Source: Minisyncoccota bacterium (GTDB lineage Bacteria; Patescibacteriota; Minisyncoccia; Phycocordibacterales; UBA6065). From it: 64,000 bases of DNA. A program made the position numbers and the translations under genes. Positions 1 through 64,000 of the stretch are shown one piece after another; position 1 is the first letter of the stretch, and each line of letters begins with the position of its first letter. The notes under the pieces were generated by a model that saw only the letters and a list, made by a program, of their open reading frames with translations, had not been told where the DNA came from and ran no database searches. Where the stretch lies: the NCBI GenBank assembly GCA_035546035.1, contig DASZXC010000001.1:19538-83537 (forward strand), written 5' to 3'.

Positions 1-253
1 GTCTGAAAACGGAAAGGCGACATTGGTCGGAACTAAGACCTTCGGCAAGGGCTCCGTCCAGGAATTGGTCAACCTCACCCCTGACACGTCGCTCAAGGTC
101 ACCATCGCTAAATGGCTTACCCCGAACGGCAATTCGATATCCAAGCTCGGCATCACCCCCGACTATGTCGTAGAGCTCACCGATGCCGATATCAAGGCCA
201 ACCGCGACCCGCAGATGGACAAAGCCGTCGAGTTGCTTTCGAAGGAGCCATAG
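1..253 (+). CDS. C-terminal fragment of S41 carboxyl-terminal processing protease (5' end lies outside the window)
   Basis: Translation GTKTFGKGSVQELVNL matches the S41 peptidase catalytic-region motif TFGKGxVQ. The ORF is open to the window edge. Confidence 0.6.
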   Translation, partial: SENGKATLVGTKTFGKGSVQELVNLTPDTSLKVTIAKWLTPNGNSISKLGITPDYVVELTDADIKANRDPQMDKAVELLSKEP

Positions 254-291
254 GCTAACATCAAAGACCTAATACCAAACACAGCACGCAT

Positions 292-735
292 ATGAAGATA
301 GTACTCACCAAAGACGTAAAGGGCGTAGGGAAGAAGCACGACGTGAAGACCGTCGCCGACGGCTTCGCGTTGAACAGCCTCATTCCGCAGGGCGTAGCAG
401 AAGTCGCGACTGCCGGCGTCATGAAGCGCGTCGAGCTCGTCAAAAAGCAGGAAGCAGCGGAGAAAAAGGTCAAGGAAGACCTTCTCGCCAAAAACCTCAA
501 GTCCATCCACGACCAGGTCGTCGAAGTCGCCCTCGAGGCGAACGACAAGGGCCATCTCTTCGCCGGCCTTCATGCCGCCGAGATCGCTCCTTTGGTCAAA
601 GAGAAGACCGGCGTAGATATCCTCCCTGAATTCATCGTCCTCGATAAGCCTATCAAGGCGGTAGGGGAGCACGCCGTAGACATCAAAGTGCAGGGCAAAT
701 CAGCGACGTTCACATTGAAGGTCAGCGCGAAATAG
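292..735 (+). CDS. rplI: 50S ribosomal protein L9
   Basis: MKIVLTKDVKGVGKKHDVKTVADGFALNSLIPQG is the canonical L9 N-terminal domain; 147 aa. Confidence 0.9.
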   Translation: MKIVLTKDVKGVGKKHDVKTVADGFALNSLIPQGVAEVATAGVMKRVELVKKQEAAEKKVKEDLLAKNLKSIHDQVVEVALEANDKGHLFAGLHAAEIAPLVKEKTGVDILPEFIVLDKPIKAVGEHAVDIKVQGKSATFTLKVSAK

Positions 736-736
736 G

Positions 737-798
737 CCCCCGCATACAAATAAAAACACCCCGCCAAGCCCTGGGGTGTTTTTATTTGTATGCGGGGG
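737..798. terminator. Bidirectional intrinsic terminator, a long hairpin between convergent rplI and rpmA
   Basis: Perfect inverted repeat cccccgcatacaaataaaaacacccc / ggggtgtttttatttgtatgcggggg around the loop gccaagccct. A-tract on one side and T-tract on the other. The 42-nt core is identical to the copy at 26642-26683. Confidence 0.7.
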
Positions 799-808
799 CC
801 TCTCCCGG

Positions 809-1081
809 CTACTGAACGTGAACGACGTTCTTAACCTTCGTCCTGCCGTTGAAGCCGAGCATGCGCTTCGTGGAGTTCTTGATCCTGCCTTCGGCGGTAG
901 CGTAGATAGTGTAGTCCTTGCCGAGGGCCGTATTCTTGCCCGGAAGGGTATTGAGGCCCTCCTGGCGGATGATGATAGAGCCTACTTTAGCGACTTCGCC
1001 CGCGTAGAGCTTCACGCCGAGGTAGCGCGGGTTTGAATCGCGCCCGTTTTTTGTCGTTCCGGCTGATTTCTTTGTTGCCAT
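809..1081 (-). CDS. rpmA: 50S ribosomal protein L27
   Basis: MATKKSAGTTKNGRDSNPRYLGVKLYAGE...GKDYTIYA matches the L27 signature; 90 aa. Confidence 0.9.
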   Translation of the reverse strand: MATKKSAGTTKNGRDSNPRYLGVKLYAGEVAKVGSIIIRQEGLNTLPGKNTALGKDYTIYATAEGRIKNSTKRMLGFNGRTKVKNVVHVQ

Positions 1082-1174
1082 GGCTAAACTGGGATGTATT
1101 TACTAAGGCCATAAATATAGCCCAAGACCCCTTTTTAGTCAATACTAGGCCTAAAACAGGCCCGTCTTTCATGC

Positions 1175-1203
1175 TTGACAATCAGGTTTAGAGGTGCTAT
1201 AAT
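1175..1203 (+). promoter_or_regulatory. Consensus sigma-70-type promoter, TTGACA-17-TATAAT
   Basis: ttgaca at 1175-1180, 17-nt spacer, tataat at 1198-1203. It is oriented toward the plus-strand ORF at 1309. Confidence 0.55.
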
Positions 1204-1211
1204 AGACCTAC

Positions 1212-1242
1212 ATCAGAGTTCACCTCTGGTGATTTGTTTTTA
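1212..1242 (+). terminator. Possible leader attenuator hairpin with U-tract just downstream of the promoter
   Basis: atcagag-ttcac-ctctggt forms a 7-bp stem and is followed by gatttgttttt. It lies about 10 nt after the predicted start site and about 65 nt before the ORF. Confidence 0.3.
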
Positions 1243-1308
1243 AGGCTCTGCTTTCAAAGGCGCAAGCCGATAAGGCACTGAATTAAAGACTTTGAACCTA
1301 AACAACTT

Positions 1309-1740
1309 ATGATCGAGCTTACGACCAGCCTCCTCATGCTCGCTACCGCTTTCGTCTCGACGGGCGGCACGGCACCGGAAGCAACTACGACCGCTTCGAT
1401 CGAACGACCTCTCTCTACGCTCTCTACCGAAGCCTACGTCCGCGATTACTTCAAGGATACGCCTATACTGGCCGAAGTCGCGCGCTGCGAATCGACCTTC
1501 AGGCAGTTCGGCTCGGACGGCAACGTCATCAGGGGTAAGGTGAACAAAGACGACGTCGGCGTGATGCAGATCAACACCTATTATCACGAAGACACCGCCG
1601 AATCCCTCGGCCTCGACATCTACACCATTGACGGCAACCTTGCCTACGGCAAGCACCTCTACGAGAAGTTCGGCCTCGATCCATGGAAGAGCTCCTCGAA
1701 GTGCTGGAAGAAGTACCAGAAGGAGATCGCTCGAAGCTAA
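1309..1740 (+). CDS. Small secreted lytic transglycosylase-like (SLT/lysozyme-like) protein
   Basis: N-terminal hydrophobic segment, then CESTFRQF...GVMQIN...Y, which resembles the SLT family-1 catalytic Glu-Ser and the GLMQ(I/V) motif. GC3-rich codons support the plus-strand frame. Confidence 0.5.
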   Translation: MIELTTSLLMLATAFVSTGGTAPEATTTASIERPLSTLSTEAYVRDYFKDTPILAEVARCESTFRQFGSDGNVIRGKVNKDDVGVMQINTYYHEDTAESLGLDIYTIDGNLAYGKHLYEKFGLDPWKSSSKCWKKYQKEIARS

Positions 1741-1752
1741 GCGGCAAAACAG

Positions 1753-1789
1753 AAGCCCGCATATCCGATAAAGGATGTGCGGGCTTTTG
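1753..1789. terminator. Hairpin terminator between the convergent SLT-like gene and the methyltransferase gene
   Basis: aagcccgca...tgcgggctt stem followed by tttgg; the reverse strand also has a U-rich tail. Confidence 0.45.
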
Positions 1790-1793
1790 GCTA

Positions 1794-2423
1794 TCAGGGC
1801 CTTGTCGCCATCACGATGAAGTGATTGACCAGGCCCTGGCATTCGTGAGCGTATTTCATCTCCCTCTGTTCGCGGACGTCGACGATACGGAGGCTCGCAA
1901 GCCGCCGCTCGACGTCCACTCTCGAAGAGAAGGCGAGGTCAGACCAGAATTTCTTCACGAAATGGTCCGTCCCGATGAAGGTCGCGGCGAATACGCCGCC
2001 TGGAGCCAACGATCCGATGATGCGCCCGACGAGACTATCGAAGCCTTCGGTTCCATGGTACTGGAGCGAATGCTGAGCGAAGATCAGGTCGTATGGGCCG
2101 TCATCGAAACCGAAATCGCGGAAGAGGACCGGCTGGAGCATGAATCGGCCGAGGAACTCGTTCGCTAGAGCGGACGCATACGGCCTTACGGCCGTAGACG
2201 CGTCTACGGCGGTGACCGTGTCGGCGCCGTTCTCGAGGAAGAACCGGGCATCGGCGCAGGATCCAGGACCCAGCTCCAGAACGTGCGGGCACGGGCGCGT
2301 CCGCTTCGACAGGGCGAGGGAAGACCTGGCCAGGTCGGACGGAGGCTTGTTCCTGGTATTCCGGCAGTAGAGATGCCAATCTATGGACTCCGTCGGAGCC
2401 TTAGGAGCGGTCAGAGTATTCAT
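1794..2423 (-). CDS. Class I SAM-dependent methyltransferase
   Basis: VLELGPGSCADARFFLENGA looks like motif I (GxGxG) of a Rossmann-fold methyltransferase; 209 aa. Confidence 0.65.
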   Translation of the reverse strand: MNTLTAPKAPTESIDWHLYCRNTRNKPPSDLARSSLALSKRTRPCPHVLELGPGSCADARFFLENGADTVTAVDASTAVRPYASALANEFLGRFMLQPVLFRDFGFDDGPYDLIFAQHSLQYHGTEGFDSLVGRIIGSLAPGGVFAATFIGTDHFVKKFWSDLAFSSRVDVERRLASLRIVDVREQREMKYAHECQGLVNHFIVMATRP

Positions 2424-2576
2424 AGGCAGAAGAGGTTGTGGGGAGCTTTGAGGTTTCTAGACAAACTCTACACGAAGCGTGCCTTTATACAAGGCAGGGG
2501 GAATCTATATAGCCATGTCGCACAATATATCTTTTCGGCAATATGTATACAAATAAAGGATTCTTCGAGAATCTCG

Positions 2577-3242
2577 CTATGAGAACTGAACGGGCCTCTT
2601 CCATGCCCTATAGAGTTCGTTTAGATAGCTAAAGTTGTCGCCCTGGTTTACAAAAGCAAAAAGAGCAAAAGCATTCTCCTCTATCGTCTCTACCATGAGG
2701 TTTTTAATCGACTCCATTGCGGCAATATCGCGAAGATTGTATGTGATGACGTTTATGGAGAATTCTTCTAATGCGTTAAGCAGCTCGAGCTGGTGCGAGG
2801 CAACCTCTCTGTATACGCTCCTTTCCTTTCTATAGTGCTCGTAAGCTGACATGAAAGCCGTGTCTGATCTCAAGGCGGCAAAACCCTCTACGCTAAAATC
2901 ATACGCCGTTTTGGGCGTTATGTTACAGATAAGCGTCCTGCCGCCGGTACGAAGGGCGACTTCGAGATCGTTTGAGGTCCCTATGACCACTTCTCGATAG
3001 AATCTGATTTGAGACATAGCCATCTCAATCGTCTCTCGCGCTTTCCTTTGGGCGATGTCTTTATGCGTCATGAATACCTGGCTGAGACCTATGACGGCGC
3101 TGATCGCGATGAACGCATGAGAAAGAGACGCTACGATTTCCCATTCGATGTGCGAGCTTATGGCCGCGCCAAGCAGGATACCCGCTATCAGGGTGCAAAA
3201 AAGTCCAATTATTGTCTGAATAGTCGGTTCGACGTTCTGCAT
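2577..3242 (-). CDS. Hypothetical protein with an N-terminal 2-TM segment and a helical cytoplasmic domain, in a low-GC islet
   Basis: Two hydrophobic helices (IIGLFCTLIAGILLGAAI and FIAISAVIGLSQVFM), then about 150 aa with no recognisable motif. Local GC is about 48%, versus about 60% in the flanks. Confidence 0.45.
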   Translation of the reverse strand: MQNVEPTIQTIIGLFCTLIAGILLGAAISSHIEWEIVASLSHAFIAISAVIGLSQVFMTHKDIAQRKARETIEMAMSQIRFYREVVIGTSNDLEVALRTGGRTLICNITPKTAYDFSVEGFAALRSDTAFMSAYEHYRKERSVYREVASHQLELLNALEEFSINVITYNLRDIAAMESIKNLMVETIEENAFALFAFVNQGDNFSYLNELYRAWKRPVQFS

Positions 3243-3253
3243 TTTTGTGAAAG

Positions 3254-3568
3254 TTACTGTCCCAACGGTTGATATCCCTGATCGCCTGCATTCATCAGAC
3301 GTTGTCCGGCGCTCTGCAATTCGGTCGGAGCGCCCGCGTCTATGCGGCCCAGGTTATGCAAAAAGGCCTGCCAGAGGATGCCGAGGAAGATGTTGTTATA
3401 AAGATACAGGAGCGGTCCCTTTATATAGTTCCAGACGGTCGTAATGCCGCCCCATGCGTAATGGAGGTTGTTCTGGGTCAGCGGAGCGTCGATGATAGCG
3501 CGCAGATCGTAGCCGAAAAAGCTCAAAACGATGATCACGATGAGCGCAAGGATGACGTACTTGATCAT
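3254..3568 (-). CDS. Hypothetical small membrane protein
   Basis: N-terminal TM helix (ILALIVIIVLSFFGY), 104 aa, co-directional with and adjacent to the 2-TM gene. Confidence 0.4.
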   Translation of the reverse strand: MIKYVILALIVIIVLSFFGYDLRAIIDAPLTQNNLHYAWGGITTVWNYIKGPLLYLYNNIFLGILWQAFLHNLGRIDAGAPTELQSAGQRLMNAGDQGYQPLGQ

Positions 3569-3594
3569 GGCTAAATTATATCACGCCCTGCGCC

Positions 3595-4905
3595 CTAGAG
3601 CTTCGGCAGATATGCCATCGGGTCCAGATATGCGTTCGTCGGCGCAGCGACGGTCTTTATGCCTGCGCAGGTCTTTGACCCGAGGGCCGACGAGTCCACG
3701 ACGCGGATGCCTTCGCTCGCGTATACGCCGAAATGTAGGTGCGGGCCGGTGGCATAGCCGGTGTCGCCGCTATACCCGATCACATCCCCTGTTATGACCG
3801 TATCCCCCGGCTTTACCGATACGACCGACAGGTGGCCGTATATGGTCGAAAGGCCGTTCGGATGCCTGATGAGCACATATTTGCCGTACTGACAGCCGCT
3901 CTTGTATTTCAGAGGCTCCGTATCGGCGACGGTGCCCGACAATGCGGCCTTTACCGGAGTTCCGATAGAGGCGGCTAGGTCTATGCCGCCATGGGTGCCG
4001 GACACGTAAAGGCGCTTGGCCGCGACGGTCTTGCCGAAGTACTGGGTGATGCGGATGCTGTCCAAAGGCCAGGTCAGGATGCCGGCCTTGGCGTCGGGAA
4101 CCGCATTCGGGTCGAGCGTCACCTTCAATTGCGACTCATAGCTGAAGAGCTCCTTTTCATACGTCTCGCGCTCGGCGATCTTGTCCGCCAGTATCTTCTT
4201 GTATTCCGCCTCTTTGCCCGCCGTCGCAGTCAAAAGCTTGGACTTCTCGTCCTTCGTCGCCAGCACCGTCTGCTGCTGGCCTGCCAGATCCTTCTGGTAT
4301 GACTTCAATTTCGACTGCTCGCCCAATGCTTCGTCCTGCTTGGCATTCAAGAGCTCGTTCAGGTCGCTCAAGTCGTCATAGCGGTCTTTGACCTTGGTCC
4401 GGAGGCTCTGGACGGCGTTCACGTAGTCCCAGGTCGCCGAGATGTTCTTGTTGTTGAGCAGGTTCTCGATCGGCGACTGCGATTCGGCGAACGCGGTGTC
4501 GCGGATGGATTCGGCGATGGCTTTCGATGTCGCGGCGATCTTGATCTCCGTGTCCTCGATATCGTCGTCGAGCTGCTTCAGGGTCAGGCTGGTCTTCGAT
4601 ATCTTCTGGCTCGTCAGGGCCAAGTTCGTCTCAAGCTTCTTCTGGGTCAATTCGAGCGTCTTAAGGGCGCTTGAGAGCGTCTGGGCTTCCTTGGATGTCG
4701 AATTGAGGAGCGTCGAGTACTGGTCTATCTGCTTCTGGAGGTCCTGGATCTTCTGATTGTTCTCGGTGATCTTCGCGCGTATGTCGTCGGCAGAATCGGC
4801 TGCGGACGCGGGCGAAGCCGTCTCTATGCATAAGAACAAAAACGCGGCGCAGAACGCCACGGCGATGCTCGCGGTTTTTATATTACGGAAGCTGTGTTTT
4901 GGCAT
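3595..4905 (-). CDS. M23 family peptidase (LytM domain) with N-terminal signal/TM and a long coiled-coil, EnvC-like
   Basis: C-terminal GTHGGIDLAASIGTPV...GYSGDTGYATGPHLHFGVY contains the M23 HxxxD and HLH motifs. The Q/K/L-rich middle looks coiled-coil. Start is ATG at 4905 or TTG at 4941; either overlaps the gltX stop by 22-58 nt. Confidence 0.8.
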   Translation of the reverse strand: MPKHSFRNIKTASIAVAFCAAFLFLCIETASPASAADSADDIRAKITENNQKIQDLQKQIDQYSTLLNSTSKEAQTLSSALKTLELTQKKLETNLALTSQKISKTSLTLKQLDDDIEDTEIKIAATSKAIAESIRDTAFAESQSPIENLLNNKNISATWDYVNAVQSLRTKVKDRYDDLSDLNELLNAKQDEALGEQSKLKSYQKDLAGQQQTVLATKDEKSKLLTATAGKEAEYKKILADKIAERETYEKELFSYESQLKVTLDPNAVPDAKAGILTWPLDSIRITQYFGKTVAAKRLYVSGTHGGIDLAASIGTPVKAALSGTVADTEPLKYKSGCQYGKYVLIRHPNGLSTIYGHLSVVSVKPGDTVITGDVIGYSGDTGYATGPHLHFGVYASEGIRVVDSSALGSKTCAGIKTVAAPTNAYLDPMAYLPKL

Positions 4906-6355
4906 CGGCGCTCTTGCGTATAAGCCCCAGCGCCTCTTCAATACGTTTGAGGACGGCTTGTTTGCCTAATATCGAAGCGAGGGTGAAGGGGTTGGGCGAT
5001 CGGTCTTTTCCGGAAAGGGCATAGCGGAAGGGCCAGAGGACATTGCCCCTGCCCTCTTTCTCCGCATACGGCCATATCGCGGCCTTGATCCCCTCCTCAT
5101 TCCATTTCTTGTCGGGCAGAGAGGTCAGGGCCGCTTTTATGTAGTCGAGGTGCCTTGTCGCCGGCGCCAGGTCGGCATCGTCTTTCCATTTCAGCGATAA
5201 TGCGTCATACGTCGGCTCGGCGAAATAGTAATCGAGGTCCTGCGCATTTATGGACGCGTCTATGTCGCTGAACGCGCTCGCGCGCTCCATGAGTACAGGC
5301 GCGATCTTCTCCGCCATGGACGCCGTGATGTTCCAATGCAGGTCTTTGGCCCGATCGGACGATTCGACGCGCCGCTTTATCTCCGCCGCGAAAGCCGCCG
5401 GCGCCATGCGCTTTATATGCTCTTTATTGACCCAGCGGAGCTTCTCTTCGTTGAAGATCGCGCCGCCTTTCTGGACTTTCGACAGATCGAATGCTTTGAC
5501 GAGGCCGGCGCGGTCGAATATCTCCTGCTCGGTGCCCGGATTCCAGCCGAGGAGCGCCATGTAATTGAGGAGCGCGTCCGGCAGGTATCCGAGGTCGCGG
5601 TAATAGGTGATCGGCTTCGCTCCGTGGCGCTTAGAAAGCTTCGATCGGTCGTGGGCGAGGACGAGCGGCAGGTGCGCATACGTCGGCACAGGCGCGCCGA
5701 GAGCTTCTATGAGCAAAATCTGCCGCGGCGTATTCGAAATGTGGTCCTCGCCGCGCACCACGTGCGTTATGCCCATCAGATAGTCGTCGAGTATGACCGC
5801 GAAATGAAAGATAGGCTCCGTGACGCTCTTGGCGATGACGAAATCGCCGAGGTCGGTCGTGTCGAATTCGATGTCGCCCCTGATCAGGTCGTGGAAGCGG
5901 ACTTTTTTGTTCGGGTTTTTGAAGCGGATCACTGCGTTGCGCGGGCCGGGATTCTCGCTCTTGGCGGCGCGGGCGGTTTCGTTCTCGGCGCTTGAAACAT
6001 ACGCCTTCCCCTCCGCGATCAGTTTCTCCAGGTATTCGCGGTACAGCTCTCCCCTCTCTGACTGGCGGTACGTCGCGTCGTATTCGAGGCCGAGCCATGC
6101 CAGGCTTTCGATGATATTGTCCTCGTATTGTTTTTTCGATCGGGCCGCGTCGGTATCTTCGATGCGGAGTATGAACTTGCCGCCGTTCTGGCGGGCATAG
6201 AGGTATGAAAAGACCGCCGTGCGATAGTTGCCTGCGTGGAGAAGCCCCGTCGGCGAAGGCGCGAAGCGAGTGACTATTTTGGAGCCGTTCTTTGACCCAA
6301 AGCCGCCCTTGCATCCGAAATTAGCTCTGAAAAAGGCTCTGATTCCTGAGATCAT
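4883..6355 (-). CDS. gltX: Glutamyl-tRNA synthetase
   Basis: RFAPSPTGLLHAGNYRTAVF is the HIGH region and KLSKRHG is the KMSKS motif of class I GluRS. The exact start is uncertain (ATG at 6355 or 6373). Confidence 0.9.
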   Translation of the reverse strand: MISGIRAFFRANFGCKGGFGSKNGSKIVTRFAPSPTGLLHAGNYRTAVFSYLYARQNGGKFILRIEDTDAARSKKQYEDNIIESLAWLGLEYDATYRQSERGELYREYLEKLIAEGKAYVSSAENETARAAKSENPGPRNAVIRFKNPNKKVRFHDLIRGDIEFDTTDLGDFVIAKSVTEPIFHFAVILDDYLMGITHVVRGEDHISNTPRQILLIEALGAPVPTYAHLPLVLAHDRSKLSKRHGAKPITYYRDLGYLPDALLNYMALLGWNPGTEQEIFDRAGLVKAFDLSKVQKGGAIFNEEKLRWVNKEHIKRMAPAAFAAEIKRRVESSDRAKDLHWNITASMAEKIAPVLMERASAFSDIDASINAQDLDYYFAEPTYDALSLKWKDDADLAPATRHLDYIKAALTSLPDKKWNEEGIKAAIWPYAEKEGRGNVLWPFRYALSGKDRSPNPFTLASILGKQAVLKRIEEALGLIRKSADAKTQLP

Positions 6356-6423
6356 AGGCACATTATAGCACACCGCGGTGTCCGATCTGAGCTATTTTGG
6401 ACTGCGAAAACCGCCTCGCGAAC

Positions 6424-7551
6424 TTATTTGGAGTGCGTCAAAGCGATATCTATGATCTCGCGGGCGATCTTATCGGCCGCGTCGCGATGGGCGAACGATT
6501 CGGCGCCGGCGCGCATGGCGTCAGCGACTTCGGGCTTGTCTATGATGCGCTCGATCTCTGCCGCCAATACGTGCGGCGTCAGGTTCACCTCTTCTATGAC
6601 CGAACATCCTCCCGCCGCAGCATAGGCGAACGCGTTCGACGTCTGGTCGTGGCTGATCTCTTCCGGGATCGGAATGATGATCGCCGGCGCTTTCCAAAGC
6701 GCGATCTCGAATATGGTCGAGCCTGCGCGCGAGATGATCAGCGACGAAGCGCCTGCGGCCATGCGCAGCGCCAGCGCGTTCAGGTACGCGAACGGCTTGT
6801 ATCGGTCGCGGTGGATGCTTTCGTTCAGAATGACGCGCGACGTGTTGGTCATCTCGTCTATGTTGTCTTTACCCGTCTGGTGGATGACGTAATATCTTTT
6901 GACCAGATCAGGGAGGATGCCGATGATGGCCTCGTTTATCCTCTGCGAGCCCTGCGAGCCGCCCAAGATCAAAATCGTCGGAATGGTATCCTCGAGCTTC
7001 AGATATTCGCGGGCGCCTTCGCGGATTGGCTCGGCGATCTCCTTTCGCACCGGATTCCCGGTGAAAGCGACCTTGTCCGCGGGAAAATATGCGGCGGCTT
7101 CCTTGTACGACAGGGCGATTCTTTTCGCGAACTTCCCTGCCCACAGATTCACGCGGCCGGGGTGCGAATCCGATTCATGGATGACGACGGGAATGCCCAA
7201 GACGCGCGCGGCGAAAAGCACCGGGAACGACACATAGCCGCCCTTGCCGAAGACAACGTCGGGATATATCTGCCAGACGCGGGCGACGGCTTTCATGACG
7301 CCGACGGCGGTCTTGAGCGCGTCGGTGATATTCCAGAGCGAGAAATAGCGGCGCACTTTGCCCGCATACGAGCGCTCGAATATGATGCCGTTCTCGAACA
7401 GGGCGCGCTCGTCGTACTGCGACGGCGCCATGTAATACAAAGAAGCGTCGATGAGCTTCTCCGTCTTCGCTATCGCCCTGATTGACTGCGCTATGGCGAT
7501 GATGGGATAGAAATGCCCTCCCGTGCCGCCTCCCGTAAGCAGGATTTTCAT
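6424..7551 (-). CDS. murG: UDP-GlcNAc:undecaprenyl-PP-MurNAc-pentapeptide GlcNAc transferase
   Basis: MKILLTGGGTGGHFYP is the MurG N-terminal G-loop signature; 375 aa. Confidence 0.9.
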   Translation of the reverse strand: MKILLTGGGTGGHFYPIIAIAQSIRAIAKTEKLIDASLYYMAPSQYDERALFENGIIFERSYAGKVRRYFSLWNITDALKTAVGVMKAVARVWQIYPDVVFGKGGYVSFPVLFAARVLGIPVVIHESDSHPGRVNLWAGKFAKRIALSYKEAAAYFPADKVAFTGNPVRKEIAEPIREGAREYLKLEDTIPTILILGGSQGSQRINEAIIGILPDLVKRYYVIHQTGKDNIDEMTNTSRVILNESIHRDRYKPFAYLNALALRMAAGASSLIISRAGSTIFEIALWKAPAIIIPIPEEISHDQTSNAFAYAAAGGCSVIEEVNLTPHVLAAEIERIIDKPEVADAMRAGAESFAHRDAADKIAREIIDIALTHSK

Positions 7552-7583
7552 GGTTTTAGAATTGCGGTTATTTTATCACAGCT

Positions 7584-8687
7584 TTAGCGCCTCAAACGTG
7601 CCGTTCTCGAAATATTCAAAAGAATGCCGGATTCCGCCAACACGAACAGCAATGCGGTACCGCCCTGCGATACGAACAGCAGCGGCACGCCGGAGAGCGG
7701 CAAGACGCCCGCCATCGCGCCTATGTTCGTGAACGACTGGACGATGATGAACGTCGCTATGCCGACCGCCAACAGCGTGCCGAACTGGTTCTCCGCGGTC
7801 AGGGCGACTTTCAGCGTGCGCAGCGCGAAGAACACATAGAGGCCGAGCAATACCAGCCCGCCAATCAGGCCGAATTCTTCCGCCGCCACGGCGAATATCG
7901 AATCCCCCACCGGTTCAGGAAGATAGTTGAATTTCTGGATGCTCTGGCCGAAGCCGCGGCCGGCGATGCCCCCCGATCCTATGGCGATGAGCGACTGGTT
8001 GATCTGATATCCCGCCGCCTGGGTCGCGCCGCTCGGATCGAAGAACGTCTGTATGCGCGCCATGACGTACGGCCGCGAGAACGCCAGCAATGTCAGACCG
8101 ATCGCTCCCGCGGCGCCGAGAGACGCGATGTGCCGCCACTTGCCCCCTGCGGCGATGAACATGGCGACCAATGCCGAAGCGATGATCAGATACGTGTCGG
8201 TATCGGGCTGGAGGAGGCACAGGACCCCCGTCACGAAGAGCATGAAGCAGAGCGGAATGAATCCTTTTTTAAAATCGGACGCCTTGTCTTTGACGAAGGA
8301 AAGCCATGCGGCGAAATACATGACGGCTGCGATCTTCAGGACCTCTGATACCTGGAGCGAAAACGGGCCGATGATAAGCCATCGGACCGCGCCGCCGTGC
8401 CTTAATCCCAGGCCCGGTATGAAGATGGCGACGTTAAGGACGATGGCGAACAGGAAGAGCCAGAACGAGACTTTCCTCCAATGCATATGGTCTATGCGCG
8501 AAAACGCATAGAGGGCAAGGAGGCCCGGCACGAGTCCGAAAAATATTTGTTTAAAAGCGATCGAACCAAAATGGGCCGAGTCGCGCGCGAGGAGCCCGAG
8601 CGAGGCCGATAAGAATATAAGAAACCCGGCGACGATGAGGAGCCCGATCGCTACGAGGAGCCGCGTATCCATCCGATTCTTGCGCAT
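7584..8687 (-). CDS. ftsW: SEDS-family peptidoglycan glycosyltransferase FtsW/RodA
   Basis: 367-aa polytopic membrane protein with FtsW/RodA-like conserved blocks. Adjacent to murG, as in dcw clusters. Confidence 0.85.
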   Translation of the reverse strand: MRKNRMDTRLLVAIGLLIVAGFLIFLSASLGLLARDSAHFGSIAFKQIFFGLVPGLLALYAFSRIDHMHWRKVSFWLFLFAIVLNVAIFIPGLGLRHGGAVRWLIIGPFSLQVSEVLKIAAVMYFAAWLSFVKDKASDFKKGFIPLCFMLFVTGVLCLLQPDTDTYLIIASALVAMFIAAGGKWRHIASLGAAGAIGLTLLAFSRPYVMARIQTFFDPSGATQAAGYQINQSLIAIGSGGIAGRGFGQSIQKFNYLPEPVGDSIFAVAAEEFGLIGGLVLLGLYVFFALRTLKVALTAENQFGTLLAVGIATFIIVQSFTNIGAMAGVLPLSGVPLLFVSQGGTALLFVLAESGILLNISRTARLRR

Positions 8688-8699
8688 CTGCTCATGATA

Positions 8700-8996
8700 T
8701 CACGCGTCTGTGCGCGGCCGGTCGCGCATGTGTGCAAAAAGAAAGCCTCCGGGATTAAGATCCAGGAGGCATAGTCTAGAAGGTTTGGCCGAGAAGGATA
8801 ACTCGGTTACTCGCTTCGGGCGCAGATTGGAGAGCGCGCGGCGGATGCCGGGAGCTCGATCGATCGGCGGGGCGTGTGACGCACCGGACTCTGGAGGCTT
8901 CGCGCTTGGCGCGGTCGCTACCACAGTAACCCGACTCGCTTATTGGGAGGGACGGCTCGGAATACGGAACGAAGACATGTCTCTGTCTCTTTTTGG
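8700..8996 (+). ncRNA. rnpB: Candidate RNase P RNA (bacterial type A-like, reduced)
   Basis: The 370-bp gap between two minus-strand genes has no credible ORF. The plus strand contains GAAAGCCUCCGGG (compare GGAAAGUCCGGG, P4 5' strand), GGAGGCAUAG (compare CUCCAUAGGGCA), a GCGUGUGACGCACC hairpin (compare GCGGUAAGAGCGCACC) and ACAGUAACCCGACUCGCUUAU (compare ACAGAACCCGGCUUAU, P4 3' strand). It ends with a hairpin (agaca-ugucuc-ugucu) plus a U-tract at 8974-8996. The 5' end is not defined. Confidence 0.45.
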
Positions 8997-9055
8997 CGTT
9001 CCGCGAGCGGCGTCTTCAAATAGCTTAGTCTGGTATAAGTATAGCACCCCCTGTT

Positions 9056-9997
9056 CTATTTGTCAAGCACTTTCGCGTTAAGATAAGAAATCGTTGATTT
9101 TACGAGGTTTTCCAGGTCTTTGAACCTGCCGTCATATGAGGATCCGAGAACCGATATAATGATCGGATGGTTCAGGCCCGCATTGAATGCCACGACCACG
9201 TTCCCGCCTGACAGATCGGTATAGCCGGTCTTCGATCCGATGAGATTCGGCACATTCGGTATAGCCAGGTCGGTGTTCACTGCGGCGTGAGGATAGTTCT
9301 CCGAGGATATCATCGTCTTTTGGAGCGCGGTCGCTTCGATCAGGTGCCGGTCCGTTTTCATGATGTGATCCACCAGGAGCGCGACGTCGCGGGCCGATCC
9401 GTATGCGCCCGACGTCGTCTTGTCTATGTCGAGGCCGGACTGATTAGAGAATCGCATGTCGGCGAGGCCGATCGATCGCGCGTTGGCATTCATCTGCGCT
9501 ACGAAAAGACCTATGGGGTCGGTGGCCGTGGCGGAAATCTGGGTTCCGGCCGTTCGTGCCACCGCCCGGATGCCGTCATTTGACGACGTGACGAGGCTGA
9601 AGTCCACGATGTCGCGGATATGCCATTCTTCGCCGACATAGAGGCCGCTGTCGCCCTCTTCCCTGATATCATCAGGCGTTATGCGCACCGAAACCGATTC
9701 AGGGACGATATTCGAAGCCGTCAGAGCCGACATCAGTTTCGTCAGTGATGCGAGGGGCCGCTCTCCGTCAGGGTCTTTGGCATAGAGAGCCTTGTCGTCG
9801 CGGGCGTCATAGACGAATGCCGAGGCCGCCTCGACCGGCGTATACGGGAACAAGAGCTCCTGGACCGTCGTCGTGGACGTGGCAATCAAGGGCTCTTTCG
9901 GGATCGGCAAGGGCGCCGGGTATATCCACCACAAAAACAGCGCCGCGACGAGCGCCAAAAGGCAGAGTTCGGATACGGCGGCGCGTTTAGGATTCAT
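9056..9997 (-). CDS. D-alanyl-D-alanine carboxypeptidase (S11, PBP5-like)
   Basis: All three serine-PBP motifs are present: SLTK (SxxK), SSN (SxN) and KTGYT (KTG). N-terminal TM/signal segment. Confidence 0.8.
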   Translation of the reverse strand: MNPKRAAVSELCLLALVAALFLWWIYPAPLPIPKEPLIATSTTTVQELLFPYTPVEAASAFVYDARDDKALYAKDPDGERPLASLTKLMSALTASNIVPESVSVRITPDDIREEGDSGLYVGEEWHIRDIVDFSLVTSSNDGIRAVARTAGTQISATATDPIGLFVAQMNANARSIGLADMRFSNQSGLDIDKTTSGAYGSARDVALLVDHIMKTDRHLIEATALQKTMISSENYPHAAVNTDLAIPNVPNLIGSKTGYTDLSGGNVVVAFNAGLNHPIIISVLGSSYDGRFKDLENLVKSTISYLNAKVLDK

Positions 9998-10604
9998 GCG
10001 ATGGGGCGGATTCGGCCGACGCTTTGTCAGCAGCAGCCTCTTCGTCGGCGAAAGCCTGGAGCTCGGCTTTTACTTTTGCGAAATCCGGGAGGTCTTCGAT
10101 TTTGGCGACGCCGAGGTGCGCGAGCAGGTCTATGGACGGCTTGTATGAATAGCCCCTGCCCTGGCCTGGTTGCCCGTTCCTGCCGCTGGTCTCGGCGATG
10201 CGCTCGATAAGGCCGCGGATGAGCAGGTTACGCAAGATGAACGAAGAGTTCACGCCGCGGATGTAATCGATCTCTGATCGCTTGACCGGGCCTTTGTACA
10301 GAATGATTGACAGCGTCTCGAGTCCGGCTTTGCCCAGGTCGCGCATGAGCTCGTCTTTGGTCAGCTTTTCGATGATCGTGCCGACTTCCGGAGCCGTGCG
10401 CATCTCTATTTCGTCGCCATTGCGGATGACTCGAAGTCCTCGCCCCGCGAGGCCGGTTTCCAAGGCCGTCAAAGCAGTTTCGAGCTCCTCAGGCGCGCAA
10501 TCGAGCATGGCCGCGGCCTTTTTTAGGATTATCGGCTCGCCTTTCCAGAAGAGCAGGGCTTCGAGCTTGGTCTCAAGTGTGAGCGGTGCGGGAGCGGATT
10601 CCAT
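9987..10604 (-). CDS. scpB: Segregation and condensation protein B
   Basis: LEALLFWKGEPI...GLRVIRNGDEIEMRT is the typical ScpB winged-helix N-terminus. Follows scpA directly. Confidence 0.85.
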   Translation of the reverse strand: MESAPAPLTLETKLEALLFWKGEPIILKKAAAMLDCAPEELETALTALETGLAGRGLRVIRNGDEIEMRTAPEVGTIIEKLTKDELMRDLGKAGLETLSIILYKGPVKRSEIDYIRGVNSSFILRNLLIRGLIERIAETSGRNGQPGQGRGYSYKPSIDLLAHLGVAKIEDLPDFAKVKAELQAFADEEAAADKASAESAPSHES

Positions 10605-10619
10605 AGGTAGAGTATATCG

Positions 10620-11360
10620 CTAGTATTTCGGCACGCCAACGCTCTGGCCGGTTTCCATCTGTATGTCGTCGAAATGGCGCTCCTGGGTGACGTTTATGAT
10701 GCCTTGCTTGACCAATTCGAGCATGGCGAGGAACGATACGATGACGTCGACTTTTTTGGCCTGATTCTCTGCGGTTTTGCCCGCATGCCCGCTGAATTCG
10801 CGGAAGCTCATGCGTAGGCTCTCGACCACGCGCTTGGTCAGGTTGCCGATCATCTCTTCGAGGCTGATGACCTTGTCCACGACGACTTTCGGCAGAAATT
10901 CGCGTTTCGGCAGGTTGGCGAGCACGCGACCGGCGGCGGCGAACAGGTTCGCGATAGTCATATCGGCGTCGGGCGAAAAAACAGCGTCTAACTTTCGTTC
11001 GCCTCGGGCAAAGAGCACGTTTTTGCCGAATATCGGCCGTAATTTGCCCGACACTTCGCGCATGCGCTCGTATATCTTCAGACGGCGGTTCAGGTCGTCT
11101 ATCGACGCCTGCTCCTCGGTCGTTAATGTCAGCTGCGGCAGGAGCGATTTCGATTTGATGAGCAGCAGTGTAGAAGCGACAAGGACAAATTGCGCGCCCT
11201 CGGCGACCGGGAATTCGCCCAGATCGTGCACGTATGCGATATAGTCGTCGGCGACTTTCGCGAGCGATACGTCGTTCACGAATAATTTGCGCTTCTCTAT
11301 CAGATCGAGGAGAAGCTCGAGCGGGCCTTCGAAATGCTGCTGTTTGACGGTGAAGGACAT
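10620..11360 (-). CDS. scpA: Segregation and condensation protein A
   Basis: FEGPLELLLDLIEKRKL is the ScpA signature; 246 aa. Confidence 0.85.
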   Translation of the reverse strand: MSFTVKQQHFEGPLELLLDLIEKRKLFVNDVSLAKVADDYIAYVHDLGEFPVAEGAQFVLVASTLLLIKSKSLLPQLTLTTEEQASIDDLNRRLKIYERMREVSGKLRPIFGKNVLFARGERKLDAVFSPDADMTIANLFAAAGRVLANLPKREFLPKVVVDKVISLEEMIGNLTKRVVESLRMSFREFSGHAGKTAENQAKKVDVIVSFLAMLELVKQGIINVTQERHFDDIQMETGQSVGVPKY

Positions 11361-11374
11361 ACGTCTCGGCGCGA

Positions 11375-12682
11375 TTATGGATTCAAGCGCTTCACGTCGC
11401 GCGGCAAATAGGTCGCTTCGCGAACGTTCGGAAGGTCGAGCATCTTCATGATGAGGCGCGCCGGGCCGATGCCTGCTCCGCCGTGCGGAGGACAGCCATA
11501 GCGGAAGAAATTGATGTAGTCTTTGAGCGCTTCGAGGCTCATGCCTTTGTCCAAAGCCTGCTTTTCGAGGATGTCTACGCGATGCTCGCGCTGGGCCAAT
11601 GTCGTTACCTCGATGCCGCGATACAAAAGATCCGCGCGCTTCGATCGGTCAGGGCCATGCTCGCTGCCCTCTTCGTGGCGCATGTGATAGAAGGCGCTCT
11701 TGGATTTGTGGTAGTCGGTGATGAATACGAAATCGTGGCCGTGCTTTTCCTTTACATAGTCGCAGATCGCGCGCTCTTCCTCCGGCGAAAGGTCATGCTC
11801 TTCGCCCGATTCGACGCCGCGCTCTTTGAGGATCTTTTTCGCCTCGACCATAGGAATGCGCGGGAATGGCGTGGTCGGGATTTCTATGGCCAGATTCGGG
11901 AATGCCTTTTTCACTGCCGTAAAGCCCGAAACGAGCATTTTTTCCTCCGTATCCATGAGGTCGTGATGCGACTCGATATATGCCATTTCAAAGTCCCAGC
12001 CGGTGAATTCGGTCAAGTGGCGCGTGGTGAACGATTCTTCGGCGCGGAATACCGGAGCGACCATGAAGACGCGCTCGAAACCGGATGCGATACCCATTTG
12101 CTTGTAGAACTGGGGCGACTGGGCGAGGTATGCCTTGCCCTTGAAGTACTTTACTTCGAAGACCTGCGCGCCTGTTTCCGACGGCGTGTTCATGAATGAC
12201 GGCGGATATATCTGGAGGAAATCGTTGTCGAGCCAATACTGCCTGAAGCCGCGCTCGAGCTCGGTCCAGACTTTGAATATCTGGGCCTTTTCCGGCTTGC
12301 GAAGATCGATCCAGCGATAGTCGAAGCGGATCGGCGCCTCGGTCTCTTCCCCGCCCTTTTTAGTGACGACAGGGATCGGCAGTTCGGGAGCGGCGGCTGA
12401 AAGGACGACGATATCTTTGACCTCGATCTCGACGCCGCCCGGAGCCTGGTCGGCTTTTTTGGCCAAGCCATGTATCTCGACGACCGATTCGACATTCAGA
12501 GATTTCGCCGTATCGAATGCAGGCGACTCTTTGCCTACGACGCCCTGGATGGTGCCGTTGATGTCGCGGATGACGATGAATGCGATCTTGGACTGCGCGC
12601 GGAGAGCGTGCACGAAGCCGCGGACCATGACGTCTTGGCCTGCATGCTCGATGACTTTGTTGGTTGGGATTGAGATTTTCAT
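11375..12682 (-). CDS. aspS: Aspartyl-tRNA synthetase (archaeal/eukaryotic-type class IIb, possibly non-discriminating)
   Basis: FRAEESFTTRHLTEFTGWDFEMAY is motif 2 and GGAGIGPARLIMKMLDLPNVREA is motif 3. A 435-aa length is typical of archaeal-type AspRS. Confidence 0.8.
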   Translation of the reverse strand: MKISIPTNKVIEHAGQDVMVRGFVHALRAQSKIAFIVIRDINGTIQGVVGKESPAFDTAKSLNVESVVEIHGLAKKADQAPGGVEIEVKDIVVLSAAAPELPIPVVTKKGGEETEAPIRFDYRWIDLRKPEKAQIFKVWTELERGFRQYWLDNDFLQIYPPSFMNTPSETGAQVFEVKYFKGKAYLAQSPQFYKQMGIASGFERVFMVAPVFRAEESFTTRHLTEFTGWDFEMAYIESHHDLMDTEEKMLVSGFTAVKKAFPNLAIEIPTTPFPRIPMVEAKKILKERGVESGEEHDLSPEEERAICDYVKEKHGHDFVFITDYHKSKSAFYHMRHEEGSEHGPDRSKRADLLYRGIEVTTLAQREHRVDILEKQALDKGMSLEALKDYINFFRYGCPPHGGAGIGPARLIMKMLDLPNVREATYLPRDVKRLNP

Positions 12683-12851
12683 ATAAAAATAAAAGACCCC
12701 TTCACGAATCTGATATCAGACTCGCAGGGGCGATTTCATGCCGTTTGGCGCGAATCTCGCGGTGCCACCCTGGTTTATAACTCTTCTCTTCTACCGCCTA
12801 TTCCTCGCCGGGTGTCAGCCGGGTCGTTGGTTAATTAGATAATATCTCTAA

Positions 12852-12872
12852 AATTATTGCAGGGCAATAATT
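12852..12872 (+). promoter_or_regulatory. Perfect palindrome (candidate operator) overlapping a TTGACT -35-like hexamer upstream of the 12918 ORF
   Basis: aattattgc-agg-gcaataatt has 9-bp arms and a 3-nt spacer, immediately followed by ttgact. It sits in a low-GC intergenic region. Confidence 0.3.
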
Positions 12873-12917
12873 GACTTTTCATCATAAATATGATAGAAGA
12901 AGCACAGAATTTGAACC

Positions 12918-13706
12918 ATGAAAAAACTACCTTCGATCGAAAGACTTGTTGTTGAAGAACCTAAAAAACCTTCTCTTGCCGGTCTATTTGCTCTTACGGG
13001 CGATCTATATGCGGCCGCAAAAATGGCAACTAAAGAAAAAGAACCCCTGTATTGTTGTCAGGTGCAGCTCTGCTTCCAAAGGCACTCTGATCTGGAGCGG
13101 ACCAGTCATGAAATCAAGAAGACCCTCTCCGATTCCGAGATCGACCCTCTTTGGAAAGCCGTATGCTGCATCGGCGCCAGCCAATGGGGAATTCTCGACG
13201 AGCTCATTGAGTACTCTAAAGACAAGCCGGATATTCTACGTTATCTCTGTGAAGATTTCGGCGGCAAGGAAGATCGGCATGTCTTTTCCCTAGGCATCGC
13301 TGCAGAGAATGAACAAATCGCTCAAACCGTCCTCGACCATCTTGTAGGGACCGGACACAGCTTTTTATCCCCCGAATTCATCGAGGCGATATTGAACAAG
13401 TATCCAACTCTGACACTCACAAAGCGTCAGAAAGATACTCTTATTCGCGAGGCGATCTCAGGCAGTCTATCGACCGAAGAAGTTGCCTTGTGTGAGAAAA
13501 TGGCAGGACGTAGCCTGACAAAAAGTCAACGGAAACGTTATGGTCAGAATCGTTTCCGGGATTTGGTCGATTGCGATGACGCTGTCGCGCCTGAATTCGT
13601 GTGGAACGAGCTCAAACGATCTCTTTCCCATCGCGAAAAGGGGCTGCTTCAAGTGGAACTCCAGAGAATGCTTGCGATCCTCGAGAGGAATCAGCCGCGA
13701 GTCTAG
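12918..13706 (+). CDS. Hypothetical helical protein in a low-GC plus-strand islet
   Basis: 262-aa ORF with its own terminator. AT-rich relative to its neighbours and on the opposite strand to every flanking gene. No recognisable motif. Confidence 0.5.
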   Translation: MKKLPSIERLVVEEPKKPSLAGLFALTGDLYAAAKMATKEKEPLYCCQVQLCFQRHSDLERTSHEIKKTLSDSEIDPLWKAVCCIGASQWGILDELIEYSKDKPDILRYLCEDFGGKEDRHVFSLGIAAENEQIAQTVLDHLVGTGHSFLSPEFIEAILNKYPTLTLTKRQKDTLIREAISGSLSTEEVALCEKMAGRSLTKSQRKRYGQNRFRDLVDCDDAVAPEFVWNELKRSLSHREKGLLQVELQRMLAILERNQPRV

Positions 13707-13714
13707 TTAATTCG

Positions 13715-13755
13715 AGCCGATAACTCTATTTTGCAGAGTTATCGGCTTTTTCTTG
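13715..13755 (+). terminator. Intrinsic terminator
   Basis: agccgataactct-attttgc-agagttatcggct (13-bp stem) followed by ttttcttg. Confidence 0.7.
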
Positions 13756-13801
13756 AATATTTTATATTTCCGCTAACCAAGTATCGACAGCTTTCTGGCC
13801 T

Positions 13802-14773
13802 TCAGAGTGTAACACCTACGCTCACCCTCACCCTCTCCATCATCCCCTCCGCCCTCTTCCTCGCCTGCTTTGCGCCCTTTTCCAAAATCTTCACAACCTT
13901 CTTGCGATTCTTCGCTATCTTCTCGCGGCGTTCGCGCATGGGCCTGATGAAATCCTGGAGGTCTTTGACCAGAGCGTCCTTGAGCGCCTTGTACTTGCCG
14001 GCATTGTCGCCATAGAGCTTGTCCAAATAGTCTTTATCGCGGATCAATTCGTGGATGGCGCGGACGTTCATGGGCACGCCGCCGGAAGAATCGGTGACAA
14101 TGGACATGACGGCTTTCTGTATCTCTTCATCCGTAGCGAACAGGCTGATGGTATTGCCGTATGACTTCGACATCTTGCGGCCGTCGGTGCCGGGAACGGT
14201 CTTTACGCTCTCGATGATCATGTCGGTCGGCAGTTTGAACGTCGGTTCTGCGCCCTGGCAGAAGATATTGTTGAATTTCTGGGCCGTATCGCGGGCATAT
14301 TCGACATGCTGCTTCTGGTCAGAGCCGACCGGAACGATGTCAGTGCCGTACAAAAGGATGTCCGCCGCCATGAGCATCGGATAGTTGAACGTGCCGACGG
14401 AGATCTCCTTGTCTTTCGCCTCGGCGTCCTTGAACGCATGCGCGCGCATGAGGTACGGCATGGTCGTTATGGTATCGAATATCCATGCGAGTTCGGTATG
14501 CGCCGAAACGTCCGACTGCTTGAACAAGACCGCCTTTTTCGGATCGAGGCCGATAGCGAGATAGTCTATGGCGAGCTCGATGATGTTCTCGCGCATAGTC
14601 GCGCCGTTCTGGATGAAGTTAAGCGCGTGATAGTCGGCGATCATGAAATAGCAGTCGTATTTTCCTGTATTCAAAAGATCCACGAACTGCTTCATCGCGC
14701 CGAAATAGTTGCCGATATGAGGCCTTCCGGTCGGCTTTACGCCCGAAAGGAGGGTTTTCTTAGGGAGAGACAT
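13802..14773 (-). CDS. trpS: Tryptophanyl-tRNA synthetase
   Basis: SGVKPTGRPHIGNYFGA is the HIGH-type region and KMSKSYGN is the KMSKS motif of class I TrpRS; 323 aa. Confidence 0.9.
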   Translation of the reverse strand: MSLPKKTLLSGVKPTGRPHIGNYFGAMKQFVDLLNTGKYDCYFMIADYHALNFIQNGATMRENIIELAIDYLAIGLDPKKAVLFKQSDVSAHTELAWIFDTITTMPYLMRAHAFKDAEAKDKEISVGTFNYPMLMAADILLYGTDIVPVGSDQKQHVEYARDTAQKFNNIFCQGAEPTFKLPTDMIIESVKTVPGTDGRKMSKSYGNTISLFATDEEIQKAVMSIVTDSSGGVPMNVRAIHELIRDKDYLDKLYGDNAGKYKALKDALVKDLQDFIRPMRERREKIAKNRKKVVKILEKGAKQARKRAEGMMERVRVSVGVTL

Positions 14774-14809
14774 GAGAAAATAGTAGCAAAAACGGCCGGG
14801 AAAAGCCCG

Positions 14810-15631
14810 TTAATCCGCCGGCGCGATCTCGCTCTTGATCTTATTGAATCCGAGCAATCCGCATGTCAGGAGGAATACCGCGACCGTAAATGCCAGGTCT
14901 CCGATATCGCCGTTATATGCCGTGCCCACGGTCGTTGTATAAGAGAATATCGAATCGGCGACGAACATGGCGGCGAGCCCGGCCAGGATGAGCACGACGT
15001 CGTATCTATAGCGCCCGCCCAGGTACTTGAACGAAAGCCCTGCGACCACGACGGACACCGAGAGGCTGACGATGTCTCCCAAAGGGTATGCTATATCGAG
15101 CAGGGTCTTTAATGCATTGTTGCTGTCCGATATCAGGAGCCCGCCCTTCCCTACGATGATCAGAATATAATACGCGATGGCGCCGATGATGAATGGCATG
15201 ATGATGGCGAATGCCCGACCCTTTTTGCTCTTGAGGCTCATACCGATGCCCGTCGTCACCGACAGATATATGGCGCCGAGGGTATAGAAAAAGACCGACG
15301 GAGCGAAGAATATGTCGGCAATGGACGGATACGGGATCTCTACCTGGAGAAATATGTTGTAGTACGCATAAGTGATCTCGCCGCAACCCCAGAGGAAGAG
15401 GCCGAAGCCGAGGAGCAGGATCGCTTTGCCGAGTATGGTCGAGAGGCCGCCCCACTTTCGGTATCCGGCGAGGGCGAATATGCCGCCGAAGAACGGGATG
15501 AGACCGTAGCAGAGGACGAAGATATTGCTTGCCGTCGTATCGCCCGCGCTGCCGAAGAAAAGCACTGCCCAGAACGCGAGAAGCGCGATGAAGAACGCTG
15601 CACAGGCCTTTTGATACCCGTTAAAGGACAT
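14810..15631 (-). CDS. Hypothetical polytopic membrane protein
   Basis: About 8 predicted TM helices and no catalytic motif recognised; 273 aa. Confidence 0.45.
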   Translation of the reverse strand: MSFNGYQKACAAFFIALLAFWAVLFFGSAGDTTASNIFVLCYGLIPFFGGIFALAGYRKWGGLSTILGKAILLLGFGLFLWGCGEITYAYYNIFLQVEIPYPSIADIFFAPSVFFYTLGAIYLSVTTGIGMSLKSKKGRAFAIIMPFIIGAIAYYILIIVGKGGLLISDSNNALKTLLDIAYPLGDIVSLSVSVVVAGLSFKYLGGRYRYDVVLILAGLAAMFVADSIFSYTTTVGTAYNGDIGDLAFTVAVFLLTCGLLGFNKIKSEIAPAD

Positions 15632-15651
15632 GGGTATAGTGTAGAACGCCC

Positions 15652-16950
15652 CTATTTTTTGAGCAAACGAACGACTTCGCCGAACGCGATCTTCTCCTGA
15701 CTCCCCTTCTCCAGATCTTTGATCACGATCTTGCCCTCCTTGGCCTCGTCAGAGCCGTATATGAGGGCGTATTTGATGCCCTTGTCGGACGCGTATGAAA
15801 GCTGCTTCTTCATGTCAGCGGTATCGAAATAGACGACGGTGTTCACGCCCGCCGCGCGGAGGTCGGATGCAAGGCGCAAATAGTCGGCTTGCAATGACTC
15901 GTCGAAATTGACGATGAGCGCCTTGGCGACGGTCTTTTCCGTCGCGACCAATTTCAATTCCTCGAGAGCCGCATAGAGGCGGTCGAGGCCGATCGATGCG
16001 CCCACTGCAGGCACAGGCTTGTTCGAGAACATGCCGATCAGGCCGTCATAGCGTCCGCCGGACAGGACGGAACCGAATTGCGGCGCATTGGCGAGCGTCG
16101 TCTCGAAAATGATGCCGGTGTAATAGTCCAGACCGCGTGCGATGGAGAAATCGATGACGAAGCGAGCCTTCGGAGCCAGTACCGATGCGCTTTCGATGAT
16201 GGAGATAAGCTCGGCGACCGCCGTTTTGATGGCCGGGAATCGTTCGGCGACCGCAGCGATGTCTACCCGAGCATTCATCGGATCAATGGACACCTGCGCA
16301 AAGCCGATGATCGCGTCCGCGTTGTTCGCGAGGCCCGTTCCGAGCTCTTTTTTGACGCCTTCGGCGCCGATCTTGTCCATTTTATCGACGGCGCGGATAG
16401 CGGCGGTCTTCGCTTCGGCCGAAAGGCCGAGAGAGTCATAAAAAGCATTGATGATGGCCCGGCTATTCACTCGCACGACGAAATCGGTCACACCGAGCTT
16501 TGCCAAAGTTCCTGCGGCAAGCGCCAAAATCTCCGCATCGGCGAGCGGCGAATCGGAACCGACGATGTCGGCATCGCACTGGTAGAACTCGCGGTAGCGG
16601 CCCTTCTGCGGATTGTCCGCACGCCAGACGGGCGAAACCTGATAGCGCTTCCACGGCCTTTTAAGGTCGCCGTTCTGCGCGACGAGGCGCGCCAGAGGGA
16701 TGGTCAGGTCGTATCGAAGGGCCACATCGCGGTCGCCGTTGTCTTTGAAGCGATACATGAGCTTGTCGCCCTCGTCGCCGTATTTGCCCGTGAGCGTTTC
16801 CAAATACTCCAAAGCCGGCGTCTCGATCGGTTCGAAGCCGAACGATTCGTATGACGCCTTAACGGTTTCGATCATGCGCTGCCTCCCTATCTGCTGCTCG
16901 GGCAGGAAATCTCGGAACCCTTTCAAAAGTTTTGGCTCTATTTTGGCCAT
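15652..16950 (-). CDS. hisS: Histidyl-tRNA synthetase
   Basis: GFRDFLPEQ, RYDLTIPLAR and GRYREFYQCD match class IIa HisRS motifs 1 and 2 and the His-binding block; 432 aa. Confidence 0.9.
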   Translation of the reverse strand: MAKIEPKLLKGFRDFLPEQQIGRQRMIETVKASYESFGFEPIETPALEYLETLTGKYGDEGDKLMYRFKDNGDRDVALRYDLTIPLARLVAQNGDLKRPWKRYQVSPVWRADNPQKGRYREFYQCDADIVGSDSPLADAEILALAAGTLAKLGVTDFVVRVNSRAIINAFYDSLGLSAEAKTAAIRAVDKMDKIGAEGVKKELGTGLANNADAIIGFAQVSIDPMNARVDIAAVAERFPAIKTAVAELISIIESASVLAPKARFVIDFSIARGLDYYTGIIFETTLANAPQFGSVLSGGRYDGLIGMFSNKPVPAVGASIGLDRLYAALEELKLVATEKTVAKALIVNFDESLQADYLRLASDLRAAGVNTVVYFDTADMKKQLSYASDKGIKYALIYGSDEAKEGKIVIKDLEKGSQEKIAFGEVVRLLKK

Positions 16951-16983
16951 GGATATAAGACTAGCAGAAGATACTGATGAGGG

Positions 16984-18618
16984 CTATTTAACCTCCGGCA
17001 ACTCCACGTAGAACTGGCTGCCCTTGCCCTCGCCTGCCGATTCGGCCCAGATACGACCGCCGTGGGCGTTCATGATCTCTTTGGCGATGAAGAGGCCGAG
17101 GCCGGTGCCGTGGATGTTGGCTTCCGATGCGTTCGGAGCGCGGGTGAATTTCTGGAAGAGCTTCGGCAGAACGTCCGGACGGATGCCTACGCCGGTGTCA
17201 GCGGCCTTGAACCTGATCTTGCCGTTCGCCTTTTCGAGCGACAGGGTGAGCGAGCCCTTTGGCGTATATTTCACGGAATTGTCCACGGTGTTCATGATGA
17301 CCTGTTTGAACTTGTCCAGATCAGCCTTGACGCGATACGTCTGCGAATCGTCTATGACGACGTTCAGCGCCAGGCCCTTCGCGTCTATGTTCGGTTTCTG
17401 CTCGTTCGCGACTTCCTGCACCATATCCTTGAAATCGAGCTCCTTCATATCGTATTTCATGGTGCCGAGCTCGATGCGCGATACGTTGAGGTAGTCTTCG
17501 ACGACATTGATCATCGTCTTGACCGAGGAATAGACGGTCTGGACGATGTTGCGGAGCGGCTCGGCTATAGGGCCGACATCGCCTTCGAGGATGAGCGACG
17601 TATTGCCCTTGATCGCCGTCAGAGGGCTGCGCAGCTGGTGCGTCGCGAACGAGATGAACTCGGTCTTCTGCTTGTCGAGCTCGACGAGGCGAGTGTTCGC
17701 CTTCTGGAGGTCGGCGGCGAGCTTTTCGATCTTGCGGCGGGCCTCGGCCTCTTTTTTCACATTCCTCAAGAGCGTAACGCCGAAGAAGAACGACAGGATG
17801 AACGTGATGATGGTCAATATCTGGTTCGTCGTGTTCTCGAGGAAGAAGAACTGCGAGCCGATCATGATCAGGAGGACATAGACGAGCAGTTGCGTGCCGA
17901 GGAGGCGCAACTGGAACATCTTGAGGTTCGTGATGGTATAGAGGATGAGCGCGAGGAACACCGGCAGGACGAAGAGGCTGTAGAGATTCAGCTCGTAATA
18001 TCCGGTCTGGCTCGATATGTATTCGGTTACGGAGAAGACCGCGAAGAACAGGATCAGGGCGATGCCGACCACCGATACCTGTATCTTTTTAGCACGATCG
18101 GAATTGCGGAGCGCGCCCATACCGGAGACCAGAATATAGATGCAGACGGCCCATTCGATGGCGAGCTTATAGTTCGTAAGGAATTCGCTATTGAAAGCCT
18201 CGCATACGGGCTGGTTAAAGCCCATGATGGACGCGCCCGTCACCGTTATCCACCAGGCCGGCACCGAAAGCCCGAGGAACGTCAGTTTGAGCCATGCGGG
18301 GATCTTGTTTCCGTTATTGACGAGAACGGCGAAGAAATAGGCGCCCGCGATATAGAAAACGGTGTTTATATAATCGAGAGGCGCCCAGAAGAACGTGACG
18401 AGATGATAGTCGGTCTGGGTCCAGACTATGACGTCGCCTATGAGCCAGAGACAGAATGTTCCCACGAATATGCTGAAGACTCTGGAGAGAAGCGAGAATC
18501 TCGAAGCGAAGAGGACGAAGACGCCCAGGAGAACCGCGATGAACACCGGAACGAGATGAGAATAGTATGCGATCGTGTGGTAGCTCTCCGTAGTGGCGAG
18601 GCAGGTGTTCAGGTCCAT
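16984..18618 (-). CDS. Membrane sensor histidine kinase (orphan; no adjacent response regulator)
   Basis: About 8 N-terminal TM helices, a coiled-coil, an H-box (FISFATHQLRSPL) and a C-terminal HATPase region with GTGLGL (G2 box). Confidence 0.8.
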   Translation of the reverse strand: MDLNTCLATTESYHTIAYYSHLVPVFIAVLLGVFVLFASRFSLLSRVFSIFVGTFCLWLIGDVIVWTQTDYHLVTFFWAPLDYINTVFYIAGAYFFAVLVNNGNKIPAWLKLTFLGLSVPAWWITVTGASIMGFNQPVCEAFNSEFLTNYKLAIEWAVCIYILVSGMGALRNSDRAKKIQVSVVGIALILFFAVFSVTEYISSQTGYYELNLYSLFVLPVFLALILYTITNLKMFQLRLLGTQLLVYVLLIMIGSQFFFLENTTNQILTIITFILSFFFGVTLLRNVKKEAEARRKIEKLAADLQKANTRLVELDKQKTEFISFATHQLRSPLTAIKGNTSLILEGDVGPIAEPLRNIVQTVYSSVKTMINVVEDYLNVSRIELGTMKYDMKELDFKDMVQEVANEQKPNIDAKGLALNVVIDDSQTYRVKADLDKFKQVIMNTVDNSVKYTPKGSLTLSLEKANGKIRFKAADTGVGIRPDVLPKLFQKFTRAPNASEANIHGTGLGLFIAKEIMNAHGGRIWAESAGEGKGSQFYVELPEVK

Positions 18619-18627
18619 GATCTCAGA

Positions 18628-19503
18628 TTATAGCAAGTCTGACTTCCCTTTTACATACTCGATCGAGGTGGATGGGTGGCACATCCAGAACTCCTCGCCT
18701 TCGATGTCCGTCGGCTCGAGTGCCACGATAAGCGGCTTTCTGCCGCTCGATCTCAGTATCTCTATGAACGCAGGCAGGAATACTTCCTTCGTGAACCCTA
18801 TCTCCTTCTCATCGAGCATGAAGTTTTCGAATAGGATAGCGTTTTTAAGGAAAAGCGTCAGGAAATTCCGATAATAGTCTTTGGCATTGCCGCCTGATCG
18901 AGAAAACCACTCCGATGCGTCGAAAAGGGTCGGCTTCAGGAAGAGAAAGCCCGAATAGGTCTTTTCGATGAGCTCGTGATGGAAATCTATGAGGCTCTGT
19001 CCCCAGAGCGTCTTCACCTCGTCGATCTTTTTGCCGTTATATGAATTGAAATCTATGACGTTGAATCGCGCGATCTTCGAGCCGCCTTTCTTGCCTTTGC
19101 CGAGATAGAACGACATCTTGCCCCAGGATTTTTTGCACTCGTTATTGGACGTGAATTTGTCCTGATGGTATTCCCAGAGCAGGGGCTCGAAATCGCCTAT
19201 AGCGTCTGCGATGCTTATGAACCTGCGGAATTCGTAGTTCGGAGTGGCGAGCTGACGAAAGAGGACGGCTTTCGGAGCCTTCGCCAGAGGCTCCGGCACG
19301 CCCGCCGGCAGTGTATCCGCCACGTATCGAGCGATGCCTGAATCCTCGTGTCGCGCGGCCAGCTCTTTCGCGGCGTCTTCAAGGGACGTATATATGAAAT
19401 CGTTGAAGGCCTGTCGGTCAGAGGTCAGCCTCTCTATAAGCGAAGAGAGTTCCGTATCGGTGGAAATCTGGACGTCGGAGGCTATTTTTTGCGCGGTCGC
19501 CAT
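18628..19503 (-). CDS. Hypothetical protein (291 aa)
   Basis: GC3-rich frame and no motif recognised. It lies directly upstream of the HK on the same strand. Confidence 0.45.
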   Translation of the reverse strand: MATAQKIASDVQISTDTELSSLIERLTSDRQAFNDFIYTSLEDAAKELAARHEDSGIARYVADTLPAGVPEPLAKAPKAVLFRQLATPNYEFRRFISIADAIGDFEPLLWEYHQDKFTSNNECKKSWGKMSFYLGKGKKGGSKIARFNVIDFNSYNGKKIDEVKTLWGQSLIDFHHELIEKTYSGFLFLKPTLFDASEWFSRSGGNAKDYYRNFLTLFLKNAILFENFMLDEKEIGFTKEVFLPAFIEILRSSGRKPLIVALEPTDIEGEEFWMCHPSTSIEYVKGKSDLL

Positions 19504-19513
19504 GAAAATTAGG

Positions 19514-19852
19514 TTACTCTGCGGACGAGCAGGCGTCGCCGGCGGCGGTATCGCATATCCTTTCCTCGCATGCCATCTTGCCCGATTCGCATTCGGCCGC
19601 GCACGTGTCGTCGGCGCATGATCCGAAATCGGCTGCCTTTACGTGGAACTCTCTGTAGGACGAGAGATCGTTCGGAGGGCAATCGCCGTCGTCGCATTCC
19701 CTTACGAAGCATGTATGCGCCGAAGCGTCGCACGGAGCCTCGACGAGAAAATCATAGTCTTTTTCGTAGTAGAAAGTATAAAAATTGGCGCCGATGGCCG
19801 ACAAGACCATTGCGGCGAGCACGAAGAAAAGCATCCTATTCATGTATGTCAT
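19514..19852 (-). CDS. Small secreted cysteine-rich acidic protein
   Basis: N-terminal signal/anchor (MLFFVLAAMVLSAIGA), then 12 Cys in about 80 acidic residues, including CxxC- and CDDGDC-like spacing. Confidence 0.45.
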   Translation of the reverse strand: MTYMNRMLFFVLAAMVLSAIGANFYTFYYEKDYDFLVEAPCDASAHTCFVRECDDGDCPPNDLSSYREFHVKAADFGSCADDTCAAECESGKMACEERICDTAAGDACSSAE

Positions 19853-19873
19853 TGTAGCACGCCCTTCCGGACC

Positions 19874-19907
19874 AAAAGAAAACGCGCAACCCTGTAAGGT
19901 TGCGCGT
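19874..19907 (-). terminator. Intrinsic terminator between the membrane-protein gene and the Cys-rich protein gene
   Basis: acgcgcaacc-ctgtaa-ggttgcgcgt forms a 10-bp stem. On the minus strand it is followed by ttttctttt. Confidence 0.5.
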
Positions 19908-20461
19908 CAGAAGCCGGTCGTTTTCAGCAAGATCTTTGCGAAAGCGAGCAAGCCTCCTACCAACAGAGTCCACGCGACGTTGCAGATGACGTGGCTCGTA
20001 ATGAACAATATCCAGACTTTCGCTTTTCGCAGATCGACTGATTTCCCGTACAAGTAGATGATCGCGGTGAACGAATCGAACTTGATCGAGAAAAAGGCGA
20101 ATCCGAGAGCCTTTCCGACAGCGAGGGGGCCGATTTTCCAGTCATAGACGGTGCGGACGACTGGAAGCTTCAGGATAGTATCCCTCAGCGTCCAGTCGGC
20201 CTCCGTCCTGCCGTTGATCACGAGGTAGAGAAGATTCCCGACCAGCGTAACGGCGAACATGACCGCAAAACCCCTGATCTCGCCGAGCCACCCGATCATG
20301 ACCGGATAGAGGGCGAGGTCGATCCAGTTGTCGAGAGCCTGCCACAGAACGAATCCCGCGACCGCGCTCGACTTCTGGGTCTTGCTTTTCCAAAAAGCGT
20401 TGAGAGCGAAACAGAGAAAGGCTGATCCCAGAGCGATGCTCCAGAGGATCTTGGGGTCCAT
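19907..20461 (-). CDS. Hypothetical membrane protein
   Basis: 184 aa with about 5 TM helices, preceded by a strong promoter and a perfect Shine-Dalgarno sequence. Confidence 0.45.
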   Translation of the reverse strand: MDPKILWSIALGSAFLCFALNAFWKSKTQKSSAVAGFVLWQALDNWIDLALYPVMIGWLGEIRGFAVMFAVTLVGNLLYLVINGRTEADWTLRDTILKLPVVRTVYDWKIGPLAVGKALGFAFFSIKFDSFTAIIYLYGKSVDLRKAKVWILFITSHVICNVAWTLLVGGLLAFAKILLKTTGF

Positions 20462-20512
20462 AGGACACCTCCTTCTTTGAAGTTAATGTGCGTACGGCGT
20501 CGTGCCGCGTTT

Positions 20513-20542
20513 ACGAATATATTATAGCACAATATATAGGCA
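20513..20542 (-). promoter_or_regulatory. Sigma-70-type promoter (TTGACT-18-TGcTATAAT) plus AAGGAGG ribosome-binding site for the 19907-20461 gene
   Basis: Minus strand reads ttgact-tttgcctatatattgtgc-tataat with TG at -15/-14, and aaggaggtg lies 6 nt before the ATG. Confidence 0.55.
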
Positions 20543-20557
20543 AAAGTCAATATCTCC

Positions 20558-20589
20558 CCCTCCGTCAATAAAAAGGAGCCCCTTTCAGG
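20558..20589 (-). terminator. Intrinsic terminator after the ABC transporter gene
   Basis: aggagccc-tgaaag-gggctcct followed by ttttatt on the minus strand. Confidence 0.6.
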
Positions 20590-20599
20590 GCTCCTTGCG

Positions 20600-22426
20600 C
20601 TATGCCGTCGCCTTCTCCGTCCCGCGGAGACCGGCCGACTGGCGCTCTGCTTCGCGCATGACGACCCGCAGCGTCCCTTCCTCCGAAGACCGGAGGATGA
20701 GATTGCAGTACATATCACACGCCTTCTTCTCGTCGAGGAGCTCGCTATGCGTGCCTGCCCCGACGATCCTGCCCTCTTCCATGACCACGATCTGATCGGC
20801 TTCGCGGGCTATATCCAGATTGTGAGTGCTCATGATGCACGTTCGGCCTCGCACCGCCGCTTTGATGGCGTCGTCGAGGAGCCTCCGGTTCATGGGGTCG
20901 AGAGCGCTCATTGGCTCGTCCATGAGAAGCACGTCCGGTCCGGGCACGATGGCCCGCCCGATCGCCAGGCGCTGGCGCTCGCCTCCGGAGAGGTTCGCGC
21001 CGTTCGAGGCGATCCGGAATTCGAGCGGATCGTCGGGGGACAGATGCGTCAGCCGCACGTTCCGGAGCGTGCCCATCAGGTATTCCCTGTCGAGCTTGTC
21101 CGGATCCGCTTCGCTATAGGCGAGGTTATATCCGAGGCTCGCCTGCCATATGCCGAAACGCTGTTCGACGATGCCGAGAGACCGGAGCCACGAATCATGG
21201 TCAATGTCCCGCAAGTCCAGTCCGCCGACGGTTATCCTCCCCTTTTCAGGTTCGATGATGCCGGCGATGAGAGCGATGAGCGTGGATTTTCCGGAACCTG
21301 AAGGACCGACGATGACCGTATTCTTGCCGTGAGGAATGATCAGGCAAAGGTTCTCGACCGTGTAATCCCTGTCTCCGCCCATGTCCGGATATCGGAAACT
21401 GACGTTCTCGAAGACGATGTCGCCTTCGGCCGGGATCGCGCGTATGCCCCTATCCCTCTCTGCCCGCTTTTTGGCGGACGGAGATTGATCGAGATACTCG
21501 AAGAACCGCGCGATCTGCTCCCGGGCCTGGAGGAGGTCCCGCTGGATCGATCCGATAGAGCCCATCGAAGCGAATCCGGCGAACGACCACGTCATGACGA
21601 CGAGGAACTGCCCTTTCGTCATGATCCCGCCATCCGCGAACACGAGCGACAGAAAGAAGAGCGTGGCGAGCGTCAGAAACGAGATCGGCTCCCGCGAAGC
21701 GTACGTTTCGCTGAAACTCTTGAGCCAGAGCTTTTTGCCCCGAGCCTCGAATTTCGCGAATTCCGCCCTGAAGGACGCCACCTCGTATCCCTGCTTGCCC
21801 GCAAGGACGACCTCGCGGGCATTGTCGAACCTTTCCCAGAAGCGCTGCTCGATCTCGTTGTTATGCCTCTCGAGCTCTTTGACGTCAGGGAGCATGCCTT
21901 TGCTTATGGCGAAGTTCCGCCGGACGTATCCGAGGAACCCTGCCAGGAGCACGAGGCCCAGGACGGGCTGTATCCAGGCTATGCCGATGACCGCTATGGC
22001 CATGCCGGATGCGATGGGCAGTATGTCGAACACGATCGTCTGTACCATTTTTGGGAATGCGGACGCGCCGCGGCGCACGGTCTCCCTGTCCTCCGCAAGC
22101 CGTTCGGCCATGAGAGACAGGGGTACGTCGAACGCTTTGGCGAAGGCTTCCGCATAGAGCGTCATCTCGAAAGGATAGGTCACTCTGCGGATGTTCTCGA
22201 CCCATTTCGACCAGTCGCAGAAATATCGGGCCGCGAGCACCGCCGAGAAGGCCGCGACGAGGGTGTATCGGCCTTCGGCCGTGCCCTGGTCTACGATCTT
22301 TCCAAAAAGCCAGAAACAGAGGAGGTTGAGCACTTGAACGCAGAAAACCGCCGTCGCTATCCAGAGCAGGGGCCCCTGGAACGGACGGCACAGCTTCCAC
22401 GCCCTGGCAATGAAACTTACTTTCAC
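20600..22426 (-). CDS. ABC exporter with fused permease and ATPase (MsbA/multidrug-like)
   Basis: Six N-terminal TM helices, then Walker A (GPSGSGKST), the ABC signature (LSGGERQRLAIGRA) and Walker B (LLMDEP); 608 aa. Confidence 0.85.
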   Translation of the reverse strand: MKVSFIARAWKLCRPFQGPLLWIATAVFCVQVLNLLCFWLFGKIVDQGTAEGRYTLVAAFSAVLAARYFCDWSKWVENIRRVTYPFEMTLYAEAFAKAFDVPLSLMAERLAEDRETVRRGASAFPKMVQTIVFDILPIASGMAIAVIGIAWIQPVLGLVLLAGFLGYVRRNFAISKGMLPDVKELERHNNEIEQRFWERFDNAREVVLAGKQGYEVASFRAEFAKFEARGKKLWLKSFSETYASREPISFLTLATLFFLSLVFADGGIMTKGQFLVVMTWSFAGFASMGSIGSIQRDLLQAREQIARFFEYLDQSPSAKKRAERDRGIRAIPAEGDIVFENVSFRYPDMGGDRDYTVENLCLIIPHGKNTVIVGPSGSGKSTLIALIAGIIEPEKGRITVGGLDLRDIDHDSWLRSLGIVEQRFGIWQASLGYNLAYSEADPDKLDREYLMGTLRNVRLTHLSPDDPLEFRIASNGANLSGGERQRLAIGRAIVPGPDVLLMDEPMSALDPMNRRLLDDAIKAAVRGRTCIMSTHNLDIAREADQIVVMEEGRIVGAGTHSELLDEKKACDMYCNLILRSSEEGTLRVVMREAERQSAGLRGTEKATA

Positions 22427-22469
22427 AGTGAAGTCCTTGGTTGAGGGTTGTTGAAGATGGAATATGAAA

Positions 22470-22515
22470 GATCAAAAATACTGGCGTATTTCTTTCCGCA
22501 AGTATTACGCCGCGG
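22470..22515 (-). terminator. Possible terminator after dnaJ
   Basis: ggcgta...tacgcc stem with a long loop, followed by agtatttttgatc on the minus strand. Confidence 0.3.
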
Positions 22516-22549
22516 CCGCTATATTTGTTCCCGCAGGATTCGGTCGAGC

Positions 22550-23677
22550 TTAGATTCCCTCTTTTTTCAGGTCTTCGACGGCCTTGCGCGCGTCTTTGGA
22601 GAGCTTCTTCGGCATCGTTACATGGACGACGACGAGAATGTCGCCGCGGTGGCCGTCCTTGCCCCGCGCGGTGGTCGGAGCACCCTTGCCTTTGACGCGA
22701 AGGATTTCGCCTTCGGATATGCCTTCAGGGATCTTAACGACGATGTCGCCGTCGAGCGTCTTGAGCGGTATTGACACGCCCAGGAGCGCGTCAGAGAGCT
22801 TTACGGCCGTCTCCGTGAGGAGATTGTTGCCTTCCTTGCGAAATGTCGGGTGTTTTTTCACGTGAAGGCGTAGATAGAGGTCGCCCGATTGGCCCCCGGC
22901 AACGGCTTCGCCTGCTCCGGTGAGACGCACCATTTCGCCGTTCTCGACGGATGCGGGGACTTTGACCTTTATCTCCTGATTGCGCTTGGTGACGCCCGCG
23001 CCGCGGCATACCGGGCATTTCTCTTCCGGTTCTTTACCCGCGCCGCGGCAGGTTTCGCACGTCCGGGTAGTCTGGAACGATCCCATGATGGATCGGCGGA
23101 CTTCGGTAACGCGGCCTTTGCCCGAGCAGGTGTGGCATGTCTTCATCTTGCTGCCTTTTTTGACGCCCGAACCTGCGCATTCGGCGCAAGCCGATACTTT
23201 ATTCAAGACGATCGTCTTTTCCGCTCCAAAAATCGATTCTTCGAAGGCGATATCGAGGTCTACCTGTATGTCGGCGCCGCGTTTTTGTTTCTGGCGACTG
23301 CCCCCCATTCCGCTGCCGAAAATATCTCCGAATATATCGCCGAGGTCGAATTCGACGCCGTTCGCGCCGTTGAAGCCGCCCTGGAATCCGGAGAAATCAA
23401 ATCCGCCGAAGTCATTCGGGTTGAAACCGCCGGCGCCCCCGAAGCCCGGCCCAGCCGAGCCGAACGTATCATATTGCTTTCGCTTGTTCTCGTCGCCGAG
23501 GACGGAGTATGCCTCGTTGGCTTCTTTGAACCTGTCGGCATTGCCGGTCTTCTTGTCCGGATGATGCTCATGCGCGAGCTTGCGGAACGCCTTTTTGATG
23601 TCGTCCTGCGATGCGCCCTTGTCTACTCCGAGTATCTTGTAATAGTCTTTTGACATTGCTTTGGTGAAAGTAGACAC
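22550..23677 (-). CDS. dnaJ: Chaperone DnaJ
   Basis: J-domain (YYKILGV...HPDK), a G/F-rich region and four CxxCxGxG zinc-finger repeats; 375 aa. Confidence 0.9.
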   Translation of the reverse strand: MSTFTKAMSKDYYKILGVDKGASQDDIKKAFRKLAHEHHPDKKTGNADRFKEANEAYSVLGDENKRKQYDTFGSAGPGFGGAGGFNPNDFGGFDFSGFQGGFNGANGVEFDLGDIFGDIFGSGMGGSRQKQKRGADIQVDLDIAFEESIFGAEKTIVLNKVSACAECAGSGVKKGSKMKTCHTCSGKGRVTEVRRSIMGSFQTTRTCETCRGAGKEPEEKCPVCRGAGVTKRNQEIKVKVPASVENGEMVRLTGAGEAVAGGQSGDLYLRLHVKKHPTFRKEGNNLLTETAVKLSDALLGVSIPLKTLDGDIVVKIPEGISEGEILRVKGKGAPTTARGKDGHRGDILVVVHVTMPKKLSKDARKAVEDLKKEGI

Positions 23678-23719
23678 CCTGTTTCCCGCGATCCATTCGC
23701 GGGAAACGAGTTGGCCGCT

Positions 23720-25606
23720 TTACTTATTTTCAGTATATTCCGCGTCTTTGACGCTATCGCCGCCCTCCTTCTTGCCTGCGCCGTCCGCGGCGCCTGCCGC
23801 CTGCTGGGCTTTCATCATCGCTTCGCCGATTTTCTGCATCGACGCGGACAATGCTTCACTCGCCTTTTTGACGGCGTCTGCGTCGCTGCCGTCTTTGACC
23901 TTCTTGAGGTCGGCGACCTTGGCTTCGACGTCGCCGCGAATATCGGCAGGAACCTTGTCGCCTGCATCCTTCAACGACTTTTCTGCAGTATATATCATCT
24001 GCTCGGCGATGTTCTTCGCTTCAGCTTCCGCGCGCTTCTTTTCGTCATCGGCCGCATTCATTTCAGCGTCCTTCTTCATGCGCTCGATGTCTTCCTTGGA
24101 CAAGCCCGACGAGCCCTGAATCTTGATCGACTGCTCTTTGCCGGTCGATTTCTCCTTAGCTTTGACGTTCAGGATGCCGTTCGCGTCGATGTCGAACGTG
24201 ACTTCGACCTGCGGGACGCCGCGAGGAGCCGGCGGGATGCCGTCGAGGATGAATTTGCCGAGCGATTTGTTGTCGCGAGCCATAGCGCGGTCGCCTTGGA
24301 CGACGTGTATCTCTACAGACGTCTGGTTATCGGCTGCGGTCGAGAATACCTGCGATCGCGATGCGGGGATCGTGGTGTTCTTTTCGATCAGTTTAGTCGC
24401 GACGCCGCCCATAGTCTCGATGCCGAACGACAATGGAATGACGTCGAGGAGAAGCACGTCTTTGACGTCGCCCTTGAGCACGCCGCCCTGGATGGCCGCG
24501 CCTAATGCGACGACTTCGTCAGGGTTCACGCCCATATGGGGCTTCTTCTTGAAAAAATCCTCCACTGCTTTCTGCATCGCAGGCATGCGGGTCTGGCCGC
24601 CGACGAGGATAACCTCATTGATATCAGCGACCTTGAACGGCGACGCTTCCATCGCGCGCTTGGTGATCTCCATGGCGCGGTCGATAAATTCGGCGCAAAG
24701 GCCTTCGAGCGTCGCTCGGGTCATCTTTTTGACCAAGTGGAGCGGCCCGTCCGAGCCTACCGATATGAACGGGATGTTGATCTCGGTCTCGACCGCCGTC
24801 GAAAGCTCGATCTTGGCCTTTTCGGCCGCATCGTCGAGGCGCTGCTTGGCGAGAGCGTCCTTGCGGAGGTCTATGCCGTTTTCCTTAGCGAATTCGTCCG
24901 CGAGCCAGTTGATGATCTTCTGGTCGATATCCTTGCCGCCGAGGTGCGCATCGCCGTCCGTAGAGCGGACTTCGACCACGCCTTCGCCCACTTCAAGGAC
25001 GGAGATATCGAACGTGCCGCCGCCGAAGTCGAATACGGCGATCTTCTCGTCCTTCTTCTTGTTAAAGCCGTATGCCAAGGCTGCGGCCGTAGGCTCATTG
25101 ATGATTCGCTTCACGTCGAGGCCGGCGATCTTGCCCGCGTCCTTCGTCGCCTGGCGCTGCGAGTCGTTGAAATATGCCGGAACGGTGATGACCGCTTCGG
25201 TCACAGGCTCGCCGAGGCGCGCTTCCGCGTCCGCCTTGAGCTTGGCGAGTATCATTGCCGATATCTCTTCGGGACGAGACCATTTCTCGCCCATCTTCAC
25301 TTCGACGCCGCCGTTATCGGATTTGCGGGTCTCGAAAGGAACGGCTTTCGCGTCCTTCTGTACCGAGTTCTCGTCGAAATTATGGCCGATGAAGCGTTTG
25401 ATCTGGAATACGGTGTTCTTCGGGTTCGTGACTGACTGGCGCTTGGCGACGACGCCGACGACGCGCTCTTTAGTCTTGGTCTCTGCGACGATGGAAGGCG
25501 TGGTGCGCATGCCTTCGGCGTTCTCGAGGATCTTGGGCTCGCCGCCTTCCATGACGGCGACGGCGGAATTAGTGGTACCAAGGTCGATACCTATGATCTT
25601 TGACAT
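23720..25606 (-). CDS. dnaK: Chaperone DnaK (Hsp70)
   Basis: [22 protein letters not shown] and the rest of the Hsp70 signature set; 628 aa. Confidence 0.95.
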
Positions 25607-25679
25607 AGTTTAGTGCTGCTAGGCCGCGCAAGGGACGGCAAGGTTGAATAATGGCAGAAATAAGAAGCTGCCAGACAGG

Positions 25680-25991
25680 CTAGCGAGCAGCCGACGGAGC
25701 GCGTGCGAGTTGATTGACGAGGAAGTCGAGCGAAAAGAACGGCGACGTGTATTCATACGTCGACGGGATGAAGAACTCGGCGAAGACAGGGGCCTTTGGA
25801 GCTTCCAGAGCGAGGGTAGACGCTACGGCGGACGCGCGGCGAGCCGCCTGATCGAGAGGCTTGGTACCGAGGAAACACACTTCGCGGGTGCCGTTATTTT
25901 CTATGACGGCGAAGAATGCGCGGACGGTCTCGCCCGTTGCGAGGGTCACCTCGCGGGAGACGATATGGAATTGTGGCCTCTTGGTCAGCAT
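25680..25991 (-). CDS. Hypothetical small protein between grpE and dnaK
   Basis: 103-aa ORF co-directional with the operon, with GC3 about 75% in its frame. The competing plus-strand ORF at 25644-26018 lacks that bias. No known motif. Confidence 0.4.
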   Translation of the reverse strand: MLTKRPQFHIVSREVTLATGETVRAFFAVIENNGTREVCFLGTKPLDQAARRASAVASTLALEAPKAPVFAEFFIPSTYEYTSPFFSLDFLVNQLARAPSAAR

Positions 25992-26026
25992 TATTTTAAG
26001 TATACCTTACAGATATAGTACGCAAG

Positions 26027-26509
26027 CTATTTCGCTTTTGGTTCAGCGACGACGACTTTCGCCGGGCGGATGAGCTTGGCGCCGAGCTTATAGCCCTTTT
26101 CGATGACAGAAATGATCGTATTGTCTTTTGCCGTATCATCGGTCGGCTCATATTTGACCGCTTCATGGAGATTCGGATCGAATGTCTCCCCTGCTGCGCC
26201 GACTTCTTTGAGACCGTTCTGATCGAGTACGCCTTTGAGCTGGCCATATATGTATTCGACGCCCGAACGCCAGTTCCTGTCGGCCTTTTCCCAGGCAGCC
26301 TTGTTCGCGAATGCCATTTCGAATGAAGAAAGCACGGGCAAAAGCTCCTCGACGAGGCCTTCGTTCGCCATCGTCCTGAATTCCTTCATCATGGCTTCGG
26401 TCTGCTTCTTGTGATTGGCGAAATCAGCCTTGGCGCGCTGCCAGCCCGCGAGATATTCGTCGCGTTCGGCCTTTATCTTGTCTATTTCAGTCTGCTCCAT
26501 TACGGACAT
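26027..26509 (-). CDS. grpE: Nucleotide exchange factor GrpE
   Basis: GrpE C-terminal block LEELLPVLSSFEMA...GVEYIYGQL. The ORF-track start at 26536 is a TTG. The first ATG is at 26509 and a second at 26500; a putative promoter overlaps both (see findings). Confidence 0.8.
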   Translation of the reverse strand: MSVMEQTEIDKIKAERDEYLAGWQRAKADFANHKKQTEAMMKEFRTMANEGLVEELLPVLSSFEMAFANKAAWEKADRNWRSGVEYIYGQLKGVLDQNGLKEVGAAGETFDPNLHEAVKYEPTDDTAKDNTIISVIEKGYKLGAKLIRPAKVVVAEPKAK

Positions 26510-26552
26510 ACTAATGAAATCAGCGCGCCCAGTCAATAAATTTGCAACAAAA

Positions 26553-26582
26553 AGCCGCCCGTGTTACGGGGCAGGCGTACCT
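26553..26582 (-). terminator. Second weaker hairpin with U-tract upstream of grpE
   Basis: Minus strand reads ccccgu-aac-acggg followed by cggcttttt. Confidence 0.3.
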
Positions 26583-26636
26583 GAAATCCTTTCTTGTTTA
26601 TTGTTGATGAACCGAGCGCAAGGCGTACCTTAACCT

Positions 26637-26688
26637 CCAAAGCAAATAAAAACACCCCGCCAAGCCCTGGGGTGTTTTTATTTGCTTT
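26637..26688. terminator. Bidirectional intrinsic terminator after rpsI, second copy of the 42-nt hairpin module
   Basis: gcaaataaaaacacccc-gccaagccct-ggggtgtttttatttgc abuts the rpsI stop codon. The core is identical to 747-788. Confidence 0.7.
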
Positions 26689-26689
26689 G

Positions 26690-27115
26690 CTAGCGCTTGC
26701 TCCACTGAGGAGACTTGCGGGCCTTCTTGAGACCGAACTTCCTGCGCTCCTTTGCGCGGGGGTCTCGCTTGAGGAAGCCGAGCTTCTTGAGCTTCTTGCG
26801 GAGCTCGAGGTCGTAATCGAGGAGGGCACGGGAGATCGCGTGGCGGAGAGCCTCTGCCTGCGAGTGGATGCCGCCGCCCGAAAGGATAGCGGTGACCTTG
26901 AACTTCTGGGCGATCTTCGATTCTACGAAAGCAGCCTCGCCGATAGCCTGCATCTCGGCCGTGGCAAAATAGCCGGCGAGATCTTTCGTGACGCCATCAG
27001 AATTGGTGAGCTCGAACGACTGCTTTGCGGCAGGCGTGATGCGGGCGCGGGCGACTGCCGTCTTGCGTCGGCCGACCGCTTCGAAATATTTGGTTTTAGT
27101 CTCGGTTGCGTTCAT
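26690..27115 (-). CDS. rpsI: 30S ribosomal protein S9
   Basis: YFEAVGRRKTAVARA...GGGIHSQAEALRHAISRAL and a C-terminal KR-rich tail; 141 aa. Confidence 0.9.
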   Translation of the reverse strand: MNATETKTKYFEAVGRRKTAVARARITPAAKQSFELTNSDGVTKDLAGYFATAEMQAIGEAAFVESKIAQKFKVTAILSGGGIHSQAEALRHAISRALLDYDLELRKKLKKLGFLKRDPRAKERRKFGLKKARKSPQWSKR

Positions 27116-27122
27116 AAAAGGT

Positions 27123-27473
27123 TTATTCGGTGATCGTGAGGTTCTTCATGATCCTCGGGGTGAGCTTGTTCTTCGGGAGCATGCCCTTGATCGCGATGCG
27201 GAAAACTTCGCTCGTACCCTTCTTTTCGATCATGCGCTTCATCGTAGTGTCTATGAGGCCGCCCGGATAGCCGGTATAGCGGCGGTAGACCTTCTCCTCC
27301 TTCTTCTTGGTCGAGATGTCGGCTTTCGAAGCGTTAACGATGCGGACTTCGACGTCGGCGATGACGTTCGGAGCGTACGCGGTCGTGTTCTTGCCCATGA
27401 GGATCTTGGCGGCTTCGGTGGCCACTCGTCCGATCTTCTTCGCCTGTGCGTCTATAGTGTGGGTAGTTCGCAT
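27123..27473 (-). CDS. rplM: 50S ribosomal protein L13
   Basis: L13-like sequence and the conserved rplM-rpsI operon order. Confidence 0.85.
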   Translation of the reverse strand: MRTTHTIDAQAKKIGRVATEAAKILMGKNTTAYAPNVIADVEVRIVNASKADISTKKKEEKVYRRYTGYPGGLIDTTMKRMIEKKGTSEVFRIAIKGMLPKNKLTPRIMKNLTITE

Positions 27474-27484
27474 GGGAGTAATGA

Positions 27485-27838
27485 TTATTTTACGAACTGG
27501 ATATGGGCCATCTTCGCGCCGTCAGACTTGCGGAGCGGGAGCTTGATGACGCGGGTATAGCCGCCCGTGCGCGCCTTGTGAGCAGGGGCGATAACTTCGA
27601 CGAGCTTCTTCGCAGCCTTTGCGTCGCCGATCCTCGAAACGAGGAGGCGGCGGCTGGCGAGGGTGCCGTTCTTGGCTTTGGTTACCATAGGCTCGATGAA
27701 CTTGCGGAGTTCTTTCGCCTTGGCCTCGGTCGTAGTGATGCCTTCGTGGATAATGAGCGAACGCACCAAAGAGCGGACGAGCGCGGCGCGCTGTCCTTTT
27801 TCCCTGCCCAGTATTCGAAATTTCTCGTGGTGTCGCAT
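27485..27838 (-). CDS. rplQ: 50S ribosomal protein L17
   Basis: MRHHEKFRILGREKGQRAALVRSLVRSLIIHEGITTT is the L17 signature. It follows rpoA as expected. Confidence 0.9.
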   Translation of the reverse strand: MRHHEKFRILGREKGQRAALVRSLVRSLIIHEGITTTEAKAKELRKFIEPMVTKAKNGTLASRRLLVSRIGDAKAAKKLVEVIAPAHKARTGGYTRVIKLPLRKSDGAKMAHIQFVK

Positions 27839-27881
27839 GGCGTGTTTAGAGGCTCAAGTTTACAGATTTTCTATGATTTGT

Positions 27882-28844
27882 CTACTTAAGGGTGATGCCG
27901 TACTCCGAAAGAGCCTTGCGGATCTCCTGGATGCCCTTCGGGCCGAGGCCTTCGATGTTCTCGATGTCCGCCTCTTTCTTGCGCGCGAGGCCTCCGACGG
28001 TGCGGATATTCGCATTCGCGAGAGCGTTGGTCGTCCTCTGCGAGAGGCCGAGGGTCTCGATCCTAGTCTTGAGGAATTCGGTGTCGAGCTCCCTCTTCGC
28101 GCCGCCAGCAGCTTCAGACTTCTCTTCCGATGCAGGGGCGACAGGCTCTTCCTCCTTGAAGCCGACGATGGCCTTGAGCTGGGTGATCATGATGCTGATC
28201 GACTTCTCGAGAGCCTCGTGAGGCGTGATGGTGCCGTCGGTCTCGACAGTGATCTTGAGGCGGTTGAAATCGGTTCGGTCTCCGACGCGCATGTTCTCTA
28301 CTTCGTAGTTGACGCGCTTGATCGGAGCGAAGGTCGCGTCGAGAGCGATGGTGCCGATATCTACGCGCTCCTTCTGGAGAACGTCCTTCGATACGTAGCC
28401 GAGGCCGTGGGCGACGGTGATCTCGATATCGAGCTCCGCGCTCTTATCAGTTACGGAGGCGATATGGAGCTCCGGATTGAGGATCTCTACCTGGCCGGGG
28501 ACCTTGATGTCGGCCGCGGCGACGTCCTTGACGCCCTTGACCTTGAGCGAAAGCGTCTGGGTCTCGGTCGTAGCGACCTTGATGCGGAGCTTCTTGAGGT
28601 TGAGGAGAAGGGTGATGACGTCTTCCTTCACGCCGTTGATAGTCGAGAATTCATGCGATACGCCCGCGATCTTCACATGAGTGACGGCCGTGCCCGGGAG
28701 AGACGAAAGGATGATGCGGCGGAGCGAGTTGCCGAGGGTATGGCCGTAGCCGGGATAGAGGCCGTCTATCTCGTACACGCCGAGATTGTCCTTTTCGAGG
28801 ACGATCTTTGGCTTCGAAGGGAGCACGATGTTGGTTTCGTTCAT
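27882..28844 (-). CDS. rpoA: DNA-directed RNA polymerase alpha subunit
   Basis: GYGHTLGNSLRRILLSS-type N-terminal domain and a C-terminal helix-hairpin-helix region; 320 aa. Confidence 0.9.
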   Translation of the reverse strand: MNETNIVLPSKPKIVLEKDNLGVYEIDGLYPGYGHTLGNSLRRIILSSLPGTAVTHVKIAGVSHEFSTINGVKEDVITLLLNLKKLRIKVATTETQTLSLKVKGVKDVAAADIKVPGQVEILNPELHIASVTDKSAELDIEITVAHGLGYVSKDVLQKERVDIGTIALDATFAPIKRVNYEVENMRVGDRTDFNRLKITVETDGTITPHEALEKSISIMITQLKAIVGFKEEEPVAPASEEKSEAAGGAKRELDTEFLKTRIETLGLSQRTTNALANANIRTVGGLARKKEADIENIEGLGPKGIQEIRKALSEYGITLK

Positions 28845-28866
28845 ACGTTTGTTATTACGAAATTGA

Positions 28867-29481
28867 TTAACGGCTATAGAACTCGATCACTTGCCCCAGA
28901 TTGAAGAGGACTTCCGTCTGGTTGAACTTCGGCGCGGCGGTCATCTCGGCCTCTTTCTTGTCGTTGTTATATGAAAGCCATGTCGGGGTCGCGACCTTCT
29001 TCATCTTCTCGTCGAGGTCCTTGAAGAGAGGCTTTTTGAGGCTCGCAGGTCGAATAGCGATCTTGTCGCCTACCTTGATGGCGTACGAAGGGCTGAAGGT
29101 GCGGGCACCGTTGACCATGATCTGGCCGTGGGCAACCATCTGGCGAGCGGCGAGGCGCGTAGGAGCGATGCCGAGGCGGTATATGACGTTGTCGCAGCGG
29201 GTCTCGAGGCGCTCGTAAAGGGCCTGGACGGTGTTGACGCCCTTCTTGGCGACCGACTCCTTGACGTATTTCTTGAACTGGCGCTCCATGACGCCGTAGG
29301 TATAGCGAACCTTCTGCTTCTCGAGCATCGCGGTCGCGAATTCGCCTTTAGGGCGATATCCACCCTTGCCTCCCTGTCCCCCTTTGCGCTCGGCGCGGAG
29401 GGCGAACTTGGCGGTCTGCGTCTTCTCGAAGATATTTGCTCCGAGGCGGCGCGCGATCTTATATTTTGGTCCGTTTATCAT
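28867..29481 (-). CDS. rpsD: 30S ribosomal protein S4
   Basis: KYKIARRLG...LETRLDNVIYRLG-type S4 domain; 204 aa. Confidence 0.9.
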   Translation of the reverse strand: MINGPKYKIARRLGANIFEKTQTAKFALRAERKGGQGGKGGYRPKGEFATAMLEKQKVRYTYGVMERQFKKYVKESVAKKGVNTVQALYERLETRCDNVIYRLGIAPTRLAARQMVAHGQIMVNGARTFSPSYAIKVGDKIAIRPASLKKPLFKDLDEKMKKVATPTWLSYNNDKKEAEMTAAPKFNQTEVLFNLGQVIEFYSR

Positions 29482-29496
29482 GTTCGATATTAAAAT

Positions 29497-29931
29497 TTAT
29501 ACGCGTCGAGGGCGTGGAGGACGCGGGCCGTTATGAGGCACAGGCGTGACGTCCTTCACCGACGAGATCGCGATACCCTTAGTGATGAAGCTTCGGACTG
29601 CGGACTCGCGACCCGATCCGACGCCCTTGATGACGACGGCGACCTCTTTCATGGCCATGAGCTTTGCCTTGTCGGCAAGGACTTCGCCCACCTTCGCGGC
29701 AGCAAAAGGAGTGCCTTTCTTAGCACCCTTGAATCCGAGGGCGCCGGCAGACGATTGCGCGAGCGCGTTGCCCGATGCGTCCGTGAGAAGGCAAAGGGTG
29801 TTGTTATAGGTAGACTGAACGAAGAGGACGCCGGTGTCCACCTTTTTCTTAGGAGCCTTCGCGACGGCCTCTTTCTTTGTTTCTGCCGCCGGCGCCTTCT
29901 TATCTTCGATCTTTTTCTTTGGTTCAGCCAT
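29497..29931 (-). CDS. rpsK: 30S ribosomal protein S11
   Basis: VLFVQSTYNNTLCLLTDASGNAL...VKGVGSGRESAVR matches S11, with a K-rich N-terminal extension. Confidence 0.9.
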   Translation of the reverse strand: MAEPKKKIEDKKAPAAETKKEAVAKAPKKKVDTGVLFVQSTYNNTLCLLTDASGNALAQSSAGALGFKGAKKGTPFAAAKVGEVLADKAKLMAMKEVAVVIKGVGSGRESAVRSFITKGIAISSVKDVTPVPHNGPRPPRPRRV

Positions 29932-29939
29932 GTTGGTGA

Positions 29940-30320
29940 TTATTTCTTTTCAGCTACCTTTCGTCCGGTGCCCATGGTCTTGCGTGTGTTGCCGCGGCGG
30001 GTTCGGGAGTTCGTCTTAGTCCTCTGGCCGTTGACCGGGAGCGAGCGCTGGTGGCGAACGCCGCGATACGCCTTGATATCCTTGAGGCGCTTCACGTTGG
30101 AAGCGACTTCGCGTTTGAGATCACCCTCGATCTTGAGGCCTTCCATCGCCTTCTTGATGGCATTCTCCTCGTCGGCGGTCACTTCCTTGGATTTCTTGCT
30201 CGGCTGGACCTTCGCTTCGGCGAGAATCTCGAGGGCACGCGAACGTCCGACGCCGTAGAGCGCCGTGAGGGCAATCTCTATGCGCTTTTCGTCTGGAAGG
30301 GTGATGCCGAGGATTCGCAT
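29940..30320 (-). CDS. rpsM: 30S ribosomal protein S13
   Basis: MRILGITLPDEKRIEIALTALYGVGRSRA is the S13 signature; 126 aa. Confidence 0.9.
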   Translation of the reverse strand: MRILGITLPDEKRIEIALTALYGVGRSRALEILAEAKVQPSKKSKEVTADEENAIKKAMEGLKIEGDLKREVASNVKRLKDIKAYRGVRHQRSLPVNGQRTKTNSRTRRGNTRKTMGTGRKVAEKK

Positions 30321-30439
30321 GAAGGCTGGGATTAAAAGTTTAGTTTGGGGGCTAAAATAAAAAATGAAAACGTCTGGAAACGGCGTTTTTATTCTGTAAG
30401 GGTCGGAGTTAGCATCCTAACATGTAGCCAAAAATAAGT

Positions 30440-30556
30440 CTAGCCCTGGCGCTGCTTATGGCGTGGATTCGACTTGCACACGACGTACACGTAGCCCTTT
30501 CGACGGACTACCTTGCAATTCGCGCACTTTTTCTTTACTGATGATTTTACTCGCAT
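30440..30556 (-). CDS. rpmJ: 50S ribosomal protein L36 (38 aa; missing from the ORF track)
   Basis: Minus-strand translation [38 protein letters not shown] has the C-x2-C-x12-C-x4-H zinc-ribbon pattern of L36, between infA and rpsM as in the standard operon. Confidence 0.85.
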
Positions 30557-30569
30557 TTTGTTCGCTTTT

Positions 30570-30782
30570 TTACATCCTCTGAACGATCCTGCCCTTTCCT
30601 CCGTAGGGTTCGAGCTCCACTTTAACCTTGTCTCCGACGAGAACCCTGATGCGGTTCATCCTCATCTTGCCGGCGAGATACGTGAGTATCTGGTTGCCGT
30701 CTTCGAGCTCTACCCTGAAAAAGGTGTTCGGAAGGGCTTCGGTGACGACGCCCAGGACGCTTGGTTTGTTTTGATCTGCCAT
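30570..30782 (-). CDS. infA: Translation initiation factor IF-1
   Basis: [33 protein letters not shown] is the IF-1 S1-like fold signature; 70 aa. Confidence 0.9.
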
Positions 30783-30835
30783 TGAGAACGTGAAAAGCAG
30801 TATAGACTAATAATAGAGCCTTGTAAAGGCGAGGC

Positions 30836-32320
30836 TTATATCGCCTCCTTGATCTCAATTTTATCGACGCCCTTCGGGAATGAACGCGACCAGAAGGGAC
30901 GGATAGAGATGTCGGCTTTCTCTATCATAGGGAATTGCTGGAGTATCGAAGCGGTCGAGGAGCGCGATTGGCCGGCGAGAGCCTGTTCGAGGGCATCCGC
31001 ATCATACACCCACTGGAACGTAGCGGCGCCGGAGATATGGAAGGAGACGCTGTCGGCATTCGGCTTGAAATCCTTCGGAGCAAAGGTCAGATTATCCGCA
31101 TTCGGGACGGTGATCGGATCGTCTTTGTAATTTTTGATATAGGTCCGAGCGAGCGCGGCGCCGAGGTCTTCGCGATTGAATACGACGGCCGAGATCGTTC
31201 CCTCTTCCTTGATCACGACTTGGTCGCCGTCCGCCTCGTCGGGCAAGGCAGTGAATGCAATAGCATACGCCTTGTCGTAGAGAACCTGATCGGTCGTTTT
31301 TTTGGCCTGAACGGCCTTGAGAAGGTCGTCGGTGATCTTTTCCTCTATATCGGACTTAGCTTTGACACGGTCAGCGTCGGCGACGATCTTCTGAATGCCG
31401 TTAAAACCGCCGGCGAGAGGCGTCTTCGATCGCGCATAGAAGGAATTATAGCGAGGATCGCCCTTGAATCCCGGAATGGTGAAGTCTTTGAGGCCGACGT
31501 TGTATTTTTCACCTGCTTCGTCAGCCATGACTACAGCCTCGACGCTGCCCGGCGTAGTTCCCTTCTTGCCGGGAACGGTGACAGAGTCAGAGATGCGGTA
31601 GATAAGCCCTTCCGGCGTCGCGAATCGGGTATTTTTGATGAGGCGCTGCGACGCGGTGCTGTAATTGTTATAGATGACGATGGTTCCAGAAGCACGGGTC
31701 GAGACCTGCTTCTGACCGTTCGCCTTTACGGTCGCCATTGATTGCGTCGTAGCGGTCAACGGAGTGAAGGCGAGCTCGCCCGCGGCGGGCGATTTCTTGG
31801 CGACAAGATCTGCATCGGCCGTGAACGCGAGCGTTCGAGGCGTCGCGGTTACCGTCGCGCTGTGGAATATGCTCGTGACGAGAACCGCAAGAGCGACGAC
31901 GATGAAGACGGCTCCGCCGAGGTACATAAGGCCGCGCTTGCTCGACGAGCGGCCGCGGCGCGACCTCTTGGCACGGCCCTGCTCGAATTCGTCGCGGGCC
32001 TTGCGGAGGCTTTCTTTCTCCTCTTCCTCGCGCTTCTTGTCTTCTTCGACTTCGCGTTCGGCCTCGCGCTCCCGTTCTTCATCCACGCTGCGCTTTTCAG
32101 CGGCCTCCTCGACGGCGCGCTGCTTTTCCCGAATCTCTTCCTGGGTTACCTCCTTCTTTCGGGCGATCCTTGGCGCGCGGGCAGGCTGCTTGGCGATCTT
32201 TATCTTTACGTTTTCTGCCCCATCGTCATCGATCGAGGCGACCCTATCTTCGCGCAAAGGGATATTCCGTATGGAACGGCTTCCCTTCGGTACGATATCT
32301 TGCATCGGTTTTCGTGCCAT
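30836..32320 (-). CDS. Hypothetical bitopic membrane protein with an RE/K-rich cytoplasmic N-terminus and an extracytoplasmic domain of about 340 aa
   Basis: About 130 N-terminal charged low-complexity residues (EEREREAEREVEEDKKREEEE), a single TM (LMYLGGAVFIVVALAVLVTSIF) and a large C-terminal domain with no recognisable motif. It lies directly downstream of the actin-like ATPase gene. Confidence 0.45.
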   Translation of the reverse strand: MARKPMQDIVPKGSRSIRNIPLREDRVASIDDDGAENVKIKIAKQPARAPRIARKKEVTQEEIREKQRAVEEAAEKRSVDEEREREAEREVEEDKKREEEEKESLRKARDEFEQGRAKRSRRGRSSSKRGLMYLGGAVFIVVALAVLVTSIFHSATVTATPRTLAFTADADLVAKKSPAAGELAFTPLTATTQSMATVKANGQKQVSTRASGTIVIYNNYSTASQRLIKNTRFATPEGLIYRISDSVTVPGKKGTTPGSVEAVVMADEAGEKYNVGLKDFTIPGFKGDPRYNSFYARSKTPLAGGFNGIQKIVADADRVKAKSDIEEKITDDLLKAVQAKKTTDQVLYDKAYAIAFTALPDEADGDQVVIKEEGTISAVVFNREDLGAALARTYIKNYKDDPITVPNADNLTFAPKDFKPNADSVSFHISGAATFQWVYDADALEQALAGQSRSSTASILQQFPMIEKADISIRPFWSRSFPKGVDKIEIKEAI

Positions 32321-32335
32321 AGAATGTTTGCCTGA

Positions 32336-33571
32336 TTATACACCATCGTGCACCCTCCCTGCGAATGCGGCGATAATCGCCATAAACGGATCCTTATCCG
32401 CACGTTTGCCGAACGTCACCAGCGGCTTCAATTTGTCGTGATTGACGAGCGTGACGAAGAACGGAGCCTCGCCGATGCCGAATTCGGAGACTTTTTCCGA
32501 CCGGAGCGCGCGCATGAAGAACTGCACGAGATCGTTATTGATGACGACGAATATCTTCGTCGGGAGCGAAGCGCCGCTCGATGCCTTTTCGAGCACGTCT
32601 CTGAAGCCTTTCATCCATTCGTCGCCGGCCGTTTCCATGATCGGACGGAGCTTGCCCTCGACGGATTTGTCGGCGCGGCCTTCTTCGACCAGACGGACCA
32701 AGGACGTGGCTTCGGCCGCCGAACCGCCAAGAGCTTTTCGTATGCGGCGGATGATGAAATGGCGGCCCAGCGGAAAGCTCGCGGTTTCGGATATAAGCCC
32801 GTTCTGGACGATGGTCACGTCAGATATCTCCCCGCCTATATCGAGGAACATGAAATCGCTCTCTTCGTGGAATGCGTCGCGGATAACGGAAAACGAAGAG
32901 AGAGCGAACGAAAAAGCCTTGGTGTCTTTCGGATGATACGCTTTCACTGACACTTCGTTCACCTTTTGATACAGAGAGGCGGGAATGAGGCTCGTGAGAA
33001 ACGATATGTCCGCGCTATGGGCCTTCTTTCCATACGGATCGCTGACCTGATATCCGTTCAGCCGTATGTCTATGACCTTATGCTCGATGACTTTCAATCC
33101 CTTGAGAGCATTTTCATTGTCGCCGACCATTTCGGTCTCGAACATCTTTTCGTGGGTCGCGACGACCTTGTCTACCTGCTCTTTGGTCAGGGCAAACGGC
33201 TCGCTTTCGCGGAGCGTGACGACCTTGGTCTCCGTGACGGTCCACGGCGACGAGAACACGTATACGACGTGGCGGATGCGCCGGGCCGATGCAAGCCCGC
33301 CGAGCTCGGTGAATTTGAGATGCGCGAGGCCTTCTTTCGAAAGCCTCTCGTTTACGAGCTTCAATGCATCGAGCATTTCGTTCATGAAGCGCTCGGGATC
33401 CACGTCTCCCCGGTACGGGATCGGTTCGCGGAGCGTGTATACGACGTGAGGCGTTTTACCGTGCTCGAACCTGACGAGACCCGCGCCCACGGACGCGGTC
33501 CCGATGTGGAATACGATGCCAAGCTCGGCGTGAGGACGGAATAGGGAGAACATGGTCTTATTATAGACCAA
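32336..33571 (-). CDS. Actin-fold ATPase of the FtsA/PilM family
   Basis: GIVFHIGTASVGAGLV (phosphate-1 like), MFLDIGGEISDVTIV (phosphate-2 like, compare DIGGGTTD) and a PLGRHFIIRRI adenosine-motif-like block; 411 aa. Confidence 0.5.
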   Translation of the reverse strand: MVYNKTMFSLFRPHAELGIVFHIGTASVGAGLVRFEHGKTPHVVYTLREPIPYRGDVDPERFMNEMLDALKLVNERLSKEGLAHLKFTELGGLASARRIRHVVYVFSSPWTVTETKVVTLRESEPFALTKEQVDKVVATHEKMFETEMVGDNENALKGLKVIEHKVIDIRLNGYQVSDPYGKKAHSADISFLTSLIPASLYQKVNEVSVKAYHPKDTKAFSFALSSFSVIRDAFHEESDFMFLDIGGEISDVTIVQNGLISETASFPLGRHFIIRRIRKALGGSAAEATSLVRLVEEGRADKSVEGKLRPIMETAGDEWMKGFRDVLEKASSGASLPTKIFVVINNDLVQFFMRALRSEKVSEFGIGEAPFFVTLVNHDKLKPLVTFGKRADKDPFMAIIAAFAGRVHDGV

Positions 33572-33590
33572 AAAGAGGTACGAGCTAAGG

Positions 33591-35384
33591 CTAGCTCAAC
33601 ACCGCTTTGATGCGGCGGACACCCGCAGAAACTGCTTCTTCTTTCTGGATCTTGAACGTGCCGAGCTCTTTGGTGTTCATGACGTGCGGACCGCCGCAGA
33701 ATTCCTTGGAATATGCGCCCGCGAGATCGTCGCCGATGTAATAGACAGACACGACATCGCCGTATTTGTCGCCGAAGAAATGATATGCGCCCGTCTTGAG
33801 AGCTTCCTCTTTTGGAAGCTCTACCTTATTGACCGGGAGCGCTGCCTTGATTTTTGCATTCACGATGTCTTCAACGCGCTTTTTCTCGTCATCGGTCATC
33901 TTCGCCGTATGGGTAAAGTCGAAACGCAAACGTTCAGGCGTGATATTCGAACCCTTCTGCATAACATGGTCGCCAAGCACTTCGTGGAGCGCCTTGTGGA
34001 GCAAATGGGTCGCCGTGTGATAGCGGAGCGACATATCGGATGTGTCGCCGAGACCGCCTTTGAATTTCTGCTCCGCGCCGGCGCGGGAGAGGTCTTGGTG
34101 CTTTTTGAATTCGATCTCGTAAGCGCCGCGGTCTACGACGAGGTCCTTGCCCCGCGCAAGCTCGATGGTCATGTCTATAGGAAATCCATAGCTCGAAAAG
34201 AGCGTGAATGCGTCGGTAGCGGTTACTTTTCCTGTCTTAGCAAGCTTTTCGAATTCTTTAACGCCCTGATCGAGAGTCTTCGCGAACTTATCAGCCTCTT
34301 TCGATATCTCATCGATGATCGTTGCCTCGCCCGATTCGATATTCGGATAGAAAGCGCTGAACTGCTCGACGAGGATGCCGATCAGCGTCTCGACGGACGA
34401 TCGGTCGAGCTTCTTGGCATCGGTATTGAATACCATGCGGCGAATGATGCGGCGCAGAACATAGCCCTGATCGGTATTCGCAGGGACGACCCCGTCGGCG
34501 ATCATGAATGTCGCGGTACGGATGTGGTCTGAAATGATGCGCTGGCGACGGATATCGCCTGCCAACGTTTTTGCGATAGCCATGATAGGCGCGAATATAT
34601 CGGTCTCGAACACATTCGATTTCTTCTGGAGCACCGTACAGACGCGCTCGAAGCCCGAACCCGTATCCACGTTCTTTTTGGCGAGCCTGCCGACGATCTT
34701 TCCGTCCTTTTTCTCGTACTCCATGAATACGTCGTTCCAGATCTCGACGACTTTCTGCGCTTCGTCGGCGGCGTCATATTGTTCAGGCGTCAGATCGCCC
34801 AATCCTTCGGGAGTAAGGTCATAGAACATCTCGGAGCACGGGCCGGTCGGGCCGGTCCACGTGTCTTTGCCCGGTTCTTTACTCTTGACCGCGGGCCACC
34901 AGTTCGCCGATGCGCCCTTGAAATAGATGCGATGCTTTGGCATGCCGACCGATTCCCAGATACGCGCAGCCTCGTCGTCGCGCGGGGCATTCTCATCGCC
35001 GGCGAATACTGTCACGTAGAGGCGCTTCGGGTCGAGACCGAATCCTTCGGTTTTCGACGTGAGCAATTCATAGCTCCATGCGATCGCCTCTTCCTTGAAA
35101 TACGAGCCGAGCGACCAGTTGCCCATCATCTCGAAGAACGTCAGGTGCGTATTGTCGCCGATATCGTCTATATCGCCCGTGCGGACGCATTTTTGAAAAT
35201 CAGCGAGCCTGTCGCCCTGCGGGTGCGCCCTGCCCATGAGATACGGGACCAAAGGCTGCATGCCCGCGGTATTGAAAAGCACCGTCGGGTCGTTTTCAGG
35301 CACGAGAGAGGCCGAAGGTATGATGGCATGCCCCCTCTTTTCGAAAAAGGCCAGGAATCGTTTGCGGACTTCGGCTGATGTCAT
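33591..35384 (-). CDS. alaS: Alanyl-tRNA synthetase, short form (catalytic and editing domains, no C-Ala domain)
   Basis: FTNAGM-like block, RTGDIDDIGDNTHLTFFEMMGNWSLG and the editing HTATHLLH...CGGPHV motifs. At 597 aa it is far shorter than the usual ~870 aa. Confidence 0.85.
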   Translation of the reverse strand: MTSAEVRKRFLAFFEKRGHAIIPSASLVPENDPTVLFNTAGMQPLVPYLMGRAHPQGDRLADFQKCVRTGDIDDIGDNTHLTFFEMMGNWSLGSYFKEEAIAWSYELLTSKTEGFGLDPKRLYVTVFAGDENAPRDDEAARIWESVGMPKHRIYFKGASANWWPAVKSKEPGKDTWTGPTGPCSEMFYDLTPEGLGDLTPEQYDAADEAQKVVEIWNDVFMEYEKKDGKIVGRLAKKNVDTGSGFERVCTVLQKKSNVFETDIFAPIMAIAKTLAGDIRRQRIISDHIRTATFMIADGVVPANTDQGYVLRRIIRRMVFNTDAKKLDRSSVETLIGILVEQFSAFYPNIESGEATIIDEISKEADKFAKTLDQGVKEFEKLAKTGKVTATDAFTLFSSYGFPIDMTIELARGKDLVVDRGAYEIEFKKHQDLSRAGAEQKFKGGLGDTSDMSLRYHTATHLLHKALHEVLGDHVMQKGSNITPERLRFDFTHTAKMTDDEKKRVEDIVNAKIKAALPVNKVELPKEEALKTGAYHFFGDKYGDVVSVYYIGDDLAGAYSKEFCGGPHVMNTKELGTFKIQKEEAVSAGVRRIKAVLS

Positions 35385-35399
35385 AGGGCTAATCTAGCA

Positions 35400-37208
35400 T
35401 TATTCGGCCTTATCATTCAACGAACGCAGCCATGCGCGGTATTTAGCGTCCATCGCTTCGAATCCTTTGGAATTGTCGGCGACTTTCTTTTTGCCGTGGA
35501 CGAGAGATATCTTAGCGTCGAGGCCTATCCTCCCTTTCTGCTTCGGCACCGATTCGAGGCGTTCGATCTTGCGTCGCGCCTCGGCGACGACCGTATCGAG
35601 CGGGCGCGTCACCTCATGAAGGAACGCGGCGGGGCTGAACGCCTTGCCCGTCGCCATTTTGATGAATCTCTTTGACGGATATTTTGCGGCGAACTTCCAG
35701 ACTTTTTTCATCTCCTTTCCGACGTTCGGGTTATCCACGATGTATCCGTATTTCTTGAAAAAGTATTCGCGCCACTGGAATACGCCGAGCTCGGCCAATG
35801 CATAGCCGTGATAGTAGGCGGAACTTTCCCATGAATATATATGGGGGATATTGAGCGCCATGATCGAATCTTCGGCGCGATCGAAATATTTTCGGAACAT
35901 GTCGCGGGCTGTCTTGAGGACGAAATCCCTGGTCGGGTTTTTCGCCTCATATACACGCTTTTCATATTCAGAGACGAACATGATGCTCATAAGGCCGAGC
36001 GGCATCAGAGGATAGACTTTGCGAATCTTCCGCTCGTAAAGATCGAACGGATAGGCTTTGCCGTCCTTGGTACGGGCATAGCGCATCTTCCATTCGACGG
36101 ATGACGATATCGAATCCATGAACATGCTCTGAGTCTCTGCCCATGAAACCGACTGCGGCGGATATTCGGTATTTATGCAGACCTGCCGTTCGGTCGAATT
36201 CAAGAGATGCGCCGCATGGCCGCCTTCATGAAAAAGCGTATGCAGGCCTTCGATGCCTGAGCCGATCTGCCCCGGTATGGCATTGCAGGTGAAATCGCTC
36301 CGACCCGGAACGCGCTTTGAACCCTCATACCCGACCAGCTTCGGCCAATGGCAGAAGCCGTTATTGTATTTTCCTTTGCGATCGAGGAGATCGAGACGTA
36401 TCTCGCCGCCCGCGAAATCGACGCCGAGGCCTTGAAACGTCCTGCCCCAGTACATGAGAGCCTCTTCGAAGCCGAAATACGGATCTTCTTCCTTGATGAA
36501 ACTGCCGGCCATCATGTGATTCATGTTCCAGGGCTTTCGGAGGCCGGGCATGGCCTTTTCGAGCTCGCGGATACTCTTGAACGCATATTTCGTCTTCTTA
36601 TATATAGAGTCGAATATAGAAAAGAGCTCCTTCATCGTCATATCCTCGTCTTGCTTGAGCTTGTAGGCATAGAAATCGCCATAGCCGAGCTCGCGCGCGA
36701 ACCGATTGCGCTTTGCGACTAATTCCACATAGAGATCGAGCGTCGTGAGCGGCAATTTTTGGATCGCATCGAAGCACGCCTTTCGGACGGCCTCGTCGGG
36801 ATTGGTCGAGATGATACTTCCCATCTTATTACTCGACGCTTCGACGAACGCCCCCGTCTTCGGATCAGTATAGCCTTCGGTCCTCGTGGTCTGGATCTTG
36901 TGGATCTTCGCTTCGATCTCGGCGATCTCCTTGCGGAGAGGCGCGAGCTTCGCCGGCGTCTGATAGAGGCTGAAGAATCGCTTCCATTCCATTAAAGCCG
37001 CGCGGGTCGGGCCTTTCGCCTTGGCGAGATATGCGCCGGTCTTTTTAGCGAGGCCGGCGTTTGCCCTGAACGCATCGCGTGCCGCCTGGGCGTCGAGCAT
37101 TTTCGCGTTCATCGCATGGTCGCCCATATGGAATCTCCAAAAAGCCTCTTCGTATGCCGTATGAAGCTTGGCATAGGTCTCGTTCAAATATTTCAGGAAT
37201 TCGTTCAT
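35400..37208 (-). CDS. pepF: M3B oligoendopeptidase F-like zinc metallopeptidase
   Basis: HTLFHEGGHAAH contains the HExxH zinc site. A ~600-aa length is typical of PepF. Confidence 0.75.
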   Translation of the reverse strand: MNEFLKYLNETYAKLHTAYEEAFWRFHMGDHAMNAKMLDAQAARDAFRANAGLAKKTGAYLAKAKGPTRAALMEWKRFFSLYQTPAKLAPLRKEIAEIEAKIHKIQTTRTEGYTDPKTGAFVEASSNKMGSIISTNPDEAVRKACFDAIQKLPLTTLDLYVELVAKRNRFARELGYGDFYAYKLKQDEDMTMKELFSIFDSIYKKTKYAFKSIRELEKAMPGLRKPWNMNHMMAGSFIKEEDPYFGFEEALMYWGRTFQGLGVDFAGGEIRLDLLDRKGKYNNGFCHWPKLVGYEGSKRVPGRSDFTCNAIPGQIGSGIEGLHTLFHEGGHAAHLLNSTERQVCINTEYPPQSVSWAETQSMFMDSISSSVEWKMRYARTKDGKAYPFDLYERKIRKVYPLMPLGLMSIMFVSEYEKRVYEAKNPTRDFVLKTARDMFRKYFDRAEDSIMALNIPHIYSWESSAYYHGYALAELGVFQWREYFFKKYGYIVDNPNVGKEMKKVWKFAAKYPSKRFIKMATGKAFSPAAFLHEVTRPLDTVVAEARRKIERLESVPKQKGRIGLDAKISLVHGKKKVADNSKGFEAMDAKYRAWLRSLNDKAE

Positions 37209-37224
37209 AAGCGTCTGTGCCAGG

Positions 37225-37851
37225 TTATATGTATTTCTTAAGGACTTTGAAATCTTCGAGGAGCTGGCCTTTCATCCCGCCGTTATAGAGCGCGACCGCG
37301 GGATGGTACAAGGCCACGACGGTCACTTCGCCGTATGATGCCGTGCCCTTGAACTCCATGCCGTGGATTTTCGAGACGCTCTGCAGGACGGAGCCGAGGC
37401 CGTATCTCTCGAATATATATTTCATAGAATGGCGGCCGAGCGTCGCGATGACGCGGGGCTTCATTATTTCGATCTGCCGCTCGAGGAACGGCCCGTAGAG
37501 AGCGATCTCTGCGGGTTCAGGGTCGCGATTGCCCGGCGGGCGGTCTTTCACCAGATTGGTGACATAGACTTTGGCGCGGTCCATGCCGATAGACGCGAGC
37601 AATTCGTCGAGGAGCTTGCCCGACCTGCCGCAGAAAGGCTTGGCTGTCTTCGCTTCATTCTCGCCGGGAGCCTCGCCGACGAACATGAGGTGCGCCTCGT
37701 GGCTCCCCTCGCCTATCACGGGGAAATATTTGTTCTGGGTGCGATATGCATAGAGCGGCGACTTTTTGAGGCTCACGACATCGTCGCGGATCTTGCGGAG
37801 CTCGTCGGTATTGGACATAGGATTAGTATAAACGGAGAAAGAAAACTGCAC
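37225..37851 (-). CDS. Uracil-DNA glycosylase, family 4
   Basis: GEGSHEAHLMFVGEAPGENEAKTAKPFCGRSGKLL (motif A, GEAPG) and VYVTNLVKDRPPGNRDP...YHPAV match the family-4 UDG blocks. Confidence 0.8.
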   Translation of the reverse strand: MQFSFSVYTNPMSNTDELRKIRDDVVSLKKSPLYAYRTQNKYFPVIGEGSHEAHLMFVGEAPGENEAKTAKPFCGRSGKLLDELLASIGMDRAKVYVTNLVKDRPPGNRDPEPAEIALYGPFLERQIEIMKPRVIATLGRHSMKYIFERYGLGSVLQSVSKIHGMEFKGTASYGEVTVVALYHPAVALYNGGMKGQLLEDFKVLKKYI

Positions 37852-37880
37852 ACCCTAGCTCGGGGTGTGCAGGAAATCTT
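37842..37880 (-). terminator. Intrinsic terminator between the small ORF and the UDG gene
   Basis: ctgcacacccc-gagcta-ggggtgtgcag followed by ttttctttct on the minus strand. The hairpin loop contains the upstream stop codon. Confidence 0.5.
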
Positions 37881-38118
37881 TGGCATGATGATCGACGAAG
37901 TGGAGAATGAGCTCTTGCTTCGTCGGTTCATGCCCGAGGTCCCGGCGCGCTTCTTCGATATGTTCGGGAGACAAGGCCTGCAGCGTCTGCAGTATATTGT
38001 CTCTCATGATCTCGAGCTCTTGCCGTACATGGCTCGTGATATTCGCGTTCGCGAGCCTCTTCATGCATTCGGCCAGGCCCATACGGAGCCGCGCCTGAGG
38101 AGACGCTAGGTTTTCCAT
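37855..38118 (-). CDS. Hypothetical small helical protein (87 aa)
   Basis: GC3-rich frame starting at MENLASPQ. The longer ORF-track version, extended to 38295, would overlap ogt and is rejected. Confidence 0.45.
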   Translation of the reverse strand: MENLASPQARLRMGLAECMKRLANANITSHVRQELEIMRDNILQTLQALSPEHIEEARRDLGHEPTKQELILHFVDHHAKDFLHTPS

Positions 38119-38161
38119 AGATCGAGGGGTTGGGGTTGAGGTGTAGGGTTTCCGTCTCTTT

Positions 38162-38446
38162 CTAGTATACACCTTCCGCGCGGAGCAAGGCGGCCTTGGC
38201 TTCGGAGCCTTTCGCGCCGCCTCGAATGCCGTTATATCCGCCGATCTTGCCGTCGGATCGCACGACGCGGTGGCACGGGACCGACGTGTCGGCATTGTTC
38301 GCCATGATCATGCCCACGGCGCGGGCCGCGTTGGGATTACCGGCACGCAAGGCGACTTCTTTATACGAAAGCGTCTTGCCCTTCGGTATGTCGCGAACGA
38401 CCTTCTCCACCCGCTCCTTAAAGGAGCCTGTCTGATTTGTTATCAT
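38162..38446 (-). CDS. ogt: Methylated-DNA-protein-cysteine methyltransferase, minimal form with only the C-terminal DNA-binding/active-site domain
   Basis: LSYKEVALRAGNPNAARAVGMIMANN...VPCHRVV carries the PCHR active-site motif and the HTH of MGMT; 94 aa. Confidence 0.75.
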   Translation of the reverse strand: MITNQTGSFKERVEKVVRDIPKGKTLSYKEVALRAGNPNAARAVGMIMANNADTSVPCHRVVRSDGKIGGYNGIRGGAKGSEAKAALLRAEGVY

Positions 38447-39215
38447 CGTTTTTTAATTTAAGTTGGACGTCACGGGCGAATTTTCGGTACATGCAGTGCT
38501 CGCAATTGGAGGACGGCGATGGCAGCTTCTCGGCGTCGAGGCACTTCTTGGCCTTCATGATAGCATCCTCGACCCAAGAATCGTCGCCGACGTGCTCGAT
38601 GAGCGTGACGTCGAATTCGAGCTTCGCGTCGAAGGCTTTTTTGTCCTTGCGGCCGTTCACGTATACGAAGTAGCCCGTGTCGGAGACCTTGAATCCCTTG
38701 CGGCGGAGAAGCCATTGGTATACCTCCATCTGCCGCTTGTACTGGCGGTCCCAGCCGGAATCAGAGAGCGTCTCTATCTTTCCGTCCTTAGACGTCGCTT
38801 TGTAGTCCACGACAATGAGCTCCTCTTTCGGATTGATCCAGACGTCGTCGATCGCGCCGCTGATCGTCAGTCCCGAATTCGGGTCTCCGTACTGGATGCC
38901 GGTGAAATTCGTTCGCCAGTCTTCCAGGTCCTTGTGAGCGAACGGAACGGCCTTCACGCCGTATCTTTCCATGAGCGGATGCGCCGTCTTGCCGGCGCGA
39001 TGTATATCGAATTCTTTTTTAAGGAGCTCGTCGACGGCGATGTTCAGCGTGAACGACGGCCCGCGCGGGCGCGACACGCCGAGCTTGTTGTCTAGGTAGA
39101 AACAGAGCGGGCATTCCATGAAAAGGTCCAGCTTCGAACGCGAAAGCTTCCACTTCGGCCCTCCGTAGTTCCAGTCTTTGCTCCGTATCTGCAGTTTTTT
39201 GACGTATTCGGCCAT
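38418..39215 (-). CDS. Cas4-like PD-(D/E)xK nuclease with Fe-S cysteines (DUF83/RecB-family fold)
   Basis: N-terminal LSRSKLDLFMECPLCFYL (Cas4-type first Cys), catalytic-type D...EELIVVDYK (DxK) and a C-terminal CLDAEKLPSPSSNCEHC cluster. The 3' end overlaps the ogt start by about 28 nt. Confidence 0.6.
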   Translation of the reverse strand: MAEYVKKLQIRSKDWNYGGPKWKLSRSKLDLFMECPLCFYLDNKLGVSRPRGPSFTLNIAVDELLKKEFDIHRAGKTAHPLMERYGVKAVPFAHKDLEDWRTNFTGIQYGDPNSGLTISGAIDDVWINPKEELIVVDYKATSKDGKIETLSDSGWDRQYKRQMEVYQWLLRRKGFKVSDTGYFVYVNGRKDKKAFDAKLEFDVTLIEHVGDDSWVEDAIMKAKKCLDAEKLPSPSSNCEHCMYRKFARDVQLKLKNDDNKSDRLL

Positions 39216-39241
39216 CTTGCTTGGAAATTCTTTAGAAAATC

Positions 39242-40075
39242 TTACGCGCACAGATGCTCGATCTCGAGCAGGACCTGCTTCACCTTTTCCCGCGGGATGC
39301 CATAGCTTACCAGATTGCCGCCGTGGGCCGCTACCTGCTTGCAGAGCACCATGCCCGCATCCAGAAGCGTCCGCTTTTCGGTCTGGGATAGGCTCGTCAG
39401 AGACGTGAGCGGATGCAAGCCTGATTCCTGGATGAGGTCTTCGAGATTACCTTTAGCCGGATAATTCCAGCCGACGAGCGACAGCCCCTTGCATTCAGCG
39501 TAGTGGATGGCCGTATCGGTGAATTTGGTATTAGTGAAGAGCTGGAACGAAGATATCTTACGCTTCACGCCGCCGAAATCGTATTCGCCGTCCTTGAGGT
39601 CGTCCCAGCGCGCCTTCACATAGAGCGCTACCTTCAGATCGGATTTGACGCCGTATTCGTTATGGAATTTCGCTTCGACCATGGCGAGCCCCTTTCCCTT
39701 CCACGCGACGACGTCCACTTCGTGCGGAACGCACGAGCCATAGACGATCTGATCGGTGAGGGCTTCGTACCCTTCTGATTTGAATATCTCGGCGATGAAT
39801 TTCTCGAACGGGAAGCCGTTCGGGCCGAGGTCGGCGATGGCGCGCTTCATGGAATATCGCGCGGCGACCGGCTGGGCATGTTTGCGGAGCATTTCGAACG
39901 CATGGCGGTAGAGCTCTGCCGTGGTCGTCCCGGCGACGAGGTCGCGCTCGACGTGGCGGAGCACGTTTTCAGCCTGGTCTTTCGACGCGCCGGCCTTGCG
40001 GAGAGAGTTGACGAGCTTGGCCGGGTCGAAAGCCTCCTGTTCTCCCGTTGCTTTAACGATCAAAAGGGGGGACAT
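39242..40075 (-). CDS. ATP-cone domain protein fused to a restriction-endonuclease-like (Mrr-like PD-(D/E)xK) domain
   Basis: The N-terminal 85 aa (LLIVKATGEQEAFDPAKLVNSLRKAG...ELYRHAFEMLRK) fit the ATP-cone consensus. The C-terminal domain has HEVDVVAW...LAMVEAKF (D/ExK core). It overlaps the Cas4-like gene by 10 nt. Confidence 0.6.
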   Translation of the reverse strand: MSPLLIVKATGEQEAFDPAKLVNSLRKAGASKDQAENVLRHVERDLVAGTTTAELYRHAFEMLRKHAQPVAARYSMKRAIADLGPNGFPFEKFIAEIFKSEGYEALTDQIVYGSCVPHEVDVVAWKGKGLAMVEAKFHNEYGVKSDLKVALYVKARWDDLKDGEYDFGGVKRKISSFQLFTNTKFTDTAIHYAECKGLSLVGWNYPAKGNLEDLIQESGLHPLTSLTSLSQTEKRTLLDAGMVLCKQVAAHGGNLVSYGIPREKVKQVLLEIEHLCA

Positions 40076-40082
40076 GCCCTGA

Positions 40083-41174
40083 TTATAGCACTATGCCGCC
40101 GCCGAGACAGACATCGTTTTCATAGACGACGATAGATTGGCCGGAAGCGACGATAAGAGGCGCTTCGAATATGATCTTCGAGCCTTGGACCCTGCAGGGC
40201 ATGCGTTCGCCGAGATGGCGGATGCGGGCTGCGTACTTCTTCCCCGCTTCGGGTCTAACCGAGATCCAATTGATAGAGCCGAGCGCGAATTCTCCTTTCT
40301 CAATGGGCAAAGCGCCCGAGGGCGATCGGTGAGAGACGGTAACGATATTTTTTGCAAGATCGCGGGCGATGACATAATACGGCTCGTCATTCGGAGTCGT
40401 CGTCACGACGCTGAATCCGTGGCGTTCGCCGAGGGTCAGGAACATCGCGCCATCGTGCGAACCGATGACACATTCCTTCTCGTCGATAACGTTCCCGCGC
40501 TTCGGCGCGATGTAATGTGAGAGGAATTCCTTGATATCGACTTTTCCTATGAAGCAGAGGCCCTGGCTGTCCCTTTTTTCCGCTACAGGCAGGCCAAATC
40601 TACGCGCGAGACGGCGCGTCTCCGATTTTTCCATGCCGCCGACGGGAAAAAGGGCCTTTGATAGCTCGCGGCGCGTCAGAGTCCACAGAAAATACGACTG
40701 ATCTTTGCCCTGGTCCTTTCCGGCGACGAGTTCGTAGCGGTTTTCCTCGCCTTCCGCGAGACGAACCTGCACATAATGCCCCGTCGCAACCCAGACATCT
40801 TCGCCTGCGGCGCGCTGTCTCATCGCCCAGTCGAAGAATCCGCCGAATTTCACGTGACGATTGCACATGATATCGGGATTCGGCGTCCTTCCCGCCCGAT
40901 ATTCGAAGATCATGTGGTCCACGACTTCCTTTTTATATTCTTTTTCCAGATCGAGCGTCACGAACGGGATGCCGAGATGCGCGCATACGCGCATGGCGTC
41001 GAGGCGGTCTTCGCGCCAGGAACATTCCATCCAGTCGGGCTGCCAGACTTTGATGAAAACGCCCGTCACGTCAAAGCCGCGCTCTTTTAACAGGGCGGCG
41101 GATACCGACGAATCCACGCCGCCTGACATGCCGACGAAAACCCTTCTTTTTGGCGCGCTTGGTTGACTAACCAT
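40083..41174 (-). CDS. mnmA: tRNA-specific 2-thiouridylase
   Basis: VFVGMSGGVDSSVSA is the PP-loop, with NPDIMCN and the other MnmA blocks; 363 aa. Confidence 0.9.
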   Translation of the reverse strand: MVSQPSAPKRRVFVGMSGGVDSSVSAALLKERGFDVTGVFIKVWQPDWMECSWREDRLDAMRVCAHLGIPFVTLDLEKEYKKEVVDHMIFEYRAGRTPNPDIMCNRHVKFGGFFDWAMRQRAAGEDVWVATGHYVQVRLAEGEENRYELVAGKDQGKDQSYFLWTLTRRELSKALFPVGGMEKSETRRLARRFGLPVAEKRDSQGLCFIGKVDIKEFLSHYIAPKRGNVIDEKECVIGSHDGAMFLTLGERHGFSVVTTTPNDEPYYVIARDLAKNIVTVSHRSPSGALPIEKGEFALGSINWISVRPEAGKKYAARIRHLGERMPCRVQGSKIIFEAPLIVASGQSIVVYENDVCLGGGIVL

Positions 41175-41238
41175 GCCTCATAAGTACCATTAATCGAAAC
41201 GTTCTTCAACCTAAACAATAAAAGAAAGGCTACGCCTC

Positions 41239-41787
41239 ATGAGTGTCAGATGTTTACCGATAGAGCACGGCCGACCGGGATTCCGAACGGTCGGAGAGCC
41301 GATTCCCGAACCAAGCAAGGTCATCGTCGGCGATCCGCCGGCCCTCGCGCCGTTCAAGGTCACGTTCGAGCTTTATGGCGGCGAGGATGAGAAAAAGGAT
41401 CCTACCAAGACCTCGCCGGAGCATATCAAGCGATCGATGGAGAAAGCCTATAACCAGAATCTCTGCGGCGAATTCTGGATCAGGCCTGACGGATCGCTCG
41501 TCCGGAGCATGTTCTGGCGGGACATCATGCAGAAGACGATCCTGCAGAAGCCCGTCGTGAGCCTTCGGATCGACTGCTCGGACCTCATCACGGCGCTCAT
41601 GCTCACGAGGCTCGCCGCGTATTCCGGACCGGTGAACCGCATCGATTCGGGATTCAGCTGCGAATCCTGGCGCCTCCTCCTTTCCTGCAAGGAAAGCCCG
41701 GAATGGAACGACCTTCTCCTCTTCTTCGACGGCAGGTTCGTCCTCAAGAGCGTCCTCCTCGAAGCAGTGAAAGGAAAAGCCTGCTGA
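41239..41787 (+). CDS. Hypothetical protein (182 aa) on the plus strand with its own terminator
   Basis: GC3-rich plus-strand frame and no motif recognised. A hairpin terminator follows immediately downstream. Confidence 0.45.
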   Translation: MSVRCLPIEHGRPGFRTVGEPIPEPSKVIVGDPPALAPFKVTFELYGGEDEKKDPTKTSPEHIKRSMEKAYNQNLCGEFWIRPDGSLVRSMFWRDIMQKTILQKPVVSLRIDCSDLITALMLTRLAAYSGPVNRIDSGFSCESWRLLLSCKESPEWNDLLLFFDGRFVLKSVLLEAVKGKAC

Positions 41788-41805
41788 TCGTATATGCCGG
41801 ATGCG

Positions 41806-41835
41806 AGCCGCGCGTCATCGCGCGGCTTTTTTATG
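41806..41835 (+). terminator. Intrinsic terminator
   Basis: agccgcgcg-tcat-cgcgcggct followed by ttttttat. Confidence 0.65.
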
Positions 41836-41852
41836 CGGCTCCCTATCCAAAA

Positions 41853-42908
41853 CTAAAAATCCAGATACTTCGCCTTGTTCAGGACGTGCTCGTCGAGGGT
41901 GACCGCATAGTGCATGTTGCCCTGGTCATCGGAGAGATAGAAATAATATTTCGTCGCTATCGGGTGGATAGTCGCATAGATAGCGTCGAGACCAGGATTG
42001 GCGATGGCCGTCGGCGGCAGGCCTTTGTGTATATAGGTGTTATACGGAGATTCGATGGCAAGGTCGGCGGCCGAAAGGTCGCGGCTGTCCTTCTCGCCGT
42101 TCACAAACGCGAACGCAGAATCCACCTGCAGAGGCATCCCTTCATCGAGGCGCTTCCAGAGGATACCGGCGATCGTCCTGCGCGTCTCGGCCGTTCTCGC
42201 TTCTTCCTCGATGATGGAAGCCATCTTTATGACGTCAGCGGCAGGCCTGCCGAACGCCTGCATGTCTTCGTCGAGCGTCTTGATGCGGTCCTGGTAATTC
42301 GCGAGCATGGCGTCGACGATATCTTGCGCCGTCACGTTCGGCATAAGGAAATACGTGTCGGGAAAGAGATGCCCTTCGTGCCCGGCGGCGATCTTCATGA
42401 AATCGGACCTATCGAATCTGATGAATCTCTTTTCGGCCGCGAAGATGTCGGCGATCTCTTTGGAATTGAGCCCTTCCGGCACGGTCACGCGGATATTGAC
42501 GAATTCAGAGACGCTGTGCGTGAGCCTCCAGGCGATCCATACGGCGTTCTCGGGACGGGAGAAATAATAATCGCCTGCTTGTATACCCTTCGACCCGCCG
42601 AAAAGCACGACGAGGGATTTAAATGCGAATTCAGAGCGTATCGCTCCCCTCTTTCCCAATATCTCGGCCGTTCCCGAAAGGCTTTCCCCGCGGGATATCG
42701 TGACGGTTGCATCGGTCACGGCTTCGGCCTGAATACCGGAAGTCGGCGCAAGGAATCGATGGTATCCGAGCGTCAGGATGATAACAAAAAGAGCTCCGGC
42801 AATGACGAGGTTCTTTCGAGACACATTCCGGGAGAAGCGTCGCTCGGGAGCCGGGAGAAGCTCCTCGCGCGGAGGCTCCGGGATGTATTTAAGCGATCCT
42901 GAATCCAT
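41853..42908 (-). CDS. mltG: Endolytic murein transglycosylase MltG (YceG family)
   Basis: N-terminal TM, then the YceG-like domain with LQVDSAFAFV and SPYNTYIHKGLPPTAIANPG blocks. The start is probably MDSGSLKY at 42908 rather than the overlapping 43010. Confidence 0.75.
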   Translation of the reverse strand: MDSGSLKYIPEPPREELLPAPERRFSRNVSRKNLVIAGALFVIILTLGYHRFLAPTSGIQAEAVTDATVTISRGESLSGTAEILGKRGAIRSEFAFKSLVVLFGGSKGIQAGDYYFSRPENAVWIAWRLTHSVSEFVNIRVTVPEGLNSKEIADIFAAEKRFIRFDRSDFMKIAAGHEGHLFPDTYFLMPNVTAQDIVDAMLANYQDRIKTLDEDMQAFGRPAADVIKMASIIEEEARTAETRRTIAGILWKRLDEGMPLQVDSAFAFVNGEKDSRDLSAADLAIESPYNTYIHKGLPPTAIANPGLDAIYATIHPIATKYYFYLSDDQGNMHYAVTLDEHVLNKAKYLDF

Positions 42909-42909
42909 G

Positions 42910-44223
42910 CTATACGGGAAGATTGTGAGGAGCGTCCGCGCGCTTCGACGGTATGCGATGGAGGCCCGGCGTCTTGACCGCGCTTCCGGGGAAATGATAG
43001 AGAGTGGCAAGCTCTTCGGTGTTAAGGATCATCGGCTTCTGTTTCGGGAATTCGGCGCCCGTATACGGCGGATGAAAGAACGATCGCGCGCAATACATGT
43101 CGAATATGCCCTTTTTCCATTCCGCGAGCTTTTTCCCGTCCTTGTCCTGCCATGGATACGGGAATTCAGCGGCCATCGGCATGAGTCCGTTCAGGTTGTT
43201 CGACCCGAACGGGCGGAACGAGCCTTTGATGATGCCTACGGACAGGCCGCCGCGGCCTTTCGGGATGACGTTTATGCCGCGCACGCCGACGTCGAGGCCG
43301 TATTTGCCGATCGACCGCTCGATCGCCTTGACCGCCTCCTTCTGGGATTCGGTGAGGCGCTCCATATGCACGACCTTCTTGCCGTCCTTCTCTTCGGTGA
43401 CGTCCTTGGCGATCTTGGCGATCTCTTCTTTCGCCGCGACGATCCACGGATCAGGCTGCCGCTTGTTGAAATGGTTCTTCTCGGCCACGTGCGCCCGGGC
43501 GATGAACTGGAACCACACCTGGTCTTCTTTTTTGATCGAAGCCATGACTTCGATGAGGGCCGCGAGAGGATCGACCTTAAACTCCTCTTTCGGATCGTCT
43601 GAGAGGCCGTAATCCACGTACGTCTTTATCGGGTACGGATCAGGCTTGGTCGCCTTGTATTCGCAGCAGTATATGTCGTATTTGTCGAGATTGAGGGCGA
43701 CCTTTTCGGTATAATCCTCGACCTCATGGATGGCGACGTCGGGATACGAGGCGTATATATTGGCCACGAGGAAATTCTTCTGGCCGTCGAAGCACCAGAT
43801 AAAGAACCTGATCTCCCCGTCTATCGAGCAGAGCTCGAGCGAGCACCACGGACGAGCCTTGCCTTCCCAATATCGCTCGATGACCGTTCCCTCGCCGCCG
43901 GTCTGGATGAGGGAATTCAACACGAGCTCCATAGCGGCAGGAGACTTGTACGTCTCCTGCGGAAGCTTGATCTCGAGCACGGTCTTCTTCTGCTTGAGCA
44001 CCCAGGCGAGACGCACATAGGCGACCCAGACATTCCAGGCGTATTCGATGAGGAGCGCAGGCACCCAGAAGACGGCGAAATACGCAACCCATCGGAACGT
44101 CTCCGGAAGAGCGGTCTGAAGCGTAAAATCGAGAAGGGACTGATAGATAGTCACCTCTGGATTATAACAGAAAAGACAGCTTCCTCGAAAAGTCCGCGTC
44201 GCGCGCGGAGAGCCCTTTCTCAA
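42910..44223 (-). CDS. Hypothetical protein (about 437 aa) with an N-terminal hydrophobic segment
   Basis: Long GC3-rich ORF with a possible TM near the N-terminus and no motif recognised. The start codon is uncertain. Confidence 0.4.
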   Translation of the reverse strand: MRKGSPRATRTFRGSCLFCYNPEVTIYQSLLDFTLQTALPETFRWVAYFAVFWVPALLIEYAWNVWVAYVRLAWVLKQKKTVLEIKLPQETYKSPAAMELVLNSLIQTGGEGTVIERYWEGKARPWCSLELCSIDGEIRFFIWCFDGQKNFLVANIYASYPDVAIHEVEDYTEKVALNLDKYDIYCCEYKATKPDPYPIKTYVDYGLSDDPKEEFKVDPLAALIEVMASIKKEDQVWFQFIARAHVAEKNHFNKRQPDPWIVAAKEEIAKIAKDVTEEKDGKKVVHMERLTESQKEAVKAIERSIGKYGLDVGVRGINVIPKGRGGLSVGIIKGSFRPFGSNNLNGLMPMAAEFPYPWQDKDGKKLAEWKKGIFDMYCARSFFHPPYTGAEFPKQKPMILNTEELATLYHFPGSAVKTPGLHRIPSKRADAPHNLPV

Positions 44224-44240
44224 AAGCTGTCTTTTGTGCC

Positions 44241-45317
44241 CTAAGCTACCGCTGAATACCTGCCCTCCTTATCCTTCTTGAAATACTTCGGGTTCTGGAG
44301 ATTCACAAGGATCGTATTCTCCTTCACGTACCGCTCCTTCATGACCTTCTCGACGATCTCTTTTTTAGTGAGGGGACCGTTCTTGTCTATGATCTTCTTG
44401 ATGACATCCTTCACCACACCCGACATATAGCCCCATTCAGAGAGCGCGTAGAGCCCGCGGCCGACGAGGACGAAGCGAGGGTCCTTGATAAGCTCGTTGT
44501 GAGTGGTCGCGACATGAGCCTTCTTGTCGAACATCTTTTCGATCTGCTTCGCCACCTCGCGAAAGTGAATCGGCGAGCCGTGCTTCCTGATCACGAGAAA
44601 CGCGTAATCGCGCATGCCCTTTGCCTTGATGTTCGGAGAGTGAGATACGCCCCATTCGCCGAGAGGGTTCTTGCCCACCTTTTTAGAGAGAGAAAGCCAT
44701 CGCTTGAGGATCTCTTCGTTCCGGTACTGGTCGTTGAGACCTTCGATGTGGTTGAGGAAGGTGTCGATCATCTCCGATTCGGGGATGATGTCGTCATCTT
44801 TGAGGTTCTTGTAGAGCTTCTTGAGGGCATCTTCGACTTTCTTCGAAGTATCCTCGTCTACATGCCATCGGTGCTTGAAATGGTCGTCCTCTTTCTGCCA
44901 CTTGAACGCGCGGCCGAGCACGAGGAGGAAATATATATGGTTCTGGATAGAGGCGTCCTTGGAAACAGAATCGAGAAGGTCCTCTTCGGCCATGACGCCG
45001 CCCAATTCCCGCATCATGCCTTCGAGCTCCTTGAAAGCCGCGGCCTGGGCTTCGTATTCCTTCGATTTCTGGATGTTCGAGATAGCGTAGTTCTCGATCT
45101 GCCGGACACGCTCGCGGGTGATGCCGTATGTCTTGCCTATGGCCTCGAGCGTCATCTTCTTGGCGTCCTTGCCGAGGCCGTAGCGCTTCACGATGACCTC
45201 CTGGGCGCGGTCAGGGAGGCTCTTGAGGAGCGCTTTGACGACCTGCTTTGGCTTGAGGGTGAGGCTCGTGGTCATAATCGTTACTTTGTTTGTATCATTG
45301 GTTTGATAGTAAGTCAA
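44241..45317 (-). CDS. Sigma-70 region 4 (HTH) domain protein fused to an unknown C-terminal domain of about 270 aa
   Basis: The N-terminal LPDRAQEVIVKRYGLGKDAKKMTLEAIGKTYGITRERVRQIENYAISNIQ fits sigma-70 region 4 / LuxR-like HTH. No regions 2 or 3 are detectable. Confidence 0.55.
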   Translation of the reverse strand: MTYYQTNDTNKVTIMTTSLTLKPKQVVKALLKSLPDRAQEVIVKRYGLGKDAKKMTLEAIGKTYGITRERVRQIENYAISNIQKSKEYEAQAAAFKELEGMMRELGGVMAEEDLLDSVSKDASIQNHIYFLLVLGRAFKWQKEDDHFKHRWHVDEDTSKKVEDALKKLYKNLKDDDIIPESEMIDTFLNHIEGLNDQYRNEEILKRWLSLSKKVGKNPLGEWGVSHSPNIKAKGMRDYAFLVIRKHGSPIHFREVAKQIEKMFDKKAHVATTHNELIKDPRFVLVGRGLYALSEWGYMSGVVKDVIKKIIDKNGPLTKKEIVEKVMKERYVKENTILVNLQNPKYFKKDKEGRYSAVA

Positions 45318-45362
45318 GATTAAGGCGCTGTCAATGGGCCTGTCAAGAGCCCCTCGCCGATC

Positions 45363-48203
45363 CTACTTAACGACGATCGACACAAGCTTGTCCTGAACGA
45401 CGATCACCTTCTCCGGCTTCTTGTCCCCTACCCATTTCTTCACGTCGTCGAGAGCGAGAGCGGCCTTTTCGAGCGCGGCCTTTTCGGCGCCGCGCGGCGC
45501 AACGAAATCACCGCGCACCTTGCCATTCACCTGGACGACGATCTTCGCCGATTCGTCGGCGATCTTTGATTCGTCGGCGACAGGCCACGGCGCGACATTG
45601 ACCAATTTTCTATTGCCGAGATCCGCCCATAATTCATCGGCGACATGGGGAGCGAACGGAGCAAGGAGCCTGACGAATATGCCGAAATCGTCAGCCGAAA
45701 GGGCCGGCTCTTTTTCAAGCGCATTCAAGAGGATCATGAGGGACGAGACGGCCGTGTTGAATCCCATGGCTTCGATATCGGTAGAGACCTTTTTAACGGT
45801 CTTATGGAGGAGCGTCTCGGCTTCCCTTGAAACCTTCGCGCCCTTGGTTATTTTTTCGGCGAGAGCGTATGCTCTTTCGACGAATCGGCGCGGTCCGATG
45901 ATGCTCTTGGTGTCCCACGCGATGGCCTGATCGAAGGGCCCCATGAACATCTCATAGAGGCGGAGCGAATCGGCGCCATAGGTCGCCACGAGGTCGTCAG
46001 GATTGACGACGTTACCGAGCGATTTGGACATTTTGACGCCTCCTTCGGCGAGTATGAGGCCGTGCGACGTGCGCTTCATGTACGGCTCGTCCGTATTTAC
46101 CGCCCCGATGTCGAAAAGGAATTTATGCCAGAAGCGCGAATACAAGAGATGCAGCGTCGTGTGCTCCATGCCGCCGTTATACCAATCTACGGGCGCCCAA
46201 TACGCGATCTTGTCCTGCGCGGCGAATGCTTCTTTATTCTTCGGATCTATATAGCGGAGATAGTACCAAGAAGAACCTGCCCAATTTGGCATTGTATCGG
46301 TCTCTCGGCGCGCAGGGCCTTTGCATTTCGGGCATGTGACGCTCACCCAGTCCGTAATGACGGAAAGCGGAGATTCGCCCGTATCGGTCGGCTCGTATTT
46401 TTTCACCTTGGGCAATTCGACGGGCAAGTCTTTTTCAGGAACGGGAACCCAGCCGCACGATTCGCAATGGATCATCGGTATAGGCTCGCCCCAGTAGCGC
46501 TGGCGCGAGAATATCCAGTCGCGGAGCTTGTACTTCACGACCCAAGCGCCGCCCACGGCTTCAGTGATCTTCTTGCGGGCTTCAACGGATTCCATGTCAT
46601 CGAAATCATTGGAATTGAAAAGGATACCGTCATCGGCATAGACATAGTCATCGTTATCAAGGATATTCAAGATGAAATCGCCCTCGAATACGGTGAAGAA
46701 ATTCTTGAGCTCGTTTCTCTTCTTCCAGACGACCTCGTGGAGAGCAGACTCTCTTTCATCGACGGCCGCGCGTTCGTCATTCTCCAGATCGAAGAATACG
46801 AAACTGAAATGAGCGTGGCGATTTTGCTTTTTGACGCGGTGATAGAAGAACGTGTTTATCTTTATATCCGACGTCCTCATGTGCTTTAGGTTTTTGTAGC
46901 CAGTCTCTTCGAGGACCTCGCGGCGGGCCGCTTCGACGAGGTCTTCGCCTTTTTCCACGCCGCCTGTGAAGAGGCCGTGCATATGGATTCCCTTCCAGCT
47001 ATTGCAGAGGTACGTGCCGTCCTCCGGATTTCGCACGACGATACAAACCGCGTCGCGCTTTACGAACGGCAAATCGGGCCTAATCGCTCCTTCGCCGGAG
47101 AGACCTTTGAATGCAGGCTCGATGACGCGACGGATCGGCAATCCGAACTTCTTGGCGAACGCATGGTCGCGCTCGTCGTGGGCAGGTACGGCCATGACCG
47201 CGCCAGTTCCATACGTCGCGAGCACGTAATCGGAAATGAATACGGGAATCTCTTCGCCATTCGCCGGATTTATCGCCACAACACCATCGAGCTTTACGCC
47301 GGTCTTTTCTTTCTGGGCGTCGGTGCGGGCGATCTCGTCCATTTTCTTGGCAGCCGAAACGTATCTTTCGACTTCCGTCTTGTTTTTATATGAAAGCCTG
47401 GAAACAAGCTCATGCTCCGGCGCCAGAACGAGGTATGTCACGCCGAAGAGCGTGTCGGGACGGGTCGTAAACACGCGGACTTTTTCATTCGCGCCTTTGA
47501 CTGCGAAATCAAGCTCCGCGCCTTCGCTCCGGCCGATCCAATTCCTCTGCTGGATCTTTATCTTCTCCAGATAATCTACTTTGCCGAGGTCGTCATAGAG
47601 CCTGTCGGCGTATTTAGTGATAGCGAGCATCCATTGCTCTTTGACGCGCTTCTCCACCGGAGTACCGCAGCGCTCGCAGCAGCCGTTCACGACTTCCTCG
47701 TTCGCCAGTCCGATCTTGTCCTTGGGACACCAGTTGATCTCGGTCTTGGCTTTGTATGCGAGGCCCTTTTTATACATCTCTATGAATATCCACTGGGTCC
47801 AGCGGAAATACGCCGGATCGCTCGTATTCACTTCGCGCGACCAATCGAACGATAGGCCGAGGGATTTGAGCTGCCTTCGGAAGTTATCGGTATTCTCTTC
47901 CGTCACATCCTTCGGCTGGCGGCCGGTCTTGATGGCGTAGTTTTCCGTAGGCAGTCCGAAAGCGTCCCAGCCTATGGGATACAAGACGTTCTCGCCCTGC
48001 ATGCGGCGCTTCCTCGCGACGATATCCATCGCGGTGTAGCTCCTGATATGGCCGGTATGGAGGCCAGAACCCGACGGGAACGGAAATTCGACGAGAGGAT
48101 AGAATTTCTTCTTCGCGCTCTTATCGTCCGCCTCGTATATGCCCCGCTTCTCCCACTCTTTCTGCCACTTCTTCTCTATTTTCGAGTGATCGTACTTTTT
48201 CAT
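45363..48203 (-). CDS. leuS: Leucyl-tRNA synthetase with a Nudix hydrolase domain embedded in the CP1/editing region
   Basis: HIGH region (PSGSGLHTGHIRSY), editing-site blocks TTRPDT and GAVMAVPAHDERD, KMSKS (VKMSKSLGN), and a Nudix box GGVEKGEDLVEAARREVLEETGY (Gx5Ex7REUxEExGU) at about aa 414-436; 946 aa. Confidence 0.9.
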   Translation of the reverse strand: MKKYDHSKIEKKWQKEWEKRGIYEADDKSAKKKFYPLVEFPFPSGSGLHTGHIRSYTAMDIVARKRRMQGENVLYPIGWDAFGLPTENYAIKTGRQPKDVTEENTDNFRRQLKSLGLSFDWSREVNTSDPAYFRWTQWIFIEMYKKGLAYKAKTEINWCPKDKIGLANEEVVNGCCERCGTPVEKRVKEQWMLAITKYADRLYDDLGKVDYLEKIKIQQRNWIGRSEGAELDFAVKGANEKVRVFTTRPDTLFGVTYLVLAPEHELVSRLSYKNKTEVERYVSAAKKMDEIARTDAQKEKTGVKLDGVVAINPANGEEIPVFISDYVLATYGTGAVMAVPAHDERDHAFAKKFGLPIRRVIEPAFKGLSGEGAIRPDLPFVKRDAVCIVVRNPEDGTYLCNSWKGIHMHGLFTGGVEKGEDLVEAARREVLEETGYKNLKHMRTSDIKINTFFYHRVKKQNRHAHFSFVFFDLENDERAAVDERESALHEVVWKKRNELKNFFTVFEGDFILNILDNDDYVYADDGILFNSNDFDDMESVEARKKITEAVGGAWVVKYKLRDWIFSRQRYWGEPIPMIHCESCGWVPVPEKDLPVELPKVKKYEPTDTGESPLSVITDWVSVTCPKCKGPARRETDTMPNWAGSSWYYLRYIDPKNKEAFAAQDKIAYWAPVDWYNGGMEHTTLHLLYSRFWHKFLFDIGAVNTDEPYMKRTSHGLILAEGGVKMSKSLGNVVNPDDLVATYGADSLRLYEMFMGPFDQAIAWDTKSIIGPRRFVERAYALAEKITKGAKVSREAETLLHKTVKKVSTDIEAMGFNTAVSSLMILLNALEKEPALSADDFGIFVRLLAPFAPHVADELWADLGNRKLVNVAPWPVADESKIADESAKIVVQVNGKVRGDFVAPRGAEKAALEKAALALDDVKKWVGDKKPEKVIVVQDKLVSIVVK

Positions 48204-48206
48204 CTG

Positions 48207-49163
48207 CTAGATAGCGCCCTTCGCCCTCACCGGATAGAGGTCGGGATCGATGTTTCGGTCGAAACAGGCCGTGCCCATGCCGTGCGCCCAGTTATTAGAG
48301 CCGGAAGCCGCGGCCGACATGCCGTAATCGGCCGCGTATTTATTTATGCTCGCGGCGCCGGATTTAAGGTTGAAGTCGGCGCAGACCTTGAACGACACCG
48401 CGCCGGTCTTCTGATATCCGTATGCCGTGCCCGTTTCAGGGTCGACAGGGACCATGAAGCTCGATATCGGGTCGTTGAGGCTCGCGATATCGGTCGGCAA
48501 CGCTCCCTTCTGCTGCCAGTAATTGACGATCTGCCACTGGATCGACGTGAGGTCGTTCACGCGCCTTTCGTCGAAGCGCGCGGCACGAGCCTGCATCGGC
48601 GAGCCGACGAGCACGAAGCCGGTCACGAGAGATCCGAAGACGAGGAGCGACGCCAGGGATATGATGAGAAGCGTCTTCTTCGGAGCGTCGGCGGCGAAGG
48701 TCTTCTTGAGGTCATAAAAGTAATAGCTGAAGACCGCCCCGGAAACCACGAGCACGGAGACGATCTTCCAGATGAAGCGCGACGTGATCTCGCCTCCGAG
48801 GAACGTGTTCACGAGAACGACCAGATCTATGACAACCGCAACGCCCGTGATGAAGAGCGTCAGATATGTAAGCCACTTCCTCACCGCGATGTCCTTCTTC
48901 TCAGGATTAGCGCGGACGTACTTGTCTATATAAGACGCGATGACGAGATAGAGCGGGAATACGATGAGAAGGCATGCGATTGCCGCGCGGATCGGGCCGG
49001 AATAGAAATCAGTCGCGTAATAATAGGAATTGAGCATATCCGGGAACGCGCGGTTGATGATGGCGAAGAGGAGGCTGACGAGCGATACGACGCTCACATA
49101 GAGACCCGCGAAGCTCGCGAGATATATGAAGAAATCCTTGGCTGTGGTTTTGTTTGGCATATG
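48207..49163 (-). CDS. Hypothetical membrane protein (4-5 TM helices plus a C-terminal extracytoplasmic domain)
   Basis: Start set at MPNKTTAKDFF, because the longer ORF would run through the upstream terminator and the DUF378 gene. Confidence 0.45.
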   Translation of the reverse strand, partial: HMPNKTTAKDFFIYLASFAGLYVSVVSLVSLLFAIINRAFPDMLNSYYYATDFYSGPIRAAIACLLIVFPLYLVIASYIDKYVRANPEKKDIAVRKWLTYLTLFITGVAVVIDLVVLVNTFLGGEITSRFIWKIVSVLVVSGAVFSYYFYDLKKTFAADAPKKTLLIISLASLLVFGSLVTGFVLVGSPMQARAARFDERRVNDLTSIQWQIVNYWQQKGALPTDIASLNDPISSFMVPVDPETGTAYGYQKTGAVSFKVCADFNLKSGAASINKYAADYGMSAAASGSNNWAHGMGTACFDRNIDPDLYPVRAKGAI

Positions 49164-49185
49164 CTCAATGATAATGAACCGGGCA

Positions 49186-49212
49186 TGAAAAAGCCAGGCT
49201 GCAGAGCCTGGC
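49186..49212 (-). terminator. Intrinsic terminator after the DUF378 gene
   Basis: agccaggct-ctgc-agcctggct flanked by an A-tract and a T-tract. Confidence 0.6.
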
Positions 49213-49219
49213 TTTTTCG

Positions 49220-49444
49220 CTACATCGTCGCAGGAGCCGACGACGACATGCATGCCTTGCAGTCCTTCTTGTGGGTGAAGAGGACGAGAAGGCCGGAGAG
49301 GCCTACAAGTATGTAGACGATCTTCTCAACGGCAGGCCAGCTGCCGAGGATCATGTTCACGAGGTTCCATCCGAGCGCGGTCAAGCCCCAGTTTACGGCG
49401 CCGACGACGACGAGGATGAAGGCGATCATGTGAAGTGCTTTCAT
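49220..49444 (-). CDS. DUF378-family small integral membrane protein
   Basis: AFILVVVGAVNWGLTALGWNLV matches the DUF378 GAxNWGLxG motif; 74 aa with 2 TM helices. Confidence 0.6.
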   Translation of the reverse strand: MKALHMIAFILVVVGAVNWGLTALGWNLVNMILGSWPAVEKIVYILVGLSGLLVLFTHKKDCKACMSSSAPATM

Positions 49445-49636
49445 GGTCTCAAAAGATATGTTGATAAAAATCCGCTGCGACTTTTACTCATCAATTATAT
49501 CAACTTGGCAAGAGTTTGGCGCGATAGAGTTATGCACAGAGTCTCGTCCTCCGTTCCCGCGCCCTAAACCATGAATCTTAGAGGACCGACGGCCTATAAA
49601 GCTAAGCCCCATATCCTTTTTGACAAGAAGATGGGG

Positions 49637-49846
49637 TTAGAGGCTTTTCTTTTTCGCTTTTTCTGTATCCTTGATCTGTCTGATCTTGGATCGATTCACG
49701 GCGATGATCTCTTTGAGCCGTGCGGCCCCGAGCTCTCGTCGCATGCCTTGAGCGACGAGAGATAGCTCGTATCTACAATCGGCGATCTCTTGTCGGAGGC
49801 TCCTGATCTGTCCATACGGGCCGGTACCCGATACTCCAAGTGCCAT
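49637..49846 (-). CDS. Hypothetical small protein (69 aa)
   Basis: Short ORF with plausible codon usage and coiled-coil character. Confidence 0.3.
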   Translation of the reverse strand: MALGVSGTGPYGQIRSLRQEIADCRYELSLVAQGMRRELGAARLKEIIAVNRSKIRQIKDTEKAKKKSL

Positions 49847-49886
49847 AAAGCACCTCCTTTCTAGAGTCAGCCTAGCATAGATCTGC

Positions 49887-50981
49887 CTAGACCATGAATT
49901 CTATGACGTCTCCGTCCTTCACGATATAGTCTTTGCCTTCGGTCCTGACCTGCCCTTTTTCGCGCGCAGCGGCATAGGAGCCTGCGGCGAGCAATTTGTC
50001 CCATTCGATGACCTGCGCGCGGACGAATTTGGCGATGAAGTCGGTATGAATGACGCCCGCGGCGGTCGGCGCATTCCAGCCTTTTTGTATGGTCCAGCCG
50101 CGAGTCTCGTCTTCGCCCGTCGTGAAATAGGTGATAAGGCCGAGGAGCTCGTACGATTTTTTGATAAGCGCGTCGATACCGTTGTCTGCCCCGAGGCCCT
50201 GGCGCATCTCGGCCTTCTCGGCTTCGGTCATGTCTTTGAGGTCGTGCTCGATTCCGGCGTCTACGACGACGTACCCTGCCCCGCTCTTCTGGATGAAATC
50301 GATTAATTTGATAAAGCGCTCGTCTCTCATCTCGTCCAAGTTTTTACCGCCCGACTTCTTATTCAACACATAGAGGATCTTCTTCGACGTCAGAAGATGG
50401 AGCTGCTTGTAGAGCGGCGTTTCGAACTCGTCAGGCATAACGGACGATGCGAGCCTACCCTCTTCAAGAGCGGGTTTAAGGCGCTCGAGCAATCTCATCT
50501 CGATGATCGCTTCTTTTTTGTTTCCTTTCACATCCTTGGCGACGTTCTGCATGCGCTTGGTCACGGTATCGAGATCGGCGAATATGAGCTCCATATTGAT
50601 GACCTCTATGTCGTGGAGCGGGTCTATCTTGTTCGCAACGTGGATGATGTCGTCGTCTTCGAATATGCGGACGACTTCGGCGATGGCGTCGGTCTCGCGG
50701 ATGTTCGAGAGGAATTTATTGCCGAGGCCTTCGCCCTGAGCGGCGCCTTTCACGAGGCCGGCGATATCCACGAATTCGACAGCGGCCGGAACGGTCTTCT
50801 TGGATTTCGAGAGATCGGAGAGCTTCCAGAGGCGCTCGTCGGGCACGGCGACGACGCCGACCGACGGGTCGATCGTGGCGAACGGATAGTTGGCGACAAG
50901 GACGCTCTTCTTGGTGAGAGCGTTGAAAAGCGTCGATTTGCCGACGTTCGGAAGCCCGACGATGCCGATAGAGAGGGACAT
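49887..50981 (-). CDS. ychF: Ribosome-binding ATPase YchF (Obg-family GTPase)
   Basis: [19 protein letters not shown]-loop and a TGS domain at the C-terminus; 364 aa. Confidence 0.9.
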
Positions 50982-50997
50982 AGGGCTTTACCTTATA

Positions 50998-51582
50998 CTA
51001 TTTTGCCTTCCTGCCAAGCTTCTCGACGACCGAAAGGAGCCTCTGCGACTTTTCAAGCGGCATCTTCTTCATGCCTGAGAACCAGGTCTTCCTCACCGGA
51101 GCGAAGCCGGAGAATCGGAGGACGCCGCGGACCCAGCTGTTTATATTGCCACCGAACAATGCCCAGAGGATAAGGGGATGCGTATCCGACGTGACGATGA
51201 CGCGCGCCGAACGCCCCTTCAATCGGCGATACCAGCCCGGCACCAGGCCTTTCCTGAAATTGAACGCGAAGCCCGGCATCCAGACGCGGTCTACGAGACC
51301 CTTCATGAGAGCGGGGATGTCAGACCACCAAATCGGGAATACCGATACGAAATGCTCCGACCATTTGACGTTCTCCTGGAATCGCACGAGGTCGGGCTCG
51401 AACTGCTGTATGACCTTGTATCCCCTATGGAGGATCGGGTCGAATCTCATGTCCGCGATATGCATGATTCGGACTTCGTGCCCCGCCGACTGCGCGCCCT
51501 TGGCATACGATTCGGCAAGTGCCGTCGAAAAAGAATCGTGGTCAGGATTGCCTATGAAAATGAATACTCTCTTTGAGCGCAT
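50998..51582 (-). CDS. Flavodoxin-like fold NAD(P)H-dependent oxidoreductase (NAD(P)H dehydrogenase (quinone)-like)
   Basis: RVFIFIGNPDHDSFSTALAESYAKGAQSAGHEVRIMHI resembles Flavodoxin_2 family N-termini; 194 aa. Confidence 0.6.
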   Translation of the reverse strand: MRSKRVFIFIGNPDHDSFSTALAESYAKGAQSAGHEVRIMHIADMRFDPILHRGYKVIQQFEPDLVRFQENVKWSEHFVSVFPIWWSDIPALMKGLVDRVWMPGFAFNFRKGLVPGWYRRLKGRSARVIVTSDTHPLILWALFGGNINSWVRGVLRFSGFAPVRKTWFSGMKKMPLEKSQRLLSVVEKLGRKAK

Positions 51583-51583
51583 A

Positions 51584-51811
51584 TTATTTCTGTATGAGCT
51601 TTCCGAGCTCGTCGCGGTGCTTTCCCATGAGCTCCATCATGACCGTCTGTTGGTCTTTGCCCGATTTGAGGCCTTCCTGCAATTCTTTCGCGAGGCTCTC
51701 GAAGAATGCCGGATTCTTTTCGACGAGGTCGAGGAGCGCTTCCTGATCGGCTTCAGGCACGCCTTTTAGCTGGGACTTCATGGCTTGCTTCATCAAAAAT
51801 CGTTTGAGCAT
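51584..51811 (-). CDS. Hypothetical small protein
   Basis: Start placed at MLKRFLMKQ to avoid overlap with the zwf 3' end. No known motif. Confidence 0.3.
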   Translation of the reverse strand: MLKRFLMKQAMKSQLKGVPEADQEALLDLVEKNPAFFESLAKELQEGLKSGKDQQTVMMELMGKHRDELGKLIQK

Positions 51812-51816
51812 AGTCG

Positions 51817-53070
51817 TTACTCTACCAAAAAAGGCTTGCCCGGGCCATATCGCTCGAGCGGGACCTTGTTCCAGCATGCCACGACGCGGTCGGCATATGC
51901 CCAGAGGGCGCGGACTTCGTCGGAGCCAGCAAAGGCTCTCTCTGTGCCGCGGGTAGCGGCGAGAATGACGTTTCCGTACGCATCGCGGGTTCTAGGTATG
52001 TCGAACGACTCCCTGCTTCCGTCGCAGCTCTCTATGACGATCTCCTGCTCCGGCTGGATCCTAAAGACCATCTTTCGAGGAATGCCGGATATTTCCTTGA
52101 ACGATATCTCGGCGAACGAGCCTGAAGACGGCATCCGCTTTCCGGAAACGAGCGTAACAGGCACTCCCTTCAGCTTTCCCGAACGGAAACAGGTCACGAC
52201 TTCGAAAGCGGTTTCGGTTTCTGAGCCCGGATCCACGCCCTTCTCATTCCCATATCCCTCGTACTGGCCGCGGCGGGAAAGCTCGCATGTCTTGGCAGGG
52301 GGCGCGAGGCGTTTCAGAGCTTTTGCTCTCGCAGACTGCCACGATGCGGCACGGACGCTCGGCTCTGCCGCAATGACCGCCAATGCTTCGAGGATATGGT
52401 TCTGTCCCACGTCACGGAACGCTCCCATACCGTCATATGACGCCCCGCGGCCGTCGATCCCCTTTTCCTCGAACAAGGCTACGCGGATCGATTCGACGCT
52501 CTCGTTCGAAATGAGGCGTGCAAGCTCCGGCGTGCTCTCGTGAAGATCCATAACTGCCCGAAGTGTGTCTTTGCCGAGATAATGGTCTACGCGAAAGATC
52601 TGACCTTCATCGAGAAATCCTTCGAGGACGCGATCCAAGGACTTGGCGCTCTTTTCATCCGTGCCGAAAGGCTTCTCTATGAGGAGCTTGCCCCTTCCGC
52701 GCGATATAAGGCCGACATCGTGAAGCCCTTGCGCGACCGGAGCGTGGAAATTCGGAGCGAGCGATGAATAGAAGATGGCCCCTTCGGCATTTCCCGCGAT
52801 CTTGTCGGCGAGCTCCGCGTACCCCGTTCCCGCATCGACGTCGATCTTGACGTAAGAGACCTTCGAAACGAATCCGTCGTCGAACGTTCCGCCCTGCCGG
52901 AGGAAAGAGGCAAAACCCTCGTCGTTCCAATCCCGCCTTCCCGTCGCGATGATGCGCGGATCGCCGCCCAGAGCGCCTTCGCGGCAAAGGGCCTGGAGCG
53001 CCGGAAATATCTTTTTGACCGCAAGATCCCCCGTGGCGCCGAACAATACGAAGACGAAAGGCTTGTCCAT
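51817..53070 (-). CDS. zwf: Glucose-6-phosphate 1-dehydrogenase
   Basis: FVLFGATGDLAVKKIFPAL (NADP-binding), EKPFGTD and RVDHYLGKD (the RIDHYLGKE active-site block). Start set at MDKPF (53070), because the hairpin terminator at 53096-53128 lies inside the longer ORF. Confidence 0.85.
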   Translation of the reverse strand: MDKPFVFVLFGATGDLAVKKIFPALQALCREGALGGDPRIIATGRRDWNDEGFASFLRQGGTFDDGFVSKVSYVKIDVDAGTGYAELADKIAGNAEGAIFYSSLAPNFHAPVAQGLHDVGLISRGRGKLLIEKPFGTDEKSAKSLDRVLEGFLDEGQIFRVDHYLGKDTLRAVMDLHESTPELARLISNESVESIRVALFEEKGIDGRGASYDGMGAFRDVGQNHILEALAVIAAEPSVRAASWQSARAKALKRLAPPAKTCELSRRGQYEGYGNEKGVDPGSETETAFEVVTCFRSGKLKGVPVTLVSGKRMPSSGSFAEISFKEISGIPRKMVFRIQPEQEIVIESCDGSRESFDIPRTRDAYGNVILAATRGTERAFAGSDEVRALWAYADRVVACWNKVPLERYGPGKPFLVE

Positions 53071-53095
53071 GAAAAAAGTATACAGGAAAGCATGG

Positions 53096-53128
53096 AAAAA
53101 GCCCCGCGCACGTATGTGCGCGGGGCTT
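53096..53128 (-). terminator. Intrinsic terminator (12-bp GC-rich stem) upstream of zwf
   Basis: agccccgcgcac-gtat-gtgcgcggggct, followed on the minus strand by tttttcc. Confidence 0.65.
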
Positions 53129-53139
53129 TGAGACAACCG

Positions 53140-53538
53140 TCATCTCGGAGCGAAGAGGATCCGGAGAGGGGCGACGATCGCCTCCCCGACGAGGCCGCCG
53201 AAGGTCTTCGGCCATCGCTTCGGCTCGTATCTGTATACGAGCTTCGAGGAACGGATAGAGATGCTCTTCTCGCCGTCGAGATGCCAGCGAAAGTCGGGCC
53301 TGCCGTCTTTCATGGCGAAGGTGTCCCGAAGGAACGGGATGCCGACGGAAGCCCTGTCTTTGGCGGCGATGTCTTCTTTCTGGAAGTATGCTTCGAGCTC
53401 GCGCTCGAGCCGGAGCGAGAGAGCATGCTGGGGAGCGATCTCCCGCGGCGGCTGCCACGCAATGACGGCCTGTGCCCGAAGATACGAAGGCGCGAATACG
53501 GATACCGCGCCGATGAGGAGGATTCGAAGGACATTCAT
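53140..53538 (-). CDS. Hypothetical small secreted protein
   Basis: Signal-peptide-like N-terminus (MNVLRILLIGAVSVFAPSYLRAQA); 132 aa. Confidence 0.4.
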   Translation of the reverse strand: MNVLRILLIGAVSVFAPSYLRAQAVIAWQPPREIAPQHALSLRLERELEAYFQKEDIAAKDRASVGIPFLRDTFAMKDGRPDFRWHLDGEKSISIRSSKLVYRYEPKRWPKTFGGLVGEAIVAPLRILFAPR

Positions 53539-53569
53539 GGGGTAATGGATCTAGGTCCATATATACCAG

Positions 53570-53604
53570 AAATAAAGGCCCGGCGCACGCGCGTGCGCCG
53601 GGCC
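53570..53604 (-). terminator. Perfect palindromic hairpin terminator after tRNA-Ala(GGC)
   Basis: ggcccggcgcacgcgcgtgcgccgggcc is a 28-nt perfect palindrome, with tttattt downstream on the minus strand. Confidence 0.6.
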
Positions 53605-53609
53605 TTCTG

Positions 53610-53680
53610 TGGACCTACGGGGAATCGAACCCCGCACTCATCCATGCCATGGATGCGTATTACCGATATACTATAGGCCC
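53610..53680 (-). tRNA. tRNA-Ala (anticodon GGC)
   Basis: The minus strand folds as a cloverleaf: acceptor GGGCCUA/UAGGUCC with a G3:U70 pair (the Ala identity element), anticodon loop AUGGCAU, T-loop UUCGAUU. No encoded CCA. Confidence 0.85.
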
Positions 53681-54297
53681 AATTCTCTGTCCTTCCTGAA
53701 AATCTGCTCGGCGATACCATATATAGCATAGGTTATGAAGAATGCCGAGAAGACGTCGATTGAATAATGAAGGTGCCCGATGAGCACGACGACGGCGAAT
53801 ACGCCCGAGAGCACCATGAAGCTTATGCGGACCCTCTTGTTATCCCAGAATACGAGAGCCATCAGGAACGGCAGGCCGGTATGGCCCGAAAAGAAAAGCT
53901 GGCCGTCGAAATTGAAGAACCTGCTGAATCCGGTCGGGTCTATGATGATATGGGACGGAAACGGCGCGATATGGGTGAGGCTCGCGAAGATGGCGCGGGT
54001 AACGTAAAAGAGGGCGATGGTCTTGACGATGAACGGCCCGCGGTTCGGCTTCTGAAGCCCTGCCAGGACGATGCAGGCGATCAGGGCATAGCCGCCATAG
54101 ATGAATATGCCGTCGACGTCCACGACAGGCACGTTATCGAGGATGATATCCGTCACCGAGTTGCTCGCTACTCTATCCGCGTATATGCCCGCGCAATAAT
54201 TGACGACGAGGGCGACCAGGAGGAGAAGCCACGCCAAGAGGAAGCGTCTGGTATACGCCTTGTCTTTGAACGAGCGGATGAATTCGAGTCCGATCAT
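53671..54297 (-). CDS. PAP2-superfamily membrane phosphatase-like protein
   Basis: FFSGHTG (PSGH motif) and LIGHLHYSIDV (SRx5Hx3D-like) on a 5-6 TM scaffold. Its stop codon overlaps the tRNA 5' end by about 10 nt. Confidence 0.6.
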   Translation of the reverse strand: MIGLEFIRSFKDKAYTRRFLLAWLLLLVALVVNYCAGIYADRVASNSVTDIILDNVPVVDVDGIFIYGGYALIACIVLAGLQKPNRGPFIVKTIALFYVTRAIFASLTHIAPFPSHIIIDPTGFSRFFNFDGQLFFSGHTGLPFLMALVFWDNKRVRISFMVLSGVFAVVVLIGHLHYSIDVFSAFFITYAIYGIAEQIFRKDRELGL

Positions 54298-56225
54298 GCT
54301 TTTTTCTTCCTGCCGCCCATTAAGATTACCCTAAAGAAATGGAAAAGGTAGAGAGCGGAGATCTTCATCGCGCCCTCGGCCTTGAAACGGCGGGCCGAGG
54401 TCTTTTGGACGAGCTTGGAATCGAATGCAACCCTGCCCTGCCTCGCCACCCTTTTAGCCGTATCGGTATCTTCGCCATAGAATGCGATCGACGTATCATA
54501 TCCGCCCGCTTTTTCCAGAGCCGAGGCGCGAATGAAGCTGTTACCGCCGATCAGGACCGCGCCTTTGTCAAAGAGCTGGAGGAAGCGGCTCATGCCCTTG
54601 TACACGTATTTTTGAGACACGAGGGATACGAACCGGAGCAGAGGGCCGCCGTCATAGTAATCGTACGGACCCGTGACTCCTGTGACGGAAAGATCCGCGA
54701 AATGGGATACGCCGCGTGCGAGCCAGCCGGAATCAGGCAGGCAGTCGGCGTCCATCTGGACGATGATGTCGCCCTGGGCGGACAGGCGGCCGCGCTCGCG
54801 CGCATGGAGGAGGCCTTTCCTCGCCTCGCGGACGACTTTCACGTTGAACGATCCCGCGACTTCGGCCGTGCCGTCGGTCGAGGCGTTATCCACGACTATC
54901 ACCTCATAGTCAGGATAGTCTTGGACGGAGACGGCGCGGAGCGTGGCTGCGATGCTCTCCCTCTCGTTATGCGCAGGGATGACGACGGATACTTTCGGCA
55001 TCTTGATATATTTTCGGGCGGCGACGGCATAGGCTTCGACCCATGCGCGGCCGAGGGAATCTTCGGAGAACTTCTTTACATATTCGCGGGCCGCGCTCCC
55101 CATCTCTCTTGCGGCCGTCTGGTCGCCCAACACCTTCTCTAGAGACCTGGCCAAAGCGACGTGATCGCCGTCGGGAACGGTCGAGCCGAATTCGGGCTTG
55201 ATATGGTCGCCCACGGCTCCCGCTTTGGCGCCGACGGCGGGAATGCCCGATGCGAATGCCTGCATCAATGCGAGGCACTGCGTCTCGATCGGGCACATGA
55301 CGACGAACGCATCAGACGCTTTGTACCATCGAGCCAATTCGTCATGGGAGAGAAAGCCGGTGAATATGACGCTCTCGCCTACGCCCAGGGCTTCGGCGTA
55401 TGAGCGCATCTCTTTTTCGACGGGCCCGTTGCCCGCGATCACGAGCTCGGCATACTGCATGGTCTTTTTCAGTTCGGCGAACGCGCGCAGGACGACGTCC
55501 AATCTCTTTTCAGGGGCGACGCGGCCTGCAGATATGACCGTCGGCCCGACAAGGTTGAACTCCTTTCTCAATCCCGCCTTTTCCCCTGCCGTCGCGGGCG
55601 CGAAGGTCGAAAGCGACAGCGGATTGGCGATGACGTCAGCCGATCTCTTGAATCCGAAGGCTCTCATGCTCTCCAGCACCTCCGGTCCGACGACGGAGAC
55701 GAAGCGGCAGCGGTTGTAATACCAGACGAAGAACCTCTCCATCAGATCTTCTGCCCACTTCGCCCTGATCGGCCCATATACGCGGACGAATTCGCGTATC
55801 AAGGTATGATTCGTGCCCACGAGCGGCACGCGGAGAAGCCGCGAGGCCAAAAGAGCCTCGAAACCCACGCCGAAAGGAGACTGGGAATGTATCGCATCGG
55901 GTTTGAATCGGCGGGCGAACGGAAGGCTCCAGCCGAAGGGTACGGCATTCCTTCCCTGCCCTGATCCAGAATTAGAGAACGGAAGCGACGGGATACGGCA
56001 GACCTGGAATCCTTCTTTTTCAAGATATTCGTCACGCGTCTTTCCTATCGACGCATAATCGGCATCGGAATATCGGGCGGCGACGAAACCGACGCTGTGC
56101 CCAAGCGCCTTCAATCCCCGCGCGACCGCTATGACCGAGTCGGATATGCCGCTCGTTTCGGGATAGAAATTGTCTGAATAGAAAAGTATGCGCATAGATC
56201 TCTGAAAAGGCTGATTATGGCTCAT
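54294..56225 (-). CDS. Bifunctional glycosyltransferase: GT4 (group 1) N-terminal domain fused to a GT2 (family 2) C-terminal domain
   Basis: N-terminal MRILFYSDNFYPETSGISDSV and the EX7E region are GT4-like. The C-terminal KVSVVIPAHNERESIAATLRAVSVQDYPDYEVIVVDNASTDGT contains a DxD-type GT2 motif; 643 aa. Confidence 0.8.
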   Translation of the reverse strand: MSHNQPFQRSMRILFYSDNFYPETSGISDSVIAVARGLKALGHSVGFVAARYSDADYASIGKTRDEYLEKEGFQVCRIPSLPFSNSGSGQGRNAVPFGWSLPFARRFKPDAIHSQSPFGVGFEALLASRLLRVPLVGTNHTLIREFVRVYGPIRAKWAEDLMERFFVWYYNRCRFVSVVGPEVLESMRAFGFKRSADVIANPLSLSTFAPATAGEKAGLRKEFNLVGPTVISAGRVAPEKRLDVVLRAFAELKKTMQYAELVIAGNGPVEKEMRSYAEALGVGESVIFTGFLSHDELARWYKASDAFVVMCPIETQCLALMQAFASGIPAVGAKAGAVGDHIKPEFGSTVPDGDHVALARSLEKVLGDQTAAREMGSAAREYVKKFSEDSLGRAWVEAYAVAARKYIKMPKVSVVIPAHNERESIAATLRAVSVQDYPDYEVIVVDNASTDGTAEVAGSFNVKVVREARKGLLHARERGRLSAQGDIIVQMDADCLPDSGWLARGVSHFADLSVTGVTGPYDYYDGGPLLRFVSLVSQKYVYKGMSRFLQLFDKGAVLIGGNSFIRASALEKAGGYDTSIAFYGEDTDTAKRVARQGRVAFDSKLVQKTSARRFKAEGAMKISALYLFHFFRVILMGGRKKKA

Positions 56226-56793
56226 CCGCTTCTTCGAGCACCGCTGCCAAAGCCTTTTTATATATTACGTAGCAGCCGATGATGAATGCCGGTACCAGGA
56301 TCCAGCCAAGGATATCGTAATAATGGAAGAATTTCACGTAAAAGTCGCCGAACCAGTAGCCAAGGATCATGAACAAGGCGTATTTCGGCACTGCCAGAAC
56401 GAGCGACACCCATATCAGAGTCCAGAACGATACGCGCAATGCCCCTGCGGCTATGAGGACCGGCCCGGGGATAGCCGGAGCGAGCTTGGCGATGACGAGC
56501 GACTTGATCTCGTGCTTGCGGAATGCGCGGTCGAATCTGGCGAGGCTGTCCTGATTCAGCCCGAACTTATGGCCATGCCTGTCTATGAGCGTCTTTCGAG
56601 AGCCCCGGCCGATCGCATAATAGATAATGTCGCCGGCGAGGTCGCCGAGGACGGAGAGCATGAAGACCATCGGCAGGCTGAAGAACCCGAACGTCGCCGC
56701 GAACGCCGCCGCCGACGTCACGATCGGGCCTTCGATGACCATGATGACGAACAGAGCAAGGTATGAAAGATGGCTCAAGATATCCAGCGGCAT
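56215..56793 (-). CDS. DedA/VTT-family membrane protein
   Basis: LALFVIMVIEGPIVTSAAAFAA...GRGSRKTLIDRHG resembles the DedA (SNARE-associated) conserved core; 192 aa. Confidence 0.75.
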   Translation of the reverse strand: MPLDILSHLSYLALFVIMVIEGPIVTSAAAFAATFGFFSLPMVFMLSVLGDLAGDIIYYAIGRGSRKTLIDRHGHKFGLNQDSLARFDRAFRKHEIKSLVIAKLAPAIPGPVLIAAGALRVSFWTLIWVSLVLAVPKYALFMILGYWFGDFYVKFFHYYDILGWILVPAFIIGCYVIYKKALAAVLEEADEP

Positions 56794-56794
56794 A

Positions 56795-56823
56795 TTGATA
56801 GTTTAAGGCTTTTAGGCTATATT
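56795..56823 (+). promoter_or_regulatory. Sigma-70-type promoter (TTGATA-17-TATATT) for tRNA-Ala(UGC)
   Basis: ttgata at 56795-56800, 17-nt spacer, tatatt at 56818-56823, about 25 nt upstream of the tRNA 5' end. Confidence 0.5.
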
Positions 56824-56848
56824 GTCTCGGTCTCTGTGCCGTAAATAC

Positions 56849-56921
56849 GGGCCCGTAGCTCAGTTGGTAGAGCAGCGCTTTTGCAAAGCGAAGGTCAGGA
56901 GTTCGAATCTCCTCGGGTCCA
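56849..56921 (+). tRNA. tRNA-Ala (anticodon UGC)
   Basis: GGGCCCGUAGCUCAGUUGGUAGAGC... has a G3:U70 pair, anticodon loop UUUGCAA and a TPsiC arm with GGAGUUCGAAUCUCC; 73 nt. No encoded CCA. Confidence 0.9.
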
Positions 56922-56937
56922 CAGCATCTCTTCCGTA

Positions 56938-56965
56938 TTGACTTCCGCCCTCTAAAAGCTAGAGT
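56938..56965 (+). promoter_or_regulatory. Putative promoter (TTGACT-16-TAGAGT) that would give a leaderless or near-leaderless mRNA for the 56975 ORF
   Basis: The -10 element ends 9 nt before the ATG at 56975. Confidence 0.4.
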
Positions 56966-56974
56966 TTGGCGAGA

Positions 56975-57418
56975 ATGAAACTATCTGATCTTATATTCAA
57001 AATCGGCGCCCTATTCAATAGCTGGACGGAGAAAAGGTTTTTCGAGCAGTATATAGGATTCGGCTTCATCGACCAGGAGAAGTTCGGCCGGGACCGCAAG
57101 AGCCGGCTCGCCTATTTCGACGCGAAGCTCGCCGAGAAATACAGGCTTCTCCTCGGCAAAAGCCTCGCTATCCTGCGAAAGGAAGCTGACCCCGACATGG
57201 CCGAATGGGCGGACGATCTCCAAGCCGAGCTCTCTGAAAACCTCGAATGTTTCAGGAGGACCGGCATAATGGATCCCGGCCTTTTCCTGGAGATGCGGGA
57301 TTACCTGTCCTCGGAGCGGAGCAGCGAAAGACATGAATGCTATCGGGAATGGATATGCTTTATCCGGGCGCGGGCATTTCTGGACAGCCTCAACCGCTCT
57401 GCCAAAGCAGTCTCGTAA
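56975..57418 (+). CDS. Hypothetical protein (about 148 aa)
   Basis: Plus-strand ORF starting at MKLSDLIF (ATG at 56975; the ORF-track TTG start is at 56966), with a terminator right after the stop. Confidence 0.45.
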   Translation: MKLSDLIFKIGALFNSWTEKRFFEQYIGFGFIDQEKFGRDRKSRLAYFDAKLAEKYRLLLGKSLAILRKEADPDMAEWADDLQAELSENLECFRRTGIMDPGLFLEMRDYLSSERSSERHECYREWICFIRARAFLDSLNRSAKAVS

Positions 57419-57440
57419 TAGAGACTGCTTTTATTATTAT
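57403..57440 (+). terminator. Intrinsic terminator
   Basis: aaagcagtctc-gtaata-gagactgcttt followed by tattattat. The loop contains the stop codon. Confidence 0.6.
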
Positions 57441-57472
57441 GCGTAGACTGCGAGGTATCTTTATTTCCGCCC

Positions 57473-58453
57473 CTATCGTTCCCTCGCGAGGGTTATGACG
57501 TGATCGAGGAATTGCGGCAGGTCGCTCCCTATCGCTTTGACGGATTTAGGCAAAAGAGATTCGGACGTGAGCCCCGGCAAGGTATTGGCTTCAAGGAAAT
57601 AGACGCCTCGTTTCGGATGCACGATGAAATCGGATCGCGAATAGTGGCGGAGGCCGAGCTCACGATGGATGGCCGCGGCGGCCTCCTGGATGGAGCGCTT
57701 GGTCGCTTCGTCGAAATTGCCCGGACAGATCTCGAGCGATGCGCCGCCGTATTTGGCGTCGTAATCGAAGAACGCCGATCTTTCCGGCGGGACTATCTCG
57801 ACGGGCAAGAGCGCATAGTGGCGTTCGCCGCGGAATCCGTCGAGGATGCCGCAGGTCGCCTCCCTGCCCTGGATGAATTCCTCTATGATGACGGAATCGG
57901 AATGCTCGAGCGCTTTCGCCAGGGCGCTTTCCAGATCGAAATAGCTTTTTACGATAGAGACGCCGACGGACGAGCCTGCGGACGCCGGTTTGACGACCGA
58001 AGGCAGGATGATCTCGCGGAAAATGGCGTGCGGGCCTTTTTCATAGACCTCTTCGCGCGAGAGTAATTTATGGGCGGCGAATTTCACCTTGCCTTGCAGA
58101 TTGGCGAGAGCCCTTTTGGCAAGGTGCTTGTTCATGGCGACCGCTGACGGGAACGAAGCCGATCCCGTGAACGGAACGCCGAGATGTTCCAGCACGCGCT
58201 GTATCTTTCCGTCCTCGCCGTATTGGCCATGAAGGGCGATGAATGCGACGTCTACGCCTTTCAACGCGTCAGCAGGGCTCTTTTCGATCCCATGGACGTG
58301 CCAGACGCCGTCTTTGGATATAAAGACATCAAGGCCCTCGTATTTGTCAGGCAGGTGCTTCAGGACCGTATCGCCCGATCTGAGAGAGACGTCGTATTCG
58401 GACGAAGGGCCGCCGCGAAGGACAGCGACCCTGATCTTGTGCGCGAATGGCAT
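57473..58453 (-). CDS. ddl: D-alanine--D-alanine ligase
   Basis: ATP-grasp enzyme with VAVLRGGPSSEYDVSL, HGQYGEDGKIQ and a C-terminal Ddl block; 326 aa. Confidence 0.9.
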   Translation of the reverse strand: MPFAHKIRVAVLRGGPSSEYDVSLRSGDTVLKHLPDKYEGLDVFISKDGVWHVHGIEKSPADALKGVDVAFIALHGQYGEDGKIQRVLEHLGVPFTGSASFPSAVAMNKHLAKRALANLQGKVKFAAHKLLSREEVYEKGPHAIFREIILPSVVKPASAGSSVGVSIVKSYFDLESALAKALEHSDSVIIEEFIQGREATCGILDGFRGERHYALLPVEIVPPERSAFFDYDAKYGGASLEICPGNFDEATKRSIQEAAAAIHRELGLRHYSRSDFIVHPKRGVYFLEANTLPGLTSESLLPKSVKAIGSDLPQFLDHVITLARER

Positions 58454-58471
58454 ACCGGAAGTATACCAAAA

Positions 58472-59728
58472 TTACAGCTTGCCGCGGCGGGGATTCCTCA
58501 TGCGGCGGAGCTTTCGGTGATATGCAATGGCGAATCGATGGGCTTCGCTGTTAGCGAGCAGTATGGCTTTTTTATGCTTTCTGACAAGGGCAATGTCTCC
58601 CATGATGTCCCGCGGTTTATGACGCTCGTCCTTGACTACGGACACGACGGGCGCGACGATGCCGCGCTCGCGGAGCGTCTTTTCGGCCAGGTTCAATTGC
58701 GCTTGCCCGCCGTCTATAACCACGAGGTCCGGCATGCGCCATTCAGGATGCTTTAGGCGTCGCTCGATGATTTCGCGGAGATTTTTCGTATCGTTATTTC
58801 CCGTCTCCGGATTCAATTTGAACCTGCGATATTCGTTTTTAGCGATCTCATTGTCGGAGACGACCGTCATGACGCCGACCGATTCCTTGCCTGACATGTG
58901 CGCGACATCGTACGCCTCGATGCGGAACGACGCGGCGGACATCTGCGCGTCGGGAGCGTTCTCTATCAGCGAAATATCCTCTTTTATCAGGGCGATGTCC
59001 TGTATGTGATCGAGGGCGAACAGCCTTCGCTTGGCTTCGTCGGCCTTTTCGAATTCCAGATTCTTGGCATACATATCCATCTCCCTCTCGAGCATGCGGC
59101 AGAGTTTCTTTTTCTTACCTTCGAAGAAGAGAATGATATGGTCGATATTCTTCTTATACTCCGCGACCTGATCGGCCGTGGCGGTTTCGGGATTCAGACC
59201 GATCTGACGATAGAAATGAGCGGTATATTTCGACGAAGAATTCCCATCAATGAATGGAAACATGCGCCGTATGATCTTCAGCGCTTCGCGAAGCGCCGAG
59301 CCGGACGTGAAAGGTCCGAACGACTTCCGCACCTTGAGCAGCTTCTTCTGCTTCTCGACTTCGAGCGTCCTGCCGCGGATGGTCATGATGCGCGGCAGCG
59401 TCTCGCGGGTGACGACGACATAATTCCAGCTCTTATCGTCCTTCTCTTTGACGTTATAGTCCGGCCAGTGCTTTTTGATGAGGTTCGCTTCGGCGATCAT
59501 GGCCTCGAGCACCGAATCGGTCTCCTGCCATTCGATCGAATCGGACTTGAACACCATGTCCACCATGCGCGGGCCTCGCGTCGAGATGAGGTCGGATGAA
59601 AAGTACGAGCGCACGCGATCCCGCAAAGACGTAGCTTTGCCTATATAGAGGATCACGCTCCCCTTTTTCCAAAAATAGACGCCCGGAACGTCCGGAAGCT
59701 CCAGTTTCTCGAAATCTTCGATAATCAC
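58472..59728 (-). CDS. uvrC: Excinuclease ABC subunit C, short form
   Basis: GIY-YIG domain (GVYFWK...ILYIGKATSLRDRVRSYF) and the UvrC endonuclease/RNase-H-like domain. At 418 aa it apparently lacks the C-terminal (HhH)2 domain. Confidence 0.8.
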   Translation of the reverse strand: MIIEDFEKLELPDVPGVYFWKKGSVILYIGKATSLRDRVRSYFSSDLISTRGPRMVDMVFKSDSIEWQETDSVLEAMIAEANLIKKHWPDYNVKEKDDKSWNYVVVTRETLPRIMTIRGRTLEVEKQKKLLKVRKSFGPFTSGSALREALKIIRRMFPFIDGNSSSKYTAHFYRQIGLNPETATADQVAEYKKNIDHIILFFEGKKKKLCRMLEREMDMYAKNLEFEKADEAKRRLFALDHIQDIALIKEDISLIENAPDAQMSAASFRIEAYDVAHMSGKESVGVMTVVSDNEIAKNEYRRFKLNPETGNNDTKNLREIIERRLKHPEWRMPDLVVIDGGQAQLNLAEKTLRERGIVAPVVSVVKDERHKPRDIMGDIALVRKHKKAILLANSEAHRFAIAYHRKLRRMRNPRRGKL

Positions 59729-59818
59729 AGGCCTATATTGACCTATAGCGCGGACGGAGTAAAGTAAAAAGGAAGACCGATCCGCCCCGGATCGTCAGCA
59801 CAAAACACATATCCCATT

Positions 59819-60178
59819 ATGATTCGCTGTAAAGTGTATCGTACCGGAAGCAAGAAACCGACCGAAATCCGCCTGCCGGACAGCTCTCGGCAAGCGCCTT
59901 TCCTCGCAGAGGTGAAGCGTCAGCTCCGTCTCCGCGGCGAACATGCCCTCGCCGACCCCGACAATTTCGGCGATGCCGGCTATGACCGCATCACCGACAT
60001 GAAGGGCCGCACCCTTTTCCCGCTCGAAGAGCACCGGAAAAGCAAGGTGTGCCATCGCCATGGCGAGGGGCGAAGGCACGTTCCCCAGCACATCGTGAGC
60101 CGGCACGGCTTTAACCGGGCCCGCGACCATGCCGGGTTCCGGCCGATCGCGGTGATGACCTGCGCCGCAGGCGCCTAA
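59819..60178 (+). CDS. Hypothetical small basic Cys/His-containing protein (119 aa)
   Basis: The plus-strand frame has strongly GC3-biased codons like the genome, and a hairpin terminator follows. The competing minus-strand ORF at 59795-60130 is rejected. Confidence 0.4.
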   Translation: MIRCKVYRTGSKKPTEIRLPDSSRQAPFLAEVKRQLRLRGEHALADPDNFGDAGYDRITDMKGRTLFPLEEHRKSKVCHRHGEGRRHVPQHIVSRHGFNRARDHAGFRPIAVMTCAAGA

Positions 60179-60200
60179 GCCTCGAAAACATAGCTTACCC

Positions 60201-60230
60201 AGCCCTGACTTCGGTCGGGGCTTTCATTTG
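60201..60230 (+). terminator. Intrinsic terminator (UUCG tetraloop hairpin plus U-tract)
   Basis: agccctgac-ttcg-gtcggggct followed by ttcatttg. Confidence 0.5.
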
Positions 60231-60242
60231 GCGGGCTCGCCC

Positions 60243-62873
60243 TTATTTCTTCTTCAGGATCTTCTTGAGATACCTGCCCGTGTGGCTCTTCTCGTTCGCC
60301 GCGACGTCTTCGGGCGTGCCTTTTGCGACGACATGGCCGCCGCCCTGCCCGCCTTCGGGACCCATGTCCACGATATAGTCGGCGCATTTGATGAGATCGA
60401 GGTTATGCTCGATCACAATGACGGTATTGCCGTGATCCACGAGCTTCTGGAGTATTTCGATCAGCTTGCGCACGTCTTCGTAGTGAAGGCCGACCGTCGG
60501 CTCGTCGAGAAGGTATACCGTGCGGTGCGTGTCCGGCCTGTAGAGCTCGGCAGAGATTTTGACGCGCTGCGCTTCGCCGCCGGAAAGCGTCGTCGCCGAC
60601 TGGCCCAACTCGAGGTATCCGAGGCCTACGTCAGAGAGCGTGCGAAGCCTGTCGTAAATTGCAGGGATGTCTTCGAAGAATTTAAGGCCCTCTTCTATCG
60701 TCATCTGGAGGATGTCATAGACGTTCTTGCCCTTGTATTCGACTTCGAGGGTCTCTTTCTGGAATCGCTTGCCCTGGCAGACCTCGCACGGCACGTACAC
60801 CGTCGGAAGGAAATGCATTTCCACGGCTATCTCCCCGTTACCCTGGCAAGCTTCGCAGCGGCCGCCCTTTACGTTGAACGAGAATCGGTTGGATTTCCAG
60901 CCGCGCGCCCGGGCTTCGGCGGTCTCGGCGAAGAGATCGCGGATAAAGGTCCACGCGCCCGTGTATGTCGCCGGGTTCGAACGCGGCGTGCGACCGATCG
61001 GCGACTGATCGATCAAAATAGTGCGCGAAACGTATTCGGTGCCCGTGAACGACGCGCAATTGAAGACTTCGTTCGTGCGTTTCCGCTTTTCGAGGCGCGC
61101 TTCGAGGTTCTTGTGGATGATCTCGTACAGGAACGAAGACTTGCCTGAGCCGGATACACCCGTGATGGCGACGAGCTTGCCCAACGGAATATCGGCATTG
61201 AGATTCTTGATATTGAATATGTTGCCGCCCTTGATGGATATCTTGCCTTTGTCTATGTTCCGGCGCGCATCGGGCAGATCCACCTGCATTTCGCCGCGAA
61301 GGTACGCGAGCGTGAGAGAGTTCGACTTGTTCTCTTTGGCCGTGAGGAGCGGCTCGAGATAGCCTGCGACGACGACATTTCCGCCGTGAACGCCTGCGCC
61401 CGGACCGATGTCTACGATGTAATCAGAAGCGAAGATGGTGTCTTCATCGTGCTCGACGACGAGGATCGTGTTGCCTAGATCGCGCAGATTCAAAAGCGTC
61501 TTGATCAAGCGGTCGTTATCGCGCTGATGAAGGCCGATCGTCGGTTCGTCGAGCACGTACAACGCGCCAACGAGACCGGAGCCGAGCTGGGATGCGAGCC
61601 TGATGCGCTGCGCTTCCCCGCCCGACAGGGTATGCGCGCGGCGGTCGAGCGTCAGGTATTCGATACCGACGTCGAGCATGAATTTGATGCGGCTCTCGAT
61701 CTCGCGCAGGACGACTTTGGCTATGTTCTTCTCTTTCTCCGAAAGCTCTATGTCGGAAAAATATTCGAATGCGTCGTTTATGGACATCCTCGTCACGTCG
61801 ACGATCGATTTGCCGCCGATGAGTACGTGAAGAGCCTCTTCGCGGAGGCGCGCGCCCTTGCAGGTCTCGCACGGGTCGTCGCCGAATATGTATTTGGTGC
61901 CGAGGCCGTTGCAGGTCGGGCATGCGCCATACGGCGAGTTGAACGAGAACAGGCGCGGCTCGATCTCCGGATACGCGTATCCGTCATACGGGCACATGAA
62001 TTTGACCGACATCAATCGCTCGCCCTTCGGTTCGTCTATTTTGAGCAAGCCGCCCGACTCGTGGATGGCGCGCTCGACGGCTTCCGAGAGGCGTTCGCGC
62101 ACGGCCTTCGGATCCGACTTGAATTCGCTTACATAGAATTCGTCGATAAGAATGTCTATATCGTGCTTCTTGTTCTTTTCGAGCTCGACGCGCTCGCGGA
62201 GGCGCTTCAGGTGGCCGTCGATCTTCGCCATCTCGTAGCCTTTGCCCAGATAGTCGTAGAGCATCTGGTAGTACTCGCCCTTTCGGCCGACGACGACGGG
62301 CGCGAAAATGCGGACTTTGTCCTTGTCTACGGAGACGCCCATAACTTTGACGCCTTTCTCACCTGCCTTTTCGGCTTTCGCATGCGTAACGCTCTCTATG
62401 ATCGTCTCTAAAATCTCTTCATTCGAAAGGCGTTTGATCTCGCGGTTACAAATGAGGCAGTGAGGATGGCCGACGCGGGCAAAAAGTACGCGGAGATAGT
62501 CGTAGATTTCGGTAATGGTCGCGACGGTCGAGCGCGGATTGTTCGAGCGCGACTTCTGGTCGATCGATATGGCCGGAGAAAGGCCCGCGATCTCGTCCAC
62601 GTCAGGCTTCTGCATCTGGCGAAGGAACTGGCGCGCATATGACGACAGCGATTCGACATAGCGGCGCTGGCCTTCGGCGAAGATCGTGTCGAATGCGAGC
62701 GACGATTTGCCCGACCCGGAGAGGCCCGTGAACACCACCATCTTATTGCGCGGCATCTCTACCGTGATGTTCTTCAGGTTATGCGTTCGCGCGCCTTTGA
62801 CGACCAGCTTCTCCGCGCCGGGATTGAAATCGGTCTTGGCGGCATGCGTGGCTTGATTTGTTTTCCTGTTCAT
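60243..62873 (-). CDS. uvrA: Excinuclease ABC subunit A
   Basis: Two ABC ATPase modules ([12 protein letters not shown] and [12 protein letters not shown] Walker A motifs) with zinc-finger CxxC insertions; 876 aa. Confidence 0.9.
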
Positions 62874-62959
62874 ATAACCGATGGAGCCTATACGAGGCCG
62901 TGCCCCAGGATGGAGCCTGGGGTTATTGCACGCAGTCTAGCATATATCCGGGAGAGCCG

Positions 62960-63955
62960 CTATTTCTCCAGAGCGTTATGATCCGAATCGAATCCGGCAA
63001 AAGAGGTCTCCAACGGATACGCGCGGATCGAGAGGTAATAGTTAGCCAGAGCGAGAGCACCGATCATCGCAAGGACGAGGATGCCGTTCGTGAGGAGATC
63101 ATAGTGATCGAGCTTGCCTCGGAATGCCTGGACGGCGACAGTCGCGATCATGACCAGGGCGACCAGGATGCCGACGGCGAGGAACAGAGCGTTCGCTGCA
63201 TGCCTCGGCGAGGCGGCTGCCTTCTGGAAGAACGTGGGCTTTGCGACAGGCGCAGGGACGGATGATACGGACGCGCCGAGGACGTTATCATCGCCGGCGG
63301 AAGCCGCGGAATCAGAAGAGACCTCTTGAGGCTGTGCAGACGCCTCGGCCGGCACCGGAACAACAGCGTCAGATACAGGAGCCTCATGATGCGCCGGGCG
63401 CGCATAGACCTGGGCGACGAATACGGTCGGAACGCCTTCGTATATGCCCTCGGCGACTCCCGTGCCGACCTCGGTATATTGGGCCTTCTCTATGTTTGCG
63501 CGGTGCGTCGGCGAATCCATCCACGCCCTGGTCACGTCTTCGGAATCGGAAAAATTGATAGCGAGGTTCTCGCCCGCATATTCATAGTCATAGCCGACCT
63601 GATCGAGCCAGTACCACGGAGTCTTCCCTTCGGGACTGACATGAGCGAAATATCCCTTAGCGGCCATATCTTCGGCCTTGAGCTGGGCAGACCTGTCGAG
63701 GACCGGATTATCGGCCAGAGCGCCGAGAGATTCCTTGGCCCGCTCTGCATTCGTGAGATCGCCAAGAACCGCCGGAAGGACCGCGGCCGTGCCCTGGTAT
63801 CCGCCCATGAAGTTCGAAGTCATGCCGAAGAACGCGAGCGCTTCGCCCAAGAGGAGGAAAAGGACGACGTAACGGGCGGCTTCGCCATGCAAAAGATGCG
63901 GGCGATGGCCGTTGCCGCGGTGCGGGACAAGATGGTTTTTTAGCCAAGAAAACAT
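62960..63955 (-). CDS. CAP/SCP (PR-1-like) domain protein with an N-terminal TM and a C-terminal membrane anchor
   Basis: The middle domain (YFAHVSPEGKTPWYWLDQVGYDYEYAGENLAINFSD...AWMDSPTHRANI) matches the CAP/YkwD-like signature. A Pro/Ala/Ser-rich linker and two C-terminal TM helices follow. Confidence 0.7.
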   Translation of the reverse strand: MFSWLKNHLVPHRGNGHRPHLLHGEAARYVVLFLLLGEALAFFGMTSNFMGGYQGTAAVLPAVLGDLTNAERAKESLGALADNPVLDRSAQLKAEDMAAKGYFAHVSPEGKTPWYWLDQVGYDYEYAGENLAINFSDSEDVTRAWMDSPTHRANIEKAQYTEVGTGVAEGIYEGVPTVFVAQVYARPAHHEAPVSDAVVPVPAEASAQPQEVSSDSAASAGDDNVLGASVSSVPAPVAKPTFFQKAAASPRHAANALFLAVGILVALVMIATVAVQAFRGKLDHYDLLTNGILVLAMIGALALANYYLSIRAYPLETSFAGFDSDHNALEK

Positions 63956-64000
63956 AATCGGTACGATGTCAATATCGTACTCTGTATGGAGGCTTCGGTC

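Follow-up and report, generated by a model that had tools for sequence, protein, structure and literature searches.

A Nudix hydrolase module embedded in the editing domain of leucyl-tRNA synthetase in Patescibacteria

The 64,000-nucleotide stretch of a Minisyncoccota genome analyzed here (hereinafter the window) carries leuS (45363..48203; this and all features below lie on the minus strand), an intact open reading frame of 946 codons plus stop that codes for a leucyl-tRNA synthetase (LeuRS) with an embedded Nudix module. Its product, which matches the NCBI entry P0009 at 100% identity, scores 990.4 bits against the NCBIfam model TIGR00396 (leuS_bact; cut-off 548.4), i.e., at the equivalog level, with the match falling in two stretches, and recovers the T. 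thermophilus (Tt) LeuRS with E = 5.3e-220. The preliminary description of this locus had held the protein to be colinear with the canonical enzyme, editing motifs included; the TIGR00396 match and an alignment to 1h3n both bear this out, and the colinearity with bacterial LeuRS possessing a CP1 domain (T. thermophilus 1H3N/2BYT, E. coli 4AQ7) extends over the whole enzyme, including the HIGH, KMSKS, T-rich, and GTG motifs and the AHDxRD editing aspartate.

The N-terminal half of the catalytic (Rossmann) core (aa 1–219; 47547..48203; Pfam tRNA-synt_1 at aa 12–216) contains the HIGH motif as HTGH (aa 49–52; 48048–48059), of which H49, G51, and H52 are invariant among 94 homologs. It is followed by the first part of the CP1 editing domain (aa 220–361; 47121..47546), with the T-rich motif TTRPDT (aa 246–251; 47451–47468), the GTG motif (aa 332–334; 47202–47210), and the AHDERD motif (aa 341–346; 47166–47183); the editing-site residues T246, T247, R248, D250, T251, G332, G334, H342, D343, R345, and D346 are invariant in the homolog alignment. 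The corresponding Pfam match (PF13603, tRNA-synt_1_2, the LeuRS editing domain; aa 220–364) ends at position 143 of the 185 in the profile. CP1 resumes at aa 521 (aa 521–557; 46533..46643; query 521 onward corresponding to Tt 376 onward) with conserved G526, S531, F534, and S539, and leads into the second half of the core (aa 558–793; 45825..46532), which bears the RDWIFSRQR motif (46497–46523) and the KMSKS motif (aa 724–728; 46020–46034; K724, S726, and K727 invariant in the 94 homologs). The anticodon-binding and C-terminal tRNA-binding domains (aa 794–946; 45366..45824; PF08264 at aa 794–907; Tt 637–877) complete the protein. Unlike the T. thermophilus and E. coli enzymes, it lacks the leucine-specific domain before KMSKS (Tt 582–636), the 1h3n alignment passing from Tt 581 to 637 between query residues 721 and 724; this absence is a lineage variation and no condition of membership in the LeuRS family. 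Automated annotation gives these enzymes no more than the label 'class I tRNA ligase family protein', and their predicted bifunctionality is therefore currently hidden.

Between the two parts of CP1 lies the Nudix module (aa 362–520; 46644..47120), which equals an entire free-standing Nudix gene of ~160 aa. The complete Nudix domain proposed earlier is confirmed by a significant Pfam match to NUDIX PF00293 (aa 382–499; E = 5.8e-15; 55.9 bits against a cut-off of 21.1). Because query residues 1–363 and 521–721 align with Tt 1–364 and 376–581, respectively, about 157 residues stand in place of an 11-residue CP1 loop (Tt 365–375); similarly, the distance from AHD to RDW is 220 aa in the window LeuRS versus 58 in the insert-free ortholog P0084. 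The preliminary description had located the domain at 46640–47070 (aa 379–521) and estimated ~140 extra residues: the location and the insertion itself stand, but end-to-end alignment with free-standing relatives moves the start of the homologous module to aa 362 (nt 47120), and the insert measures ~157–160 aa. The claimed Nudix box was likewise found, as GGVEKGEDLVEAARREVLEETGY (aa 414–436; 46896..46964); it matches the consensus GX5EX7REUXEEXGU and is predicted to form the metal-binding catalytic helix. Downstream of it, a set of family-specific positions (46725..46847) comprises the X-loop F453-Y454-H455 (46839–46847), K458/N461/R462 (46818–46832), and E485/H489/W493 (46725–46751), predicted to supply substrate-binding residues and possibly a general base. 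Structure prediction yields the alpha/beta/alpha Nudix fold as a confident, discrete domain inside CP1, and the AF2 model of the full-length LeuRS (pLDDT 90.4, pTM 0.80) places the module junctions with high confidence.

As the preliminary description had it, the insertion sits within one reading frame and not in a neighboring gene: we found neither a frameshift nor a chimera. The related contigs L001 and L002, where leuS is in pieces, might suggest an assembly chimera or a frameshifted neighboring gene; however, every gene in these two noisy assemblies is fragmented, the Nudix still occupies the same place inside leuS, and the junctions of the window protein are confidently modeled. Moreover, the uninterrupted fusion is encoded in more than 180 independent assemblies, thereby excluding chance and misassembly and leaving such an artifact exceedingly improbable. 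The module occurs at the same site in 186 of 189 LeuRS from related Patescibacteria (Paceibacteria/Parcubacteria), with near-invariant catalytic residues; thus, the block is a conserved, clade-wide Nudix domain rather than a LeuRS-specific insertion of some other kind. P0084, with a loop that reads GESLVE, illustrates that close relatives can be cleanly without the module, and no relocated Nudix was detected within 8 kb of it.

Like inteins, the module is a self-contained in-frame unit in a conserved essential gene with a patchy distribution that is not tree-like; unlike them, it is a conserved hydrolase predicted to remain in the mature protein. An intein proper was rejected: the N-terminal junction (RRVIE/PAFKG) has no Cys, Ser, or Thr, the C-terminal junction (NDDY/VYADDG) lacks the His-Asn plus nucleophile, and Pfam returned no Hint or intein match. 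A recent foreign origin of the module in this genome is also unsupported, its GC3 being 0.667 against 0.69–0.71 in the flanks; the GC dip of the module is an effect of amino-acid composition (GC2 = 0.225). Searches for flanking repeats or target-site duplications returned nothing beyond short matches such as chance alone would produce, and no further copies of the module were found within the window.

In the Nudix box, G414, G415, E429, E432, E433, and G435 are present in 100% of 111 LeuRS inserts, and R428 and E420 in 94% and 91% of them, respectively. Beyond the box, in an alignment of 222 modules, K458, N461, and W493 are each retained in 221, R462 and E485 in 211, and H489 in 198, and position 454 is aromatic throughout, with Y in 144, F in 70, and W in 6. 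The dN/dS of the module (0.07–0.08) is as low as that of the LeuRS core, indicating purifying selection; in conjunction with the invariance of the catalytic residues, this means that the Nudix enzymatic function itself is under selection. Nudix domains devoid of enzymatic activity are on record (PMC5389931), and the module could in principle be a sensor or structural element that regulates LeuRS through nucleotide binding, or drives its oligomerization, with no hydrolysis. In one subfamily, the box does carry E-to-Q and R-to-A substitutions, and proteins with several copies could pair them Nudix to Nudix. Nevertheless, the full canonical box is kept in 83 of the 84 modules of the window's own subfamily, and E429, E432, and E433 are 100% conserved even in the variant-box class, so we regard a non-catalytic role as highly improbable. 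The decoy function that had been floated for the domain is similarly disfavored on this comparative evidence because the catalytic residues are strictly conserved.

Several features of the family extend beyond the preliminary description: the module is clade-wide, occupies multiple sites, is swapped as a cassette, and also occurs in prolyl-tRNA synthetase (ProRS). LeuRS proteins carry it at up to three sites, with two or three copies in some; copies within one protein are 29–42% identical, which rules out a recent internal duplication. The identity between modules is nearly uncorrelated with that between the backbones bearing them (Spearman 0.11): backbones 86–91% identical carry modules only 32–34% identical, and the converse was also found. 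Near-identical LeuRS backbones have thus had their modules exchanged wholesale, as cassettes, and the family has apparently crossed between bacteria and archaea. Such mobility, along with the multiple sites and copies and an endonuclease-like DUF559 domain in some neighboring inserts, is what one might anticipate of a selfish in-frame cassette that persists mainly by lodging in an essential gene, spreads through recombination, and does its host little good. Against this, the dN/dS is low and the catalytic residues invariant, the window copy is host-like in GC3 and free of flanking repeats, the junctions lack intein splice residues, and most modules have no endonuclease; we accordingly hold a purely selfish element to be very improbable.

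The Nudix is not the only guest of these synthetases. Related LeuRS also host a complete Ham1/ITPase (E = 1.8e-59), HAD, and alpha/beta-hydrolase modules, with the HAD inserted at a separate site ~70–80 aa after RDW. One relative has the module gene immediately upstream of a leuS that lacks the insert. Overall, free-standing copies have heterogeneous neighborhoods, and no conserved neighborhood could be recognized beyond leuS (two loci) and HAD. One such copy (P0006) adjoins a HAD gene and another PurL. A conserved Nudix-HAD pairing was discarded, the HAD adjoining P0006 having no specific relationship to that inserted in P0104. A second synthetase host is the ProRS of probable DPANN archaea, in which the same Nudix family is inserted outside any editing domain; at one such locus, MazG and a further NUDIX gene lie close by. 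In a survey of the best 150 of 328 clusters (E ≤ 1e-10), LeuRS and ProRS were the only hosts seen, together with adjacency to leuS. The module appears to belong to a narrow Nudix family that, in ultra-small symbionts, is linked with the genes of aminoacyl-tRNA synthetases.

These contexts bear on whether the module has anything to do with aminoacylation. It might instead be a house-cleaning passenger that sanitizes or recovers everyday nucleotides (aberrant (d)NTPs, NDP-X) and resides in LeuRS merely to be co-expressed, in a genome that is tiny and poor in regulators. The presence of other small-molecule hydrolases at permissive sites of LeuRS, the free-standing copies next to HAD or PurL, the MazG and second NUDIX genes at the ProRS locus, the appearance of NudI-type NTPases among the best fold matches of the module, and the ability of LeuRS to lose it are all in line with this idea. 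However, a passenger of this kind sits poorly with the restriction of the hosts in the above survey to two synthetases, with the AlaRS and GluRS of the same window, in which we found no extra domain, with a tightly fixed insert length that suggests constrained geometry, and with the lack of relationship between the HAD of the free-standing locus and that inserted in LeuRS. We therefore judge it unlikely, if still a serious contender. A second option exploits the CCA-end-binding capacity of the editing domain: the module would act on the termini of tRNA-Leu, for instance by taking off the 5′ triphosphate, a cap (Np4 or NAD), or a pyrophosphate that a toxin has attached to the 3′ end, with the cassette turnover reflecting phage or toxin conflict. 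However, free-standing copies occur with no tRNA-binding partner, the ProRS site is not in an editing domain, Ham1 modules are ill-suited to a role at RNA ends, and the literature searched offers no precedent for a Nudix enzyme acting on pyrophosphorylated CCA ends; tRNA-end repair or decapping hence appears improbable.

Comparisons with characterized Nudix enzymes place the module in none of their subfamilies, as none is close to it by sequence or fold. Its relative 2AZW, an uncharacterized MutT/nudix protein of E. faecalis that is free-standing and has no link to a synthetase, shares 19–20% identity with it. Enzymes acting on polyphosphate chains (RppH/NudH, the Ap4A hydrolases NUDT2, 1JKN, and 1KT9, the Ap6A hydrolase Ndx1, Rv2985, and DIPP1) are 15–20% identical and differ from the module family, which has an invariant set of its own (R383, K458, N461, R462, and W493). 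Ap4A hydrolases in the PDB match at just E = 3e-4 to 1.5e-3, and the RppH model NF001938 returns 22.8 bits against a cut-off of 116, which places the module outside the characterized ApnA/RppH family. The X-loop, whose role we take from PMC5389931, provides a further point of comparison: the ApnA hydrolase subgroup is described (Dunn et al., 1999, as cited in PMC5389931) as having a conserved tyrosine there, ~17 aa after the box. Y454 of the window module lies 18 residues past the box end, at a position that varies among Y, F, and W in the module family.

Of the substrates raised in the preliminary description (Ap4A, a misactivated adenylate, an alarmone), the evidence mildly favors the Ap4A type, and our best guess is that the module acts on dinucleoside or nucleoside polyphosphates made by synthetases. 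Under the reading that we prefer and to which we would give an even chance, this LeuRS is a working synthetase that doubles as a Nudix pyrophosphohydrolase, probably with Ap3A, Ap4A, and Ap4N-type polyphosphates as substrates. The inserted gene-equivalent (aa 362–520) is predicted to fold as its own domain on a CP1 surface loop, with no disruption of the sites for aminoacylation and editing. Three glutamates of the Nudix box (E429, E432, and E433) would support Mg2+-dependent hydrolysis of a pyrophosphate bond, with the basic residues R383, K404, K458, and R462 holding the polyphosphate chain and the aromatic X-loop pair F453/Y454 stacking on the base. Ap3A, Ap4A, and Ap4N would arise from the aminoacyl-adenylate as side products of the synthetase, and the module would for this reason constitute a built-in clean-up or turnover activity.

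A broader and more tentative proposal, which we put forward as a possibility short of probable, is that the LeuRS of CPR bacteria and the ProRS of DPANN archaea serve as docking platforms for a pool of hydrolase cassettes exchanged horizontally, Nudix foremost, alongside Ham1, HAD, alpha/beta-hydrolase, and unknown modules. In this scheme, the Nudix family would have a functional link with either the synthetase reaction or tRNA ends. Selection, arising for example from phage or toxin conflict or from adaptation to host-derived nucleotide pools, would account for the rapid turnover of its cassettes. A synthetase bearing an unrelated enzymatic domain has a parallel in the NCBIfam family NF040702 (isoleucine--tRNA ligase, N-acetyltransferase domain-containing), whose match to the window LeuRS covers the synthetase part only. 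In the present case, the added enzyme is a Nudix that lies in the middle of the editing domain, is found at several sites, moves as a cassette, and has ProRS as a further host. Full-text literature searches recovered no published description of a Nudix module in LeuRS, consistent with the preliminary description; the feature thus appears to be undescribed, though proteins bearing it, such as P0009, already sit in public databases.

Aminoacyl-tRNA synthetases are among the most conserved enzymes, and new biology has come to light time and again from the domains added to them. Throughout a large lineage of uncultured bacteria, an essential synthetase harbors within its proofreading domain a second and apparently active enzyme. 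The clean swaps between near-identical LeuRS backbones offer an unusual case of domain-level exchange in an essential gene. The recurrence of the module beside leuS and in an archaeal-type ProRS points to a concrete and testable connection of aminoacylation with either the turnover of nucleotide polyphosphates or the chemistry of tRNA ends in organisms with minimal genomes. Were the docking-platform proposal to be true, these ultra-small symbionts would possess an unrecognized translation-linked system for the surveillance of nucleotides or tRNA.

The uninterrupted window ORF at 45363-48203 (minus strand; 946 aa) encodes a bacterial-type leucyl-tRNA synthetase (LeuRS), scoring 990 bits against NCBIfam TIGR00396 (cut-off 548) and recovering T. 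thermophilus LeuRS in phmmer searches with E = 5e-220. Pfam profiles assign aa 220-364 to the LeuRS editing domain, the match ending at profile position 143 of 185, and aa 382-499 to a NUDIX domain (PF00293; E = 5.8e-15). Window aa 1-363 align with residues 1-364 of the T. thermophilus enzyme and aa 521-721 with residues 376-581; hence, about 157 residues stand in place of an 11-residue loop inside the editing domain, CP1. A sequence check located the Nudix box, GGVEKGEDLVEAARREVLEETGY, at aa 414-436 (nt 46896-46964, minus strand). The intact frame, both profile matches, the alignment and the box bear out the embedding of a Nudix domain in CP1 proposed in the preliminary description, but the ~140 aa allotted to it there falls short: the insert comprises about 157-160 aa, the homologous module beginning at aa 362 (nt 47120). 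Across 94 aligned homologs the LeuRS HIGH and KMSKS residues are invariant, as are the editing-site residues T246, T247, R248, D250, T251, G332, G334, H342, D343, R345 and D346. The leucine-specific insertion domain found before KMSKS in T. thermophilus (residues 582-636) is missing from the window LeuRS (aa 558-793, nt 45825-46532), in which aa 721 to 724 span the gap.

Structure prediction returned a mean pLDDT of 83.9 and pTM of 0.79 for the isolated module, and a pLDDT of 90.4 and pTM of 0.80 for the full-length LeuRS, in which the module region reached 89-96 and no segment fell below 50. In Foldseek searches the module fold matched hundreds of solved Nudix enzymes with probability 1.0, and on these models the insert is a real folded domain, while the invariant LeuRS residues point to a functional host synthetase. 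Across 111 LeuRS inserts G414, G415, E429, E432, E433 and G435 are 100% conserved, and the Nudix-box residues R428 and E420 are retained in 94% and 91%, respectively. Over 222 modules from all contexts, R383 (220), K458, N461 and W493 (221 each), and R462 and E485 (211 each) are near-invariant, and position 454 is always aromatic. In comparisons of the window gene with close relatives (L005 and L007), dN/dS is 0.07-0.08 for the module and 0.10-0.17 for the LeuRS backbone, and nearly every homolog keeps its AHD and RDW anchors 216-221 aa apart. Together, these conserved residues, the low dN/dS and the fixed spacing argue that the module is a catalytically competent enzyme domain under structural constraint. 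The modules display two box types, a canonical E...RE and a variant Q...[A/M/T]E; the latter occurs at all insertion sites and makes up most free-standing copies. The window's subfamily is of the canonical type and keeps the full box in 83 of its 84 modules; a non-catalytic role for the module is unlikely in this subfamily.

The NCBI entry identical (100%) to the window protein is named 'MAG TPA: class I tRNA ligase family protein [Candidatus Paceibacterota bacterium]'. A precomputed NUDIX domain is present on 119 of the 120 best database matches (53-82% identity), whose submitter names include Paceibacterota, Taylorbacteria, Nomurabacteria, Parcubacteria and Patescibacteria. A genome scan recovered at least 216 module relatives in species-representative genomes; 80 loci were kept, 69 of them within a LeuRS ORF and the other 11 as free-standing genes encoding 160-255 aa. 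Among 189 LeuRS mapped onto the insert-free ortholog P0084, we found 186 inserts at the window's site, although these sets, gathered by similarity to the query or the module, show wide spread rather than true frequency. P0084 is 74.5% identical to the window LeuRS outside the insert and has a 6-residue loop where the module sits. Its locus (L085) is fully syntenic with the window (DUF378, DUF5671, leuS, sigma70_r4/HARE-HTH, DUF8128) and has no module copy within 8 kb; loss of the module is thus compatible with retention of LeuRS. In the window (all minus strand), leuS is directly preceded by genes for DUF378 (49220-49444) and DUF5671 (48207-49253) membrane proteins, the gene order matching that at L085. 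Immediately downstream is a 358-aa Sigma70 region 4 plus HARE-HTH protein (44241-45317), its position kept in L001 and L085, then a 437-aa ORF (42910-44223) without a Pfam match, whose syntenic counterparts at those two loci are recorded as DUF8128.

The free-standing relatives are 42-47% identical to the insert and align with it from first to last residue. One such gene stops 3 nt before the start of an insert-free leuS (L037) and another 4 nt before a leuS bearing its own insert (L029); by these comparisons the module is the equivalent of a whole gene, tied to synthetase genes. At L038, 129 bp separate a free-standing copy from an upstream LAGLIDADG homing-endonuclease-like ORF (2399-2848). 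The Staskawiczbacteria copy P0006 follows a HAD hydrolase gene at a distance of 4 bp on two independent contigs (L003 4400-5486; L004 58-1144); this HAD showed no specific relationship to the HAD inserted in LeuRS P0104. A module profile search over 1.84 billion representatives retrieved 104 clusters at E <= 1e-30 and 328 at E <= 1e-10. The best 150 of these 328 comprise 101 LeuRS-hosted and 37 free-standing clusters, most others being LeuRS fragments; one exception is an archaeal-type prolyl-tRNA synthetase (ProRS; tRNA-synt_2b, HGTP_anticodon, ProRS-C_1). In this ProRS and four related clusters (P0273, P0279-P0282; L086 5593-7524; L087 3720-5744), a member of the same module family separates the anticodon-binding domain from the C-terminal one; these copies match the module HMM at E = 1e-42 to 3e-58 and are 38-49% identical to modules from LeuRS. 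The ProRS has many relatives of ~480 aa that lack the insert and bear the names Nanoarchaeota, Woesearchaeota or Nanoarchaeia; from these names and a compatible gene context, the Nudix-bearing ProRS probably derive from DPANN archaea. Close to the L087 ProRS are a MazG gene and an unrelated NUDIX gene of 140 aa; the latter is generic and gave no match at all to the module HMM, which is thus family-specific. The window's AlaRS and GluRS have no extra domains. The AlaRS (33591-35384, minus strand; tRNA-synt_2c plus tRNA_SAD), at only 597 aa, is far shorter than typical bacterial AlaRS and apparently lacks the C-terminal region. Rfam and ARAGORN found two tRNA-Ala genes, with anticodons GGC (53609-53680, minus strand) and TGC (56849-56922, plus strand), and nothing further in the window.

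Insertions in related LeuRS also occur at other sites, near P0084 positions 208, 235-255, 420, 468 and 625; in addition to Nudix, these accommodate alpha/beta-hydrolase (19, two with the endonuclease-like domain DUF559), complete Ham1/ITPase (7) and HAD (4) modules. Three additional kinds of 115-135 aa (L007 aa 597-731, recurring at one site in three proteins; L062 aa 247-378; P0125 aa 680-794) have no Pfam match. A single LeuRS may bear up to five modules, including 1-3 Nudix copies (L031, L050, P0057, P0062, P0104 and others), and one open frame reaches 1735 aa (L031). Nudix copies within one LeuRS are only 29-42% identical, yet a site-A copy may share 72-74% identity with the site-B copy of another species. 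Identities of site-B module and backbone are nearly uncorrelated (Spearman 0.11; 16,471 pairs): the window protein is 78% identical to P0013 in the backbone and 39% in the module, as against 58% and 73%, respectively, for P0106, and P0118 and P0123 have flanks 90-98% identical on both sides of a 25-50% identical module with sharp boundaries, a pattern of cassette exchange. A largely selfish cassette is possible. The GC3 of the window module resembles that of its host and no repeats flank it, so that a recent arrival in this genome is unlikely.

A full-text literature search found no paper mentioning a LeuRS-Nudix architecture. The sequences and their automatic domain matches are public, making the raw fact visible in databases; to our knowledge, there is no earlier report of the architecture, of its spread, of the cassette exchange or of the ProRS counterpart. 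Synthetases with an added catalytic domain are a known kind, of which the window protein is a variant. The main rival to the favored reading, hydrolysis of polyphosphates, is that the module is a generic nucleotide house-cleaning passenger, which the co-inserted Ham1, HAD and alpha/beta-hydrolase domains and the MazG and NUDIX neighbors support. A role in tRNA-end repair or decapping is also possible; the literature search found no precedent for a Nudix enzyme acting on pyrophosphorylated tRNA CCA ends. We favor dinucleoside or nucleoside polyphosphates as substrates on several points, each weak alone: synthetases are known to produce Ap3-5N (PMC7705103); members of the family are associated with two different synthetases and at some loci adjoin leuS; and the X-loop has an aromatic residue at +17/18, an ApnA marker (PMC5389931), with polyphosphate-chain enzymes prominent among the characterized structural neighbors. 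The LeuRS part would be expected to function canonically, while in the module the box glutamates would direct metal-dependent hydrolysis of a pyrophosphate bond, the conserved basic residues would hold the polyphosphate chain and the aromatic X-loop may stack a base.
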